Position numbers and translations under genes: made by a program. Under the pieces are notes generated by a model. It searched no databases, had not been told where the DNA came from, and was given only the letters and a program-made list of their open reading frames with translations. A stretch of DNA of 64,000 bases from Candidatus Cloacimonadales bacterium (GTDB lineage Bacteria; Cloacimonadota; Cloacimonadia; Cloacimonadales; JAIOQZ01), in NCBI GenBank assembly GCA_963665815.1, contig OY762463.1, positions 2,816,001-2,880,000 of the forward strand, read 5' to 3'. Positions 1-64,000 of the stretch are shown one piece after another. Every line of letters begins with the position of its first letter. The stretch's first letter is position 1.

Positions 1-361
1 TTATACTGTTCCATTGAATCGGACTGTCAGTCCTTTCAATAAAACCAAGTTTACCGGAACCAATTGGATTTGAAAAATAAAAATCTGATTCTAGATCCTG
101 GGAGTAATATTCCGGAAAATAACCGAAATATTCTGAATTGGTTTTAGCAAAATGAACTGCTCTGTTCCATGGATAGAAATCCGTGCTGAATTCATAGCCC
201 ATCTGTTCAAAGGCTTTTTTTACAATTAGAGTTGTTAATCCTTGCTCTGTCATAGAGTCGCTTGTATAAGGCGGCCATTCCAGAGTTGTTAGTTTTACAG
301 TATTCTGAGCAAAAATATTGAAACTGAAAAGGAAGATAATTATAACCCATATCGTTTTCAT
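1..361 (-). CDS. Extracellular solute-binding protein, family 3-like (partial, runs off window start)
   Basis: Not in ORF track; manual translation from ATG at 361 (AAGGAG upstream) gives MKTIWVIIIFLFSFNIFAQNTVKLTTLEWPPY...FYPWNRA; signal peptide plus WPPY and PWxRA motifs of SBP_bac_3-like proteins. Confidence 0.75.
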   Translation of the reverse strand, partial: MKTIWVIIIFLFSFNIFAQNTVKLTTLEWPPYTSDSMTEQGLTTLIVKKAFEQMGYEFSTDFYPWNRAVHFAKTNSEYFGYFPEYYSQDLESDFYFSNPIGSGKLGFIERTDSPIQWNSI

Positions 362-436
362 AGAGAACTCCTTAAATTATTATGTATAACATAGATAATT
401 TAAACTTAACCTGTAGAAAACAAAATTGATTTTAAA

Positions 437-1258
437 TTATCTGATAATCAATATTTTATTAAGTCTGATGTGGGATCCTGTTAGGAGTCTGCATAGATAT
501 ACTCCTGAGGCATTATTGTCAGGGTACCATGAAATCATATTACTTCCTTTGGGAAATACCTTCTGCTTGAGCGTTTTTACCTTTTGACCTTTAAGATTAT
601 ATATATCAATTCTGGTAAATCTACTTTCAGGAAGAGAGAAAAAAATATTTACAGCACCATCAGATTGTAATCCTGAGCAATAAATCCGGATATCAGCATC
701 TGATAGTTCTACATCCGAAGTACTTGATGAGGGTTGAGTTATCAGATTTAATGTGTGAGTCCAGCTATGATCCTCACCGCTTACAAACCAATTGTAATTA
801 CTGATAGTTTCAGAACCATACCAGGGATCCATTGCATAGAGCAAATTACCGTCTAAACCTTTACCGGTAACAAAGTGACCACCTCCGGAATCCCATCCCC
901 ATCGTATTACAAATGGTCTACCAGTTGTAATCAGATTGCCGACTTCGTCAATGCTCAGATATCTTTCAAAAGCCTGGGAATCAAGTTGTCCTAAATGTTG
1001 CAGAATATTATCTATCCCGTTTCTGGTTGGATTAGTCGTTTGCCCATACAGCCAGTTCCATGTGTTAATCCCATCTGTACCATAGGCAGCAATCTGAGTC
1101 TGGGTCAGAGATATTCCATAGTAACTGAAAATTGCCTGTGAACATCCTGCCCAGCACCATTGATCCTGCTCCTGCTGGACATTCGGAATGTTCAGTATAA
1201 CTGCAAATAAAGGAAAAGACAGCAAAAATAAACATAGAAAAACTGTTAATTTTCTCAT
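437..1258 (-). CDS. Secreted papain-like cysteine peptidase (C39-like/C70-like) with C-terminal FlgD-Ig/T9SS-A-like sorting domain
   Basis: Signal peptide; QQEQDQWCWAG (Gln/Cys), GGGHFV (His), MDPW (Asp); C-terminal IYNLKGQKVKTL...SGVY motif. Confidence 0.75.
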   Translation of the reverse strand: MRKLTVFLCLFLLSFPLFAVILNIPNVQQEQDQWCWAGCSQAIFSYYGISLTQTQIAAYGTDGINTWNWLYGQTTNPTRNGIDNILQHLGQLDSQAFERYLSIDEVGNLITTGRPFVIRWGWDSGGGHFVTGKGLDGNLLYAMDPWYGSETISNYNWFVSGEDHSWTHTLNLITQPSSSTSDVELSDADIRIYCSGLQSDGAVNIFFSLPESRFTRIDIYNLKGQKVKTLKQKVFPKGSNMISWYPDNNASGVYLCRLLTGSHIRLNKILIIR

Positions 1259-1887
1259 CTATCTCTCTCCTTTTCCTGTCCAATAGCATCAGTACAGTAT
1301 CTTTCAATTTCAGAAATTGTTTCGTTTATATTTTGGTGTGTAAATGTAAGTTTCTGCTTTGAAACATCTTCAGGCTTTAACAAAGTAACACTGTCCGGAG
1401 TAAATGATGAGTGTATATACACAGTTCCGGTAAGTCTGAGCTGATATAACTCAACATCCTGAATATCATCATTGGAATTCTTCAGATATTCAGAAACAGA
1501 TAAGGCAAGTGCTCTATATCCTATACTTACTGCCTGATATTTACCGTTAAATCTATCGATTAGCAATAAACAACATATATTTCCATTTACTAATACCGGA
1601 ACATACCACAATAATGTTTTTTCTGAAATTGATGTGAAGCTTGAGTTATTGTCAGCATAGAGAACTTTATGAGGATTAATTACTGCAATCTGAAAAGGAG
1701 TACCGAGTCTGGCATCGTAAATCTGAACTCCTGACTGAAATCCATAACTCTGAATGTTAATTTCGGGAATTGCTTCCAGATACATCATTAAATCTCTATT
1801 TGCAGCACCTAGAATTTCTTTGTAGTCATTACACCATATATGCAAAAGAAAGAATACAAGAATAACTGAAAAAAATATACGTTTCAT
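1255..1887 (-). CDS. Secreted hypothetical protein, possible stand-alone propeptide/inhibitor of the adjacent peptidase
   Basis: 210 aa, N-terminal signal peptide, GGAG SD; 4-nt ATGA overlap with the peptidase gene. Confidence 0.6.
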   Translation of the reverse strand: MKRIFFSVILVFFLLHIWCNDYKEILGAANRDLMMYLEAIPEINIQSYGFQSGVQIYDARLGTPFQIAVINPHKVLYADNNSSFTSISEKTLLWYVPVLVNGNICCLLLIDRFNGKYQAVSIGYRALALSVSEYLKNSNDDIQDVELYQLRLTGTVYIHSSFTPDSVTLLKPEDVSKQKLTFTHQNINETISEIERYCTDAIGQEKERDR

Positions 1888-2069
1888 TGTCGCTCCTGCT
1901 CACAACATCATAAATTTTCTGTTTTCATCAGAAAAGTCTTTGTTTAATAAAAACATTTCATCAGGAATAATTTGTAAAGTAATTTATTAATTTGTAACCT
2001 GCATTTATTATGTTATCTTATAAGAAAACAAAATGAAACTTTACTTAATCTTAATATAAGAGCTAATGT

Positions 2070-3242
2070 ATGGAATATAAAGTAAAACAGATGAGCAATT
2101 TAAGGAGATTTATTATTCCTGAAGTCGTGTTTGGGCAGGGATCCAGATTTCTTACAGGAAAATTCTGTTCGAATTTCGATGTTAATAAAGTCCTCATTGT
2201 AACAGATAAAGGAATCATTGATAAATTCTGGTTTAAGGAAATTTGCAGCAGTATTGAAGATTCTGATATTCAGTTCACGGTTTTCTCAGATGTTTTTCCT
2301 AATCCAAGAGATTTTCAGGTAATGAATGGTGTAAAAGCTTATAATGAAAATAAGTGTGAAGCAATTGTTGCTGTAGGGGGTGGCAGTCCAATGGACTGTG
2401 CAAAGGGAATTGGGATAGTTGCCATGAACCAGGGGCACATTCTCGACTATGAAGGTGTGAACCAGATTGAAAAGCCTTTGCCTCCTATGATATTTATCCC
2501 ATCAACAGCAGGAACATCATCAGATGTTTCTCAATTTACTATTATAAGCGACACAACAAGAAAGGTAAAAATAGCAATAATAAGTAAGATAATTATTCCG
2601 GACGTAGCTTTGATAGATCCAGAAACAACTGAAACAAAGGGTAGATTTCTTACAGCTTGTACAGGAATGGACGCTCTTGTACATGCAATGGAAGCTTATG
2701 TGTCAATTGCTAACTCAAAGCTTACTGATGTTCACGCTCTCGAAGCAATAAAGTACATATTCAGAGATCTCCCAGAATTGCTGAAAAATCCAGATAATAA
2801 GCAGTTAAGAGAAAAAATAATGTATGCCAGTATGGAAGCCGGATTTGCTTTTTCCAATGCTATACTTGGTGCTGTTCATGCAATGGCTCATAGTCTTGGG
2901 GGGTTAATGGATCTTCCGCATGGTCTTTGTAATTCTTTGTTGCTGGAACATGTTATTGGTGCTAATTATGTTGCTGTACCAAATAGGTACAAAACTATTG
3001 CATCTGAGATTGGGGTGGATTATGTTGGGAAAGATCGAGAGTATCCTAAACAGAAGCTTATTGAAAAAACAATTGATTTAAGAATATCTGTGGGTATTGA
3101 TACGAATCTTTCTAAGGTGGGAGTAAATGAGGAGCTGATTCCTAGACTGGCAGAGTTTGCCCATAATGATGCCTGTCTGTTAACAAATCCTCGTAAATTG
3201 ACTGTGGAAGAATTAGGAGAATTATATGTCCAGGCTCTCTGA
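2070..3242 (+). CDS. ercA: Iron-containing alcohol dehydrogenase-like protein (ErcA-like)
   Basis: GGGSPMD, GMDALVHAMEAY, GAVHAMAH and PHG motifs of Fe-ADH; N-terminal LRRFIIPEVVFG like ErcA; true start may be 2091. Confidence 0.8.
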   Translation: MEYKVKQMSNLRRFIIPEVVFGQGSRFLTGKFCSNFDVNKVLIVTDKGIIDKFWFKEICSSIEDSDIQFTVFSDVFPNPRDFQVMNGVKAYNENKCEAIVAVGGGSPMDCAKGIGIVAMNQGHILDYEGVNQIEKPLPPMIFIPSTAGTSSDVSQFTIISDTTRKVKIAIISKIIIPDVALIDPETTETKGRFLTACTGMDALVHAMEAYVSIANSKLTDVHALEAIKYIFRDLPELLKNPDNKQLREKIMYASMEAGFAFSNAILGAVHAMAHSLGGLMDLPHGLCNSLLLEHVIGANYVAVPNRYKTIASEIGVDYVGKDREYPKQKLIEKTIDLRISVGIDTNLSKVGVNEELIPRLAEFAHNDACLLTNPRKLTVEELGELYVQAL

Positions 3243-4845
3243 TGCAGATAATGCCGTAATAATGGAAATAATGGGGCTTGGTTCCAAATCTGTACAAAAA
3301 AGCTATTATCCCCAACTCAGGCAAAAGTTGATTGAGTTTGAAAAGGAGAAAGAACGATACAGAACTATAATATCTGCATTAAGTGATATGATATTTGTGA
3401 TGGATGAAAATAATCGTCTGTTAGAATACTATGGATCTGGAGTTGTAGATCTTTTATCAACTGATGACCTTGAAAATAAAAGAGCAGAGGATGTAGCTGA
3501 TTTCCCCTGGTTGACTGAATATAATAAAGCATTAAATTACGTAAGAGAAACAGGACAGACATATCACATGAGTCTTGTACGGAATATCAAGGGTGATAAA
3601 TGGTTTTCTGCTGATTTTAATCTACATGAAAACAAAAAGTATGTAGTAATATCCGTAAGAGATGTTACCGAAATCAGGAATACAAGAATAGAATTGGAGA
3701 AAACGAAGAACTATATTGATGATATACTGAATTCCATGCCTTTTATGCTGATAGGTGTTGACTGGGATTTAAATGTAACACAATGGAATAAAAGCGCTGT
3801 ATCACAAACAGGAGTTTCTGTAGAGAATGCAAAAGGAAAATCAATATCCAAATTACTTCCGTTGACGAATTCTATAATTGAAACAATCAATGACAGTTTG
3901 GAAAAATCTGAGGTGAGATTGCTCTCAGGGCAGAAGAGGTATCAAGATACAAAGCTTATCTATGAAGATATTACAATATATCCTTTAACAGATAGTGTGT
4001 CCTCCGGAGCTGTAATTTTGATTGAGAATGTAAGTGAATTTATTAAACTTCAGAAGGCAATGCTTCAGTCGGAGAAGATGATGACTGTTGGAGGGCTTGC
4101 TGCAGGAATGGCTCATGAAATAAATAATCCTCTGGCAGGAATAATTCAAAATGCAGAAGTTCTGAAGAACAGACTGTTTGGAGATTCAAATGCGAATTCG
4201 CGTAAAGCCGAATCTATAGGAGTAGATTTTAATCTTGTTAGAGAATACTTGAAACAGAGAAGAATCGATTATTTACTTGAAAACATTGTGAAATCCGGTT
4301 TGCATGCAGCGGCAATTGTAAAAAATATGCTTTCATTTGCTCGAGAAAACAGTGTAATGCAGGAAAAATGCTCGGTCAGAAAAGTTCTTGATAACACGAT
4401 TGAATTAGCTCGCAGTGATTATAATCTGAAAAAGAAGTTCGATTTCAAGAAGATTAAGATAACAAAGAACTATCAGGATCAGGAAGTCTTATTAAGATGT
4501 GATGCTTCCAAGATACAGCAGGTTTTTCTCAATATTCTCAGAAACGGTGCAGAGGCAATGAATTACGTTAAGAGCGTAGACTATACTCCTGAGTTTAAAC
4601 TGGATATTTTCTCCAGAGATAATATGCTATATGTAGAGATAACAGACAATGGTCCCGGAATTGATGATGAAACCATGAAAAATATTTTCAATCCCTTCTT
4701 TACAACAAAAGACGTTGATAAGGGAACAGGTCTGGGATTGTCGATCTCTTTCTTCATAATCAAACAACTTCATAATGGAAATCTCTGGGCTGAATCATTA
4801 CTTGGAGAATGGACAAAATTTATAATTGAGTTGCCAATAGAATAA
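3226..4845 (+). CDS. Cytoplasmic PAS-domain sensor histidine kinase (ErcS-like N-terminus)
   Basis: H-box AGMAHEINNPL, N-box QQVFLNILRNG, DNGPG, F-box PFFTTK, GTGLGL; N-terminal MGLGSKSVQKSYYPQL; no TM helix; no receiver domain. Confidence 0.9.
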   Translation: MSRLSDADNAVIMEIMGLGSKSVQKSYYPQLRQKLIEFEKEKERYRTIISALSDMIFVMDENNRLLEYYGSGVVDLLSTDDLENKRAEDVADFPWLTEYNKALNYVRETGQTYHMSLVRNIKGDKWFSADFNLHENKKYVVISVRDVTEIRNTRIELEKTKNYIDDILNSMPFMLIGVDWDLNVTQWNKSAVSQTGVSVENAKGKSISKLLPLTNSIIETINDSLEKSEVRLLSGQKRYQDTKLIYEDITIYPLTDSVSSGAVILIENVSEFIKLQKAMLQSEKMMTVGGLAAGMAHEINNPLAGIIQNAEVLKNRLFGDSNANSRKAESIGVDFNLVREYLKQRRIDYLLENIVKSGLHAAAIVKNMLSFARENSVMQEKCSVRKVLDNTIELARSDYNLKKKFDFKKIKITKNYQDQEVLLRCDASKIQQVFLNILRNGAEAMNYVKSVDYTPEFKLDIFSRDNMLYVEITDNGPGIDDETMKNIFNPFFTTKDVDKGTGLGLSISFFIIKQLHNGNLWAESLLGEWTKFIIELPIE

Positions 4846-4846
4846 G

Positions 4847-5290
4847 CTATAGTTTTACTATTGTAATACCTTTGTTAGACTTGTTAAAATCTTTATCCTT
4901 ACTCAGTGAGGGTAATCTTCGCAATAATAACTTACTTTTTCCTGAATCAGAATCAAAATATTCACCTTCCACAAAAAAATCTATAATACCATTATTTCTA
5001 AGCCTGTTCAGTACATCTCTCAGGCAGTATCTCAATTCTCCACCAACTCCTGATGATCCATAACCGTGTATCACTTTAACGCAACTGTATCCATCTTTAC
5101 TAAGTTTTATCAAGCTGTTTCTGAGCTTTCTGTCAGCCTCTTCACATGTTGGCATGTTTCTTTTCACATTAAGTACATATAAACCCTTTCTGCTCTGCTT
5201 AGAAGAAGCTCCTTTTAATTTCTGCTGGCAAAAAGGACATGTTGATGTGCTTGCTGACACTTCATTTCCACATATACTGCATAATGGCAT
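4847..5290 (-). CDS. Smr/MutS2 C-terminal domain protein with N-terminal zinc ribbon
   Basis: CxxC...CxxC at N-terminus; VIHGYGSSG and NxGxT motifs of Smr domains. Confidence 0.8.
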   Translation of the reverse strand: MPLCSICGNEVSASTSTCPFCQQKLKGASSKQSRKGLYVLNVKRNMPTCEEADRKLRNSLIKLSKDGYSCVKVIHGYGSSGVGGELRYCLRDVLNRLRNNGIIDFFVEGEYFDSDSGKSKLLLRRLPSLSKDKDFNKSNKGITIVKL

Positions 5291-5302
5291 AGATTCTTAT
5301 CC

Positions 5303-7351
5303 TCAGGCAATTGTTATTCTTCTTTTTCTTAGCATCTGAATAAGATACGAGACAGCATATAGACCAAATCCAATGAAATACATATAGTATCTATATTGCG
5401 AATCAATATTAAGCAGCTTAGTTATTGAAGATGGATAAAAGAAGATTAATGATGTCAGCAGAAAAATCGGAATTTCATACCATTTATTCTTGATAATGAA
5501 CCAGCCTTGAACAGCATTAGTAAATGCGAAAGCTCCCATAATTGCCATGACAAAAATAAGTAATGCCTGACTGAAGGATGATACTCCTACAAGTACAAGC
5601 TCAGGATTGAATACAAACATGAATGGTATTACTCCCGTCCGAAGATCATAAATGAACCCCTGAATTCCTGTTTGTATGGGATTTGACTTAGCAATTGCCG
5701 AAGCTGCATAGGCTGCAAGTCCGACCGGGGGGGTATCGTCTGCCAGAATTCCGAAATAAAAACAGAACAAATGTGCTGAGATTGCCGGAATGGGGCTCAT
5801 TCCTATTTTACCACTTAGTTTTACGATGATAGGTACAGTAATTGATGCCATCACTATATATGTTGCAGTTGTTGGAAGTCCCATTCCCAGAACAAGACTT
5901 GCAATTGCGGTTATAAACAGCAGCAGAAAGATGTTTCCAAGTGAAAGCACTTCTACAATCTGAACAATCATACTTCCGATTCCCATATTAACAATACCTA
6001 CGACAATACCTGCTGTTGCAGTTGCGATTGCAACTGTAAGCATATTTCTGGAACCGGTTTTGAACCCTTCTCCAACAAGATAGACGAACTCTTTGATTCC
6101 GCTGAGTATACCTGAACCATCTTTAATCTTGGTTGCCAGAGATCTGATAAGGATAATAGCGATGATTGTCAGTATTGCTCTGAAAGCACCAAGTTTAGGT
6201 GAAACTCTCATGAATACAAGCTGGTGAACAAGAACAACGAGTGGTATAAGGTAATAATAACCTTTCTTAATAACTTCAGTAAATTTTGGTAGTTCTTCTT
6301 TTGGGAGCCCCTGCATATTTAGTTTTGATGCTTCGAGGTGAGTGATATAGAACAGAGCAAAATATGATACAAGTGCCGGGATTGCAGCAGCTTTTATAAC
6401 ATCGAGATATGGAATAGCAAGGTATTCAGCTATAATAAAAGCAGCAGCACCCATGATAGGAGGCATGAGCTGTCCATTGGTACTTGCTGCAACTTCTGTT
6501 GCCGCAGCAATTTTAGGTGGATAACCCACTTTTTTCATCAATGGAATGGTGAATGTTCCGGTTGTAACAACATTAGCAATACTTGACCCTGAAAACAGAC
6601 CTGTAAAACCACTTGATACAACAGAAGCTTTTGCCGGACCGCCCTTAAATCTTCCCAGCAGAGAAATAGCAAGATCATTGAAGAAAGCACCTGCACCAAC
6701 TTTATCCAGCATTGCCCCGAGAAGTACAAAGAGGAACACGGTCTGAGCTGATACATCTAATGGAATACCGTAAATGCCTTCTGTTGAAAGCACTAACTGA
6801 GTAACATACTTTGTAAGGGATACACCTTTAAATGCCAGAAACCCTGGCATATAAGGTCCAAGAAAAGCATAAGCACTAAAACACAAAGCAATAATAGCCA
6901 GAGCAGGACCTATTGCTCTTCTTGAAGCTTCCAGTAGAAACACAATGGCTGCAAAACCAAGTACTATATCTCTGAGAATGGGTCTACCGGCTCTGGATAC
7001 CAGTCCATCCCAGTCCAATATGATATACAATACTGTTAGTGCACCGATAATAGCAAGTAAGTAATCTACAATGGGAATCTTCTTTTTTTCAGAAAGAAAC
7101 TTAAAACCGATTTTCTTTTTGAACATTGGGATTGTAAGGAAAATAAGAGAGATAGCGAATGCCAGATGAATAGCTCTTACAGCAATAGAGTCAATCAAGA
7201 GATATTCCGGAAGCAACATTTGAAAAACTGCCCAGAGTATCAAAATTGCATCAACAATAACCACATCAAATTTTCTGCTCCGTCGAAGCTTACCTTCTTC
7301 AGCCTCCAGCATTTCAGTCATCTTCTCATTCAAGTTTTTCTTTTTATCCAT
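5303..7351 (-). CDS. TRAP transporter fused permease (4TM/12TM, TAXI-associated)
   Basis: GGPAKASV, SGSSIANV, MPPIMGAAAF, GMGLPTT, DDTPPV motifs; highly hydrophobic. Confidence 0.93.
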   Translation of the reverse strand: MDKKKNLNEKMTEMLEAEEGKLRRSRKFDVVIVDAILILWAVFQMLLPEYLLIDSIAVRAIHLAFAISLIFLTIPMFKKKIGFKFLSEKKKIPIVDYLLAIIGALTVLYIILDWDGLVSRAGRPILRDIVLGFAAIVFLLEASRRAIGPALAIIALCFSAYAFLGPYMPGFLAFKGVSLTKYVTQLVLSTEGIYGIPLDVSAQTVFLFVLLGAMLDKVGAGAFFNDLAISLLGRFKGGPAKASVVSSGFTGLFSGSSIANVVTTGTFTIPLMKKVGYPPKIAAATEVAASTNGQLMPPIMGAAAFIIAEYLAIPYLDVIKAAAIPALVSYFALFYITHLEASKLNMQGLPKEELPKFTEVIKKGYYYLIPLVVLVHQLVFMRVSPKLGAFRAILTIIAIILIRSLATKIKDGSGILSGIKEFVYLVGEGFKTGSRNMLTVAIATATAGIVVGIVNMGIGSMIVQIVEVLSLGNIFLLLFITAIASLVLGMGLPTTATYIVMASITVPIIVKLSGKIGMSPIPAISAHLFCFYFGILADDTPPVGLAAYAASAIAKSNPIQTGIQGFIYDLRTGVIPFMFVFNPELVLVGVSSFSQALLIFVMAIMGAFAFTNAVQGWFIIKNKWYEIPIFLLTSLIFFYPSSITKLLNIDSQYRYYMYFIGFGLYAVSYLIQMLRKRRITIA

Positions 7352-7421
7352 TTATTCTCCATAATCAAGATTTATTTTCAGCTAAATATTTGTGTTTCCT
7401 GGATTCTTAAGTTGTAAGAAA

Positions 7422-7457
7422 TTTTCCTGTTCCAAAGTGGACTTCAGAACAGGAAAA
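7422..7457 (-). terminator. Stem-loop between TAXI receptor and permease genes
   Basis: TTTTCCTGTTC (7422-7432) / GAACAGGAAAA (7447-7457) inverted repeat. Confidence 0.55.
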
Positions 7458-7470
7458 AAATCAGAGCTAA

Positions 7471-8481
7471 TTATTCAATAATCAGTTCAGGTTTGATCAG
7501 TTTATCAAGACCTTTTTCTTTGTAGTACTTCAAAGCTCCTTTATGGATTGGTGCTGAAAGACCTTTAAGCATACTTTCTTTGGTTATCATTTTATATGCA
7601 GGGTGCAGCATTTTAAACTCTTCGAAGTTATCAAATACTTCTTTAGTGATTGCATAAACAATATCTTCGGGTACTTTTGTAGATGACACCAATGTAGCCT
7701 TTACACCTATAGTGTTGATATCCTTTTCGTTTGTTGAAGTAGGATAAAAATCTTTTGAAATTACTGATTTGGCATAATAGCTGTATTTATCAAGAAGTTT
7801 ATCAATTTCAGGACCTGTAATGTCAACAAGTCTGACTTTAAGTCTTCCAGCAGTAGCTTCTTTGATGTTTCCGTTAGGATGTCCTATTGTATAGAAAAAT
7901 CCATCGATTCTTTCATCCTGAATTAATCCGGGAGATTCAACAGGTTTGATATATTCAGCTTTGATATCATTGTCAGCATTGTATCCGATTGCCGTTAAAA
8001 CATCTGTTGCACTGGCAAGATTACCTGAACCTGCAGGTCCGAGATTAATGTGTTTGCCCTTGATATCTTTGATAGTTTTTATTCCGCTTTCTTCGGAGGC
8101 TATTAACGTAATAGATTCAGGATAAATTGAAAAAACAGATCTTAATTCTGTTTGAGGAGTGGTCCATTCTTTCGATTTTCCATAATATGCCAGATATTGT
8201 CTGTCAGATTGAGCAACACCAAAGTCAAGCTCTCCTGATAACACGGAATTGATATTATAAACTGATCCGGCTGTGGATTCGACAGTTGCCTTCAACCCGT
8301 ATTCAGCTTCTTTTTTGTTGATCATTCTACTGATAGCACCACCGGTCGGATAATATACGCCGGTAACTCCACCTGTTCCGATAGTAACGAATCTGGTCCT
8401 TCTGGAATTTCCATTTTGACCACAACTGATAATAAAGAATGTCAGTGAAATAACTAAGAAAAAAACTATTATTCGTTTCAT
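7471..8481 (-). CDS. TAXI-family TRAP solute receptor (lipoprotein)
   Basis: Lipobox IISC, TIGTGGVTGVYY, STAGSVYN, AQSD, PIHKGA; start moved to 8481 because GGAGG lies just upstream. Confidence 0.93.
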   Translation of the reverse strand: MKRIIVFFLVISLTFFIISCGQNGNSRRTRFVTIGTGGVTGVYYPTGGAISRMINKKEAEYGLKATVESTAGSVYNINSVLSGELDFGVAQSDRQYLAYYGKSKEWTTPQTELRSVFSIYPESITLIASEESGIKTIKDIKGKHINLGPAGSGNLASATDVLTAIGYNADNDIKAEYIKPVESPGLIQDERIDGFFYTIGHPNGNIKEATAGRLKVRLVDITGPEIDKLLDKYSYYAKSVISKDFYPTSTNEKDINTIGVKATLVSSTKVPEDIVYAITKEVFDNFEEFKMLHPAYKMITKESMLKGLSAPIHKGALKYYKEKGLDKLIKPELIIE

Positions 8482-8599
8482 ATTACCTCCAAACATTTTT
8501 ATAAGTTAAGTTACAGGAATGTCAAGGTTTTCGTTGTTATCGGGTAACAGATTGTGTTGGTTATTGAATGGAACTCAGTTGTTATGCCTTGCAATGAGG

Positions 8600-8636
8600 A
8601 AACATCAGGATATCATTTTAAGATATCCTGATGTTT
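8600..8636. terminator. Perfect 15-bp stem-loop downstream of the DUF898 gene
   Basis: AAACATCAGGATATC-7 nt-GATATCCTGATGTTT. Confidence 0.7.
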
Positions 8637-8640
8637 AAAG

Positions 8641-8973
8641 TTAAAATTGCTCGATATCTCCATTCTCTGCAAAATAGAGATTGTTTGTTTGCCATCTCTT
8701 GAATCTGCAATAGCCCCAGGGACTGTACAATCCAAAAGTAATGACTGTCATGATTGCAATAAAAAGATAGGTTCCGAACAAGCCTATTCCAGTACCCTTA
8801 AATACGAGCTGTTTCCCATTAATGAACGTTTTTTCAGCAATCCATTTTTGCTGAGCACAATAAGCCCATGGCCAGTATAAGCTGAATGTGATAATTGTTA
8901 AGAAGTTTGTCCAAATCATCAACCACCAGAAACTTAAACCTTTTCCTCTAAACTCAAAATTGCCTGTTGGCAT
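8641..8973 (-). CDS. YjgN/DUF898-family small membrane protein
   Basis: Two internal FxGxG...ITFxLYxPW repeats; start set to 8973 after GGGAGG SD. Confidence 0.8.
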   Translation of the reverse strand: MPTGNFEFRGKGLSFWWLMIWTNFLTIITFSLYWPWAYCAQQKWIAEKTFINGKQLVFKGTGIGLFGTYLFIAIMTVITFGLYSPWGYCRFKRWQTNNLYFAENGDIEQF

Positions 8974-9107
8974 ATTTCCTCCCTTTTGAAATTTGCTGCA
9001 AAAATAAACGAACAAAAGATATAATGTCAAGAATATTATTTTTTGGAAATGCTTGTTTGTTAAAAGTTCCTGATTGACAATATTAAAGAGATCATTAAAA
9101 TATTATC

Positions 9108-10247
9108 ATGAAAATGAATGTAATCATTGTCGGAGCTGGTCCGGCAGGATCAACGGCTGCTTATATATTAGCTAAATCTGGACTTAAGGTTACGCTAATC
9201 GATGCAGAAAAATTTCCCAGACAGAAACTTTGTGGTGGTTTGCTTACACTTAGAACTAAAAGACTGTTCGAAAATATTTTTGGGGAAAGCATTAGTGGAA
9301 TTGCTGACTTCAAATCTGATGGAATGAAGATGTATTTCAGGGATAAGCTGCTGAGTTCTGTTACAGGATATAAGAACTTATATCTTGTGAACAGGATAGA
9401 TTTTGATAGCTATCTTCTTAAACAAGCTAAGAAAGCCGGAGTACAGTTGATTCTTGGTAAAAGGGTCTGCGATATAAGCTATAACACTGTCAGACTTTCA
9501 GATAACACACTGGTTGATTACAGCCTTCTTATTGGGGCTGATGGAGTTAACAGTGTTGTGGCGAAACATCTCTATGGAGCTTCATTCATAAAGAAACAGA
9601 CAGCTTTCTGTCTGGAAACCGAGATACCGATTGAGTTCGTTAAAGAAGAAGTAAAAGAGCCTGAAGTATTCTTTGGTTATGCAAACTGGGGATATGGATG
9701 GGTATTTCCGAAAAGTAAAACTGTAACGGTTGGAATAGGTGGACTACCGCACAAAAACAAGGATATGAAGGAAGCATTCCAACAACTGCTGCAGGATCGT
9801 TTTGGAATAACCGATACTATCGGAGTAAAAGGATTTCATGTTCCTGCCGGAGCTTACAGAACCAAGCCTGGTAAGGGAAATATAATTGTATGCGGAGATG
9901 CGGCAGGTCTGGTTGAACCGATAACAGGAGAAGGAATAGCTTTCGCTATGCAGAGCGGAAAATTTGCTGCGGAATCAGTTCTTGAGACGGCTAATGGTAA
10001 AGGTGATCTGTATAATAATTATCTGAGGAAATTCAGGAAAATTCTGAAGATTATGAGGATTGCCAGATTTCTCAGGCTGTTTATATTTACTAACTTTGGG
10101 GAGAAGCTGCTCAGAAGAGAAATGCCCCGATCAGAAAGAGCAATAAAAAGACATGTTGATTTGATGTCGGATGATATGAGTTACGAAGAATATCTGAAAG
10201 TGATTATGATGAGGTTGATCCAGAAGCTGCTAAAATTCGGTAGATAA
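9108..10247 (+). CDS. Geranylgeranyl reductase-family FAD-dependent oxidoreductase
   Basis: GAGPAG, FPRQKLCGG, GADGVNS, YGWVFPK, GDAAGLVEPITGEGI. Confidence 0.9.
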   Translation: MKMNVIIVGAGPAGSTAAYILAKSGLKVTLIDAEKFPRQKLCGGLLTLRTKRLFENIFGESISGIADFKSDGMKMYFRDKLLSSVTGYKNLYLVNRIDFDSYLLKQAKKAGVQLILGKRVCDISYNTVRLSDNTLVDYSLLIGADGVNSVVAKHLYGASFIKKQTAFCLETEIPIEFVKEEVKEPEVFFGYANWGYGWVFPKSKTVTVGIGGLPHKNKDMKEAFQQLLQDRFGITDTIGVKGFHVPAGAYRTKPGKGNIIVCGDAAGLVEPITGEGIAFAMQSGKFAAESVLETANGKGDLYNNYLRKFRKILKIMRIARFLRLFIFTNFGEKLLRREMPRSERAIKRHVDLMSDDMSYEEYLKVIMMRLIQKLLKFGR

Positions 10248-10479
10248 GTTATGATTTATGTCAAAAATGTCATAAATATGGAAAAAAGGCTTTTGTTTGT
10301 TTTTAATAGAAATTTCGATGTAGCTGTATATTCTTTGTGAAAGGGATTCTATATTAGGAATCACAGGTTCTGGATAACTGCGAAAAACTAAGCAGATTTT
10401 TATATTAAAACAATTATTCTTGACAAAAACTGATTAATAATCTGCTGAATAGAACAAACTAAATAAATATGAGGTTAAC

Positions 10480-11586
10480 ATGGCAAAAGTAACTGTTACG
10501 AATGTAAATAAATACTATGAAAACGGATTTCATGCTGTTAAGGATGCAAACATTGTTGCTGAAGATAAGGAATTTGTCATTCTGGTTGGTCCGTCAGGAT
10601 GCGGGAAAACAACTACACTCAGAATGATAGCCGGTCTCGAAGAAATCTCTGACGGAGATATTCATATTGGAGATAAAAAGGTAAATGATGTTCCACCTAA
10701 AGACCGTGATATTGCCATGGTTTTCCAGAACTATGCACTGTACCCTCATATGACTGTTTTCCAGAATATGGCTTTTGCTCTTAAGCTGAGAAAAACACCA
10801 AAGGATGAAATTCAGCAGAAAGTTACAGAAGCCGCCGGACTACTCGGTATAGAATCCTTGCTGGACAGAAAGCCAAAGCAGCTTTCCGGTGGGCAGAGAC
10901 AGCGTGTTGCTCTTGGTAGGGCAATAGTACGTAATCCAAAAGTATTCCTTTTTGATGAACCTCTTTCTAATCTTGATGCTAAACTCAGAGTGCAGATGAG
11001 AAGTGAAATCAGTAAGCTTCATAAGAAGCTGGATACAACTATGATCTATGTTACACACGATCAGGTTGAAGCTATGACAATGGGAGATAAAATTGTCGTC
11101 ATGAAAGACGGTGTTGTTCATCAGATAGATTCTCCTCTCGAAATTTACAATAATCCGGTAAATCTTTTTGTTGCCAGCTTCATTGGTAGTCCGTCCATCA
11201 ATCAAATGAGCGGGAAAATTATTTCAGAAGGTAATAAGCTGTTGTTTGATGAAGGAACTTTTAGAATAGAACTTCTTCCTGAGCAGAAAACTTACATGCA
11301 GAAATATGCAGGAAAAGAAGTAATTATGGGTATCCGACCGGAAGATCTGTTTGACTCCAAGTATGATACTCTGGTTGAACATCCTCAGAGAATAGAAGCT
11401 TTATGCGAAATCGTCGAACCTATGGGTAATGAGTTTATAGTATATCTCGACACACAGAAATCAAAACTGGTTGCGAGACTTGATCCTAAAAAACTGCCTG
11501 AAATTGATAAAAAACTTCAGATAACGATAGATATGCAGAAAGTACATTTCTTTGACAAAGACTCTGAAATTCGTATTTATAATTAA
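10480..11586 (+). CDS. Carbohydrate ABC transporter ATPase (MalK/MsmX/UgpC family)
   Basis: GPSGCGKTT, VFQNYALYPHM, LSGGQRQR, DEPLSNLDAKLR, C-terminal GIRPE and TOBE-like region. Confidence 0.95.
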   Translation: MAKVTVTNVNKYYENGFHAVKDANIVAEDKEFVILVGPSGCGKTTTLRMIAGLEEISDGDIHIGDKKVNDVPPKDRDIAMVFQNYALYPHMTVFQNMAFALKLRKTPKDEIQQKVTEAAGLLGIESLLDRKPKQLSGGQRQRVALGRAIVRNPKVFLFDEPLSNLDAKLRVQMRSEISKLHKKLDTTMIYVTHDQVEAMTMGDKIVVMKDGVVHQIDSPLEIYNNPVNLFVASFIGSPSINQMSGKIISEGNKLLFDEGTFRIELLPEQKTYMQKYAGKEVIMGIRPEDLFDSKYDTLVEHPQRIEALCEIVEPMGNEFIVYLDTQKSKLVARLDPKKLPEIDKKLQITIDMQKVHFFDKDSEIRIYN

Positions 11587-11614
11587 TAAACTTCTCAATC
11601 AATTCGATAATTTT

Positions 11615-11648
11615 AAAACCTGCTGGATACATCAGCAGGTTATTTTTT
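11615..11648 (+). terminator. Rho-independent terminator
   Basis: AACCTGCTG/CAGCAGGTT stem followed by T-rich run. Confidence 0.75.
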
Positions 11649-11779
11649 GTGGATTTCAGGTATAACTACTTTGTCATTAATGTTTTACAATTATTAATTT
11701 TTGTTAACAATTCCCTTATACTGGATTTAAGTTTCTCCGTAAAAATCTTGCATAACAAAGAATGATATTCGGAGGAATA

Positions 11780-12625
11780 ATGAAATTTAAAAGTTCAATA
11801 GTTATTTTAATGTTATTAGTTGCTTTTTCCGGTCTTTTTGCGGAAAAAATTACTCTTGATGGTTCAACAACAGTTGGTCCTATTGCGAAAGAATTTGCTG
11901 AATACTACATGCGCACAAATAAAGGCGTTAAAGTTGAAGTTAGTGAATCCGGTAGTGGAAACGGAGCTAAATCACTTATTAACAGCACTGCTGATATTGG
12001 TAACATGTCACGTTTTATGAAAGACAAAGAATTCAAAGCTGCAGTAGAAAAAGGTGTTAAACCTGTTGCACACGTAGTAGCTCTTGATGGTATTGCAGTT
12101 GTTGTAAACAAAAGAAACTCTGTGAAAGATCTTACAATTGAACAAATCCGTAAGATTTACATGGGCGAAATTACAAACTGGAAAGAAGTTGGCGGACCTA
12201 ACAAAGAAATCGTAATCATTTCCAGAGAATCCAACTCAGGAACACTTGATACTTTCAAAGGTTTTGTAATGACTACAAAAGAAAACGGTGAAAAAGTAAA
12301 ACACAAAATTACTCCTAAAGCTGAAAGCCAGGGATCAAACGGTGCGGTAAAACAATCAGTTCAAAAAACTGACAGTGCAATAGGATTCATCGGAATCGGA
12401 TTCATCGATAACTCGATCAAACCATTATCAATCAGTGGTATTAAAGCTACAGAAGCAAACGTTATGGCTGGTAAATATCCTATTTCAAGACCATTATTCA
12501 TGTTCACAAACGGTTATCCAAAAATCGGAACACACTTACACAAATTCATCTCTCTTTATTTGACAAAAGAAGGACAGAAACTGATCGAACAATCAGGTTA
12601 CATTCCTGTAACACAATACAGATAA
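11780..12625 (+). CDS. pstS: Phosphate ABC transporter substrate-binding protein
   Basis: DGSTTV, SGSGNG, RESNSGT, YPISRPLF; GGAGG SD before ATG 11780; first gene of pst operon. Confidence 0.93.
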   Translation: MKFKSSIVILMLLVAFSGLFAEKITLDGSTTVGPIAKEFAEYYMRTNKGVKVEVSESGSGNGAKSLINSTADIGNMSRFMKDKEFKAAVEKGVKPVAHVVALDGIAVVVNKRNSVKDLTIEQIRKIYMGEITNWKEVGGPNKEIVIISRESNSGTLDTFKGFVMTTKENGEKVKHKITPKAESQGSNGAVKQSVQKTDSAIGFIGIGFIDNSIKPLSISGIKATEANVMAGKYPISRPLFMFTNGYPKIGTHLHKFISLYLTKEGQKLIEQSGYIPVTQYR

Positions 12626-12631
12626 TAGATC

Positions 12632-13777
12632 ATGGAACAAAACAAAGAAACATCATTATATATGAGTGAAAGAGCGAGCCGTATACAGCGGCTCGGATCT
12701 TTACTCCTTCAGGGTGGACTGTTTGTAGTAACATCAATATCTATGATAACAGTTATTTTTATAATCATATTTATTGCTAAAGATGCTATACCTTATTTCC
12801 AGCTGAAAGGGTTTAAGGAATTTTTCACCAGCACAAACTGGTATCCGGCTTCTGATCCGGGTCAGTTTGGTTCACTGGCAATTTTCCTGGGATCATTTCT
12901 TGTTACGCTTGGAGCGATTCTCGTTTCAGTACCACTTGGAATCACATCTTCGATAACCCTCAGTGACATCCTGCCATTTTCAGTTAGACAATATGCAAAA
13001 CCGGTTATAGAAATTCTTGCAGCGATTCCTTCAGTTGCATATGGTTTCTTTGCACTGGTTATTTTTGCACCGATACTGCAGAATCAGGGTGGACAGCTTC
13101 TCGGAGCTGCTTCATGGGTTATTGGACTTCCGGTTTTCTTATTAGGGTCGCTTATATTGACCGATCTCATTCTGGATAAAATAGCAACCGGAAACAATCA
13201 TAAAGTATTAAATATTATAATCTTTGTTGTATTAGCAAGTATATCAATCTTCATTCTACATCGAATCAGCAGCTTTCTACATGGTTTGAAAATCCTCAGT
13301 GGTAGAAACGCTCTCAACGTTTCTATTATTCTCGGATTCATGAGTCTACCTACAATCGTCAGTGTTTCCGAAGATGCCCTGCAATCTGTCGGCAGAGAGT
13401 TGAGAGAAGGTAGTTACGCTCTGGGAGCAACCAGAGCAGAAACTCTTTTTAAAGTAGTACTTCCTGCAGCAAGCAGCGGTATTGTTTCAGCAGTAATTCT
13501 CGGAACTATGAGAGCTCTTGGGGAAACTATGGTAGTCTGGATGGCTTCCGGTAACTCTGCTCATATTCCGGAGCCCTGGTTTAATCTGCTTGAACCTGTA
13601 AGAACATTAACAGCAACTATTGCCGGAGATATGGGGGAAGCCGATCAGGTAACAGGATCAGCCAGATATCATGTTCTTTTTGCAATGGCGTTATGTTTAC
13701 TCGTTTTCTCATTTGTCAGTAATCTTCTGAGTGAGTGGATAGTTAATCGATCCAGAAGAAAAATGAGTGGAGAATAG
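12632..13777 (+). CDS. pstC: Phosphate ABC transporter permease
   Basis: EILAAIPSVAYG, EGSYALGAT, RALGETM; two extra internal TM segments. Confidence 0.92.
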   Translation: MEQNKETSLYMSERASRIQRLGSLLLQGGLFVVTSISMITVIFIIIFIAKDAIPYFQLKGFKEFFTSTNWYPASDPGQFGSLAIFLGSFLVTLGAILVSVPLGITSSITLSDILPFSVRQYAKPVIEILAAIPSVAYGFFALVIFAPILQNQGGQLLGAASWVIGLPVFLLGSLILTDLILDKIATGNNHKVLNIIIFVVLASISIFILHRISSFLHGLKILSGRNALNVSIILGFMSLPTIVSVSEDALQSVGRELREGSYALGATRAETLFKVVLPAASSGIVSAVILGTMRALGETMVVWMASGNSAHIPEPWFNLLEPVRTLTATIAGDMGEADQVTGSARYHVLFAMALCLLVFSFVSNLLSEWIVNRSRRKMSGE

Positions 13778-13779
13778 AT

Positions 13780-15516
13780 ATGCAATTACATACACGTAAA
13801 CTATTAGATAAAGCATTCAGCAGCTTTGGAATATTCTCTATCCTTATAATGGCTGCTGCTGTTCTGATTCTTATCGTCCCAATATTTGCAAAAGGGATTG
13901 GAGCTTTTTATTTTGACGGAACAATTGAGTTCAGAAAATTCCTGAATTACGAGTTTAATCGTGGAAATGCAGAAAAACTGGAAAAGGAAGTTGCAGAGTC
14001 AGATATTCCAAGAATTAAGGTTTTCAAAAGACTCAGAAAGTTCAAAGAAGAATTAGAATCCGGTAAGTATGATGAACATCCTGAATATGATAATTTTGAA
14101 TATTATCTGGACGAAATCAATGAGTATGTTGTAGGGCTTCTCGGACCTGAACCTCTATCTGTAGCAAGAGTATATGAATACAAGCGCTTTGATAAAATAC
14201 GTATGGAGTATGATGTTACAGAATTCAATACATTAAAAGAAAAAGTGGTATCCATAAAAAAAGATGCAGACACTGATGAACATCAGGATTTTTATGAAGG
14301 ACTTTTAAAGCACGTCGTTTTGATGGAATCCATGTTGACCAGAGATCCGCAGGAATTGGAAAACTTTGAGGTCACAAACAAAGTTTCAATTTCAGCATCA
14401 AAATTAGTTAAGAATATTCTGGATCATTTTGATAAGATTTTGGCATCTAATGATTATTCAGATTTCTATTCTGAAATTTATGATGTGACAGATCAGCTCA
14501 AAACAATTCTTCTTGATATAAGCTATCCTTTATTGACAGACCATGAGATGGTTACTATATCAGAAAAATACGGTAGAACAAGATGGGATGAAGTAGCTGA
14601 GAAAAAGCTGAGATTAGTTATATGTCGTGAAGAAGTAACGTACGATGATAATGGTGATTACCATGTCAGTTATCCACCGAGAGAAAATGATTTTAAAGGT
14701 ACATCCCTTGAAGGATTGTTTACGTTCTTCGAAAATAATATTAATAAAATGATGCTTCCGAGAAAGACAGTATATCTAAGATTTCTGTTTGATAAACCAA
14801 TCAACTCACACATGCTTGGAGGTATCTGGCCGGAAGTGCTTGGTACTCTGTATCTGACTTTCGGAGCAATGTTGTTTGCCGTTCCACTTGGAGTGATTGC
14901 AGCAATATATCTTACAGAATTCGCACCACAGAATAGAGTAATTACAGTATTGAGATCTTTCATAAACACACTTGCCGGTGTACCGAGTATTGTATTCGGT
15001 CTTTTCGGTCTGGCATTCTTTATTAATACCGTTGGTGTGTCACCTAATAAAAGTGTTATCGCCGGATCAATGACATTATCAATATTGATCCTTCCTACAA
15101 TTATCAGAGCATCTGAAGAAGCGATAAGATCAGTTCCCAAAACATATAAAGAAGCTGCTTTATCTCTTGGGGCCACAAAACTGTGGACTGTGATAACCGT
15201 GATACTGCCATCAGCACTGCCTGGTATATTAACCGGTATAGTTATCAGTATGGGAAGGGCAGCTGGAGAAACCGCACCAATCATTTTCACCGCTGCAGTC
15301 AGTGTGGGTCAAGCTCTTAAGCTTAATGAAGTTTTCTCTAACGGAACCCCGGCATTATCATGGAATATCTACAATCTGGCATCAGAACACCATAAAGTAG
15401 ATGAAATAAGGCACGTACAATTCGGTATGGTTTTGACACTGATCACATTAGTGATTTTACTGAATCTTGCAGCTATAATTATCAGGGCAAGAGTATCGAA
15501 GAATTTAAAACAATAA
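13780..15516 (+). CDS. pstA: Phosphate ABC transporter permease with large soluble insertion
   Basis: GGIWPEVLGT, LAGVPSIVFGLFG, EAALSLGAT, RAAGETAP; about 300 aa hydrophilic insert after the first TM helix. Confidence 0.9.
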   Translation: MQLHTRKLLDKAFSSFGIFSILIMAAAVLILIVPIFAKGIGAFYFDGTIEFRKFLNYEFNRGNAEKLEKEVAESDIPRIKVFKRLRKFKEELESGKYDEHPEYDNFEYYLDEINEYVVGLLGPEPLSVARVYEYKRFDKIRMEYDVTEFNTLKEKVVSIKKDADTDEHQDFYEGLLKHVVLMESMLTRDPQELENFEVTNKVSISASKLVKNILDHFDKILASNDYSDFYSEIYDVTDQLKTILLDISYPLLTDHEMVTISEKYGRTRWDEVAEKKLRLVICREEVTYDDNGDYHVSYPPRENDFKGTSLEGLFTFFENNINKMMLPRKTVYLRFLFDKPINSHMLGGIWPEVLGTLYLTFGAMLFAVPLGVIAAIYLTEFAPQNRVITVLRSFINTLAGVPSIVFGLFGLAFFINTVGVSPNKSVIAGSMTLSILILPTIIRASEEAIRSVPKTYKEAALSLGATKLWTVITVILPSALPGILTGIVISMGRAAGETAPIIFTAAVSVGQALKLNEVFSNGTPALSWNIYNLASEHHKVDEIRHVQFGMVLTLITLVILLNLAAIIIRARVSKNLKQ

Positions 15517-15526
15517 TGAGGTATAA

Positions 15527-16357
15527 ATGAGCGAAGGAAAATTTGTTTTTTCAACATCAGAATATAAATCTTTGAAAACAGGCGTTGTGATGCTGCCTGA
15601 AGAGCAGTCTCATCTGGTAGTAAATGATTTTTCAGTGTATTATGGTAAACATCAGGCAGTTAAAAATGTAACAGTGAATATCCCGAGAAAGAAAGTTACA
15701 GCCATTATTGGTCCAAGTGGATGTGGTAAAAGTACATTTCTCAGATCCATCAACAGAATGAACGATCTGATACCAGTATGTCACACAACAGGTGACTTAT
15801 TATATGAAAAGCAGAATATTTTCGATAAAAGAATAGATGTTGTTTTACTCAGGAAGAAGATTGGTATGGTGTTCCAGAAACCGAATCCATTTCCCAAAAG
15901 TATCTATGAGAACATCGTCTATAGCCCGAGACTACAGGGTAAAAGGAATAAAAAAGAACTGAATGAAATCGTAGAAAGGTGTCTGCGTGGTGCAGCTTTA
16001 TGGGATGAAGTCAAAGACAGACTTGATAAGAATGCTCTCGGACTATCAGGTGGACAGCAACAGAGATTATGCATTGCCAGAGCTCTGGCAGCTGATCCGG
16101 AAATCCTTTTGATGGACGAACCTACATCTGCACTTGATCCACAGGCTACCCTGAAAATTGAAAATCTGATAGACTCTCTCAGTAATGATTATACAATAGT
16201 AATAGTAACTCACAATATGTCTCAGGCTGCTCGTGTATCCGATTATACAGCTTTTTTCTATGAAGGCGTGCTGATAGAGTTTGCAGAAACTCAGAATGTC
16301 TTTGAGACACCAAACATTAAACAGACAGAAGATTATATAACCGGACGATTCGGATAG
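15527..16357 (+). CDS. pstB: Phosphate ABC transporter ATPase
   Basis: [42 protein letters not shown]. Confidence 0.96.
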
Positions 16358-16367
16358 GAGAATTTAT

Positions 16368-17036
16368 ATGGCTATTCATCTAATCAGAGAAATTGATAAA
16401 CTGAAAAAAATGATAATTCACCTCAGTGATCTTGTTGAGAAGAACATTAAAGCTACAATGAAAGCTGTGATGGAAAACGATCCTGAGCTTGCTCAGAAGG
16501 TGATCAAAAGAGATGAAGATATTGACAGTATGGAAATTGAGATTGAAGAAGAATGTCTTAAAACTTTTGCACTGTATCAGCCTGTAGCAAACGATTTAAG
16601 ATTCATTGTTGCGATTCTCAAGGTAAATAATGATATGGAAAGAATCGGTGATCTTGCAGCAAACATAGCCAAGGCTGCTATATTCCTTCAGGATTTCGAG
16701 GTAAAAAGCTGTCTCCAGGAACTGGAGTTTGAATTGACTGCAAGCAAAGCTCTCAATATGTTCAAGAAGAGCTTCGATTCTTTATTAAGTCTTGACGCTA
16801 AAGTTGCTCTTGATGTTTGCCAGTCAGATGATGAAGTTGATGATCTGGTGCATAAAGCACACAAAAAAATTCAGAAGTATATGGTAGCATCACCAGACCA
16901 TATAGAATATTTATTGAGAATATTATACATTTTCAGACATTTAGAAAGAATTGCCGATCTTTCAACAAATGTTGCAGAAGACACAGTATACCTGAAAGAG
17001 GGCAATATAATTAGACATGGAAATGATATAGAATAA
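16368..17036 (+). CDS. phoU: Phosphate signalling protein PhoU
   Basis: QPVANDLR, DMERIGD, LERIAD repeats; position after pstB. Confidence 0.95.
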   Translation: MAIHLIREIDKLKKMIIHLSDLVEKNIKATMKAVMENDPELAQKVIKRDEDIDSMEIEIEEECLKTFALYQPVANDLRFIVAILKVNNDMERIGDLAANIAKAAIFLQDFEVKSCLQELEFELTASKALNMFKKSFDSLLSLDAKVALDVCQSDDEVDDLVHKAHKKIQKYMVASPDHIEYLLRILYIFRHLERIADLSTNVAEDTVYLKEGNIIRHGNDIE

Positions 17037-17078
17037 AATAGATTAATCAGTATCCTGATCAAGACTGACTGATGTATT

Positions 17079-17576
17079 TTACTGGTCAGTCTTTTTTTCC
17101 ATATAAAATCTTAATTTGCGCATGGCTTTCTTATATTTCTGCCTTATTTTTTCTCGTCTCTGATCCATAATTTTAGCAATTTGAGATAGAGGTAAATCTT
17201 TTTCATACATATACTTAATTATCTCAATTTCTTCATTAGTCATTGTGCTTGGGAATTCTGCTATTACTTCTGATTTTTCCTGACTCAGTTCTTGTTCCGG
17301 TTTGTCATCAGCAAGGATATCCGTGTTAAGGTCTGCAGATGCTCCGGAATATGTAATTTCTTTATCAAGAAACTTAAGGATTCTTTTTCGAATCCAGAAT
17401 AATGCATAAGAAGAAAACTGAGTTCCTTTGCTCGGATCATACCGGGTCTGAGCTTCCAGAACTCCAAGCAATCCTTCCTGGACAAGGTCATCATAAGAAT
17501 TGCAATACTTTGCGTATTTACGTGCTACTGAATGTACAAATGCTATGGTTTTTTCATTAATTATATTCTCTGACAT
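17079..17576 (-). CDS. Small sigma-70-family RNA polymerase sigma factor
   Basis: Region 2 DDLVQEGLLGVLEA..RYDPSKGTQFSSYALFWIR; region 4 HTH (LSQIAKIM...IRQKYKKAMRKLR); 165 aa. Confidence 0.85.
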   Translation of the reverse strand: MSENIINEKTIAFVHSVARKYAKYCNSYDDLVQEGLLGVLEAQTRYDPSKGTQFSSYALFWIRKRILKFLDKEITYSGASADLNTDILADDKPEQELSQEKSEVIAEFPSTMTNEEIEIIKYMYEKDLPLSQIAKIMDQRREKIRQKYKKAMRKLRFYMEKKTDQ

Positions 17577-19312
17577 TAATTTTCCTGTTTTAATGGTATT
17601 TTTACGATGAATTCAGTTCCCTGATTCATTTTACTATTCACATCTATTGTGCCTTTATGTTTCAGAACAACATGTTTTACAATACTTAAGCCAAGTCCGG
17701 TCCCACCGTATTTTTTGGATCTGGATTTATCTACAACATAGAATCGTTCAAACAAATGTGGAATATTGGACTCAGGAATTCCTGCACCAGAGTCTTTTAC
17801 TGAAAACACAACATAGTTTGATTTGATACTGCAACTGAGGCTTATTGTACCTTCATCTGTATATTGATATGCATTCTGAAGCAGGTTGATGAGTACCTGT
17901 TCTATCCTGAAGTCATCCAGATAAACCTGTGGGAGGTTTTCCTGTACATCAATAACAAACTCAATATTCTTTTTTTGAAATTTATCAGTAAATAACGAAG
18001 CTGCATTATTAAGAATTTGATTCAAGTCAGACAATTTATAGTCAAATTTTATATCTCTTTCTACCGTAGCAAGATGCAGTAGATCTTTCACTATATTCAC
18101 CAGTCTGTTTGTATTTCTGTCGATAACATCCAGATAGTGCTTTTGAGAGGGATCAGTGACCTCATCCTGTAGAGCTTCCATAAATCCTTTGATAGCTGTT
18201 AATGGGGTTTTAAGTTCATGCGAGACATTCAGCATCAGATCTTTTTTCATTCTAACCAGCTTTTCATATTCACTGATATCGTGGAAGATTACCACAACAT
18301 GTTCAAAGTCAGGCAAGAATGACATACTACACAAAAAGTGACTTTCATTAATATCTATTTCAAAGTTTTTGTCAGTTCTGTTTTCAAAAACAGATTCTAT
18401 TTTATTGCTGATATCAATATCGCGCATTATCTCCCAATAGTGAACTTGAGATTCTGATAAAATCGGGAACTGCTGTTTGAATTTCTGGTTACTCTTTATT
18501 ATAATACCATCTTTAGTGATAAGACATAGAGCTTCTTGTATGTAAGTGATGGTTGCATTCAGAATTTCCTTCTGGTGCTGCAGTTCTTCCATCGAGTTTC
18601 TCAAAGAATCCACCATCAGATTGAAGCTGTCGGCCACATCTCTGAGTTCATCGGTACGTTTTAGATGCACTTTTGTATTGTAATATCCTTGAGTTACTTT
18701 TCTTGTGGCAGCAGCAAGTATTTGGATTGGTCTGGAAATACCTCGAGTGAAGAGGTAGGCGACAACGAGTGTTATCATAAGAGTGATAAGCAGGATATTG
18801 ATAATTTCTGCCTGAAGAGAATTCAGCAGTTCATTCAGTTTACTCATGTACATGCTGACACGGAGTACACCATAGAATTCACCGTTGTATGCTACCGGAA
18901 TTGCCAGATAGAACATTCTTTTCTGAAGTGTATTACTGTATCTGATAGAAACACCAATATTCTTATCGAATGCCTGTTTTATCTCAGGTCTGTTCAAGTG
19001 GTTGTTCATTTCCAGGGGATTTTTATCTGATTCTGCCAGAACTTTTCCCTTAGGGTTAACAATTGTAATTCTGACATTTATCTTTTCTGAGAGTTCTTCA
19101 ACCAGTTTTGTCAGTTCCTGATAATCGTTTACAGACCATACTGAAGATATTTTCTGCTCAATCAGATAGGCAGTATTTACCATATGTTCTTTGAAGCTCT
19201 GTTTATAATTACTTGTTATGAGTCGAAAGGCAAAGTAAGAATAAAATGCAGCGAAAAGAAGAACAGTGAGTACATACCCGCTGAAAATCTTATAGAAAAT
19301 TTTGTTTCTCAT
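17576..19312 (-). CDS. phoR: Phosphate regulon sensor histidine kinase
   Basis: Two TM helices with NHLNRPEI extracytoplasmic domain, HAMP, PAS-like region, VSHELKTPLT, FERFYVVDKSRS..GGTGLGLSIVKH. Confidence 0.9.
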   Translation of the reverse strand: MRNKIFYKIFSGYVLTVLLFAAFYSYFAFRLITSNYKQSFKEHMVNTAYLIEQKISSVWSVNDYQELTKLVEELSEKINVRITIVNPKGKVLAESDKNPLEMNNHLNRPEIKQAFDKNIGVSIRYSNTLQKRMFYLAIPVAYNGEFYGVLRVSMYMSKLNELLNSLQAEIINILLITLMITLVVAYLFTRGISRPIQILAAATRKVTQGYYNTKVHLKRTDELRDVADSFNLMVDSLRNSMEELQHQKEILNATITYIQEALCLITKDGIIIKSNQKFKQQFPILSESQVHYWEIMRDIDISNKIESVFENRTDKNFEIDINESHFLCSMSFLPDFEHVVVIFHDISEYEKLVRMKKDLMLNVSHELKTPLTAIKGFMEALQDEVTDPSQKHYLDVIDRNTNRLVNIVKDLLHLATVERDIKFDYKLSDLNQILNNAASLFTDKFQKKNIEFVIDVQENLPQVYLDDFRIEQVLINLLQNAYQYTDEGTISLSCSIKSNYVVFSVKDSGAGIPESNIPHLFERFYVVDKSRSKKYGGTGLGLSIVKHVVLKHKGTIDVNSKMNQGTEFIVKIPLKQEN

Positions 19313-19320
19313 ATAATCAC

Positions 19321-20007
19321 TTACTGATCAAGTTCCAGTTTGTAACCAACTCCCCTGACATTCTTAATAAATTTACCGGCATCTCCCAATTTTTCTCTGA
19401 GGTTTTTGACGTGTACATCAACAGTTCGGTCGATAACTGCTTTCTCTTTTCCCCAGAGATAATCAAGTATCTTGTCACGACTGAAAACCCAGCCCTGTTT
19501 CTCAATAAATAGTTTGAGAAGCTTGAATTCGGTAGAGGTTAAATCAACTTTTTTGTTTTGTACCCATACTTCATAAGTATTGGTGTTCATTTTGAGATAT
19601 CCGCTGATTCCGATTGTTTCGGATTTATCGACTTTTTTTGTTCTTCTGATAATTGCTTTGACTCTGGCAACCAGTTCACGGGGAGAAAATGGTTTGGTTA
19701 TGTAGTCATCCGCTCCAAGTTCAAGACCTATAATTTTATCCATTTCATCATCTTTTGCTGTGAGCATTATTACAGGTATTGTTTCATATTCACGATGCTT
19801 TCTGATCTCCTTGCAAATATCCATTCCATCTACATCCGGTAGCATAAGATCAAGGACGATTAATGCCGGGATGTCTGTTTTCATAGCTTTCCAGAAGTCA
19901 GGTGCGTTATCAAATGACACAGGAGTGAAGCCGGATTTGTTAAGATTGAGAGCAACGAGGTCAAGAATGTCTTGTTCATCATCAAGAACATATATTAACT
20001 TATTCAA
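19321..20007 (-). CDS. phoB: OmpR/PhoB-family response regulator
   Basis: LDLMLP, GADDYITKPF, RTVDVHVKNLREKL, VRGVGYK; TTG start with AAGGAG SD; adjacent to phoR and pst. Confidence 0.88.
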   Translation of the reverse strand: MNKLIYVLDDEQDILDLVALNLNKSGFTPVSFDNAPDFWKAMKTDIPALIVLDLMLPDVDGMDICKEIRKHREYETIPVIMLTAKDDEMDKIIGLELGADDYITKPFSPRELVARVKAIIRRTKKVDKSETIGISGYLKMNTNTYEVWVQNKKVDLTSTEFKLLKLFIEKQGWVFSRDKILDYLWGKEKAVIDRTVDVHVKNLREKLGDAGKFIKNVRGVGYKLELDQ

Positions 20008-20062
20008 AATATCTCCTTGAGAGCTTCACTTATTGTGAAATCTCTCTGTTAATTTAAATTCA

Positions 20063-20090
20063 TTGACATTATTTAATACCTGGGTGTCAA
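20063..20090. promoter_or_regulatory. Overlapping divergent -35 elements (TTGACA on both strands) for GNAT-pepT and phoB-phoR-sigma
   Basis: TTGACA at 20063-20068 (+) and TGTCAA at 20085-20090 (TTGACA on -). Confidence 0.45.
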
Positions 20091-20146
20091 TTATTTTCTT
20101 ACATGTATCATACAAAATTAAATATGTAATTTTATTGGAGAAAAAT

Positions 20147-20665
20147 GTGAGACTCATTGTTGAAACTGACAGACTTATATTGAGAGAATTATGTAAAAAT
20201 GATCTTGTTGATTTAGCGGAAATTCTTCAGGATCCAATCACAATGAAGTACTACGAGCATGTCTTCACTGATGATGAAGTTCTTGACTGGTACAATAGAC
20301 AGATTGATCGTTACAAGAATGATGGAATTGGTTTATGGGGAGTTATACTCAAAGAGACAGGTAAGATGATTGGACAGATTGGGTTAACAGTGCAATTAGT
20401 AGAAGACACGAAAGAAATTGAAATAGGTTACCTTTTGAATAGGCGTTTCTGGCATAAAGGCTTTGCAATAGAAGCAGCTGCAGCTTGTAAGGATTATGCA
20501 TTTAATGTGCTGAATCTTACCAGAGTTGTCAGTATTATCCGCGACATAAATACCCCATCTCAAAAAGTAGCAGAAAAAAACGGTATGCAGATCGAAAAAG
20601 AGTTTACAAAACATTACTATGGTATGGATATGAAACATGTTTTGTATGTTATAGAGAAACAATAA
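20147..20665 (+). CDS. GNAT-family N-acetyltransferase (RimJ/RimL type)
   Basis: ETDRLILR, EIGY....FWHKGFAIEAA, NTPSQKVAEKNGM; in-frame GTG at 20147 with GGAG SD. Confidence 0.9.
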   Translation: MRLIVETDRLILRELCKNDLVDLAEILQDPITMKYYEHVFTDDEVLDWYNRQIDRYKNDGIGLWGVILKETGKMIGQIGLTVQLVEDTKEIEIGYLLNRRFWHKGFAIEAAAACKDYAFNVLNLTRVVSIIRDINTPSQKVAEKNGMQIEKEFTKHYYGMDMKHVLYVIEKQ

Positions 20666-20688
20666 ATGTCTCATTGAAAGGAGAAGAA

Positions 20689-21912
20689 ATGAATAAAGTT
20701 AAAGAAAGATTCCTTAAATATGTCGGTTTTTCCACACAATCTGACTCAGAAAGCAGTACATGCCCCAGCACTCATGGTCAATTTGTAATGGGAGAATATC
20801 TCGTAAACGAACTGAAAGAGATCGGTCTCAAAGATGTTAAGATAGATGATAACGGCTATGTGACAGCTCTTCTGCCGGCAAACACTAAGAAAGTGATTCA
20901 GACTGTCGGTTTCATTGCTCACATGGATACATCACCTGATATGTCAGGTGAAAATGTTAATCCTCAGATTATCGAAAATTATCAGGGAGATGATATTGTA
21001 CTTAACAAGGAAAACAATATAGTTCTCAGCCCTGCTGAATTTCCTAAACTGAAGAACTATATTGGGAATGATATTATCACAACCGACGGTACTACACTTC
21101 TGGGGGCAGACGATAAAGCAGGTGTTGCAGAAATTGTAACAGCGATGGAGTATCTTATCGCTAATCCGGACATTGAACACGGTGATATAAAAGTTGGTTT
21201 TACTCCTGATGAAGAAATTGGCAGAGGTGCAGACAAGTTTGATGTAGAAGCTTTCAATGCTGATTTCGCATACACTATAGATGGGGGGGAAGTTGGAGAA
21301 CTTGAGTACGAAAACTTTAACGCAGCTTTTGCATCCATTGAGATTCAAGGAAGAAATGTACATCCCGGAACAGCAAAAAATGCCATGATTAACTCTATGG
21401 CTCTGGCTATGGAACTGCATTCTCTTCTGCCTGTGCATCAGGTTCCGGAAGCAACAGAAAACTATGAAGGTTTTTTTCATCTGATTAATTTTGACGGGTC
21501 AGTGGAAAAGACTTCTATAGCCTATATTATCCGTGATCATGATATGGAGAAGTTTGAAGAGAAGAAAGAGCTGATGAAACAAGTTGTTGAATTCATGAAT
21601 AAGAAGTATGCTAACAGATTTGTACTGATTCTCAAAGATTCTTATTACAATATGCGTGAAAAAATCGAACCGGTAATGTATGTGGTTGAACTTGCCAGAA
21701 AATCAATGGAACAGGAAGGCATAAAGCCGCTTATTCATCCTATTCGTGGTGGTACTGACGGAGCAAGATTGTCCTATATGGGGCTTCCAACACCTAACAT
21801 ATTCACAGGTGGACATAACTTCCATGGAAAATTCGAGTACATTCCGATTCAATCTATGGAACAAGCAGTAAAAACAATTATCAGGATAGTACAGAACCTG
21901 ACAAAAATCTAA
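20689..21912 (+). CDS. pepT: Peptidase T (tripeptide aminopeptidase, M20B)
   Basis: AHMDTS, LGADDKAG, FTPDEEIGRG, IRGGTDG, GGHNFHG; AAAGGAG SD before ATG 20689. Confidence 0.96.
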   Translation: MNKVKERFLKYVGFSTQSDSESSTCPSTHGQFVMGEYLVNELKEIGLKDVKIDDNGYVTALLPANTKKVIQTVGFIAHMDTSPDMSGENVNPQIIENYQGDDIVLNKENNIVLSPAEFPKLKNYIGNDIITTDGTTLLGADDKAGVAEIVTAMEYLIANPDIEHGDIKVGFTPDEEIGRGADKFDVEAFNADFAYTIDGGEVGELEYENFNAAFASIEIQGRNVHPGTAKNAMINSMALAMELHSLLPVHQVPEATENYEGFFHLINFDGSVEKTSIAYIIRDHDMEKFEEKKELMKQVVEFMNKKYANRFVLILKDSYYNMREKIEPVMYVVELARKSMEQEGIKPLIHPIRGGTDGARLSYMGLPTPNIFTGGHNFHGKFEYIPIQSMEQAVKTIIRIVQNLTKI

Positions 21913-21938
21913 AAAAAATTATTTCGGTTAAATGCAAT

Positions 21939-21968
21939 AAGAGACGCTTCAATTGGCGTCTCTTTTTT
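21939..21968 (+). terminator. Rho-independent terminator of pepT
   Basis: AAGAGACGC/GCGTCTCTT stem followed by T run. Confidence 0.8.
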
Positions 21969-21980
21969 GAGCAGGATTTA

Positions 21981-22345
21981 TCCGGTGAAGTTATAACGAA
22001 GCCGGAAACCACCCCGTCCCTTTGGGCACCCCTCCACAGGATGGGAATTATGTCCTCTGTTTGCTGTTAATCTATTTTTGCTCTGCCCAAATCGCTTAGA
22101 GACAACCGGACGTTTGTCTTAAATATCGGAGTATGTCGACTATGTCGATTTCGCATTGACACAGTCAATGCACTCCAAAAATAGCTCATAGATCCAGTTA
22201 AGCCCACCGTTGCGAAGGTACTGTGACCATTGCAAGGTTTTGGGATAATTACGAAGGGCATTACATTGATATCGCGAAGCGTTATTAAGTTCTCCTCTAT
22301 AAATGAGTACGTTTCGTAATAATGGCGTGGGATTCTGGTAGATCC
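21981..22345. repeat. Cluster of nested palindromes, REP/REPIN-like or structured RNA
   Basis: GCATTGAC-ACA-GTCAATGC, TCGAC-TAT-GTCGA, GGAGT/ACTCC, CTATTTTTG/CAAAAATAG, long 22194-22222/22306-22338 pairing, and ACCACCCCGTCCC..CACCCCTCC..GGGAAT unit. Confidence 0.5.
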
Positions 22346-22373
22346 GGGAAAGGCATTAATATATGTAAAATTA

Positions 22374-22739
22374 TTAGAGTAGTAAAAAATGGCGTGGGTA
22401 ATTCTCTTTCAGGGTGGATTTGAGTATTTTAAACTGCTGGTTGAGATCTGAATATTTCTGCTTATAGTCGTTACTGTTATGGCTTTTACTTGCTGCTTCA
22501 AGTTCATGGGCAGCTTTCCTGAGTGAGGGTAAGGATAAATTGGCTGAAGAACCTTTAATACTGTGGCTCATTACTCTAATGATGTGGTGGTCGGATTCAC
22601 GAATTGCATCGTTAATATCAGACAGCAAACCTTCAGTATATTCTATGAACTCATTAAGAAGTTCAAAATAGTCATTGTAACTTCCAATAAGCTCAATGCT
22701 TTTTTCAGGTATTATAATTTCTTTAATATCTTTCTCCAT
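22374..22739 (-). CDS. Stand-alone Hpt (histidine phosphotransfer) protein
   Basis: SHSIKGSSANL motif, 121 aa. Confidence 0.85.
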   Translation of the reverse strand: MEKDIKEIIIPEKSIELIGSYNDYFELLNEFIEYTEGLLSDINDAIRESDHHIIRVMSHSIKGSSANLSLPSLRKAAHELEAASKSHNSNDYKQKYSDLNQQFKILKSTLKENYPRHFLLL

Positions 22740-22748
22740 ACTTATCCA

Positions 22749-23939
22749 CTATTTATAAAGACTTTTACAATACTTACGTATAATAAGTACATTTGTCAAC
22801 CAAATAACTGATAATATTACAAGTGAAGACAAAATGGATGTAAGGAGATTAACATTAGAGGTTGTGAATCCTGAATTTTCCAGTAAAGAATTAAGGCCTG
22901 AAACAGCTAGTATCTGAGTGGTAATAATTATCATAATCAAAGAGATAATAACTCTTGAGAAGTCTTTAATGAATATCCCTGATATTTTCCTTGTATTATT
23001 CCCAAGTAAATACAAAGTTTCTATTTCCGGCTGTGAACTGAGAATTTTCAGAAACGAATTGGTGTAGAATACAAGAAACGAGAGAATCACGAAAAGAAGT
23101 CCAGCCCCTGCAAGGATATTAAGTGCAAGTATAAGAGTTCTACGATATCTGTAGTTGAATGAATTTGAGTTTAGTATCTTCAGGTTATTACGACTGATAT
23201 AATCCAGGAGTTTATCATTATCTTTTTCTGATTTGACTATCAGCTTTCTGAATGCTGTAGAGCTATCTCCATACATATCATTCATTTTCTCAAGAAATCC
23301 ATATGGAACAAGTATTGTGCTTATTCGCTGAGATACACCTTCTACTCTGGCTTTAAATTCCTTAGAACCTGATTTCCCTGAAACATAGAGATTAAGAGGA
23401 ATTGTATTAACAACTTCCGGAGTTATTCTCGGAAGTCCTCTCGAGGGAGCAAAACCGAAATTATACAATGCCAGAAAATCGGCAGATATTATCAATGGAA
23501 CAGTTTCGGAATCTTCATTCCATTCGAAGTTCTTTACATCAAAGTCCAGAAACTTATCCGGTACTGCTTCCAGAAAGATCTCTGAGTGATAATTTGAGTG
23601 CCTGAACAGGAAATTCGTAGATGCTGAAGCACTGAAATGATTACTCAAAAATCCTGATACATCCTCAATACCTGCTATTGCTTTTACTCCATTCAATTCT
23701 TCATCTGAGAATCTGAGCTTTGCATCGGAAATACCGGGTTCAACTGTCTTTGATATAATCAGATAGTCTTTCTGAGAGTCCACATTTGATACAGGAGAAA
23801 AAAATTGAAGTGCAAAATAAACTGTAAGTGAATATAGTAATACACCAAGAATAAGTCCGATTGAAGACACGATCAGTTTCAGATCAGGTTTATCTGTTTT
23901 ACAGGCCTTTTTCAGAAGTTTTGGTTTGTTTTTACTCAT
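22749..23939 (-). CDS. FtsX/MacB-like ABC transporter permease
   Basis: One N-terminal TM, large extracytoplasmic domain (LALYNFGFAPSRGLP), three C-terminal TMs; coupled to ABC ATPase. Confidence 0.75.
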   Translation of the reverse strand: MSKNKPKLLKKACKTDKPDLKLIVSSIGLILGVLLYSLTVYFALQFFSPVSNVDSQKDYLIISKTVEPGISDAKLRFSDEELNGVKAIAGIEDVSGFLSNHFSASASTNFLFRHSNYHSEIFLEAVPDKFLDFDVKNFEWNEDSETVPLIISADFLALYNFGFAPSRGLPRITPEVVNTIPLNLYVSGKSGSKEFKARVEGVSQRISTILVPYGFLEKMNDMYGDSSTAFRKLIVKSEKDNDKLLDYISRNNLKILNSNSFNYRYRRTLILALNILAGAGLLFVILSFLVFYTNSFLKILSSQPEIETLYLLGNNTRKISGIFIKDFSRVIISLIMIIITTQILAVSGLNSLLENSGFTTSNVNLLTSILSSLVILSVIWLTNVLIIRKYCKSLYK

Positions 23940-24559
23940 AAGATGTAATTTGTCAGATTTTTCAGTATGTGATTTTCGCTGCCGAGAGAAGTGATTATCA
24001 GTCCGGCATTATTTGATTTCACCCTTTCCATTATCAGTGATGCAGCTTTTTGAGCGTTACTATCATCAATATGACTGAATGGTTCGTCCAACAGCAGCAT
24101 TGTAAATGGTTTACATATAGCTCTGATAATAGCTGTTCTCTGTTTTTGTCCCCAGGAGAGCTGATTAACAGGTTTATCTTTATGCTCAAGGATATCAAGA
24201 ATTCTTAGAAAATCATCAATCTCAGTCTCTTCTTCTGATGAATTCAGTTGAATATTCTCCATAACACTTAAATGGTTAACAAGCTTTAAGTCCTGAAACA
24301 CAATGGAAAATTCTTTTGCTCTGAGTTCGGAAAGTTCATTGGTGTTGAGTGTCTTAATGTCTTTGTCATCAATTTCCACGCTACCGGAATAATCTGTTCT
24401 ATATCCGTAAATATTGTGGATGAAAGTTGATTTACCTTTGCCTGATCCGGCAGTCACTCTGTAGTATTGTCCGGATTGAAAAAGAGTATCCGATCCCCAT
24501 ATCTCAGAGGATTCGGATACTTTAAATTGTGGTTTGAGATTGTTAACTCTAATTTTCAT
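23936..24559 (-). CDS. ABC transporter ATP-binding protein (atypical motifs)
   Basis: AGSGKGKST, IVFQDL, LSWGQKQR, LLDEPFSHID; start likely 24559. Confidence 0.88.
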   Translation of the reverse strand: MKIRVNNLKPQFKVSESSEIWGSDTLFQSGQYYRVTAGSGKGKSTFIHNIYGYRTDYSGSVEIDDKDIKTLNTNELSELRAKEFSIVFQDLKLVNHLSVMENIQLNSSEEETEIDDFLRILDILEHKDKPVNQLSWGQKQRTAIIRAICKPFTMLLLDEPFSHIDDSNAQKAASLIMERVKSNNAGLIITSLGSENHILKNLTNYIL

Positions 24560-26153
24560 TAGCAGCTTGAGCAATTCCTTTTATAATTGGAGTAATTATA
24601 TTGAATAATTCTTCTTTAGAATCTGCATCTTTGTTTTTGAATTGCAAAATCCCTTCTGCATGATCAATGTTTGAGCTGCTTTCAATATAATCAAACTTAT
24701 TTATTCCGTTTCTTACAATGTAGAGTAAATCTGACTCTTCCTGACTCAGTTTAGCCATTGCAGATGCAAGATCAAGTATCTCAGGAATACCATCAAATGA
24801 AAAATGAACATAAAAATTCTTATTTTTAGCTGCATCTTTATAATATCCGGTTTTAGAGCTATCGAATTTTTCATTTCCTGCTATTCCAGCAATAGTTTTA
24901 GGATTGCTGCTGAATCCGATATAATTATCTGTTATGGCAATTTCACCAAAATCAAGAGCATAAGTTCCGCGAGATGTTTTCAGATTAACAAGCTGGGCTT
25001 TGACGATTTCATTTTCCAGAATACTCTTATCTTTTATTTTGGCAATTACAGACACTGCTGGATTGCTGATATTGTTTCCTAGGGAGATTGCAAAATCACC
25101 TTCGAAAAGGGCAAGAACACTTGCAAAAGGTATGCCCATTGCTGACAACATTTGCTCACCCTGAGTAATCTGAGAACCAAGTTGTGGATCTGTTTTTACA
25201 AATTCCAGTATTGTTGTGAAGAATGACTCAAAGTCAAAAGAGAACATTGTAAACATAATACCATCATGTGGAATATGTTCAATCATGTTTGTATCAATAT
25301 TCTTATAAAAACCCTTCATGAAGTTAAGGATTGTTTTCTTTGCACTGGAATTATAATATGCATCAGCGGTAGAAACAATTTTACCTTTTTCAAAGCTGAC
25401 TACTGTATGAGAATACATCTCTGAACCGGCAATCTTTTCAATTAAACCATCGAAAATTTCAAAGTTCATTACACTGGCTGCTGCAGGATACTGTTTCAGA
25501 TCTTCGAGCATTACTTTAAAATCTTCAGCTTTTGTAACAACCCAGAAACCTGCATCTTTACCTTTAACAAGATATTCAACAAGATTTTTATTGCTCAACA
25601 TTTTACCTGTTCTGTTAAATTTGTTATCAATATCAGATGGTGTAAGGTTCTGTGATATGGATATCAATAAATCACTTGTATCCCAGGCAATTTTAAGTAT
25701 ATCCTTTTCCAGAACAGTACATCTCATAAGCTTATTCTTTGCCATGTCACCAATGAATGGATCAATAAATCCTTCGAACTTTTTACTGTCTTTGAGTGGT
25801 ATAACCAGTTCCACAGTTGCATCAATTTGTCCGGCTTGAATTTTCTTTACATCTACTTGTCTTTGATTTGATGCTAAAATAAGATGTTTGCTTTCATCAA
25901 TTCCAAGAGCCGCAAGATTACTGATTTTTATATCAGGAGCTCCATCAAATGCTGATAATGCTGTTCCAATAATAGTTGATATCAGATCAGGATCGATTTC
26001 TGCAATAATTCTTGTGTTATCATCAAGAAGTTTTACTGAAGATTCATTAACCTGTATTTCACCCTTTGCTGTTTGTTTAAATACGAAATTATACACTGCA
26101 AATCCTGCTGCAGCAACGATTAAAATAATTAAAATAATTCTCAGGGCTTTCAT
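24549..26153 (-). CDS. Membrane-anchored exported protein, DUF4836-like
   Basis: N-terminal TM anchor; LGID motif; same gene order (DUF4836-like, ATPase, permease) as recalled for Bacteroidota; family call tentative. Confidence 0.5.
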   Translation of the reverse strand: MKALRIILIILIVAAAGFAVYNFVFKQTAKGEIQVNESSVKLLDDNTRIIAEIDPDLISTIIGTALSAFDGAPDIKISNLAALGIDESKHLILASNQRQVDVKKIQAGQIDATVELVIPLKDSKKFEGFIDPFIGDMAKNKLMRCTVLEKDILKIAWDTSDLLISISQNLTPSDIDNKFNRTGKMLSNKNLVEYLVKGKDAGFWVVTKAEDFKVMLEDLKQYPAAASVMNFEIFDGLIEKIAGSEMYSHTVVSFEKGKIVSTADAYYNSSAKKTILNFMKGFYKNIDTNMIEHIPHDGIMFTMFSFDFESFFTTILEFVKTDPQLGSQITQGEQMLSAMGIPFASVLALFEGDFAISLGNNISNPAVSVIAKIKDKSILENEIVKAQLVNLKTSRGTYALDFGEIAITDNYIGFSSNPKTIAGIAGNEKFDSSKTGYYKDAAKNKNFYVHFSFDGIPEILDLASAMAKLSQEESDLLYIVRNGINKFDYIESSSNIDHAEGILQFKNKDADSKEELFNIITPIIKGIAQAANEN

Positions 26154-26161
26154 AGTCCCTC

Positions 26162-27214
26162 CTATATCAGTTTTTCGTTTGTTTCTTTGAGTGTGTTTAC
26201 TACAGTTTTAACTTCTTCAGATCTTTCTACATTGGAGACAAGTATTGCATCCGGTGTCTCAACAATAACAAGGTTTTCAACTCCTATCAAGGCTACGTGT
26301 TTATCTGACTTAACATAATTGCTTTTACTGTCAATTACAGTTGCATCGCATTTTAAAACATTATCTTTGCCATCTTTATCTGAGATCTCATAAAGAGCTT
26401 TCCATCCCCCGACATCACTCCAGTCATAATCTACAGGGATTACTACTCTGTTGTCAACTTGTTCCATAATGCCGATATCAATAGGTATCTTGGGCATAGA
26501 ATCATAAAATGATGAAATGTCTGCTGAGTATCCTTCTTTATCCCATTTATTCTGGATATTCTCAAGAAGCTCGGAAACTTTAGGCAGGCAGTTTTTAAAA
26601 GAATTCAGGATTGTGGAAATTTTCCAGACGAACATACCACTGTTCCAGAAGTAATTACCTTGATTCAGGAATGCCTCGGCAGTTTCAAGATCAGGTTTTT
26701 CCTTAAACTGTGATACATTCATTGCATGTTCGTTCAACTTATCTGAAGCTTCAATATATCCATATCCAGTTGCCGGGTATGTCGGCATAATACCGAATGT
26801 AACATGACTTTCATTTTTCGTGAATTCAGATGCATAACTTAGGTATCTGTTGAACTCATCTACTTGAGTTATCACATGATCGGCAGGAAGCACAAACATC
26901 TCTTCATCTGCATCACAGAAGTTTTTGAGGTATTGCGCAGAAAGTGCAATGCAGGGAGCAGTGTTTCTGCCAAAAGGTTCAATAATAATGTTCCTGGCAG
27001 GCATATCAGGAAGGTGCTCCTGTACAATAGGTGCCTGATCTGCTGAAGTAACTACATATATTTTTTCGATAGGGATCTTTTCCAGAAGACGATCTGCAGT
27101 CATCTGAATCATACTTCTATCGGATATTATGTTAAGGTATTGTTTTGGGTGAGATCTTCTGCTTAACGGCCAGAACCTGGTTCCGGAACCTCCAGCCATA
27201 ATTAGTGCTATCAT
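26162..27214 (-). CDS. manC: Mannose-1-phosphate guanylyltransferase
   Basis: MAGGSGTRFWPLSR..PKQ, EPFGRNTAP, PADH, FKEKPD, WNSGMF, WSDVG. Confidence 0.93.
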   Translation of the reverse strand: MIALIMAGGSGTRFWPLSRRSHPKQYLNIISDRSMIQMTADRLLEKIPIEKIYVVTSADQAPIVQEHLPDMPARNIIIEPFGRNTAPCIALSAQYLKNFCDADEEMFVLPADHVITQVDEFNRYLSYASEFTKNESHVTFGIMPTYPATGYGYIEASDKLNEHAMNVSQFKEKPDLETAEAFLNQGNYFWNSGMFVWKISTILNSFKNCLPKVSELLENIQNKWDKEGYSADISSFYDSMPKIPIDIGIMEQVDNRVVIPVDYDWSDVGGWKALYEISDKDGKDNVLKCDATVIDSKSNYVKSDKHVALIGVENLVIVETPDAILVSNVERSEEVKTVVNTLKETNEKLI

Positions 27215-27226
27215 TATGTCTCCTCT

Positions 27227-27832
27227 TTATTGTTGAATCTCAGGTTTATTGAAATGAAAATCCTTATCTGAGATCTTTATATTAGTTTTTATGTTTTCAA
27301 ATTTGTAGGTTACAAAGTTATTCTCTGTGTCTTTATATGTGATCTCGTCGATCAGATAAGATTTTTTGTTAATTTTTGCTGTAATCAGAACAATACTGTC
27401 ATTAACAGGCTTAAGCTCAATAGTATATTGATTGTCATTGGCCTCTTTAAGCTCCTTTGAGCTATTACCTGAATAGTGTTGTACTACAGAGTACGGTCTG
27501 AATGTTTCCAGTTCAGTATCAATTTCTTTTTCGATATATTGCTGAGCTGAAGGAATATAGATGAATATTGAATCTGATGTTACAAATAGTATTTCTCCTT
27601 CCGGATCGGAATAATTAAGCAGGAGTTTATCGTCGTTGTATGTCATTACTCCGCCTGAAGTTTTTTCAATATCTATTTCTTCCCAGTAGTTCTCCTGAGT
27701 AAAATCGGATCTGAATGTTTTTACTGAATTATATCTATTACCTACTTTATCTAATATTTCATTTACATCTTCTGCCATAAGGAAACTCATAGTCAGAAGC
27801 AGAATAAGAGTAAAAATTCTTTTACCAGCCAT
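27227..27832 (-). CDS. lolA: Outer-membrane lipoprotein carrier LolA-family protein
   Basis: Signal peptide from ATG 27832, DFTQ...G, C-terminal F.F.P; directly downstream of ftsK (conserved ftsK-lolA synteny). Confidence 0.75.
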   Translation of the reverse strand: MAGKRIFTLILLLTMSFLMAEDVNEILDKVGNRYNSVKTFRSDFTQENYWEEIDIEKTSGGVMTYNDDKLLLNYSDPEGEILFVTSDSIFIYIPSAQQYIEKEIDTELETFRPYSVVQHYSGNSSKELKEANDNQYTIELKPVNDSIVLITAKINKKSYLIDEITYKDTENNFVTYKFENIKTNIKISDKDFHFNKPEIQQ

Positions 27833-30164
27833 ACTTATCAAGATCCTCCTCTGTTGCCAGTACTTCACGGGATTTACTTCCTACATGCGGACCTACTACA
27901 CCGGCCTGTTCCAGTAGATCAATGAGCCTGCCTGCTCTGGCATAGCCTACTTTGAAATGTCTCTGCAACATGGATACTGACGCAGATCCGGCAGAAACAA
28001 TTGCTCTGGCTGCCTGCGGAAACAACTCATCATCATAATCAAAGTCACCAAGATCTTTCTGTTCTTCCTGTATAATCTCAATCTGATAATCAGGATGAGG
28101 TTGTTGTTTCAGGTATTCCACAACATTTTCAATCTCATCATCTGACATATATGCACCGTGAATACGCTGAGGAGTTGCTTTACCCGGTGGAAGGAACAGC
28201 ATATCACCACGACCCAGCAGGCGTTCAGCACCGTTTTCATCCAGAATAACTCGTGAGTCCACTTTTGATGAAACTTGAAAAGCGATTCTGGCAGGGAAGT
28301 TTGCTTTTATAATACCGGTGATAACCTTACTGGAAGGTCTCTGAGTAGCCAGCAGCAAATGAATACCGATAGCACGTGCCATCTGAGCCAGTCTGGCAAT
28401 AGGCATTTCTATCTCTTTTCCGGCAGTCATGATAAGGTCTGCAAACTCATCCACAACAATTACTATATATGGAAGATGATGATCATCTACAGGGATATAT
28501 TCAGGATCATCTCCATGTTCTTCTTCTTCTGTTTTCTTTATAGCTTTTATCTTTTTGTTATATGTATTTATATCTCTAACTTTGTACTTCTGGAGAAGCT
28601 GATAACGTCGTTCCATTTCAGCAACAGCCCAGTTAAGTGCAATGAGAGCGTCATCCGGGTCGGTTACAACATTCTGAATCAAATGAGGTATTCCTTCATA
28701 ACCAGACAGCTCGATTCTCTTAGGATCGATCATCACAAGACGTACATCTTCCGGTTTGGTTCTCAGCAGAAGGGAGTTGATGATTGTGTTAATACATACA
28801 CTTTTTCCGGCTCCAGTTGCTCCTGCAATTAGAAGGTGAGGCATTTTTGCCAGATTAGCAACAACAGGATTTCCTGATATATCTTTTCCCAGTCCGATTG
28901 ACAGTGTTTTATTATCCTTTTCCATTGCTTTGGAAAGAAGGATGTCTTTCAGGTAAATAATGTCTTTGTCTTTATTTGGAACTTCAATTCCTATTAATCC
29001 TCTACCCGGAATAGGTGCCTGAATTCTTATATTCTTTGCTTTTATTGCCAGAGCCAGATCATCTGCAAGTGATGAGAATCTGCTTACTTTTACACCAGGG
29101 GCCGGTTTTACTTCATACTGAGTAATAATCGGTCCGATGTTTACATTTATTACATGAGCTTCCACTCCAAATTCCATCAGCTTTTCTTTTAGAGTATTAC
29201 TTGTCTGAGCTATTTCATCCTTGAGCTGCTGCCTGTTCATTGTGGTTATGGAGGGCTGGCTTTCCAGGAATGTCTCTATATCGGGAATCTCATATTCTTC
29301 GGAATTACCTTTTTTCATAACGGGTTTAGAAGCAACTTTCCTGACTTTCTTCTCTTCAGTCTGCACCGGTTCTGAATGATCCGTAATAATTGGGTCAATC
29401 TGCTCGGGTAATGCATCATATTCCGGTTCAATTTCTGTTTGATCTTCAATAAGGTAAGTATCAATAATCTCATCATCGGGCTGAATATCTTTTTCTTTCT
29501 TATTCTTCTCAGGTTTCTTCTTCTCTTTTTTATTCGATTCTGAAGCTGAGCGGAATAAAGTCATTAATCCCTGTCCAATAGATGCAAAAACCATTTTGAT
29601 AAAATCTATTACTGCTTTTGCACCGAAAATAACCATTGTCATCAGGAAACTGAGGACACCGGCTATAATGTTTGATCCAATAGTTTTGAATATCTTCAAG
29701 TTGAATGATAGAAACAATCCGGTAATCTTTGCATTATACAAGATATTATATCCATCAACTGTCAAAAGGATATGGTTTACAAAGCACGATAGAAGCAGTG
29801 CTGCCCATATTTTGGGGGCAATACCGGAATCTCTGAAAAACATGTGCACAAGACTCAGAGAAGCGAGACACAATAAAATTGCAATTGCCAGCGGTTTACC
29901 AACGAGAAAAGAAAAAAACGTTGCTGTTACTACTCCGTAAGGTCCTATTGGGTTGATCAGATCCGGAAATCGTAATGTGATTACATCCCAGATTGACACT
30001 CCTGAGTCGCTGAGTAGTTCATAATCTGCTGCAATAGATTCACCTGATGGCATCAATGCCACAAATGAGAGCAGCGAGAACAATAACAGTATAATATTCC
30101 ATACATAATAGGAGAAACCGATTTCTCCTTTCTTTTTCGTTTTACCCTTTTTTCTGGCAGCCAT
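27822..30164 (-). CDS. ftsK: DNA translocase FtsK
   Basis: N-terminal TMs, PHLLIAGATGAGKS, IDPK, DEFADL, ATQRPS, gamma domain SVSMLQR...GYARAGRLID. Confidence 0.97.
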   Translation of the reverse strand: MAARKKGKTKKKGEIGFSYYVWNIILLLFSLLSFVALMPSGESIAADYELLSDSGVSIWDVITLRFPDLINPIGPYGVVTATFFSFLVGKPLAIAILLCLASLSLVHMFFRDSGIAPKIWAALLLSCFVNHILLTVDGYNILYNAKITGLFLSFNLKIFKTIGSNIIAGVLSFLMTMVIFGAKAVIDFIKMVFASIGQGLMTLFRSASESNKKEKKKPEKNKKEKDIQPDDEIIDTYLIEDQTEIEPEYDALPEQIDPIITDHSEPVQTEEKKVRKVASKPVMKKGNSEEYEIPDIETFLESQPSITTMNRQQLKDEIAQTSNTLKEKLMEFGVEAHVINVNIGPIITQYEVKPAPGVKVSRFSSLADDLALAIKAKNIRIQAPIPGRGLIGIEVPNKDKDIIYLKDILLSKAMEKDNKTLSIGLGKDISGNPVVANLAKMPHLLIAGATGAGKSVCINTIINSLLLRTKPEDVRLVMIDPKRIELSGYEGIPHLIQNVVTDPDDALIALNWAVAEMERRYQLLQKYKVRDINTYNKKIKAIKKTEEEEHGDDPEYIPVDDHHLPYIVIVVDEFADLIMTAGKEIEMPIARLAQMARAIGIHLLLATQRPSSKVITGIIKANFPARIAFQVSSKVDSRVILDENGAERLLGRGDMLFLPPGKATPQRIHGAYMSDDEIENVVEYLKQQPHPDYQIEIIQEEQKDLGDFDYDDELFPQAARAIVSAGSASVSMLQRHFKVGYARAGRLIDLLEQAGVVGPHVGSKSREVLATEEDLDKYGW

Positions 30165-30177
30165 ATTTTATACCCGT

Positions 30178-31257
30178 TTATACGTTAAATCTAATGGATA
30201 GAATATCTCCATCCTTCACAATATATTCTTTACCTTCAAGCTGAAATAAACCCTTTTCCTTAAGAACTTTCTCTGAGCCATGCTCTACGAGATTACCATA
30301 ATTGAAACATTCCGCTCTGATGAATCCTCTGGCAAGATCCGAGTGGATTTTTCCGGCTGCTTCCACAGCGTTGTCACCATTAGTGATTGTCCAGGCTCTC
30401 ACCTCATCACTACCGACAGTGAAGAAACTGATGTATCCGAGAAGTGAGTAGGACTCTGCTGTGAGACGGTTTCTGGCAGATTCGGTAATGCCCATATCTT
30501 CCATAAACATTTCAGCATCCTCATCTGAGAGAGAATTAAGGTCCATCTCGAATTTACCGCAGAATTCAATTACTTTGTCAATCTCTGCGAGTTCAGCCAT
30601 CACTTCTGCGTTATCTCCAAAGTTGTTTTCATCGGAGTTAAGAATAAGCAGAATCGGTTTGTCAGTCAGGAACTGAAAACCACGAATAATCTTCTGTTCT
30701 TCATCGGTTAAATCGGCTTTAAGAACAGGAATATTCTCGTTAAGCTTTTCAATAATTCTCTTAAGGATTTTCTCTTCAACCTGAACAGCAGCTGTTTTAA
30801 TTCCTCGTTTATAGCCGAGTTCGATCTTTTCCAGACGTTTTTCCGCAATAATCAAATCAGACAGAATCAGTTCCGAGATCAGATTTTCTGCATCTTTTAC
30901 AGGTGATGGTTCTCCAAGAGTACTACTGATAACTTCATCGTTGAAGTTTCTGAGTACAATCCCCAGAGCATCAGTACGTTTAATCTCAGACATTGCATTA
31001 CCGGAAAAAGCCCCACTGCTGGCAGCGTCTTCACTGAGTCCAACAAAATCAATATACTCAATCTGAGCGAAGATTGTTTTCTTGGGATTATACATGTCTG
31101 TGAGCACGTTTATTCTTTCATCTATAACATCTATAACAGCTATATTAGGTTCTGCTTTCATTGATGGATAAGGGTTTGTTTCTGCCTCTGAGTTTGTTAG
31201 AGCATTAAAAATTGTTGTTTTTCCCGAATTCTGTAATCCAATTAGTCCAAATCTCAT
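30178..31257 (-). CDS. ychF: Ribosome-binding ATPase YchF
   Basis: GLQNSGKTTIFNALT, FFTVGSDEVRAW, AAGKIHSD..RGFIRAE, EGKEYIVKDGD..RFNV. Confidence 0.93.
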   Translation of the reverse strand: MRFGLIGLQNSGKTTIFNALTNSEAETNPYPSMKAEPNIAVIDVIDERINVLTDMYNPKKTIFAQIEYIDFVGLSEDAASSGAFSGNAMSEIKRTDALGIVLRNFNDEVISSTLGEPSPVKDAENLISELILSDLIIAEKRLEKIELGYKRGIKTAAVQVEEKILKRIIEKLNENIPVLKADLTDEEQKIIRGFQFLTDKPILLILNSDENNFGDNAEVMAELAEIDKVIEFCGKFEMDLNSLSDEDAEMFMEDMGITESARNRLTAESYSLLGYISFFTVGSDEVRAWTITNGDNAVEAAGKIHSDLARGFIRAECFNYGNLVEHGSEKVLKEKGLFQLEGKEYIVKDGDILSIRFNV

Positions 31258-31295
31258 ATTATCCTCTTATTACTGCACAGCAGTTGTATTATATC

Positions 31296-32051
31296 TTATT
31301 TCTTTTTTTTAGTTTCCGGTTTGTTTCCTGATCTGAAACTTCTTTTGAGATCCAGAATCTCATTCGGCTTCAGTATGCGCCACATACCAACAGGGAGTTT
31401 ACCCAGTTTCAGGTTACCAACCTGTAGTCTTTTCAGTTCTGTAACACTGAATCCAATATGCTTGATCATTCTCCTGATCTGACGTTTTTTCCCTTCATAC
31501 AGAACAATTCTCAAAACTGATGAGTTTGTACTTTTGCTTTTCAGGAAAACTTTACATTCTTTAGTCATTACGCCATCTATCTTGACACCGTTCCTTAAAG
31601 TTTCAATCTGCTCTTTGTTTATACTACCACTTATTGTAACCTTATATGTTTTAGGCAGTTTATACTTAGGCTGCATTACTTTATTGGAAAAATTTCCGTC
31701 ATTAGTCAGAAGGAGCAGTCCCTCCGATTGTAAATCCAGTCTTCCGATATAAAATAATCTGTTCTTGAACTCAGGAATCAGGTCGTATATGGTTTTTCTG
31801 TCATACTCATCGTTGGATGTAACCAGATAACCCTTTGGTTTATTCAGCATGATATAGATTTTATCTTCAATCAGGTTCAATTCTTTGTTTTCATAAAAAA
31901 CAGTGTCGTTATCAGGATCAATATCAGTAGAAAGGTCTTTGCAGATTTTCCCGTTGACCCTGATTTTGCCTTGTGTAATCAGCTCTTCCACCTGACGTCT
32001 GGAACCCAGATTACATTGCGAGAGAAATTTGTTTATTCTCATGTTTACCAC
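31296..32051 (-). CDS. rluB: RsuA/RluB-family rRNA pseudouridine synthase
   Basis: S4 domain (RINKFLS...SRR), LNKPKGY, GRLDLQSEGLLLLTNDG, EGKKRQIRRM; exact paralogue uncertain. Confidence 0.85.
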   Translation of the reverse strand: MVNMRINKFLSQCNLGSRRQVEELITQGKIRVNGKICKDLSTDIDPDNDTVFYENKELNLIEDKIYIMLNKPKGYLVTSNDEYDRKTIYDLIPEFKNRLFYIGRLDLQSEGLLLLTNDGNFSNKVMQPKYKLPKTYKVTISGSINKEQIETLRNGVKIDGVMTKECKVFLKSKSTNSSVLRIVLYEGKKRQIRRMIKHIGFSVTELKRLQVGNLKLGKLPVGMWRILKPNEILDLKRSFRSGNKPETKKKK

Positions 32052-32557
32052 TTTTCAAAAGTATTCTTCATTATCTCATTATATAGTTCGTTGAATATTG
32101 CCGTTTGTGCTTCTTCTTCGGATGTCATGATTGTTCCTGAATCTTCTTCTGAAACCTGATTTGCATAATTTCTGGAAATCAATACAGATTTTCCATCCCA
32201 GATAACCTTATCCTGAACATTATCGATAACTTTAAGGCTGAATAAAATCGTAACTTTGTATTCTTCCACATTATCACTTTCCGTAAAGGTAAGTACTTCT
32301 CTTTTGTAGTCAAGAACTGTGCCTTGTATAGAAACATCCGGACTAACAGACACCAGTTCAAGTTGATTATTTTTTTCAAAATCCTCTACCAGAATATCTG
32401 TGAGGTTTTCCTCAATACCAAACTCTTTAGAATCATTACTGAAATCCTCAACTTTGACAGTTTTAAGGTGCGGAAAAGCATTCATATAAACGGAATATGT
32501 GCAGCCACCTAAGATAAACAGCAATAATGAAATATATATATAAGCATTTTTTCTCAT
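32045..32557 (-). CDS. LptE-like lipoprotein
   Basis: Lipobox LGGC followed by YS; size and W-containing C-terminus typical of Bacteroidota-type LptE; start 32557 or 32566. Confidence 0.7.
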   Translation of the reverse strand: MRKNAYIYISLLLFILGGCTYSVYMNAFPHLKTVKVEDFSNDSKEFGIEENLTDILVEDFEKNNQLELVSVSPDVSIQGTVLDYKREVLTFTESDNVEEYKVTILFSLKVIDNVQDKVIWDGKSVLISRNYANQVSEEDSGTIMTSEEEAQTAIFNELYNEIMKNTFEKW

Positions 32558-32741
32558 GAAAAACATAAAAAATATAAATTTTCTGCTGTCAAGTAAAACT
32601 CATAGAATGAGTCACCATTTCAGTATTTACATTGTCTGAAGAAAACAGAATTGATGCTGAATGCTGTAGAGTTTAATGGAAAGAGTTTTTGGCAGACATA
32701 CCAAAGAAAATGTCCCGGTCTTTAGAAATTTATATGGAAAA

Positions 32742-32766
32742 TAAGCTGCCGGTTGCCCGACAGCTA
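32742..32766 (-). terminator. Terminator downstream of the AraC gene
   Basis: On - strand AGCTGTCGG-GCAA-CCGGCAGCT followed by TATTTT. Confidence 0.6.
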
Positions 32767-32774
32767 TATCTTAC

Positions 32775-32932
32775 GAGAGCTTTACATGATAATAAAAAAC
32801 GAGCAACTTTGATGAAAGAAATTCGATGAGATTTCTGAATTCATCAAGAATGTCTTTCTGTGAAGTTCATTTTAAGCTGGAATCTGGTGAATTCTAAAGT
32901 CGAGTCAACTACTCCAGTTATGTAAAGTTCTC
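32775..32932. mobile_element. MITE-like element, copy 1 (158 bp)
   Basis: Terminal inverted repeats GAGAGCTTTACATGA / TTATGTAAAGTTCTC; internal sequence shared with copy at 50055-50149. Confidence 0.6.
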
Positions 32933-32936
32933 ATTA

Positions 32937-33791
32937 CTATTTTACAGGTATGTAAATATACATTACAGAATCAGCTTCGCCGAACTTGAACTCATCATTG
33001 TATAGTTCAAATTCATCCGCTTCAGCCATTTCAAAACCTGACTGAGGCAACCATTCAGCGTGAATCTTATGATATGTTTCTCCAAGTGTATCAAGTGCAC
33101 CAATATGTTTGAATACTGCATACTTCTGCTGAGGTAAAGTGTATGCTTCCATTTCAGGATGAATCTCTTCTGCATCACTTACTTTTCTGCACGCCATGTA
33201 CTCAAATTCTGTCTCATCTGTGAAGTTCACATTGGAGACATAAAAACATACACCAAGACATCCAAAGCTCATATCTCGGTTTTTTATTGAGTTTGCTAAC
33301 GGATTAAACTTATTCCATAATTCAGGTATTTTATTTTCTTTTTGTGTTGTTCTACATTTCATTCCTACAACTTTGAATGAGTCTAATGTTTTAATTTCAG
33401 GTTTCACACTTTCTCCTTTTGTTTCTGCAATTGTTAAACGCAATCTATTGAATTTTGCGTAAGTTTTTTTTTCTCTTCGAAGTTTTCCCGGGGTAACATT
33501 GAATTCTTTTTTAAATGCTCTTGTAAAAGACTCCTGAGAATCAAACTGATATTTGCGCGCGATATCAATTATTTTCTTGTTTGTAAAAGTCAGCTCATTT
33601 GCTGCCTCAGTCAATCTTCTTTTACGTATGTATTGTTTTACATTCAGTCCGATAATAGACTGAAAGATTCTATGATAATGAAACAGAGAATAGCAGGATC
33701 TGTCGGATATATCCTCAACAGACATCCTGTCAGTCAGCTTCTTCTCAATATAATGCAGAGATTTGTTTATTATTCTTCTATAATCAAGCAT
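32937..33791 (-). CDS. AraC-family regulator with C-terminal GyrI-like effector domain
   Basis: YSLFHYHRIF, YIRKRRLTEAA, FDSQESFTRAFKK..TPG; YAVFKHIG...EWLPQSG...FELY...IYIPV. Confidence 0.93.
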   Translation of the reverse strand: MLDYRRIINKSLHYIEKKLTDRMSVEDISDRSCYSLFHYHRIFQSIIGLNVKQYIRKRRLTEAANELTFTNKKIIDIARKYQFDSQESFTRAFKKEFNVTPGKLRREKKTYAKFNRLRLTIAETKGESVKPEIKTLDSFKVVGMKCRTTQKENKIPELWNKFNPLANSIKNRDMSFGCLGVCFYVSNVNFTDETEFEYMACRKVSDAEEIHPEMEAYTLPQQKYAVFKHIGALDTLGETYHKIHAEWLPQSGFEMAEADEFELYNDEFKFGEADSVMYIYIPVK

Positions 33792-33989
33792 TCCAACTCA
33801 TTTTTGTTTTTTTGACTTTTTTTGCTGTATATCACAGCTATAGAGAATGTCAATAAAAATGTAGTTTCCTGGCATGCTTAAATTTTTTGAGTTGACGGAA
33901 TTTGCCCTGAATTTTTTCCAAATCCCGAAAAGATTTTTTCTATCAAAAAAAAGCATCAAGCAAAATCATGATGTTGAAGATGAGGAATA

Positions 33990-35657
33990 ATGAAAAGAGG
34001 TATGGTTCCAAGGTTATTTGAAGTATTCTCAAAGGGATACAGCAAAAAAGATTTGTTGTCTGACTGCTCAGCAGGTGTAATAGTAGGGATAATTGCCCTT
34101 CCCCTTTCAATCGCATTTGCAATAGCTTCCGGTGTAGGACCGGAACAGGGATTGATTACTGCTGTAATTGCCGGATTCATAATTTCATTTCTCGGAGGCA
34201 GTAAAGTTCAAATTGGTGGTCCCACTGGTGCATTTGTTATTATAATCTATGGGATAATCGAAAAATATGGTTTTGATGGGCTCGCTGTTGCCGGTATGCT
34301 CTCCGGAATCCTGCTTGTATTCTTCGGTCTGCTGAAATTCGGTAATGTTATCAAATTTATATCTTATCCTGTTGTTGTTGGCTTCACAACGGGGATTGCA
34401 GTGATTATCTTTACAACCCAGATAAAAGACTTTCTGGGACTTTCAATAGATGATTTACCAGCTGAATTCATTGATAAAATTTCAGTGCTTGCAAGTAACA
34501 TACATTCAATAAACTGGTATTCGCTTTGTCTCGGTATTATAACAATTGTAATTTCAGTAATCTGGTCCAGGTACTTTAAGAAAATCCCCGGATCAATAAT
34601 GGCAATATTCGTAACTACTATTGCAGCTGTAGCCTTTAATCTTCCCGTTGATACTATTGGCAGTCGTTTCGGTAGTGTTCCAAACTCATTTCCTGTTCCG
34701 CACTTTCCACACTTTAATTTTATGCTTGTTAAGCAGATGTTTTTTCCGGCTCTGACAATTGCACTTCTGGCTGGGATAGAATCGCTTCTTTCTGCAGTTG
34801 TGGCAGATGGTATGACAGGAGATAAACATAACTCCAATATGGAACTTGTCGCTCAGGGGGCTGCAAATTTCATATGCCCGATGTTCGGAGGAATTCCGGC
34901 TACAGGAGCTATTGCCAGGACTGCTGCAAACATAAAGAATGGTGGAAAAACTCCAATTTCCGGGATTGTTCATGCTTTATCTGTTCTTTTGATAATGGTT
35001 ATCTTCGGGAAATATGCAGCACTGATCCCGATGTCTACTCTTGCAGGTATTCTTATTATTGTATCATATAATATGAGCGAATATAAACACTTCTTCAAAC
35101 TATTTTCCAGTCCTAAAAGTGATATTCTGGTTTTGCTTACAACATTTCTACTTACAATATTTGCTGATCTCACAATTGCCATCCAGTTCGGAGTTGTAAT
35201 GTCTGCTTTTCTTTTTATGAAGCGTATGGCGGATGTTACAGATTCGAATTTTCTTGGAAGAGATTATTATCATGAAGATGAAGAGTTAATACTAAGCGGA
35301 ATCAGATCTGAAGAGATTCCGAAAGAGATGGAGATATTCGAAGTGAATGGTCCGTTTTTCTTTGGAACTGCTACACTTTTTAAGGATGTACTCCATCAGG
35401 TGAAAGTTAATCCTAAGGTTTTGATACTGAGAATGAGAAAGGTGCCGGCGATAGATGCAACCGGCTTGTCGGCTCTGGAATGGATTATAGATGCCGCCCG
35501 GAAAGAGGGATCACTTCTGATCATATCAGGGATGAATGATCAACCTCATAGTGCTGTTCAGAAAGCAGGTCTCATCGTGAAAATTAAAGAAGAGAACATT
35601 GTAAAAAACATTAATGAAGCAATCAGAAAGGGTAATGAATACTTAAAGAAGCTTTAA
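33990..35657 (+). CDS. SulP-family anion transporter with STAS domain
   Basis: AGVIVGIIALPLSIAFAIASG, QIGGPTGAF, IESLLSAVVAD, GAIART, GPFFFG, IDATG. Confidence 0.95.
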   Translation: MKRGMVPRLFEVFSKGYSKKDLLSDCSAGVIVGIIALPLSIAFAIASGVGPEQGLITAVIAGFIISFLGGSKVQIGGPTGAFVIIIYGIIEKYGFDGLAVAGMLSGILLVFFGLLKFGNVIKFISYPVVVGFTTGIAVIIFTTQIKDFLGLSIDDLPAEFIDKISVLASNIHSINWYSLCLGIITIVISVIWSRYFKKIPGSIMAIFVTTIAAVAFNLPVDTIGSRFGSVPNSFPVPHFPHFNFMLVKQMFFPALTIALLAGIESLLSAVVADGMTGDKHNSNMELVAQGAANFICPMFGGIPATGAIARTAANIKNGGKTPISGIVHALSVLLIMVIFGKYAALIPMSTLAGILIIVSYNMSEYKHFFKLFSSPKSDILVLLTTFLLTIFADLTIAIQFGVVMSAFLFMKRMADVTDSNFLGRDYYHEDEELILSGIRSEEIPKEMEIFEVNGPFFFGTATLFKDVLHQVKVNPKVLILRMRKVPAIDATGLSALEWIIDAARKEGSLLIISGMNDQPHSAVQKAGLIVKIKEENIVKNINEAIRKGNEYLKKL

Positions 35658-35743
35658 TCCTTAGTGCAATTCGCTGATAGTATAGTCAAATCCGTTTTTG
35701 CAAAATCTTGACATATTTTACGGATCAAATCAAATTGCTGAAT

Positions 35744-36850
35744 ATGAGAAAATTATGTTCTGTTTTGTTGATTATGCTGTTATTTCTGCCACAGGTATTT
35801 GCAGATGATGTGAATACCAAAGAGAAAGAACTGTCCGAAATCCGTAAGAAACTTGAAGAAAACAGACGTAATCTGGAAAAAAACAAGAAAACTAAATCTA
35901 CTAAGGAACAGAACGTAAAAGATTATAAGAGTAAGCTTTCCAAAAATCTCAGACTTCTTAAGAATATCCAGAAGGAACATAATAAAATCGGTTCGAAACT
36001 CAGAACAACAAAGCAAAGAATTTATAATACTGATCAGAAAATGAGTCAGCAGCAAAATCTCTACAGGCAGGAGTTCACAAAACTTTTTTATATTGATCAG
36101 CGTAAAAAGATAGATAACAAGCGGAATGTAGATAACTATCTTATTCTGCATCTTATGAAGCAGACTCATAGTGAAATCCTGGGAACGGAAAAAGAAAAAA
36201 ACTCACTTGCTGCTATGAAGAAAGAGCAGGAAAGACTGGTCAGCAGGACTGAGAAAAAAGCTAAGGAAACTCAAAACAGACAGTATAGATACGAGAAGAA
36301 AATCGGCAGTCTGAAACGGGAACTAACTAAACTGGAGAAAGATGAAGTTAAATACAGACAACTGATTGATCAGCTTGAAGCTAATGCCCGTGAACTGGAA
36401 TCTTTAATCGCTAAATTGAAACTGGACGAAATGGACAGTGATTATTCATTCAAGTTTTCATCAGCTCGATTGAAGTGGCCTTTTAAAGGGAAAATAATTC
36501 GCGGTTATGGTATGTATTCGGATCCGCGGTATAAGACCAAATTCAAAAGTAACGGTATAGACATTAAGGCTGATGTAGGAGAAAATGTGCAATCTGTTGA
36601 TGCCGGAGTTGTCGTATTTGCTGAGTGGTTCGGAAGTTCAGGGAAAGTTGTAATCATAGATCATAAGAACGGATTCCATACACTGTATTCACATAACAGT
36701 AAACTACTCGTCTCTAAAGGGGATGAAGTACAGAAGAATCAGAGAATTGCTTTAACAGGTGATACAGGAAATGTCGACCAGCCTTCCCTTCATTTTGAAA
36801 TAAGAAAAAGCGGTAAACCGATAGATCCAATGCTTTATCTGGAGAAATAA
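35744..36850 (+). CDS. envC: Murein hydrolase activator EnvC-like / M23 peptidase
   Basis: Signal peptide, long coiled coil, LKWP..G, NGIDI, YSHNS, LHFEIR..GKPIDP; start 35744. Confidence 0.8.
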   Translation: MRKLCSVLLIMLLFLPQVFADDVNTKEKELSEIRKKLEENRRNLEKNKKTKSTKEQNVKDYKSKLSKNLRLLKNIQKEHNKIGSKLRTTKQRIYNTDQKMSQQQNLYRQEFTKLFYIDQRKKIDNKRNVDNYLILHLMKQTHSEILGTEKEKNSLAAMKKEQERLVSRTEKKAKETQNRQYRYEKKIGSLKRELTKLEKDEVKYRQLIDQLEANARELESLIAKLKLDEMDSDYSFKFSSARLKWPFKGKIIRGYGMYSDPRYKTKFKSNGIDIKADVGENVQSVDAGVVVFAEWFGSSGKVVIIDHKNGFHTLYSHNSKLLVSKGDEVQKNQRIALTGDTGNVDQPSLHFEIRKSGKPIDPMLYLEK

Positions 36851-37926
36851 TGAAAATAACTAAATCAGATATTAAACACTTTGAGAAAATGAAGAAAATC
36901 CTTCTGGAAAAGAATGATTCAATTTTTATACATCATACCGGTCACGTTCCGGGTTACGGATGTTCAGCTTTCAACGAGAAATCAATAGATAGAATTAACA
37001 TGCTCAAGCTGAGAGATAATGCCAAGGGTTACATTGCTCTTATACCAAATATAAACTGGTTTGAAGAGAACAAAGTTTCTGTTCCGTCAGGTCTGAAGCG
37101 ATTAATGGAGCAATACTGGCCCGGGAACCTGACCATTGTTCTACCAACAGAAATTGAAGCTCTACAGAAAATTGGAATCAACGGGAAAACAGCATTCAGA
37201 GTTCCTACGGGCGTACTTCTCAGAGATTTTCTCAGATATATAGATGTGCCGATAATCAGTACCAGTATAAACAAAAGCAACAGACCTCCGGAAGCAGATA
37301 TTCACGAAGTAATGAAAAACTACTCTAAAAAAGTTGATTTTACATATTTCGATAAGAACGAATATACTGAAGGACCGGAAGCCTCAACCATCATTGGTAT
37401 TGAAGATGGTAAACTGCACTGTTACAGAGAAGAATCTATTCCATATTATGAGATAGAAAAATCGTTCACGGCTCCAAAAGTTCTGTTTGTCTGCACAGGA
37501 AATATCTGCCGTTCACCTATGGCGGAGTATCTTCTTAAAGATATGGCAGAAAAGAATAATATACCGATAACCGTAAAATCAGCCGGGTTCCTGCAGGATG
37601 GTAATCATATATCATTAAACTCTTCTATTTGCCTCAGAGATTATGGCATAGATGCCTCCGGGCATTATTCTACCTCCTTGAACAGAGAGGTAACCAGAAG
37701 CAGCTGGAGAATTATCACCATGACTGCAGGGCATAAGGAAAAACTGTTAGCAGTTGAGCCAAATCTGGCAGGTAAAACATTTACCCTGTCTGAGTTTGCA
37801 GGAGAAGAAGGAGATATTGTTGATCCTTACGGAAAAGACCTGGATGCTTATAAAGAAACTTTTGAGATCATCAGATTCAGAATAGAAAAGATTTTCACAA
37901 AATTGCAAGTTATATATGGTAGTTGA
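36850..37926 (+). CDS. Fusion of Sua5/TsaC-like domain and low-molecular-weight protein phosphatase
   Basis: YWPGNLTIVL, AFRVP, STSIN (TsaC/YrdC); VCTGNICRSPMAE and IVDPYG (LMW-PTP). Confidence 0.88.
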   Translation: MKITKSDIKHFEKMKKILLEKNDSIFIHHTGHVPGYGCSAFNEKSIDRINMLKLRDNAKGYIALIPNINWFEENKVSVPSGLKRLMEQYWPGNLTIVLPTEIEALQKIGINGKTAFRVPTGVLLRDFLRYIDVPIISTSINKSNRPPEADIHEVMKNYSKKVDFTYFDKNEYTEGPEASTIIGIEDGKLHCYREESIPYYEIEKSFTAPKVLFVCTGNICRSPMAEYLLKDMAEKNNIPITVKSAGFLQDGNHISLNSSICLRDYGIDASGHYSTSLNREVTRSSWRIITMTAGHKEKLLAVEPNLAGKTFTLSEFAGEEGDIVDPYGKDLDAYKETFEIIRFRIEKIFTKLQVIYGS

Positions 37927-38035
37927 TGAAATCAACTGTTTTTGCTTTGACCTGGTTGAATTAACCCTCAGTCTCCGATAGAAATCGGAGCCAGCTCCTT
38001 GAGGAAGGAGCACAGGTAGTAAAATTGCTGACTAT
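37921..38035 (+). ncRNA. Unassigned structured RNA candidate
   Basis: Nested stems ACCTG/CAGGT, CTCCGAT/ATCGGAG, GCTCC/GGAGC, TTTTGCT/AGTAAAA and possible pseudoknot CCTCA/TGAGG. Confidence 0.45.
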
Positions 38036-38166
38036 AGATTAAATGTTCATGTTTTCAAAACATATAAGTGATAAAAAGTTTTACATAAAAACTGCAAGTT
38101 TTGTTTTGACATAATTTTAAAGGTTAACTGTTTGGTTTAACATACTAAATACTACAAGGAAATACC

Positions 38167-40377
38167 ATGAAAGAACTGGAAATTACCAAGGACTTACTCA
38201 AAGAACATAGTATTAACGATGAAGAATATCAAAAAATATTAGATACACTGGGAAGAAAACCGACCCTGACGGAACTGGGAATTTTCTCTGTAATGTGGTC
38301 TGAACATGCCAGCTATAAAAACTCTATCAAATATCTGAAAACTTTACCAAAAGACGGTACAGCCGTTCTAACAAAAGCAGGTGAAGAAAACGCAGGTGTT
38401 GTTGATATTGGCGATAATCTGGCAGTATCATTCAAAATCGAATCTCACAATCACCCTTCTGCTCTGGAACCATACCATGGTGCTGCAACAGGTGTTGGCG
38501 GAATCCTCAGAGATATTTTCACTATGGGAGCAAGACCAATTGCTGCCTTGAATTCACTCAGATTCGGTGATCCGGATAATCCTCAGGTAAAACACCTTAT
38601 TCATGGTGTTGTTGATGGTATTGCAGATTACGGTAATTGTTTCGGTGTTCCAACTGTTGGTGGCGAAGTATACTTTGAAAAAAGCTATGAAGGAAATCCA
38701 CTTGTTAACGCTATGGCAGTTGGTGTATTAGAACACGATCATATTGCTAAGGCTGCTGCAGAAGGCGTTGGAAACTATGTTGTTTATGTCGGTGCAAAAA
38801 CAGGTAGAGACGGTATTCATGGTGCTACTTTCGCATCAGTAGAACTTACAGAAGAGTCCGAAGAAAACAGAACAGCTGTTCAGGTTGGTGATCCATTCAT
38901 GGAAAAACTTCTCCTTGAGGCAACTCTGGAAGTAATTCACGGTGGACTGGTTGTAGGTATCCAGGATATGGGTGCAGCAGGGCTAACCTGTTCCAGCAGT
39001 GAAATGGCAGGGAAAACAGATAATGGTATTACTCTTGATGTATCTCTTGTACCTCAGCGTGAAACAGGAATGACAGCTTACGAAATAATGCTCTCCGAAT
39101 CACAGGAAAGAATGCTCCTTGTTGTTGAACCTGAAAAATTCGATGCAGTGGAAGCTGTATTCGATAAATGGGATCTCCATGCTGTGAAAATCGGTGAAGT
39201 AACTGACGACGGTATGCTGAGAGTTCTGGAAAACGGAACACAGGTTGCAGAAATACCTGCTCCTGTACTTGTACTTGGTGGTGACGCTCCTGTTTATGAC
39301 AGAGAGTATACACGACCTGAATATCTTGATGAATGTCATGCATTTGACCAGAACACAACCGAACAGCCTGAAGACCTTAACGAAGTTATGAAAGCTATGA
39401 TCGGCTCAGCTAATATCGCTTCCAAGAAATCAGTATATGAACAATATGACCACATGGTTCAGATTGGTACGGTCGTGGAACCGGGCTCAGATGCTGCAGT
39501 TGTCAGAGTTAAAGGCACAAGAAAAGCTCTTTCGGTCTGTACAGATTGTAACGGAAGACACGTTTATCTTGATCCGTTTGAAGGAACAAAAGGTGCAGTT
39601 GCAGAATCAGCCCGTAACGTAGTATGTTCCGGTGCAAAGCCACTGGCTATTACTAACTGTCTGAACTTTGGTAATCCTTACAAACCAAAAGTATATTATA
39701 CATTCGTAAAGGCTATTGAAGGAATGGGAGCTGCCTGCCGTAAGTTCGATACACCCGTAACAGGCGGAAACGTTTCTTTCTATAACGAAAACCCAAGAGA
39801 TGCCATATATCCAACACCGACAATCGGTATGCTCGGTTATATGGATGATTATGATAAAAAAATCACTTCTGAGTTCAAGAAAATCGGCGATAAAATCGTT
39901 CTTCTCGGAAACAGATGTAACACAATTGGCGGATCAGAATACCTCAAAGAGATACACGACCTTATTACCGGTATGCCGCCTGCAGTTGATCTTGATCTGG
40001 AAAGCAGCCTTTATGACTGTCTTCTTGAGATGAACGACAATAAACTTGTAAAATCAGCTCATGACTGTTCTGACGGCGGTCTGGCAGTTACTCTGGCAGA
40101 AAGTTGTTTTACTCACGATAATCGTTGCCTTGGAGCAGATATTACATTAGATTATAAATACAGAAAAGATATTGAGTTATTCGGTGAAGCACATTCCAGA
40201 ATAGTTATTTCTGCTGATGAAGCTGACCTGAATAGAATCAGTGCTATTGCAGAAAAACACAATATTCCATGCGAAGTAATCGGAGTTGTTACAGAAGACA
40301 CACTCAAGATCAACGATGATATCTGTGTTAAGTCTGCTGAACTGAGAAAAATATTTGAAAGCAGAATAGTACTTTAA
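38167..40377 (+). CDS. purL: Phosphoribosylformylglycinamidine synthase subunit PurL (small type)
   Basis: [53 protein letters not shown]; no fused glutaminase domain. Confidence 0.97.
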
Positions 40378-40471
40378 GAAATCTGGTAAAGACTGGTTGG
40401 TTCGAGTTCATTATTGTACTTAATCAAACGGTTTTTACAGATAAGCTTAGCACAAGCTTGTATAAATACAG

Positions 40472-40497
40472 AACCACCCGTAAGGGTGGTTTTGTTT
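40472..40497 (+). terminator. Rho-independent terminator of purL
   Basis: AACCACCC-GTAA-GGGTGGTT followed by TTGTTT. Confidence 0.8.
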
Positions 40498-40592
40498 GTA
40501 ATTACCTACAATTAAATATGTTGACATAGACTTACATTGAGTTTATATATGTCTATAAGTTTAAACTACTGTTAGATACGAAGGAAAAGCTT

Positions 40593-42107
40593 ATGAGAAG
40601 ACAATTTATGACTATTTTAATTACTTTTTGCACATTTTGTATCTCAGCACATTGGAATGAAGTGCAGAAATTAATAACATCAGATGGGGCTTTCGAAGAC
40701 TATGCAGGACATTCGGTTTCTATACATGGAGATTTTGCAATACTTGGTGCTCCGGAAGATGATGATGATGGAGATGAATCCGGTTCTGCGTATATATTTC
40801 ATTTCGATGGGACTAATTGGATTGAGCAGCAGAAGTTATTGGCATCTGATGGAGCTGTGGATAAATATTTTGGTACAGCCGTTTCGATATATGGTAACTT
40901 TGCTGTCGTGGGAGCAATTGGGGATATTGAGAATGGGTTTAACACCGGATCAGTATACATATATCATTATGATGGAACAAATTGGACAGAATATCAGAAG
41001 ATTTTGGCATCTGACGGAGTTGCCAGCGATAACTTTGGAGATGCTGTCTCAATAAACAATGACTACATCGTTGTTGGAGCTTATGGAGACGATAACAATG
41101 GTGCTTCTTCAGGTTCGATTTATATCTTTCATTATGATGGTTCAAGCTGGGTAGAGCAGCAGAGAATACTGGCAAATGATGGAGCTGCAAATGATGTGTT
41201 TGGCTGTTCTGTTTCTATTGATGGCAATTATATTGCAGTAGGTGCATCAGGGGATGAAAATACCTGGAGAAGATCCGGTTCGGTATATATCTATAACCAT
41301 GATGGTTCAAACTGGGTTTTTCAGCAAAAGATAACAGCCTCAGACGCTTTTCTTGATGATTTCTTCGGTGTTTCGGTCTCAATTTCGGGAAGCCGAGTAC
41401 TTGTTGGATCATACGGTGATGATGATAATGGTGTTAATTCAGGATCAGCATACTTTTACAAATTTAACGGAATAAGCTGGGTAGAGGAGCAGAAGATAAC
41501 AGCATCTGATGGAGACTCAACAGATCAGTTCGGTGATGCAGTTGCTCTTTATGGCGATAATGCTGTCATTGGTGCTCCTGAAGATGAAGAATATGGATAT
41601 TCCTCAGGTTCTGCATATGTTTTTCGTTTCAACGGTAATAATTGGATTGAGCAGCAAAAAATCAATCCCGCAGATGCATCCGGAAATGATGAATTCGGAT
41701 TTGCAATTTCGATTCATGAAAATAATGTGATTGCCGGAGCACACAAATGTGATGATCATGCAAGTCATTCCGGAGCAGCATACATATTCTATAATGATGG
41801 TGTTGCTATAGAGGGCGAAGAAATAGATGTTATTTCTGAAAACTTGAGTGTTTACCCCAATCCATTCAACCCGGAAACAAATATAGATTACTCTGTTAAA
41901 GAGCAAACCATTGTAAATGTTTCAGTATATAACTTGAAGGGACAGCGAGTGAAGACTTTGGTGGACAGATCCGTTTCTACGGGTGATCATAAAGTTGTCT
42001 GGCATGGGGATTCCGATTCTGGAACCTCTGTATCATCCGGTGTTTACTTTGTGAAGATGACTACAGGTAACCACATAGAAACACGTAAGATAGTGCTGAT
42101 GAAGTAA
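40593..42107 (+). CDS. Secreted FG-GAP repeat (beta-propeller) protein with FlgD-Ig/T9SS-A-like C-terminal domain
   Basis: Seven ~55-aa repeats QK..ASDG...D.FG.SV.I.G...VGA..DD....SGSAY; C-terminal YPNPFNPET...YNLKGQRVKTL...SGVYF. Confidence 0.9.
   Translation: MRRQFMTILITFCTFCISAHWNEVQKLITSDGAFEDYAGHSVSIHGDFAILGAPEDDDDGDESGSAYIFHFDGTNWIEQQKLLASDGAVDKYFGTAVSIYGNFAVVGAIGDIENGFNTGSVYIYHYDGTNWTEYQKILASDGVASDNFGDAVSINNDYIVVGAYGDDNNGASSGSIYIFHYDGSSWVEQQRILANDGAANDVFGCSVSIDGNYIAVGASGDENTWRRSGSVYIYNHDGSNWVFQQKITASDAFLDDFFGVSVSISGSRVLVGSYGDDDNGVNSGSAYFYKFNGISWVEEQKITASDGDSTDQFGDAVALYGDNAVIGAPEDEEYGYSSGSAYVFRFNGNNWIEQQKINPADASGNDEFGFAISIHENNVIAGAHKCDDHASHSGAAYIFYNDGVAIEGEEIDVISENLSVYPNPFNPETNIDYSVKEQTIVNVSVYNLKGQRVKTLVDRSVSTGDHKVVWHGDSDSGTSVSSGVYFVKMTTGNHIETRKIVLMK
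40665..41795 (+). repeat. Intragenic 165-bp tandem FG-GAP repeats
   Basis: Equivalent Ala codons at 40842, 41007, 41172, 41337, 41502 (165-bp period). Confidence 0.85.
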
Positions 42108-42271
42108 TGCAAGATTTTTCGAAATCTTCGGTATTTGCGTCGCAAGTTTTCCCGATTCTTCGGAACTCAACCAACTTAACCTATTGATATTTAATAACAT
42201 GATCGTTCCCTGAGTCCCGATAAAGTCGGGAAAGGGAATATGCTGTTAACAAAAGAAACGACAAAAATTAC

Positions 42272-42286
42272 GTTTTTACACAGTCT
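42272..42286. mobile_element. Possible orphan IS terminal repeat
   Basis: GTTTTTACACAGTCT resembles ends I recall for IS1182/IS5-type elements; no transposase or partner end seen. Confidence 0.3.
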
Positions 42287-42746
42287 GTCAGCATGACAGA
42301 AAAAAATTTTGAGAGACGTCTGTTTGGGTGTCACTTATGTGACAGAGAACAGTATCTGAATGCAAAGCCGGATTGTACGGTTCCACCTGACAGTGAGCCT
42401 ACCCCATATTCTGTACCAAGTCTAAGTTTAGTAAATTTGGGTTATTCTGTTAGATTTTGTTTTCATATTGATAAAAATATCTGAAATAATTCCAACATTT
42501 GATAGAGTAATATCAACATTAGTTATATCAGCCCAATAATTGAATCTATTGTATGTAATCAAGGTTGGAAGAAAACGGAACAATGATTAGTGTTCCCTAC
42601 AAGTGTCATAGTTTGCTACGTAAAAAAACATTTTCATTCAAATCTTCAATTTTCTCCTGACCAGACAAATCTTTTTCTTTACATTATAATTGCGAGAAAT
42701 AATCATTACGTAATAAATAAACTCTATACATTATAAGGAGATTTTC

Positions 42747-43718
42747 ATGGTAGTAGTTACAGGTGGTGCCGGATTCATTGGCAGTGCAGTTATAGAAAAG
42801 TTAAATTCAGAGGGAATAAATGATATAATAGTTGTAGATCATCTCGGTGAAGATGAAAAGTGGAAAAATCTGGTTAACCTGTCTTATGAAGACTATATGG
42901 ACAGAGACGAGTTTCTCGAGCTTGTATTCGATGGTGATCTCGGAAAAGAAATCAACTGTGTTATTCATATGGGAGCATGCTCCTCTACTACAGAGAAAGA
43001 CTCCAATTACTTAATGTATAACAATTACAAATATACAAGACATCTCATAGAATGGTCTCTTGAAAACAATATCCACTTTATCTATGCCAGTAGCGCAGCA
43101 ACTTATGGAAATGGAGAATTTGGTTTCAGAGATGACTATCTGACAACCGAACAGCTTCAGCCTCAGAATATGTATGGCTACTCAAAGCACATGCTGGATA
43201 AGTGGGCAATAAAGAATAACCTCATAGACGGGATTGTTGGACTTAAGTTTTTCAACGTGTTTGGTCCTAACGAATACCACAAAGGTTATATGCGTTCAGT
43301 AGTACATAAGGCATACGAACAGATTCTGGAGACTGGTGAGATGAAGCTTTTTAAATCTGATCATCCTGATTATGAGGATGGATGTCAGATGAGAGATTTC
43401 GTGTACGTTAAAGATGTGGCGAATGTTATCTGGTGGCTGTTCATTAATCGCGATGTGACAGGGTTGTTCAATCTTGGAACAGGTAAAGCAAGAACATGGC
43501 TTGATCTCGTTAAGGCTGTCTTCGATTCAATGCAGAAAAATGCAAACATAACATTTATTGATATGCCTGATAAACTCAAGGGTAAATATCAGTATTATAC
43601 TCAGGCGGATATGACTAAATTGCTCTCTGCCGGATATGATCTGCCATTCTTCTCTCTTGAGGATGCTGTGTTTGATTATATCAGAAACTATCTGATGACG
43701 ACAAATAAATATCTGTAG
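42747..43718 (+). CDS. hldD: ADP-L-glycero-D-manno-heptose 6-epimerase
   Basis: TGGAGFIGS, HMGACSSTTE, YASSAATYG, YGYSK, NVFGPNEYHKG.MRSV, YQYYTQAD. Confidence 0.95.
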   Translation: MVVVTGGAGFIGSAVIEKLNSEGINDIIVVDHLGEDEKWKNLVNLSYEDYMDRDEFLELVFDGDLGKEINCVIHMGACSSTTEKDSNYLMYNNYKYTRHLIEWSLENNIHFIYASSAATYGNGEFGFRDDYLTTEQLQPQNMYGYSKHMLDKWAIKNNLIDGIVGLKFFNVFGPNEYHKGYMRSVVHKAYEQILETGEMKLFKSDHPDYEDGCQMRDFVYVKDVANVIWWLFINRDVTGLFNLGTGKARTWLDLVKAVFDSMQKNANITFIDMPDKLKGKYQYYTQADMTKLLSAGYDLPFFSLEDAVFDYIRNYLMTTNKYL

Positions 43719-43722
43719 AACC

Positions 43723-44661
43723 ATGCTGACCTACGTTACTGAAGAAATGCCTGAGCTGTTCTGGCAGCTTGTCAGGGAAAAAGGCTGGACTGACCACTTC
43801 GTTACTGATGCGAAAGGGGTTGAGGACAAGGTCACTCATCTGATTGTCCGCACATATACTATAGTAGATGATGCTTTAATGTCACGCTTCAAAAACCTTG
43901 AGCATGTAATACGAGCCGGTACCGGGTACGATAACATCCATGTAATAACTGCTGCAGAAAGAGGGGTGGTTGTTAGTAATACACCTGCAGCAAACGGTAT
44001 TTCTGCGTATGAACAGACAATTGGATTTGTATACTCACTTATCAAGAATCACAGATTACACTATATTAGTATGAGAAGAGGAACATGGAGAAGTGATATT
44101 CCGTATAATATGGAGATGGCTGATCTGGAGGTTTTGGTGGTCGGTCTGGGATTCATTGGATCCCGTGTGGCAAAGACACTCAAGATGCTTGGTGCATCAG
44201 TAAAGGCAGTAGATCCATACTGTAGCAGTAAACAGTGGGAGGATGCCGGAGTTGAACAGGTTTCATATAAAGAGGGTGTGCAATGGACGAACATGATTAC
44301 CTATCATTGTCAGCTTACCAGTGAGACGGTCGGGTACTTCTCTGAAGAAACTCTGGAGTCTCTTGACCACAATATATGGCTAATTAATGTAGCTCGTGGT
44401 GGAATTGTAGATGAGAATGTATTACTTAATGGATTACTGAATGGGAAAATTATGGGTGCAGCGATAGATGTTTTCGAAAAAGAACCAGATGATGGAGGGA
44501 AGTTCAAAGATTTTTTGAATGTAATAATGACACCTCATACGGGGGCTTTTACAATTTCTGCAAGAGTGAGATTAAGTCATGAAACCCTCTCAGTATGGGC
44601 ATCTTCGGTATTTGATGGAAAAAAAAATCATAAAATTGATAAAAGTTTTTGCTTTTGTTAA
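43723..44661 (+). CDS. D-isomer-specific 2-hydroxyacid dehydrogenase (SerA-like, no ACT domain)
   Basis: RAGTGYDNI, VSNTP.AN, GLGFIG, INVARGG, DVFEKEP, TPHTGA. Confidence 0.88.
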   Translation: MLTYVTEEMPELFWQLVREKGWTDHFVTDAKGVEDKVTHLIVRTYTIVDDALMSRFKNLEHVIRAGTGYDNIHVITAAERGVVVSNTPAANGISAYEQTIGFVYSLIKNHRLHYISMRRGTWRSDIPYNMEMADLEVLVVGLGFIGSRVAKTLKMLGASVKAVDPYCSSKQWEDAGVEQVSYKEGVQWTNMITYHCQLTSETVGYFSEETLESLDHNIWLINVARGGIVDENVLLNGLLNGKIMGAAIDVFEKEPDDGGKFKDFLNVIMTPHTGAFTISARVRLSHETLSVWASSVFDGKKNHKIDKSFCFC

Positions 44662-44739
44662 GGTCTGCCTTATAATATCTTAACCTGTTTTTTTAGAAGC
44701 CTGAATCTGAGAATAACAAATAAAGTCTGATTTTATTTC

Positions 44740-44972
44740 TTGACACAGAATACTCGTTATTGGAGTTTGCCTCTCGTTGCTTGTGCAACACATAGAGTGA
44801 AGAGCTTTTCGGAGCGAGTGAAAAATTGGAAAAGAAAACAGTTAACGTAGTAGAGATTTGGAAGTAGAGAATAGTGCTCCTTGAAAATAATTTAAAAAAG
44901 TTCTTGACAACGAGACATCGATTTTAGATGTTGGCAAAACCTTGCTTCGGTGGGGTAAGTGATCTTTGAAAG
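44740..44972 (+). promoter_or_regulatory. rRNA operon tandem promoters and boxA-like antitermination sites
   Basis: TTGACA 44740 with GAGTTT 17 nt later; second TTGACA 44904; boxA-like TGCTCCTTGAAA (~44875) and TGATCTTTGAAA (~44960). Confidence 0.6.
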
Positions 44973-45053
44973 AGTAAATCGAAAAGATAAAGTGAATAGA
45001 AGTGGAATGAGAGAGAATCATGGAAACATGAAGGAAGAGTCATACAAATTTTC

Positions 45054-46611
<1,558 letters not shown>

Positions 46612-46789
46612 ACGAATATTTCTAAAATTCAAAATTATATAATTATCTTCCTATCTCTCATTCCATTTCTATTCATCGTAATAGGGATAAATTGATCATT
46701 AAAAAAGTTTTAAATAGAAGTGAGATAGAGTGAAAGAGCGAAAAAGAGATAGCGATAAACAAAGCTAAAGAATTTTCACATTATAAAAG

Positions 46790-49700
<2,911 letters not shown>

Positions 49701-49744
49701 TATTTTATTCACTCTATCTCATACATTTTAGTCAGGCTATTAAT

Positions 49745-49858
49745 GTGGTGGTTTTGGCGGTGAGGTCACACCTGTACCCATCCCGAACACAGAAGTTAAG
49801 CTCACCTGCGCCGATGGTACTGCTTGGGAAACTGAGTGGGAGAGTAGGTCGCCGCCAC
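49745..49858 (+). rRNA. rrf: 5S ribosomal RNA
   Basis: CCCATCCCGAACAC, GCCGATGGTAC, GAGAGTAGG; terminal stem GTGGTGG/CCGCCAC. Confidence 0.97.
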
Positions 49859-49896
49859 TTTAATAGCCTGTCTTTTTTTTATCACTTATTTAACAC

Positions 49897-49920
49897 AAAC
49901 GACCACAAAATGGTCGTTTT
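49897..49920 (+). terminator. rRNA operon terminator
   Basis: AAACGACCA/TGGTCGTTT stem with T run. Confidence 0.7.
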
Positions 49921-50054
49921 CGTCGTTTATGGGAGTTAAAAATTTAGTAGAATTGAGCCTTCCCCATATTTTGTAACAAGTCTTAATTATAGTAAATTTG
50001 AGTTATTAACACAATTTTTAACAAAATTCACATAGGCAGTATTAATAGTAAGGA

Positions 50055-50149
50055 AAGATCTTTTCTTAGCTGGAGTAGTTGACTCTATTTATAAATTATT
50101 CAAAATATTTTCACCAGAATGCTCAATTCTGTTGTTATGCAAAGCTCTT
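50055..50149. mobile_element. MITE-like element, copy 2 (95 bp, degenerate)
   Basis: Left AAGATCTTTTCTTAG, right GTTATGCAAAGCTCTT; shares CTGGAGTAGTTGACTC and TTCACCAGA with the reverse complement of copy 1. Confidence 0.55.
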
Positions 50150-50161
50150 AAGGATTGACTA

Positions 50162-50974
50162 ATGATATGGTTAATATTAAGCATTGTTGCCTCTGTTATA
50201 ATTGGTAACCTTCTCAAGTTTTATTCAGGTAAGAAGATAGAAATTTATAATGTATTTCTTGGTAATTATCTTCTTGCATCTGTATTTAGTCTTGGAATAA
50301 ACAAATTTCAGATTCCGCAGTATAATCATTCAGATTTTGCATTATCCATTTTTACCGGCTTTCTGTTAATAATTTGTTTTATCATTTACAGAAAGAATAT
50401 ACATGTTAATGGTCTGTCGGTAAGTGTCGGTTTCATGAGATCTGCGTTAATTGTTCCTATTATCCTGTCTCTCTTGATATTCTCAGAAACGCTTACTATA
50501 CCGATAACAATTGGAATAGGCTTGATTCTTTTCTCATTTGCAGCATTGTCTAATAAGAAAGAAGTTCACAATATTATCTATTTATTTTTACTGTTTTTCT
50601 TCTCAGGTTTAACCGATTTCACATTCAAGATATTCAGTAGAACAGGAACAATAAACGAAAGCAGTTTTCTGTTTTATTCATTTTTTACTGCTTTTATCAT
50701 TAATATCATTTTTATAAGATACAGAAAGTTGAAGTTTTCTTTTAAAAGTTTGCTCTGGGGTATATTACTTGGTTTTCCAAATCAGTTAACAGCTATGTTC
50801 TTCATAAAATCCCTTGATACTGTGTCTACTGGAGTTGCATACCCAATGCTTGGAGGAAGTGTCGTTCTGCTCAGCGTTATAACCGACATAATTGTTTGGA
50901 GAACAAAAATAAAGAGAAAATCTCTATTGATTTATGCTTTTTTACTATCCGGTGTAATTCTTATTAATTTTTAG
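50162..50974 (+). CDS. EamA/DMT-superfamily transporter
   Basis: About 10 TM segments in two repeats, NY and LGFPN motifs. Confidence 0.75.
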   Translation: MIWLILSIVASVIIGNLLKFYSGKKIEIYNVFLGNYLLASVFSLGINKFQIPQYNHSDFALSIFTGFLLIICFIIYRKNIHVNGLSVSVGFMRSALIVPIILSLLIFSETLTIPITIGIGLILFSFAALSNKKEVHNIIYLFLLFFFSGLTDFTFKIFSRTGTINESSFLFYSFFTAFIINIIFIRYRKLKFSFKSLLWGILLGFPNQLTAMFFIKSLDTVSTGVAYPMLGGSVVLLSVITDIIVWRTKIKRKSLLIYAFLLSGVILINF

Positions 50975-50981
50975 AAAAAAG

Positions 50982-51011
50982 AAAAGCCCATCATAAATGA
51001 AATGGGCTTTT
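50982..51011. terminator. Bidirectional terminator between convergent DMT and MCP genes
   Basis: AAAAGCCCAT/ATGGGCTTTT stem flanked by A and T runs. Confidence 0.75.
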
Positions 51012-51032
51012 ACCTTTGAGAGCTGAGTTAAC

Positions 51033-53879
51033 TTAGAAATTTTCATATTCATTTTCATCAGATGAGTCTTCCAGTAATGGTATTACTTCTTCCGGTTCAA
51101 CCTGATAAATCTTTGCATGTTGTATTTGTCTTCTGTTAGATCTTCTGTCTTTTTTACTATGACTATCCTTAAGAGTGAATTTTTCAATCATAGATCTTAG
51201 CTCAGCAGATTGACTGTTTAGTTCTTCCGAAGCACTTGCTGACTCTTCAGCATTAGCTGCAGATCTCTGAGTTACCTTGTTTAGCTCTGAAACTCCGGAA
51301 TTGATTTGGCTGATACCTGTAGATTGACTGTCACTTGCGATTGATATCTCTTCAACAATTGTATCAACTTTTTCAAAGCTGGATTTGATGTCGTTGAAAT
51401 TCTTTGTAACTTCATTAGCTATGTTTTCACCTTGTTGAGAGCTTTTCTTGGAATCCTCAATAAGAACAGCAGTATTTTTAGCTGCCTCAGCAGACCTTAG
51501 AGCAAGGTTCTTTACTTCTTCTGCAACGACTGCAAAGCCTTTACCTGCTTCTCCTGCATGTGCCGCTTCAACAGCCGCATTAAGAGCAAGCAGATTTGTC
51601 TGGAATGCTATTTCATCAATGGTTTTCAGAATTTTACCGGTTTCATCTGATGATGTAATAATCTGCTGCATGGACTCGTTCATCTTTATCATCTGTTCAC
51701 TGCCTATATCAACGGCTTTAAGAGCCTCTCTCGCAAGATTTTTTCCAACGGAAGCAGATTCTGCATTCTTATCTGTAAGAGAGTTCATTTCCTCAAGACT
51801 GGATGATATCTCTTCCAGTGAACTAGCTTGTTCTGAAGTACCTTCAGCCAGTGATTGAGAACCGGTACTGATTTCATTTGTTGCTGATCCTATCTGATCA
51901 ATTGCAACATTTACCTGACTCAGAATTTCGTTAATGGAATCAAGTGAGTTGTTAAGGTTTTCAGCTATTCTTCTGAAGTTGTCATGAACAGCCCTTGTGT
52001 CTTCATCATGGTCTTCTACTTCATAAGTGAATGAAAGATTACCTCTCGACATTTGATTTAGGATGATAGACAACTTTTCTACTTCCTTATTCTGATATTT
52101 GTCAACTTTTGCTGCAACTCTTTCAAGATTTTTCTGAGCGGTTTGATCAATAACAATTTCAATACCACCAACAATGTTTCCATTTCCATCCTTAACAGGA
52201 GCTCCTGTATACATGATATCAATGTCCATACCCTGAGGATGAGCATCTGTTTCTTCTGTAAAAACTGCATTCTTGTTCATGGCCTGACTAATTGCACACT
52301 TGGAGTTCTGGCAGTCAGATGTTTTGAAAGTATTATAGCATTTTGATCCTTTAAGCTGTTCCAGAGTTGTACCAAGTATATCAAGTCCGGTGTTATTCAT
52401 GAAGTTTATATTATACTGTTTATCTACAAGCATAATTGTTGCCGGAATCGAGTTAATATGCCCTACAAATGTTTCGGTCATAGAGTTAATTTTCTTTGTA
52501 AGTTCTTTCCAAGCTCCGCTCATACTATCAGTTGGAGATTGAGTGTATAGCTTACCAAGCTGTATTTCATGAGTCAATTCATTCATGTTGCTGATAAGAC
52601 TGTTCATAACATCAATACAGCTGTTCAGATTGTTTTTAACTTCATTGAAATCCCCTTTGTATGCATCGGTAATTTTTGGAGGGATATTTCCCTTTGAAAT
52701 TCTATCAATATATTCAGCCATAACGTTAATAGGTGATACGAGCTCATCTGTAAGTTTGTTGATAGAACCAACAAGAGTTGCCCAGTCACCATGATATTGT
52801 GTTGCATCACCTCTGTTATCAAGACGCCCATTTGTAATACCTTGAATCATATTGTCAGTATCTACAAGTAACTTCTTCATCATCACTATCATGCCATTAA
52901 GATTATCTTTGACTCTGTTGAAGTCTCCTTCATAACGGTCTGTAATTTCTGGAGGAATAATACCTCTAGATATACTGTCAATGTATTCTGCCATGACATT
53001 TATTGGAGACACAAAAGCATCAACAAGATTGTTAATATTATTAATCAAACCAGCCCATTCACCCTTATATTGACTTGAGTCTGCTCTTGTGTCAAGTTTA
53101 CCCTGAATTGTGGCTTTGATTAATTTATCACTTTCATCCATCAATCCTCTCATCACATCAATGAGATTGTTCAGATTATTCTTAACTTCGTTGAAACTTC
53201 CCTTGTAAGTGTCTCTGATCTTGGGCGGTATCTCTCCATTTGAGAACCTGTCAACATATTCAGCCATAACATTAATAGGAGCAATAAAGGCATCAATAAG
53301 CGTATTTACTTGCTTAATTAGTCCTGCCCAGACTCCACTGAATTTTGTAACATCACCTCTTGCATCAAGCATCCCTTCTACGGTAGATTTAATAAGAAAC
53401 GATGTTTCATCTGTCATACTGTTCATTACGTCAATACAGGTGTTAAGATTGTTTTTTACTTCCAGAAAATCTCCATTATAGTTGTCTGTAATTTTTGGAG
53501 GAATGTTTCCTTTGGAAATCCTGTCAATGTATTCAGCCATAACATTTATCGGTGACACAAAAGCATTAATCAGCTCGTTTGTATTGATCACAATTTCGTG
53601 AAAGTCTACAGAGACGTCGTTAGTATCTCCTCTTGTATCAAGCTTACCATTTACAATTGAATCTGTAATTTCTCTTATTTTGCTTGTAACATTTATAATT
53701 GACTTATTAATTGAATTTGTGAAGAAATAAGCTACAACAACGTCTACCGCTCCAATAATCAGAGTTAGAATAATAGTCATTTGTCTGCTCTGATGATGCA
53801 TGGCTATTTCAGCCAGAATAATCATCGGTATGATACCAATGCATAAAATACCAATAAGTAATTTAGTTTTAATTTTCAT
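51033..53879 (-). CDS. Methyl-accepting chemotaxis protein with poly-HAMP and PAS domains
   Basis: [33 protein letters not shown] signalling tip; two adjacent TMs; four 91-aa repeats; PAS; C-terminal YENF; start likely 53879 (GGGAG upstream). Confidence 0.95.
52560..53660 (-). repeat. Four intragenic 273-bp tandem repeats (di-HAMP units)
   Basis: NVMAEY codons recur at 53534, 53261, 52988, 52715 (273-bp period). Confidence 0.85.
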
Positions 53880-54393
53880 TCTCTCTCCCGCAACGTTTAA
53901 AATTTCCGACATATACTTCCAGAGTCGGATTATATGGTGAAGAAATGTGCACAACCAGAAATAAGATATATTGAAAACATCTTAAAGCAAGAAAATTATT
54001 AAGTATTGCAATATATACTTTTATTGCTATTAATACTATTTTAAAAGAAAAAATATTGCCGAATGTAGAATGCGATGGTTATGAAATATAGAAACACATA
54101 AATGGTATTAATACAATATGTAAAATTTTATCTGTCAATTACGGCAGTTGCATTGATATGTTCAATACAAACGAACTTAATATCTTATAAAATTATGAGC
54201 TTGGGGATCAGAATGATTTATGCATGTAGGCATGCTGATAGTGCTCATTCATCCTAAAAGTAGGTTTAGTACAAACGATTGCATAAGCTGAAGACAATTA
54301 GGCTAATAAATACGGTTGCTTATTGTTAATAAGGAAACAATGTGTTCGGCAATGTTGAATCATATATAAGATTCTTCATAAGTGTGTAGAAAC

Positions 54394-54795
54394 TTACTTC
54401 AGCATATATGCCTGTAAAAATTCTTTATTACCAAAAACTAAATCATAATGTGGGATTTCTTCCGGACTTATCCATTTATATTCGGAAGATTCCTCATTAA
54501 GTAATATTTTTCCTGTGAAATCTATTTCGAAGTAAAGATTCAGATAGTGTTTTTTTGCGTTTTCAACAGGAAGAGTATCTTGATAGTTAATAAACCTATA
54601 TGAAACAGCATTGAGATTTGTTTCTTCCTTCAATTCTCTCAGGCATGCTTCCTCAAGGGAATTTCCAAAATCAACTTTACCTCCCGGAAGGTTCCAGCAT
54701 CCGGTTCTATGTGATGTGTTTGTTCTTTTGAGAATCAAAATCATATCGTCTTTTTTCAATATCATTCTTACAACAGGTATTGGATGTGATGACAT
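54394..54795 (-). CDS. NUDIX hydrolase
   Basis: PGGKVDFGNSLEEACLRELKEETNL Nudix box; AAGGAG SD before ATG 54795. Confidence 0.92.
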   Translation of the reverse strand: MSSHPIPVVRMILKKDDMILILKRTNTSHRTGCWNLPGGKVDFGNSLEEACLRELKEETNLNAVSYRFINYQDTLPVENAKKHYLNLYFEIDFTGKILLNEESSEYKWISPEEIPHYDLVFGNKEFLQAYMLK

Positions 54796-55042
54796 CAGGA
54801 TCTCCTTAATTAAGTTATTGCCATTCAATGAAAATATGTAATAATGTAAATGTATATTTTAGAAATATGCAGAGTATCAATAAATCCCGTAAATTGCATT
54901 ATAAATCTATTTTCATGGCAAAGTTGATTTGCAGTGATAAAGGTTTTTCTGCTTGTCTCTCGGCAATATTTTAAATAAATTCCATTTTTTTCTTTACAAG
55001 ATTTTGCTAAATGTAAGTATATTATGTATTAATGGAGGAAAA

Positions 55043-58000
55043 ATGAAGAAACTTATAATAGTAGCATTAATGTTGATAGTTTTGTTTTTGCATGCGGAAA
55101 CTATCAAGATTAATGATAATGAATTAGATATTACTGTATTGAATGAGAATGATAATGAAATCATTGTTCAATGCAGGTTTGGGGATTTTGATCTCTCAGA
55201 TCTTGAGTTTAAGGGAGAATCGTATAAAAGAATTAATTGGGGCAGGAATCCGTATATTCAGACAAAGGGTGCTCCTGATCTTCCCAAAGCAGTAAGATCA
55301 CTTATTATTGATGGAAAATCTTCATACAGGGTAGAGCTTGTCGAATCTGAATCTTCTGAATATGATTTAAATTTAATTTCATCCAGAGGAGTTGTTGGAA
55401 GGGATCTTGAATTATCTCAAGTTCCATATACTTTTTCAGACGTATATAAAAAGAACGAATTTTTTCCCGGAAAACTTTTTGATTTGGGAAAACCATATAT
55501 TTTCAGGGATTTCAGAGGTAGTACAATTACTTTTTATCCTTTCCAGTACAACCCTGTAACAAAATCACTTAAAGTGTACAATAATCTGATTGTTAAGATT
55601 ATAAAAACAGGGGCGGGGAGTATCAATGTTTTAAATAGTCCTGCACAAGGTATTTCTCCTGCATTCAGTGAAATATATCAGAATCACTTCATTAACTACA
55701 ACGAGACATTATATCCTCAGCTTGATGAAGTCGGAAGAATGCTTGTGGTCTGTCCTTCTACCTACATGGATGAGATTCAGCCATTTGTTGATTGGAAAAA
55801 TAGAAAAGGTATTGAAACAGATGTTGTTTCAATTGAAACTGTCGGCAATACTCCTGATCAGATTTTTCAGTATATTCAGAACGAGTATGTTTCAACACAG
55901 TTAGATAATCCTTTAACTTTTGTTCAACTGGTAGGTGATTCAGATGTAATGGCAACATTTACTCACCAGTATTTTAATGGTACTTCACATAGAGTCGGTT
56001 CAGCGGACCCTCTATATTCTCTTCTTTCAGGTACAGACAGTTATCCTGAGATATTTGTAGGTCGTTTTTCCTGTAACACTGAGGCTGAGCTTACTCTTCA
56101 AGTTCAAAAAACTATTGAATATGAAAGAGATCTTAATTCCGGAGACTGGCTTCATAAAGCGACCGGTATAGCCTCAAATCTCGGTACGAATCAGGGTGAT
56201 GATTTAGAAGCTGATAACGTACACATGGCGAATATTCGTACAGATCTTCTCAATTACAATTACACAGAAGTTGATACTCTTTATTCACCGTATGCAACAA
56301 CTGATATGGGTATGAATGCAATTAATTCAGGTCGTGGATTTATAAACTATGTTGGACATGGTTCAACTACTTCCTGGGTAAACGGTTCAAGACTTTTAAA
56401 TCAGGATATTGAATCTTTGACGAATGATAATATGCTTCCATTTGTGTTTTCCGTAGCCTGCCTTAATGGAAACTTTGCCGGTAATGACTGCTTTGCTGAA
56501 ACCTGGCTTAATGCTTCAAACGATCAGACAGGAGAACCAACCGGAGCTGTTGCATTTTACGGAGCTTCTGTAGCTCAGGCGTGGGCTCCGCCAATGTGTG
56601 CTCAAGATGAAACTACTGATTTACTGATTGCAGAAGAAGTATCTACTATTGGCGGTTTGTTCTATTCGGGATCGTGTCAGATGATTGATGAATATACATC
56701 TTATGATATTGGTGAAAACCTTTTCAAAACTTGGTTGATATTTGGAGATGCATCTTTACAGATTAGAACAGATACACCTGCTACAATGAATGTAAGCCAT
56801 GTTCAGACAATATATACTATTACTGAAAGTTTGATTGTTCAGACTAATACTACTGAAGCTCTTGTAGCTCTCAGTTATGACGGAGCTTTAATATCAGCAG
56901 GATATACTGATAATTCAGGGTCAGTAAATCTTGCCTGGAATGCAAACAATTTACCAGTAGCCCCTGCTGAACTAAAACTAACAGTAACAGCTTTTAACAA
57001 AATAACTTATAACGGAATTGTCCAGTTAACTCCACCCAATGGTCCATGCCTTACACTAAACAGTTATTCTACAGATAGTGCACCGGAATTTGATTCCATA
57101 TCCTTGATTTCCTTAGATGTGGAGAATTTCGGTAATGAATCTGGAAACAATATGAACTTTGTTCTCAGGACAACTGATGAGCATGTTGTTATAACTGACA
57201 GTACTGCGAATATAGCTCAGCTTGAATCCGGAAGTACTATGCAGATGAACGATGTATTCGAGATTCAGCTTTCAGATAATATACCTGATCAATACAATAT
57301 CCCATTTATTCTGAATGTTACAAGTGATGAATCAAGCTGGATGTTCCGCATGGAACTTGTTGCTAATGCACCAAGATTTTCAGTATCATCATTCAATATT
57401 ATTGATGACCCGGATGATGGCAATGATACTATTGAACCAGGAGAAAATCTGGCTCTTGAAATTGGTGTATCAAATTCCGGACATGCAGCTTCACAGGCTG
57501 GTTTCCTTAATCTTTTCTCACCTTCAGAAGCATTGATCTTTCTCGACAGAACATCTGATCTCACTGCATTACAGACAGGAGAAGAGCAAATCTTCCATTT
57601 CAATGTAAGAATTGCAGATTCAACATCGGCAGGAACTGTTCTTCCTGTTGGTATCACTGCTGAATCAGGAGCATATATGTCACACGAAAGCAGATTTGTT
57701 GACGTTGGAGCAATATTTGACGGCTTTGAAGACAGTCTTAATACTTTTAACTGGGTCATGGGTGGTAATTCTGACTGGCAGGTTGTATCTGAATATGTCT
57801 ATGAAGGCTTAAACTGTCTTGAATCGGGAAATACAGATACAGGTGAAACATCTGAGGTAATGTTCAGTGCAAATATTCCTGTGGATGGTATGTTCTCATT
57901 TTACAGGAAAGTATCCAGTATTCAAAACTTCAGTTATCTGGAGTTCTATATCGACAGCTCGATTGAAGGACAGTGGTCGGGGGAAACTGACTGGGAATAT

Positions 58001-58762
58001 GCTGAATTTTCAGTGGATGCCGGATATCATGAATTTAAATGGGTATACAGACACAGCCCATACATAATACAGGATCCTACTCAGAATAAGAGCTGGATTG
58101 ATAACATTAACATTCCAACAAACGGTAACTCTGTTACCGCATTGATGGCTGTTGAATCTAACGAGATCCAGTTTACAAGAGAAACCAATGTAGAACCGTT
58201 AAGAAGAGAATTATCAATCGTAAATTACGGTAATGTAGTACTTTCCGGTACAATGATTATTAACTCAGATGATTTTTATATCGAACAAAACGGAACAATT
58301 TACAGGAATCTGGATTTCAGTGTTCAACCTGAAACAGAATCTGTCTTCACTATTGTATACGATACTCAGGACAGTGGTACACATACAGGTACATTGACAA
58401 TAAATTCCAATGATCCATATTCTCCATTACTTGTAAATCTTACCGGTTCAACTAGTGTTGCCAATGGAGATGATGATTTGAACTTTGAGACAGGAATAAG
58501 CAGTATTTACCCTAATCCGTTCAATCCTGAAACAAATATCAGGTTTGCCTTGAAACAGGATTCTGATGTTGAGATTTCTGTCTATAATATAAAAGGACAG
58601 AAGGTCAAGACACTCAGAAGGGAACACTTTGTAAAAGGAGAACATGTTGTAACCTGGAAAGGTAAAGATAATAGCAATAGCGATGTTGGATCCGGAGTTT
58701 ATTTCATCAGGCTTAAAACCGGATCAACAGAACAGATTAGAAAAGCTATACTTCTCAAGTAG
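55043..58762 (+). CDS. Gingipain-like C25 cysteine peptidase with propeptide, Ig-like domains and FlgD-Ig/T9SS-A-like C-terminal domain
   Basis: GAPDLP and PFQYNP (C25 propeptide), LVGD, FVGRFS, NYVGHGS (His), SVACLNG (Cys), IFGDASL; YPNPFNPET CTD; GGAGG SD. Confidence 0.93.
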   Translation: MKKLIIVALMLIVLFLHAETIKINDNELDITVLNENDNEIIVQCRFGDFDLSDLEFKGESYKRINWGRNPYIQTKGAPDLPKAVRSLIIDGKSSYRVELVESESSEYDLNLISSRGVVGRDLELSQVPYTFSDVYKKNEFFPGKLFDLGKPYIFRDFRGSTITFYPFQYNPVTKSLKVYNNLIVKIIKTGAGSINVLNSPAQGISPAFSEIYQNHFINYNETLYPQLDEVGRMLVVCPSTYMDEIQPFVDWKNRKGIETDVVSIETVGNTPDQIFQYIQNEYVSTQLDNPLTFVQLVGDSDVMATFTHQYFNGTSHRVGSADPLYSLLSGTDSYPEIFVGRFSCNTEAELTLQVQKTIEYERDLNSGDWLHKATGIASNLGTNQGDDLEADNVHMANIRTDLLNYNYTEVDTLYSPYATTDMGMNAINSGRGFINYVGHGSTTSWVNGSRLLNQDIESLTNDNMLPFVFSVACLNGNFAGNDCFAETWLNASNDQTGEPTGAVAFYGASVAQAWAPPMCAQDETTDLLIAEEVSTIGGLFYSGSCQMIDEYTSYDIGENLFKTWLIFGDASLQIRTDTPATMNVSHVQTIYTITESLIVQTNTTEALVALSYDGALISAGYTDNSGSVNLAWNANNLPVAPAELKLTVTAFNKITYNGIVQLTPPNGPCLTLNSYSTDSAPEFDSISLISLDVENFGNESGNNMNFVLRTTDEHVVITDSTANIAQLESGSTMQMNDVFEIQLSDNIPDQYNIPFILNVTSDESSWMFRMELVANAPRFSVSSFNIIDDPDDGNDTIEPGENLALEIGVSNSGHAASQAGFLNLFSPSEALIFLDRTSDLTALQTGEEQIFHFNVRIADSTSAGTVLPVGITAESGAYMSHESRFVDVGAIFDGFEDSLNTFNWVMGGNSDWQVVSEYVYEGLNCLESGNTDTGETSEVMFSANIPVDGMFSFYRKVSSIQNFSYLEFYIDSSIEGQWSGETDWEYAEFSVDAGYHEFKWVYRHSPYIIQDPTQNKSWIDNINIPTNGNSVTALMAVESNEIQFTRETNVEPLRRELSIVNYGNVVLSGTMIINSDDFYIEQNGTIYRNLDFSVQPETESVFTIVYDTQDSGTHTGTLTINSNDPYSPLLVNLTGSTSVANGDDDLNFETGISSIYPNPFNPETNIRFALKQDSDVEISVYNIKGQKVKTLRREHFVKGEHVVTWKGKDNSNSDVGSGVYFIRLKTGSTEQIRKAILLK

Positions 58763-58893
58763 AGAAATATATTTACAATACCGAGTATATTGCAGATTTC
58801 ACATTGTTGTGATAGAAAAGTAATTGTTGTAAAAGTTTTTTATTGACAAAAGCATGTAAGTTATTCTCAATATGAAAAATATCGGAGGTAACT

Positions 58894-59169
58894 ATGAAGA
58901 AACTCATACCATTATTTCTATTACTTGTATTATTACTTTCTGCATGTTCTCTTAACATGCCGGTTGGAGCAACAGGAAATCCTATTGGAGCAAAAACAGG
59001 GAAATTTGTTCAAACAAGTATTCTTGGTTTTCCACCTATGAAAAGTGACAAGGCTGCTATAGTTGAAGCCGCAAAAGATGGTGGAATAACAAAAATATCT
59101 ACTGTAAACTATACTGTTAAATACAAACTGTTCATTGTTGAGTATGTAACAGTTGTAACTGGCGAATAG
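58894..59169 (+). CDS. TRL-like family lipoprotein (paralogue 1)
   Basis: Lipobox LSAC; AAKDGGITKISTVNY...VVTGE. Confidence 0.75.
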   Translation: MKKLIPLFLLLVLLLSACSLNMPVGATGNPIGAKTGKFVQTSILGFPPMKSDKAAIVEAAKDGGITKISTVNYTVKYKLFIVEYVTVVTGE

Positions 59170-59192
59170 TCCGCTGTTAAAAGAAGGTTATT

Positions 59193-59468
59193 ATGAAAAA
59201 GAAGATTTTTCTATTATTAAGTATCGTAATTATTCTTTCAGCGTGTTCTTATAACAGACCAGTCTGTGCAACTGAACACCCTGTAGGATCCAAAACAGGT
59301 AAGTTTACACAAATAGCAATGTTTAGATATATGCCGTCTGAAACTGATGCAGTTGCAATTCAAGAAGCTGCAAAAAATGGTGGAATAACAAAAATATCTA
59401 CAGTAGACTATATTGTGACCTATTACTTGTTTACAACAAAGTATGAGACAATTGTAACAGGTGAATAG
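59193..59468 (+). CDS. TRL-like family lipoprotein (paralogue 2)
   Basis: Lipobox LSAC; AAKNGGITKISTVDY...IVTGE; same length as paralogue 1. Confidence 0.75.
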   Translation: MKKKIFLLLSIVIILSACSYNRPVCATEHPVGSKTGKFTQIAMFRYMPSETDAVAIQEAAKNGGITKISTVDYIVTYYLFTTKYETIVTGE

Positions 59469-59486
59469 ACTTTAACGATTATCACT

Positions 59487-59515
59487 AAGGCTGCCGGTAC
59501 TCCCGACAGCCTTTT
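59487..59515. terminator. Terminator between TRL genes and pruA
   Basis: AAGGCTGCCGG/CCGACAGCCTT stem; fully paired with a G-U on the - strand. Confidence 0.7.
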
Positions 59516-59520
59516 ACTAT

Positions 59521-61149
59521 TTATCCCATAAATGGATATTTATAGTCTGTAGGCGGTGTGAATGTCTCTTTGACAGTTCTTGGAGATACCCACCTCTGAA
59601 GGTTAATAATTGATCCGGCTTTATCATTCGTACCTGACCCTCTACCTCCACCAAATGGCTGTTGCCCTACTACTGCTCCTGTTGGTTTATCATTAACATA
59701 GAAGTTTCCGGCAGCATTTCTCAATTTATCAAATGCTTTGATAATTGCCTGTCTGTCCTGAGCAAAAACAGCTCCTGTAAGAGCGTAAGGAGATGTACGG
59801 TCACAGATATCGAGAATTTCGTCGTAGGTCTCATCATTATAAACATACACTGTGAGCACAGGAGCAAATATCTCTTCCTGCATAGTTTTGTAGAATGGAG
59901 AATCAGCTTTGATGATTGTAGGAGTGATGAAGTAGCCTTTACTGTCATTATATGTTCCACCATATATAATCTCCGCATGCTCATCTTCTCTGGCATGCTC
60001 AATATAGGATACTGTGTTCTCAAAAGCTCTTTTATCTATGACTGCATTCACAAAGCATGAAAAGTCCTGAACAGGTCCAATTTTAATTTCATAGAGCATT
60101 TTAAAGACTTTATCCTTTACATCATTCCATAAACATCCTGGTATATAGAGTCGTGATAAAGCAGAACACTTCTGACCCTGATACTCAAAAGCTCCTCTGA
60201 CAATAGCAGTTGCCAGACTATCAACGTCAGCAGATTCATGAGCAATCAGGAAATCCTTTCCACCTGTTTCACCAACAATTCTCGGGTAGCTTTTATAATT
60301 ACGAATATTGTCTCCAATTCTTTTCCACATTGCCCCAAAAACATCTGTTGAACCGGTGAAGTGGAGACCGGCAAATAGTTCTGAGTCAAGAGCCGGATTA
60401 CCTACATTAGCTCCACTTCCCGGAAGGAAGTTTATGACTCCATCAGGAAGTCCGGCTTCCTTGAGAAGCTTCATTATGAAATAACCGGATAACACTGCCG
60501 TTGATGCTGGTTTCCAGAGTACAACATTACCCATCATTGCCGGAGCAGTTGGCAGGTTTCCCGCAATAGCTGTGAAGTTAAAAGGAGTAACACAGAAAAT
60601 ATAGCCTTCCAGAGGACGGTATTCAATGTAGTTCAGGGTTCCTCTCGGAGAGTGTGTTGGCTGTTGCTTAAAGATTTCCTGCATGTAATACGTGTTGAAC
60701 CGCCAGAAATCAATCAGCTCTGCTGCAGAGTCAATTTCTGCTTGATAAGCATTCTTACTCTGTCCCAGCATTGTGGCAGCATTAAGTGTAAAGCGATACT
60801 TGGTAGATAGCAGTTCGGCAGCTTTAATGAATATAGCAGCTTTCATCTGATAAGGTATTTTCTCCCATTCTGCTTTTGCTTTCTGGGATTCTTCAATTGC
60901 CATTCGCACTTCATTTTCTCCGGCTTTGTGGAATGTGGCCAGAACATTTTTGTGATTGTGGGGTTCGATGCATTTCCCAAGATCACCGGTACGTATTTCT
61001 TTTCCACCGATAATTAATGGGATTTCAAGGTTAAGATTTGTCAGTCGATCGAGTTCTTTTTTGAGCTCAATTCGCTCAGGAGAACCGGGTGAATAATCCA
61101 GTAATTTTTCATTCATCGGTTCCTTAAAACTGATTATAGTGTTTAACAC
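59521..61149 (-). CDS. pruA: 1-pyrroline-5-carboxylate (glutamate semialdehyde) dehydrogenase
   Basis: QAEIDSAAELIDFWRFN, PFNFTAI, HFTGST, GETGGKDF, FEYQGQKCSA, QPFGG.R.SGTNDKAG; GTG start with GGAGG SD. Confidence 0.96.
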   Translation of the reverse strand: MLNTIISFKEPMNEKLLDYSPGSPERIELKKELDRLTNLNLEIPLIIGGKEIRTGDLGKCIEPHNHKNVLATFHKAGENEVRMAIEESQKAKAEWEKIPYQMKAAIFIKAAELLSTKYRFTLNAATMLGQSKNAYQAEIDSAAELIDFWRFNTYYMQEIFKQQPTHSPRGTLNYIEYRPLEGYIFCVTPFNFTAIAGNLPTAPAMMGNVVLWKPASTAVLSGYFIMKLLKEAGLPDGVINFLPGSGANVGNPALDSELFAGLHFTGSTDVFGAMWKRIGDNIRNYKSYPRIVGETGGKDFLIAHESADVDSLATAIVRGAFEYQGQKCSALSRLYIPGCLWNDVKDKVFKMLYEIKIGPVQDFSCFVNAVIDKRAFENTVSYIEHAREDEHAEIIYGGTYNDSKGYFITPTIIKADSPFYKTMQEEIFAPVLTVYVYNDETYDEILDICDRTSPYALTGAVFAQDRQAIIKAFDKLRNAAGNFYVNDKPTGAVVGQQPFGGGRGSGTNDKAGSIINLQRWVSPRTVKETFTPPTDYKYPFMG

Positions 61150-61227
61150 TTTTCCTCCAAAATTTTATTATTACTTTGGAGACGAAGTCAGAATGAGGGT
61201 ACTATGAGCCTGTAACAGTCTCATTCC

Positions 61228-61330
61228 TTTCGCCTTTCCAAGCACGGGAGGCATAACTGTTTCCGGTTATACCCTATCGGTAATCCGTCATGTCCTATAT
61301 GGATTTAGACTGCAATTACTCGGCGTTTAT
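61228..61330 (-). ncRNA. Moco/Tuco riboswitch aptamer (P3-lacking form)
   Basis: - strand: CGCCGA-GTAAT..CTAA..ATTAC-CGAT-AGGGT-ATAAC-CGGAAAC-AGTTAT-GCCTCCCGTGCTTGGAAAGGCG; matches the AGGG...GAAAC...GCCTCCCGT....GGAAAGG hallmark of the Moco RNA motif. Confidence 0.85.
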
Positions 61331-61334
61331 AGAG

Positions 61335-61362
61335 AAACTAAATAATACAGGTTTCATGTCAA
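61335..61362 (-). promoter_or_regulatory. Putative sigma-70 promoter for riboswitch-pruA transcript
   Basis: TTGACA-16 nt-TAGTTT on - strand ending a few nt before the aptamer. Confidence 0.5.
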
Positions 61363-61449
61363 GTACAGTTCCTATTTCCTGCAGAAAAACATTGATATTA
61401 ATGCACAATTGAATATCTTATATAGACAAAAATAAATATGGAGAACGAA

Positions 61450-61857
61450 ATGCTTATAAAACCCATAAATACAGTTGTCTGTACCGAAGACTTCAAGAAA
61501 ATGCTGGATTGGTATATCAATACATTCGATATGGAACCAATTTACTTTAAAGGTATGGAGAACAGCTATGTAGATCTGAAATCCGGAGATAAAATCCTGA
61601 TCGGCATGAGTGCTTACAATTCGGAAGATGAACCTTTATACAATCCGAGACGAAATGCTACTTACATGCAGATTTCATGCAGTCACATCTTTACTCTTTT
61701 TGACAGAGTTAAGAACACAGGAGGAGAGGTGATGTTTGGACCTTCTCAGGATACAGGTTACTGGTATGGTGGAATTAAAGATCCGGAAGGTAATACAATC
61801 TGGGTATTCACTCCTGATGAAGACCTGAAAGAAGATATACCGCCAGAGCTTAAGTAG
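61450..61857 (+). CDS. VOC/glyoxalase-family protein
   Basis: WY...F, GG.V..GP, IKDPEGN; start 61450 (GGAG upstream) or 61438. Confidence 0.8.
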   Translation: MLIKPINTVVCTEDFKKMLDWYINTFDMEPIYFKGMENSYVDLKSGDKILIGMSAYNSEDEPLYNPRRNATYMQISCSHIFTLFDRVKNTGGEVMFGPSQDTGYWYGGIKDPEGNTIWVFTPDEDLKEDIPPELK

Positions 61858-61885
61858 ACAATACTACAGATTGTCAGACGAAATA

Positions 61886-62119
61886 TTATTTAATCTCTCC
61901 CATTCTTTTCAGAAAGAGGTAGAAGTCTTCAACTTTCTGTCTTGCCCAAGGGGTTTTACGTAGAAACTTGAGGCTTGAGTTGATTGAAGGATCATTTTTG
62001 AAACAGTTAATGTTTATATGTTTTCCAAGATCATCCCAACCACAATAGTCTACAAGTGAGTTGAGAATCATCTTCAGTGTTTTTCCGTGCAGGGGATTGT
62101 TTGCGTTTTTATTGTCCAT
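61886..62119 (-). CDS. VF530/DUF2132-family small DNA-binding protein
   Basis: [36 protein letters not shown]. Confidence 0.9.
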
Positions 62120-62151
62120 TTGTCCTCATTTTAATTAGTAGTAGCAACCGA

Positions 62152-63879
62152 TCATTCTCTGATCAGTTCCTGCCAGAATTCCAGCATCAGCCATTTCTCG
62201 ATATTGGCTGCATGTGACCTTTCTCCGGTTTTGAATTTGTTGTACCAGTCTGATATTATCCTATAATCATATAGACTGTTATTCTTAACTTCAAGAGAGT
62301 TGATTTTATCGGTAAGATACTCAGAGATTGTGTTCAGGAAATCCGCAGATCTGTTATCAACATACAGCTTTCCCTTTAAATGTTGTATTCTGGCAAAGAT
62401 GTAGCCTTTATAAAGCCCTGAACCGTAAGGTACATTTGTACCGTAGCGTCCTTGTGTGAATTTCCTGAGCTCAGGGTAGTTCCTCTTGACTATGGATCGG
62501 CTTAACTTGCTGTCATTACGCTCTTTCTCAGAAAAAGCAAACACTTCTTTCAGAAATACTGGCTGTAAATAGGGCATAAAATTTGGTAGGATAGAATCCA
62601 TGTGAGCCTGAAATAAGGATGCACTGTTAGGCATAAGATACTTAACGCGCATTACATCGAACCAGTCCCCGTAGCTTCCTTCTGACAAATCAGGTAGTTT
62701 GTCAGCTTCATTCTTCATGCAGGATTTTACTGAGTTTACAAGGCTTTTCTGTATATCTGGATTGAATATACTGAGTGGAACAGGTTTGCGAAACATCATG
62801 GCTATTTCATCGTAGTTTTTGTCTTTGAAATAACTGCGACCATCCAGAATTATTCTGTTGGCAACAGCTCTTCGCATAAGATCGCCCATTCCACCATCTA
62901 TCATACTGAATCCCTGAGAATACAACTCTTTGAAATATAGCTGATTCCGTAAAACAGATGGAACAGAGCGCATCTGAGTATGATAAACAAAATCTCTGGC
63001 TTCTTTTAAAGTATTGTTTATGCTCGTAAATTCCTTGTACAATACCTGATGACTGAATCCTAACTTTTTTGACATCTCTACAGGAATGTAAACATCAGGA
63101 TTATGTTCTTCTCCAAAAGTATGTGCTGAGAATTTATGGCTGCTGTTTTTCAAAAGCAGACCAAGCAGCAGACGTGAGTCCATACCACCGGACAGTCCCA
63201 GAGATACTTTCTGTCCTGAATCTGACATCAATCTTGTGAAATTGCTCAGGATTTGTTCAAGCTTATCAAAGTTCTTCTTCGTTTTTCCAAAGACTGTATA
63301 TGGTCTACGTTCTATATTCAGCTTAACGTTACTGATAATGTTTTTCTCATTAGGTCCCATTTTAATGACGTCTTTGATGAAACATTTATAACTGAGTGGA
63401 TTCATTGAAAGCAAATGTGTAGCGAACACTTCATAGTCAATTTGTGGAGAAGGAATCAGCTTTACGAGCCAATCCAGTCTGGTAGAAAACAGGAATGTCT
63501 CCTCCAGCTCATATATATAAACAGATCTTAGTCCAAGTTCATCATTGCGGAATTCCAGTGTATTATTGTAATACCTGACAGTCAGATAATGTCCGTTTAA
63601 TGCGGAATAGTTGTTTTCGGTAATCCTGTTATGCCATTCAGGCTGTGAAACAATTTTATAGTTGGAACTATCAGAGATATCTATCCCCAGTCCATTGCAG
63701 AACCAGGTTGATTCAGCATCAGAACCGTAAAAGCATGTCTCTTTGATACCTCCACTGTAAATCAGCAGTTTATCCGATTCAAAAGCATGAATATGCTCAG
63801 GAATCAGCCTCTGAATCTGTTTTTTTAGATCAGGATTAAGCGACTTATTTTTTGATATTGTTCCGATTATCCAGCTCAT
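62152..63879 (-). CDS. Asparagine synthetase-like ATP pyrophosphatase, N-terminal Cys absent
   Basis: LNGHY, NDELGLRSVY (Ntn-like domain), LSGGMDSR PP-loop; begins MSWIIG rather than MCGI. Confidence 0.75.
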   Translation of the reverse strand: MSWIIGTISKNKSLNPDLKKQIQRLIPEHIHAFESDKLLIYSGGIKETCFYGSDAESTWFCNGLGIDISDSSNYKIVSQPEWHNRITENNYSALNGHYLTVRYYNNTLEFRNDELGLRSVYIYELEETFLFSTRLDWLVKLIPSPQIDYEVFATHLLSMNPLSYKCFIKDVIKMGPNEKNIISNVKLNIERRPYTVFGKTKKNFDKLEQILSNFTRLMSDSGQKVSLGLSGGMDSRLLLGLLLKNSSHKFSAHTFGEEHNPDVYIPVEMSKKLGFSHQVLYKEFTSINNTLKEARDFVYHTQMRSVPSVLRNQLYFKELYSQGFSMIDGGMGDLMRRAVANRIILDGRSYFKDKNYDEIAMMFRKPVPLSIFNPDIQKSLVNSVKSCMKNEADKLPDLSEGSYGDWFDVMRVKYLMPNSASLFQAHMDSILPNFMPYLQPVFLKEVFAFSEKERNDSKLSRSIVKRNYPELRKFTQGRYGTNVPYGSGLYKGYIFARIQHLKGKLYVDNRSADFLNTISEYLTDKINSLEVKNNSLYDYRIISDWYNKFKTGERSHAANIEKWLMLEFWQELIRE

Positions 63880-64000
63880 AGGGCTCTCTCATTGTTTTAT
63901 ACTGCATTAAAAGCGGGGCTTAAAAATTTGGCAATGAATTTTCTTTTTTCATTTCTTTTAATAAGAAATGAAGATTGTTAGAACAAGAGAAGTTGATTCG

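Follow-up and report, generated by a model that had tools for sequence, protein, structure and literature searches.

The window analysed here, a 64,000-nucleotide stretch of a Candidatus Cloacimonadales genome, raises the question of why an RNA of the Moco/Tuco riboswitch class should stand in front of pruA, a gene for an NAD-dependent dehydrogenase. Such RNAs usually control molybdenum or tungsten transport, cofactor synthesis, or an enzyme that depends on the cofactor, and the product of pruA, a member of the NAD-dependent aldehyde dehydrogenase family, belongs to none of these groups. We propose, with a probability of roughly 0.6, that the P3-less riboswitch in the monocistronic pruA mRNA (Table 1) is a translational OFF switch, and that PruA is made mainly under cofactor scarcity.

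Table 1. Features of the pruA locus, in coordinates of the window.
Feature	Coordinates	Strand	Basis and remarks
pruA, NAD-dependent L-glutamate gamma-semialdehyde (P5C) dehydrogenase, monocistronic	59521..61149	-	ORF, 542 aa
Moco/Tuco riboswitch aptamer (RF01055), P3 absent	61215..61337	-	Rfam, 74.6 bits
TTGACA, -35-like motif	61357..61362	-	From sequence
GAAUGAG/CUCAUUC hairpin	61191..61226	-	Sequence, Rfam alignment, fold; 5' arm overlaps outer 3' strand of P1
Alternative long hairpin (predicted anti-sequestor)	61173..61244	-	Minimum-free-energy fold of the whole leader
Anti-SD arm UCUCCAAAG	61174..61182	-	Sequence; pairs with 61162-61153 when the downstream segment is folded alone
SD region UUUUGGAGGA	61153..61162	-	GGAGG at 61158-61154; 4 nt before the GTG start
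GC-rich hairpin, no T run	59489..59511	-	From sequence; right after the pruA stop codon

Judged from its sequence, the product of pruA is a P5C dehydrogenase. It scores 789.3 bits against TIGR01236, the model of L-glutamate gamma-semialdehyde dehydrogenase (cut-off 613.6), 4idm, a P5C dehydrogenase, is its best relative among solved structures (E 2e-185), and the segments VGETGGKDF and FEYQGQKCSA, with the motifs of the catalytic Glu and Cys, align to solved P5C dehydrogenases. While the equivalog score and the catalytic motifs are those of a TIGR01236/ALDH4A1-type enzyme, its partner, proline dehydrogenase, was not found in this genome, and the substrate of PruA is here more likely to come from ornithine or arginine.

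The original prediction of a Moco-motif aptamer lacking P3, at positions 61330–61228, is borne out by an Rfam cmscan, in which these positions form the core of a strong RF01055 match (74.6 bits against a gathering score of 36, E 3.5e-16) located 65 nt upstream of pruA. The match spans model positions 1–135 without truncation, is returned identically by a search of the whole genome, and is 123 nt long, compared with the 135 positions of the model. The P3 columns are deleted in the alignment, so that P2 passes via CCG-A into UAGGG and no P3 stem is present. P1, P2, P4, and P5, as well as the conserved CCUCCC...GGAAAGG core, are all in place, with some non-canonical pairs flagged in P1 and P2, and the alignment shows the GNRA loop of P4 (GAAA, within GGAAAC) as well as CCUCCCGUGCUUGGAAAGGCG. 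The pruA aptamer is a member of the P3-less Moco/Tuco class, and the correlation of this subtype with tungsten cofactor use, described in Regulski et al. 2008 (PMC2408646), suggests by analogy that its ligand may be the tungsten form.

Of the 26 pruA leaders compared, 25 have a cTTGAC motif 19–24 nt ahead of the Rfam match; G036 has aTTGAC. In the window, inspection of the sequence revealed no standard -10 element at 17 nt from TTGACA (61362–61357, minus strand), and a simple scan gave a weak promoter-like site inside the leader (61191–61162, minus strand, score 9/12). No intrinsic terminator was detected in the leader by a simple scan, nor does a U run follow the sequestor hairpin. The hairpin beyond the stop codon of pruA may mark the end of the transcript; the simple terminator scan did not call it.

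In the proposed mechanism, binding of the metal-pterin cofactor would allow the aptamer to keep its own 3' segment (UUGGAAAGGCG...), leaving the anti-SD arm free to pair with UUUUGGAGG and to hide the ribosome-binding site. When no ligand is bound, this 3' segment would pair with the linker and the anti-SD arm, and the SD would be released. The NAD-dependent glutamate-semialdehyde dehydrogenase would then be made mainly when the cofactor is scarce and the tungsten-type aldehyde:ferredoxin oxidoreductases (AOR) cannot work, as would, in this genus, an NAD-dependent P6C/aminoadipate-semialdehyde dehydrogenase.

The elements that such a switch would need are present in the window. Both arms of the GAATGAG/CTCATTC hairpin named in the original prediction lie on the minus strand (61226–61220 and 61197–61191), as do the segments CTCCAAAG (61181–61174) and TTTTGGAG (61162–61155), which it had expected to pair over the SD of pruA and which do so in the predicted fold of the downstream segment. 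The SD that precedes the GTG start (61149, minus strand) has a predicted unpaired probability of 0.00 once the aptamer is closed, and the folding of the leader is stronger than that of shuffled sequences (z -2.69, 1/200 shuffles as good). In the minimum-free-energy fold of the whole leader, the 3' part of the aptamer (GCUUGGAAAGGCGAAAGGAAUGAG) is predicted to pair with the linker CUCAUUC..CUUCGUC..UCCAAAG, so that the anti-SD arm is captured. In the unconstrained ensemble, the SD stays paired (unpaired 0.01), its partner being the 5' strand UUUCUCUA, a pairing not retained in the sister species; the ON state of the window's own leader thus appears to be poorly predicted by the folding models.

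The arrangement is conserved within the phylum. In a sample of 151 genomes, RF01055 is found in 105 and PruA in 79, and the aptamer lies directly upstream of pruA, on the same strand, in at least 28 of these 79 genomes, which belong to three families; related genomes are not independent, so that such counts overstate the support. Twenty-six of the cases come from the coordinates of the riboswitch matches listed (35–210 nt upstream) and two, G075 and G131, from a search of the pruA upstream regions of 10 further genomes, the other eight of which gave none; of the nine riboswitch matches beyond the listing, two were covered. By family, the 28 cases comprise 5/5 genomes of f1, 22/35 of f2, and 1/4 of f7, leaving 51 of the 79 pruA genomes, including 13 with AOR, without it. 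The G075 copy scores lowest, at 43.9 bits, while all others reach 51 bits or more, up to a maximum of 75.5 bits. In 18 pruA aptamers of f2, a compensatory change in P5 (CC/GG to UC/GA) suggests that the aptamer has been kept intact. The original prediction had allowed that relatives might carry the RNA before a molybdenum or tungsten gene since deleted here; in the genomes counted above, it stands directly before pruA itself. Beyond the phylum, when the 80 top PruA loci of named genomes across many phyla were searched (nhmmer on all 80, Rfam on 20 of them), an aptamer was found upstream only at L164, a record entitled 'uncultured Candidatus Cloacimonas sp.'.

The sequestering hairpin is conserved together with the aptamer, and its anti-SD arm and SD flank covary (AAAG/UUUU in f1, UUUU/AAAA in f2, CCUAU/AUAGG in G007, and UUUAU/AUAAA in G128). 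If the aptamer is modelled as a closed domain, 22/25 pruA leaders have an SD that is predicted to be paired (unpaired probability below 0.1), with a median of 0.00, compared with a median of 0.30 for shuffled linkers. An alternative design is seen in G036, where the 3' strand of P1 itself contains GGAG, 8 nt ahead of the ATG, and would follow the same logic. The duplex between the anti-SD arm and the 3' segment of the aptamer has a median of -5.3 kcal/mol, against -3.4 kcal/mol for shuffled arms, and is not clearly above the shuffles, only 4/25 leaders having no more than 10/200 shuffles as good. In the leaders of uptake-type genes, the SD is likewise predicted to be sequestered (unpaired below 0.1 in 52/71), and their sequence is in places nearly identical to that of the pruA leaders. 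AOR leaders differ, with 1/8 below 0.1 and a median of 0.48. By these folds, the design of the pruA leader is that of the riboswitch-led uptake genes, and unlike that of the AOR leaders.

The remainder of the regulon gives this switch a metabolic setting. Four RF01055 aptamers are present in this genome; besides the one before pruA, a second precedes a gene for an NAD-dependent P6C dehydrogenase (NF050084, 781 bits against a cut-off of 730), also in the sister species, and further ones precede an AOR and an uptake-type operon. Of the two kinds of gene that the original prediction proposed to look for, AOR-family genes were found, whereas tup/wtp genes were not. In this genome, a single contig estimated to be 98.66% complete, neither MoaA-C, MoaC, MoaE, and MoeA_N nor the tungstate/molybdate binding proteins TupA, ModA, and WtpA were detected; the cofactor is, therefore, probably scavenged, and an NAD-dependent fallback would make sense. 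A tungstate transporter candidate, the genome's only PF12849/PF13531 match (window 11762–12625), proved to be PstS (TIGR02136, 288 bits). In the phylum, MoeA_N is found in 12/151 genomes and MoaA-C in 11/151, compared with the aptamer in 105/151. An AOR-family gene accompanies the aptamer on pruA in 27/28 genomes, G075 being the exception; among pruA genomes, the aptamer precedes pruA in 27/40 of those with AOR and in 1/39 of those without. The gene neighbourhoods of AOR revealed no link to the breakdown of ornithine, proline, or lysine. Genes for AOR-like proteins of 710–725 aa in G000 and G003 have a ferredoxin gene nearby, and in G000 also a sigma-54 activator, with no amino-acid catabolic genes recognised around them.

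The regulatory side of the cofactor-sparing reading put forward in the original prediction, namely that the cofactor would repress pruA, is supported by the conserved, covarying hairpin over the SD, by the resemblance of the leader to those of uptake genes, by a further riboswitch ahead of the gene for P6C dehydrogenase, likewise an NAD-dependent enzyme acting on a semialdehyde, and by the AOR-family genes that occur alongside. The OFF direction would follow from the modelled folds, and we infer, in addition, a functional overlap in which AOR may replace PruA.

A wider reading can be offered more tentatively. The commonest riboswitch-regulated gene of the phylum encodes a lipoprotein, and the best fold matches of its structure model include PruR, which was solved with neopterin and is a putative pterin-binding protein; the Foldseek E-values against pdb are weak (best 2.7e-3), and VIA-align separated the matches more clearly. 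Other members of the regulon are AOR, WtpA/TupA-like binding proteins, and operons holding moeA. It is conceivable, though we lean somewhat against it, that most of the phylum, lacking molybdopterin synthesis, imports the ready-made tungsten (or molybdenum) pterin cofactor through a riboswitch-controlled system in which this lipoprotein, a surface protein whose pterin-binding fold would be of the sulfite-oxidase type, works together with an ECF-type transporter and a TonB-dependent receptor, and that the same riboswitch toggles between tungsten-dependent aldehyde:ferredoxin oxidoreductases and the NAD-dependent semialdehyde dehydrogenases PruA and P6C dehydrogenase. If this is true, no earlier case of a cofactor-sparing isozyme switch for Moco/Tuco would be known, nor any earlier bacterial route for taking up the finished cofactor.

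Other explanations of the locus have to be weighed against the proposed OFF switch. The riboswitch could be real and repress pruA as part of a wider, cofactor-linked re-wiring of metabolism, with no AOR doing the work of PruA. Detoxification of reactive P5C/P6C, or redirection of arginine, ornithine, or lysine fermentation and of redox flow, would be examples. P3-less riboswitches stand also before iron transporters and FocA in Eubacterium limosum (PMC11725836), two aptamers of the phylum sit 233–267 nt upstream of [FeFe] hydrogenase genes, and the absence of amino-acid catabolic genes from the AOR neighbourhoods points the same way. We nevertheless regard this as unlikely, since amino-acid semialdehydes are the substrates of both non-Mo/W enzymes that the riboswitch controls in this genome, each of them an aldehyde dehydrogenase, and the tungsten enzymes present are aldehyde oxidoreductases, so that a common substrate chemistry offers the simplest connection. 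The SD that stays paired when the window's leader is folded without constraint could be taken to mean that the direction is unclear or reversed, the cofactor opening the SD and PruA being made alongside the tungsten enzymes. This is improbable, given that the anti-SD hairpin forms in 22/25 leaders when the aptamer is closed, that the SD of G036 is part of P1, a stem stabilised by ligand binding, and that the same platform precedes uptake genes, which one would hardly expect the imported cofactor to induce.

Since molybdopterin synthesis is beyond most of these genomes, as the low counts of MoeA_N and MoaA-C beside those of the aptamer indicate, the P3-less aptamers of the phylum might sense another pterin or a precursor, and the likeness of the commonest regulated lipoprotein to PruR fits this. 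The conserved aptamer core is, however, fully matched, the remaining regulon consists of AOR, binding proteins of the WtpA/TupA type, and moeA operons, and the published correlation links P3-less forms to Tuco (PMC2408646), which makes a different ligand very improbable. Lastly, in two genomes of f13 (G029 and G040) pruA adjoins a riboswitch of opposite orientation, directed at an ECF S-component gene, and together with the low score of the G075 copy this could suggest that the pruA aptamer is a decaying duplicate of the leader of a neighbouring uptake operon, with no regulatory role. The fact that 28 genomes from three families have retained it upstream of pruA, at 43.9–75.5 bits, together with the compensatory changes in both P5 and the sequestor, leaves this explanation scarcely credible.

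A cofactor-sparing OFF switch on pruA in 28 genomes would offer a testable handle on syntrophic amino-acid fermenters under tungsten-cofactor shortage, on the in vivo role of AOR-family enzymes, and on the ligand of P3-less aptamers. Combined with the apparent absence of genes for making the cofactor, it suggests that the cofactor is shared in anaerobic communities, which is relevant to the trace-metal dosing of anaerobic digesters.

Riboswitches that turn on cofactor-independent substitute enzymes are textbook for vitamin B12, with metE and nrd as examples of B12-independent isozymes under cobalamin riboswitches. The pruA switch would resemble them as a cofactor-sensing OFF switch on a cofactor-independent alternative enzyme, and differs in RNA class and cofactor. 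Cobalamin riboswitches before isozymes of B12-dependent enzymes form a category in Sun et al. 2013 (PMC3766115), which, as presented there, is named for B12 only. In the article text searched, no Moco/Tuco riboswitch was tied to an aldehyde dehydrogenase, and no cofactor-independent substitute enzyme was described under a Mo/W-cofactor riboswitch. The Tuco regulon of Eubacterium limosum, as described in PMC11725836, is similar in its P3-less RF01055 copies with RBS sequestors and antisequestors, elements predicted for the pruA leader, and in its reach beyond Mo/W genes, comprising iron transporters, FocA, and the AOR-family enzyme WOR1. It differs in that no cofactor-independent counterpart enzyme is reported in that account, and in that E. 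limosum has its own cofactor synthesis and takes up tungstate by TupABC. With the E. coli moaABCDE leader (RF01055, PMC2408646), the pruA leader shares the aptamer architecture, the core, the position in a 5' leader, and a platform that is predicted here to hide the RBS, whereas, in distinction to the Moco RNA motif as presented in that work, the dehydrogenase regulated here is NAD-dependent and does without a pterin cofactor.

The aptamer in the leader of pruA, the gene of an NAD-dependent P5C dehydrogenase, matches the Moco/Tuco family RF01055 over its full length (74.6 bits vs a gathering score of 36, E 3.5e-16, Rfam), with the columns of stem P3 deleted in the alignment. It is a true member of this family, of the P3-less kind that Regulski et al. 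2008 (PMC2408646) correlate with use of the tungsten cofactor (Tuco), as the original prediction had it, and the predicted leader elements, from TTGACA through the GAATGAG/CTCATTC hairpin and the segments CTCCAAAG and TTTTGGAG to the GTG start, are all found in their places (see the table). The leader folds better than its shuffles (z -2.69), and a scan of it found no terminator. A TTGAC motif lies 19-24 nt 5' of the aptamer match in 26 of the 26 pruA leaders printed, as cTTGAC in 25 and aTTGAC in one (G036). The motif cTTGAC is found at a constant distance 5' of nearly all pruA and lipoprotein-class aptamers (61341-61362 in the window, and other leaders). Since no sigma-70-like -10 element is present at the usual 17-nt spacing from it, in the window leader or in other leaders, the promoter architecture of the phylum may differ from the usual one.

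Features of the window and, under contig coordinates, of riboswitch loci elsewhere in the same genome (G000)
Feature	Position	Strand	Basis or remark
TTGACA	61362-61357	-	read from sequence
Moco/Tuco aptamer RF01055	61337-61215	-	Rfam
GAATGAG	61226-61220	-	read from sequence
CTCATTC	61197-61191	-	read from sequence
CTCCAAAG	61181-61174	-	read from sequence
TTTTGGAG	61162-61155	-	read from sequence
GTG start of pruA	61149	-	read from sequence
pruA ORF, 542 aa	59521-61149	-	TIGR01236
Gene 5' of pruA, glyoxalase fold	61438-61857	+	divergent
VF530 DNA-binding protein	61886-62119		
C25 (gingipain-type) peptidase, 1269 aa	54953-58762		T9SS sorting domain
Complete rRNA operon	45054-49860		16S, 23S, 5S
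PstS gene, then three more ORFs	11762-16357		PstS alone scanned; may be a pst operon
Second P3-less aptamer	G000:C1:716557-716678		outside the window
P6C dehydrogenase gene	L005 1337-2884		fetched locus
Riboswitch-led lipoprotein operon	G000:C1:1382108-1391200 (L007 1109-10154)		outside the window

The pruA ORF encodes a P5C/glutamate-semialdehyde dehydrogenase (789 bits vs the TIGR01236 cut-off of 613.6), which also matches Pfam Aldedh; among solved structures its closest relative is the P5C dehydrogenase 4idm (E 2e-185), and it keeps the catalytic motifs. Because its upstream neighbor is divergent and the downstream one convergent, pruA stands alone. Proline dehydrogenase was not found in the genome, so the source of P5C is probably ornithine or arginine.

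Within a sample of 151 Cloacimonadota genomes, 105 carry RF01055 (~159 matches, the examination covering 150 listed ones and two of the nine others), and 79 carry PruA at E 1e-100 or better. Comparison of the positions in these two sets placed the aptamer on the same strand, 35-210 nt 5' of pruA, in 26 genomes, and an Rfam scan of 10 more pruA upstream regions was positive in G075 and G131 and negative in eight. The survey of genes downstream of RF01055 in the phylum thus bears out the pairing, with pruA directly downstream in 28 of the 79 pruA genomes, distributed over three families (f1 5/5, f2 22/35, and f7 1/4) and none in f3, f4, f6, f9, f13, f14, or f15. The placement of the aptamer 5' of pruA is both conserved and under selection. 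Of 80 PruA loci sampled from named genomes across many phyla, only one has the aptamer 5' of pruA, and its title is Candidatus Cloacimonas. In two f13 contigs (G029:C47 and G040:C100; loci L078 and L030), pruA divergently adjoins a riboswitch directed toward an ECF S-like gene, a layout from which the pruA switch may have originated via local duplication.

The DNA 3' of the listed matches was fetched, and the first gene in each stretch was classed by clustering and Pfam/NCBIfam. The 150 rows comprise a lipoprotein of ~270 aa with no Pfam match (79), pruA (26), a PF09819 ECF S-like gene (20), the AOR family of tungsten-type aldehyde:ferredoxin oxidoreductases (9), SBP_bac_11 (3), PBP_like_2 (1), P6C dehydrogenase (2), ferredoxin (2), [FeFe] hydrogenase at 233-267 nt (2), four unassigned genes, one row with no ORF, and one at a contig edge, its DNA not fetched. 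The hydrogenases (L131 in G033 and L143 in G067) are group A6-like, and neither genome has an AOR match.

The segment 3' of P1 was folded by itself as a mimic of the closed, ligand-bound aptamer. In these folds, the GGAG of the Shine-Dalgarno sequence (SD) is predicted to be paired in 22 of 25 pruA leaders (unpaired probability <0.1; median over the leaders 0.00, against 0.30 in a linker-shuffled control), in agreement with the SD-occluding pairing proposed originally. Between the flanks of GGAG and the anti-SD arm there is covariation, with the pairs UCCAAAG/UUUUGGA in f1, CCUUUU/AAAAGG in f2, CCUAU/AUAGG in G007, and CCUUUAU/AUAAAGG in G128. The leader of G036 has its GGAG, 8 nt 5' of the ATG, within the P1 3' strand itself, which is another design with the same outcome as the sequestor hairpins. 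Lipoprotein leaders (52 of 71 below 0.1) and ECF leaders (7 of 13) behave like those of pruA, and the lipoprotein leader of the genome under study (…CUUGCCUUCAAAAAAA…UUUUUUGGAGG) is nearly identical to the pruA leaders of G012 and G117. As a cofactor would be expected to repress the genes for its own uptake, the platform shared with pruA is read as an OFF switch, which argues for repression of pruA by the cofactor: in the cofactor-bound, closed aptamer, the anti-SD arm would pair with the SD and translation of pruA would be repressed. AOR leaders are different: they have no sequestor, a median of 21 nt separates P1 from the SD, and the unpaired probability is below 0.1 in one of eight (median 0.48). 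In several of them (L003, L113, L019, L068, and others) the SD, AAGGAGG, is seen ~10-20 nt after the P1 3' strand GGAAAGGAG, itself SD-like. The P1 5' strand (CUCC) of these leaders could serve as an anti-SD, making them ON switches.

Predictions are less secure for the alternative fold, in which the SD would be free. In the MFE fold of the window leader, the 3' part of the aptamer pairs with the linker and the anti-SD arm, while the SD is paired with the 5' strand UUUCUCUA, which is not kept in the sister species; the SD unpaired probability in the unconstrained ensemble is 0.01, and the corresponding values are higher in f2 leaders, up to 0.85. A duplex test of the anti-SD arm against the aptamer gave results no better than shuffles. 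The aptamer before pruA is itself still under constraint. In 18 f2 pruA aptamers there is a compensatory change in P5 (CC/GG to UC/GA), which also turns the aptamer 3' segment (GAAAAGG) into a mimic of the SD flank.

The genome under study (one contig, 3.96 Mb, estimated 98.66% complete) has four RF01055 matches in a whole-genome search, followed by pruA, a P6C dehydrogenase gene, an AOR-family gene, and a lipoprotein-led operon, so that two of the four switches precede NAD-dependent amino-acid semialdehyde dehydrogenases. The second P3-less aptamer (82.3 bits) lies ~157 nt 5' of the gene of a 515-aa ALDH-family protein, L-piperidine-6-carboxylate (aminoadipate-semialdehyde) dehydrogenase (NCBIfam NF050084, 781 bits vs a cut-off of 730). 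This arrangement is also found in the sister species, and folding predicts that the SD is sequestered with the aptamer closed. The switch-led AOR-family gene is followed by MoaD/ThiS-like and ThiF/MoeB-like genes.

MoaA-C, MoaC, MoaE, and MoeA_N have no match in this genome, each search having matched 11 of 14 control genomes, and the sole MoCF_biosynth match is within a 405-aa ORF. All the same, two AOR-family genes and one PF00384 gene are present. Of the AOR and tup/wtp genes whose presence was to be checked, the former were therefore found, whereas no tungstate/molybdate binding protein was found in the genome, the sole PBP_like_2/SBP_bac_11 match being PstS. In the phylum sample, MoeA_N occurs in 12 and MoaA-C in 11 of 151 genomes; the 11 in common are all six of f12 and G041, G054, G068, G108, and G127, and G146 has MoeA_N only. 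A riboswitch lies 5' of a classical binding-protein gene in G041, G054, G068, and G108. Most members of the phylum thus seem to be without the means of synthesizing a cofactor that they both use and sense.

The lipoprotein that opens the operon has 609 aa vs ~270 aa in relatives, and is followed by a PF09819 ECF S-like component, a weak Oxidored_molyb match, a phosphodiesterase-like protein, two ABC ATPases, a TonB-dependent receptor, and a CbiQ-type T component. The common lipoprotein was modeled with AlphaFold from 47 sequences (pLDDT 94.2). Each of the ten best of 48,161 chains compared with the model by VIA-align is either a sulfite-oxidase-type Moco domain or a PruR pterin-binding protein; they match residues 125-234, with Z from 10.3 (SoxC, rmsd 2.8 over 104 residues) through 9.5 (PruR with neopterin) to 6.0, before a drop to 5.0; Foldseek agrees on the fold, with weak E-values. 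The operon is a candidate uptake system for ready-made Mo/W pterin cofactor, and these results suggest that most of the phylum scavenges the finished cofactor, in which case a fallback for cofactor-dependent enzymes would be valuable.

AOR-family genes are present in 108 of the 151 genomes, in a family pattern nearly that of the riboswitch, and, where the switch precedes pruA, in 27 of 28. The switch is on pruA in 27 of 40 pruA genomes with AOR vs 1 of 39 without it, the genomes being related and the counts not independent. In the genome under study, the switch stands before two non-Mo/W enzyme genes whose products both oxidize aldehydes, and its W-type enzymes are aldehyde oxidoreductases. 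From this common chemistry comes the simplest and best-supported reading, that in an organism scavenging its cofactor PruA and P6C dehydrogenase would be NAD-linked substitutes for the W-dependent oxidation of aldehydes: when the cofactor is lacking, AOR activity would be lacking as well, and the two dehydrogenases would take its place. We infer that the AORs of this genome may act on glutamate or aminoadipate semialdehyde; their gene neighborhoods were of no help on these substrates.

Full-text literature searches, supplements excluded, returned no report of this riboswitch in front of the gene of an aldehyde dehydrogenase, P5C dehydrogenase included. In passages of Sun et al. 2013 (PMC3766115), the isozyme category is named for B12 only, and passages on Eubacterium limosum (PMC11725836) place P3-less switches upstream of WOR1, TupABC, FocA, and iron transporters.
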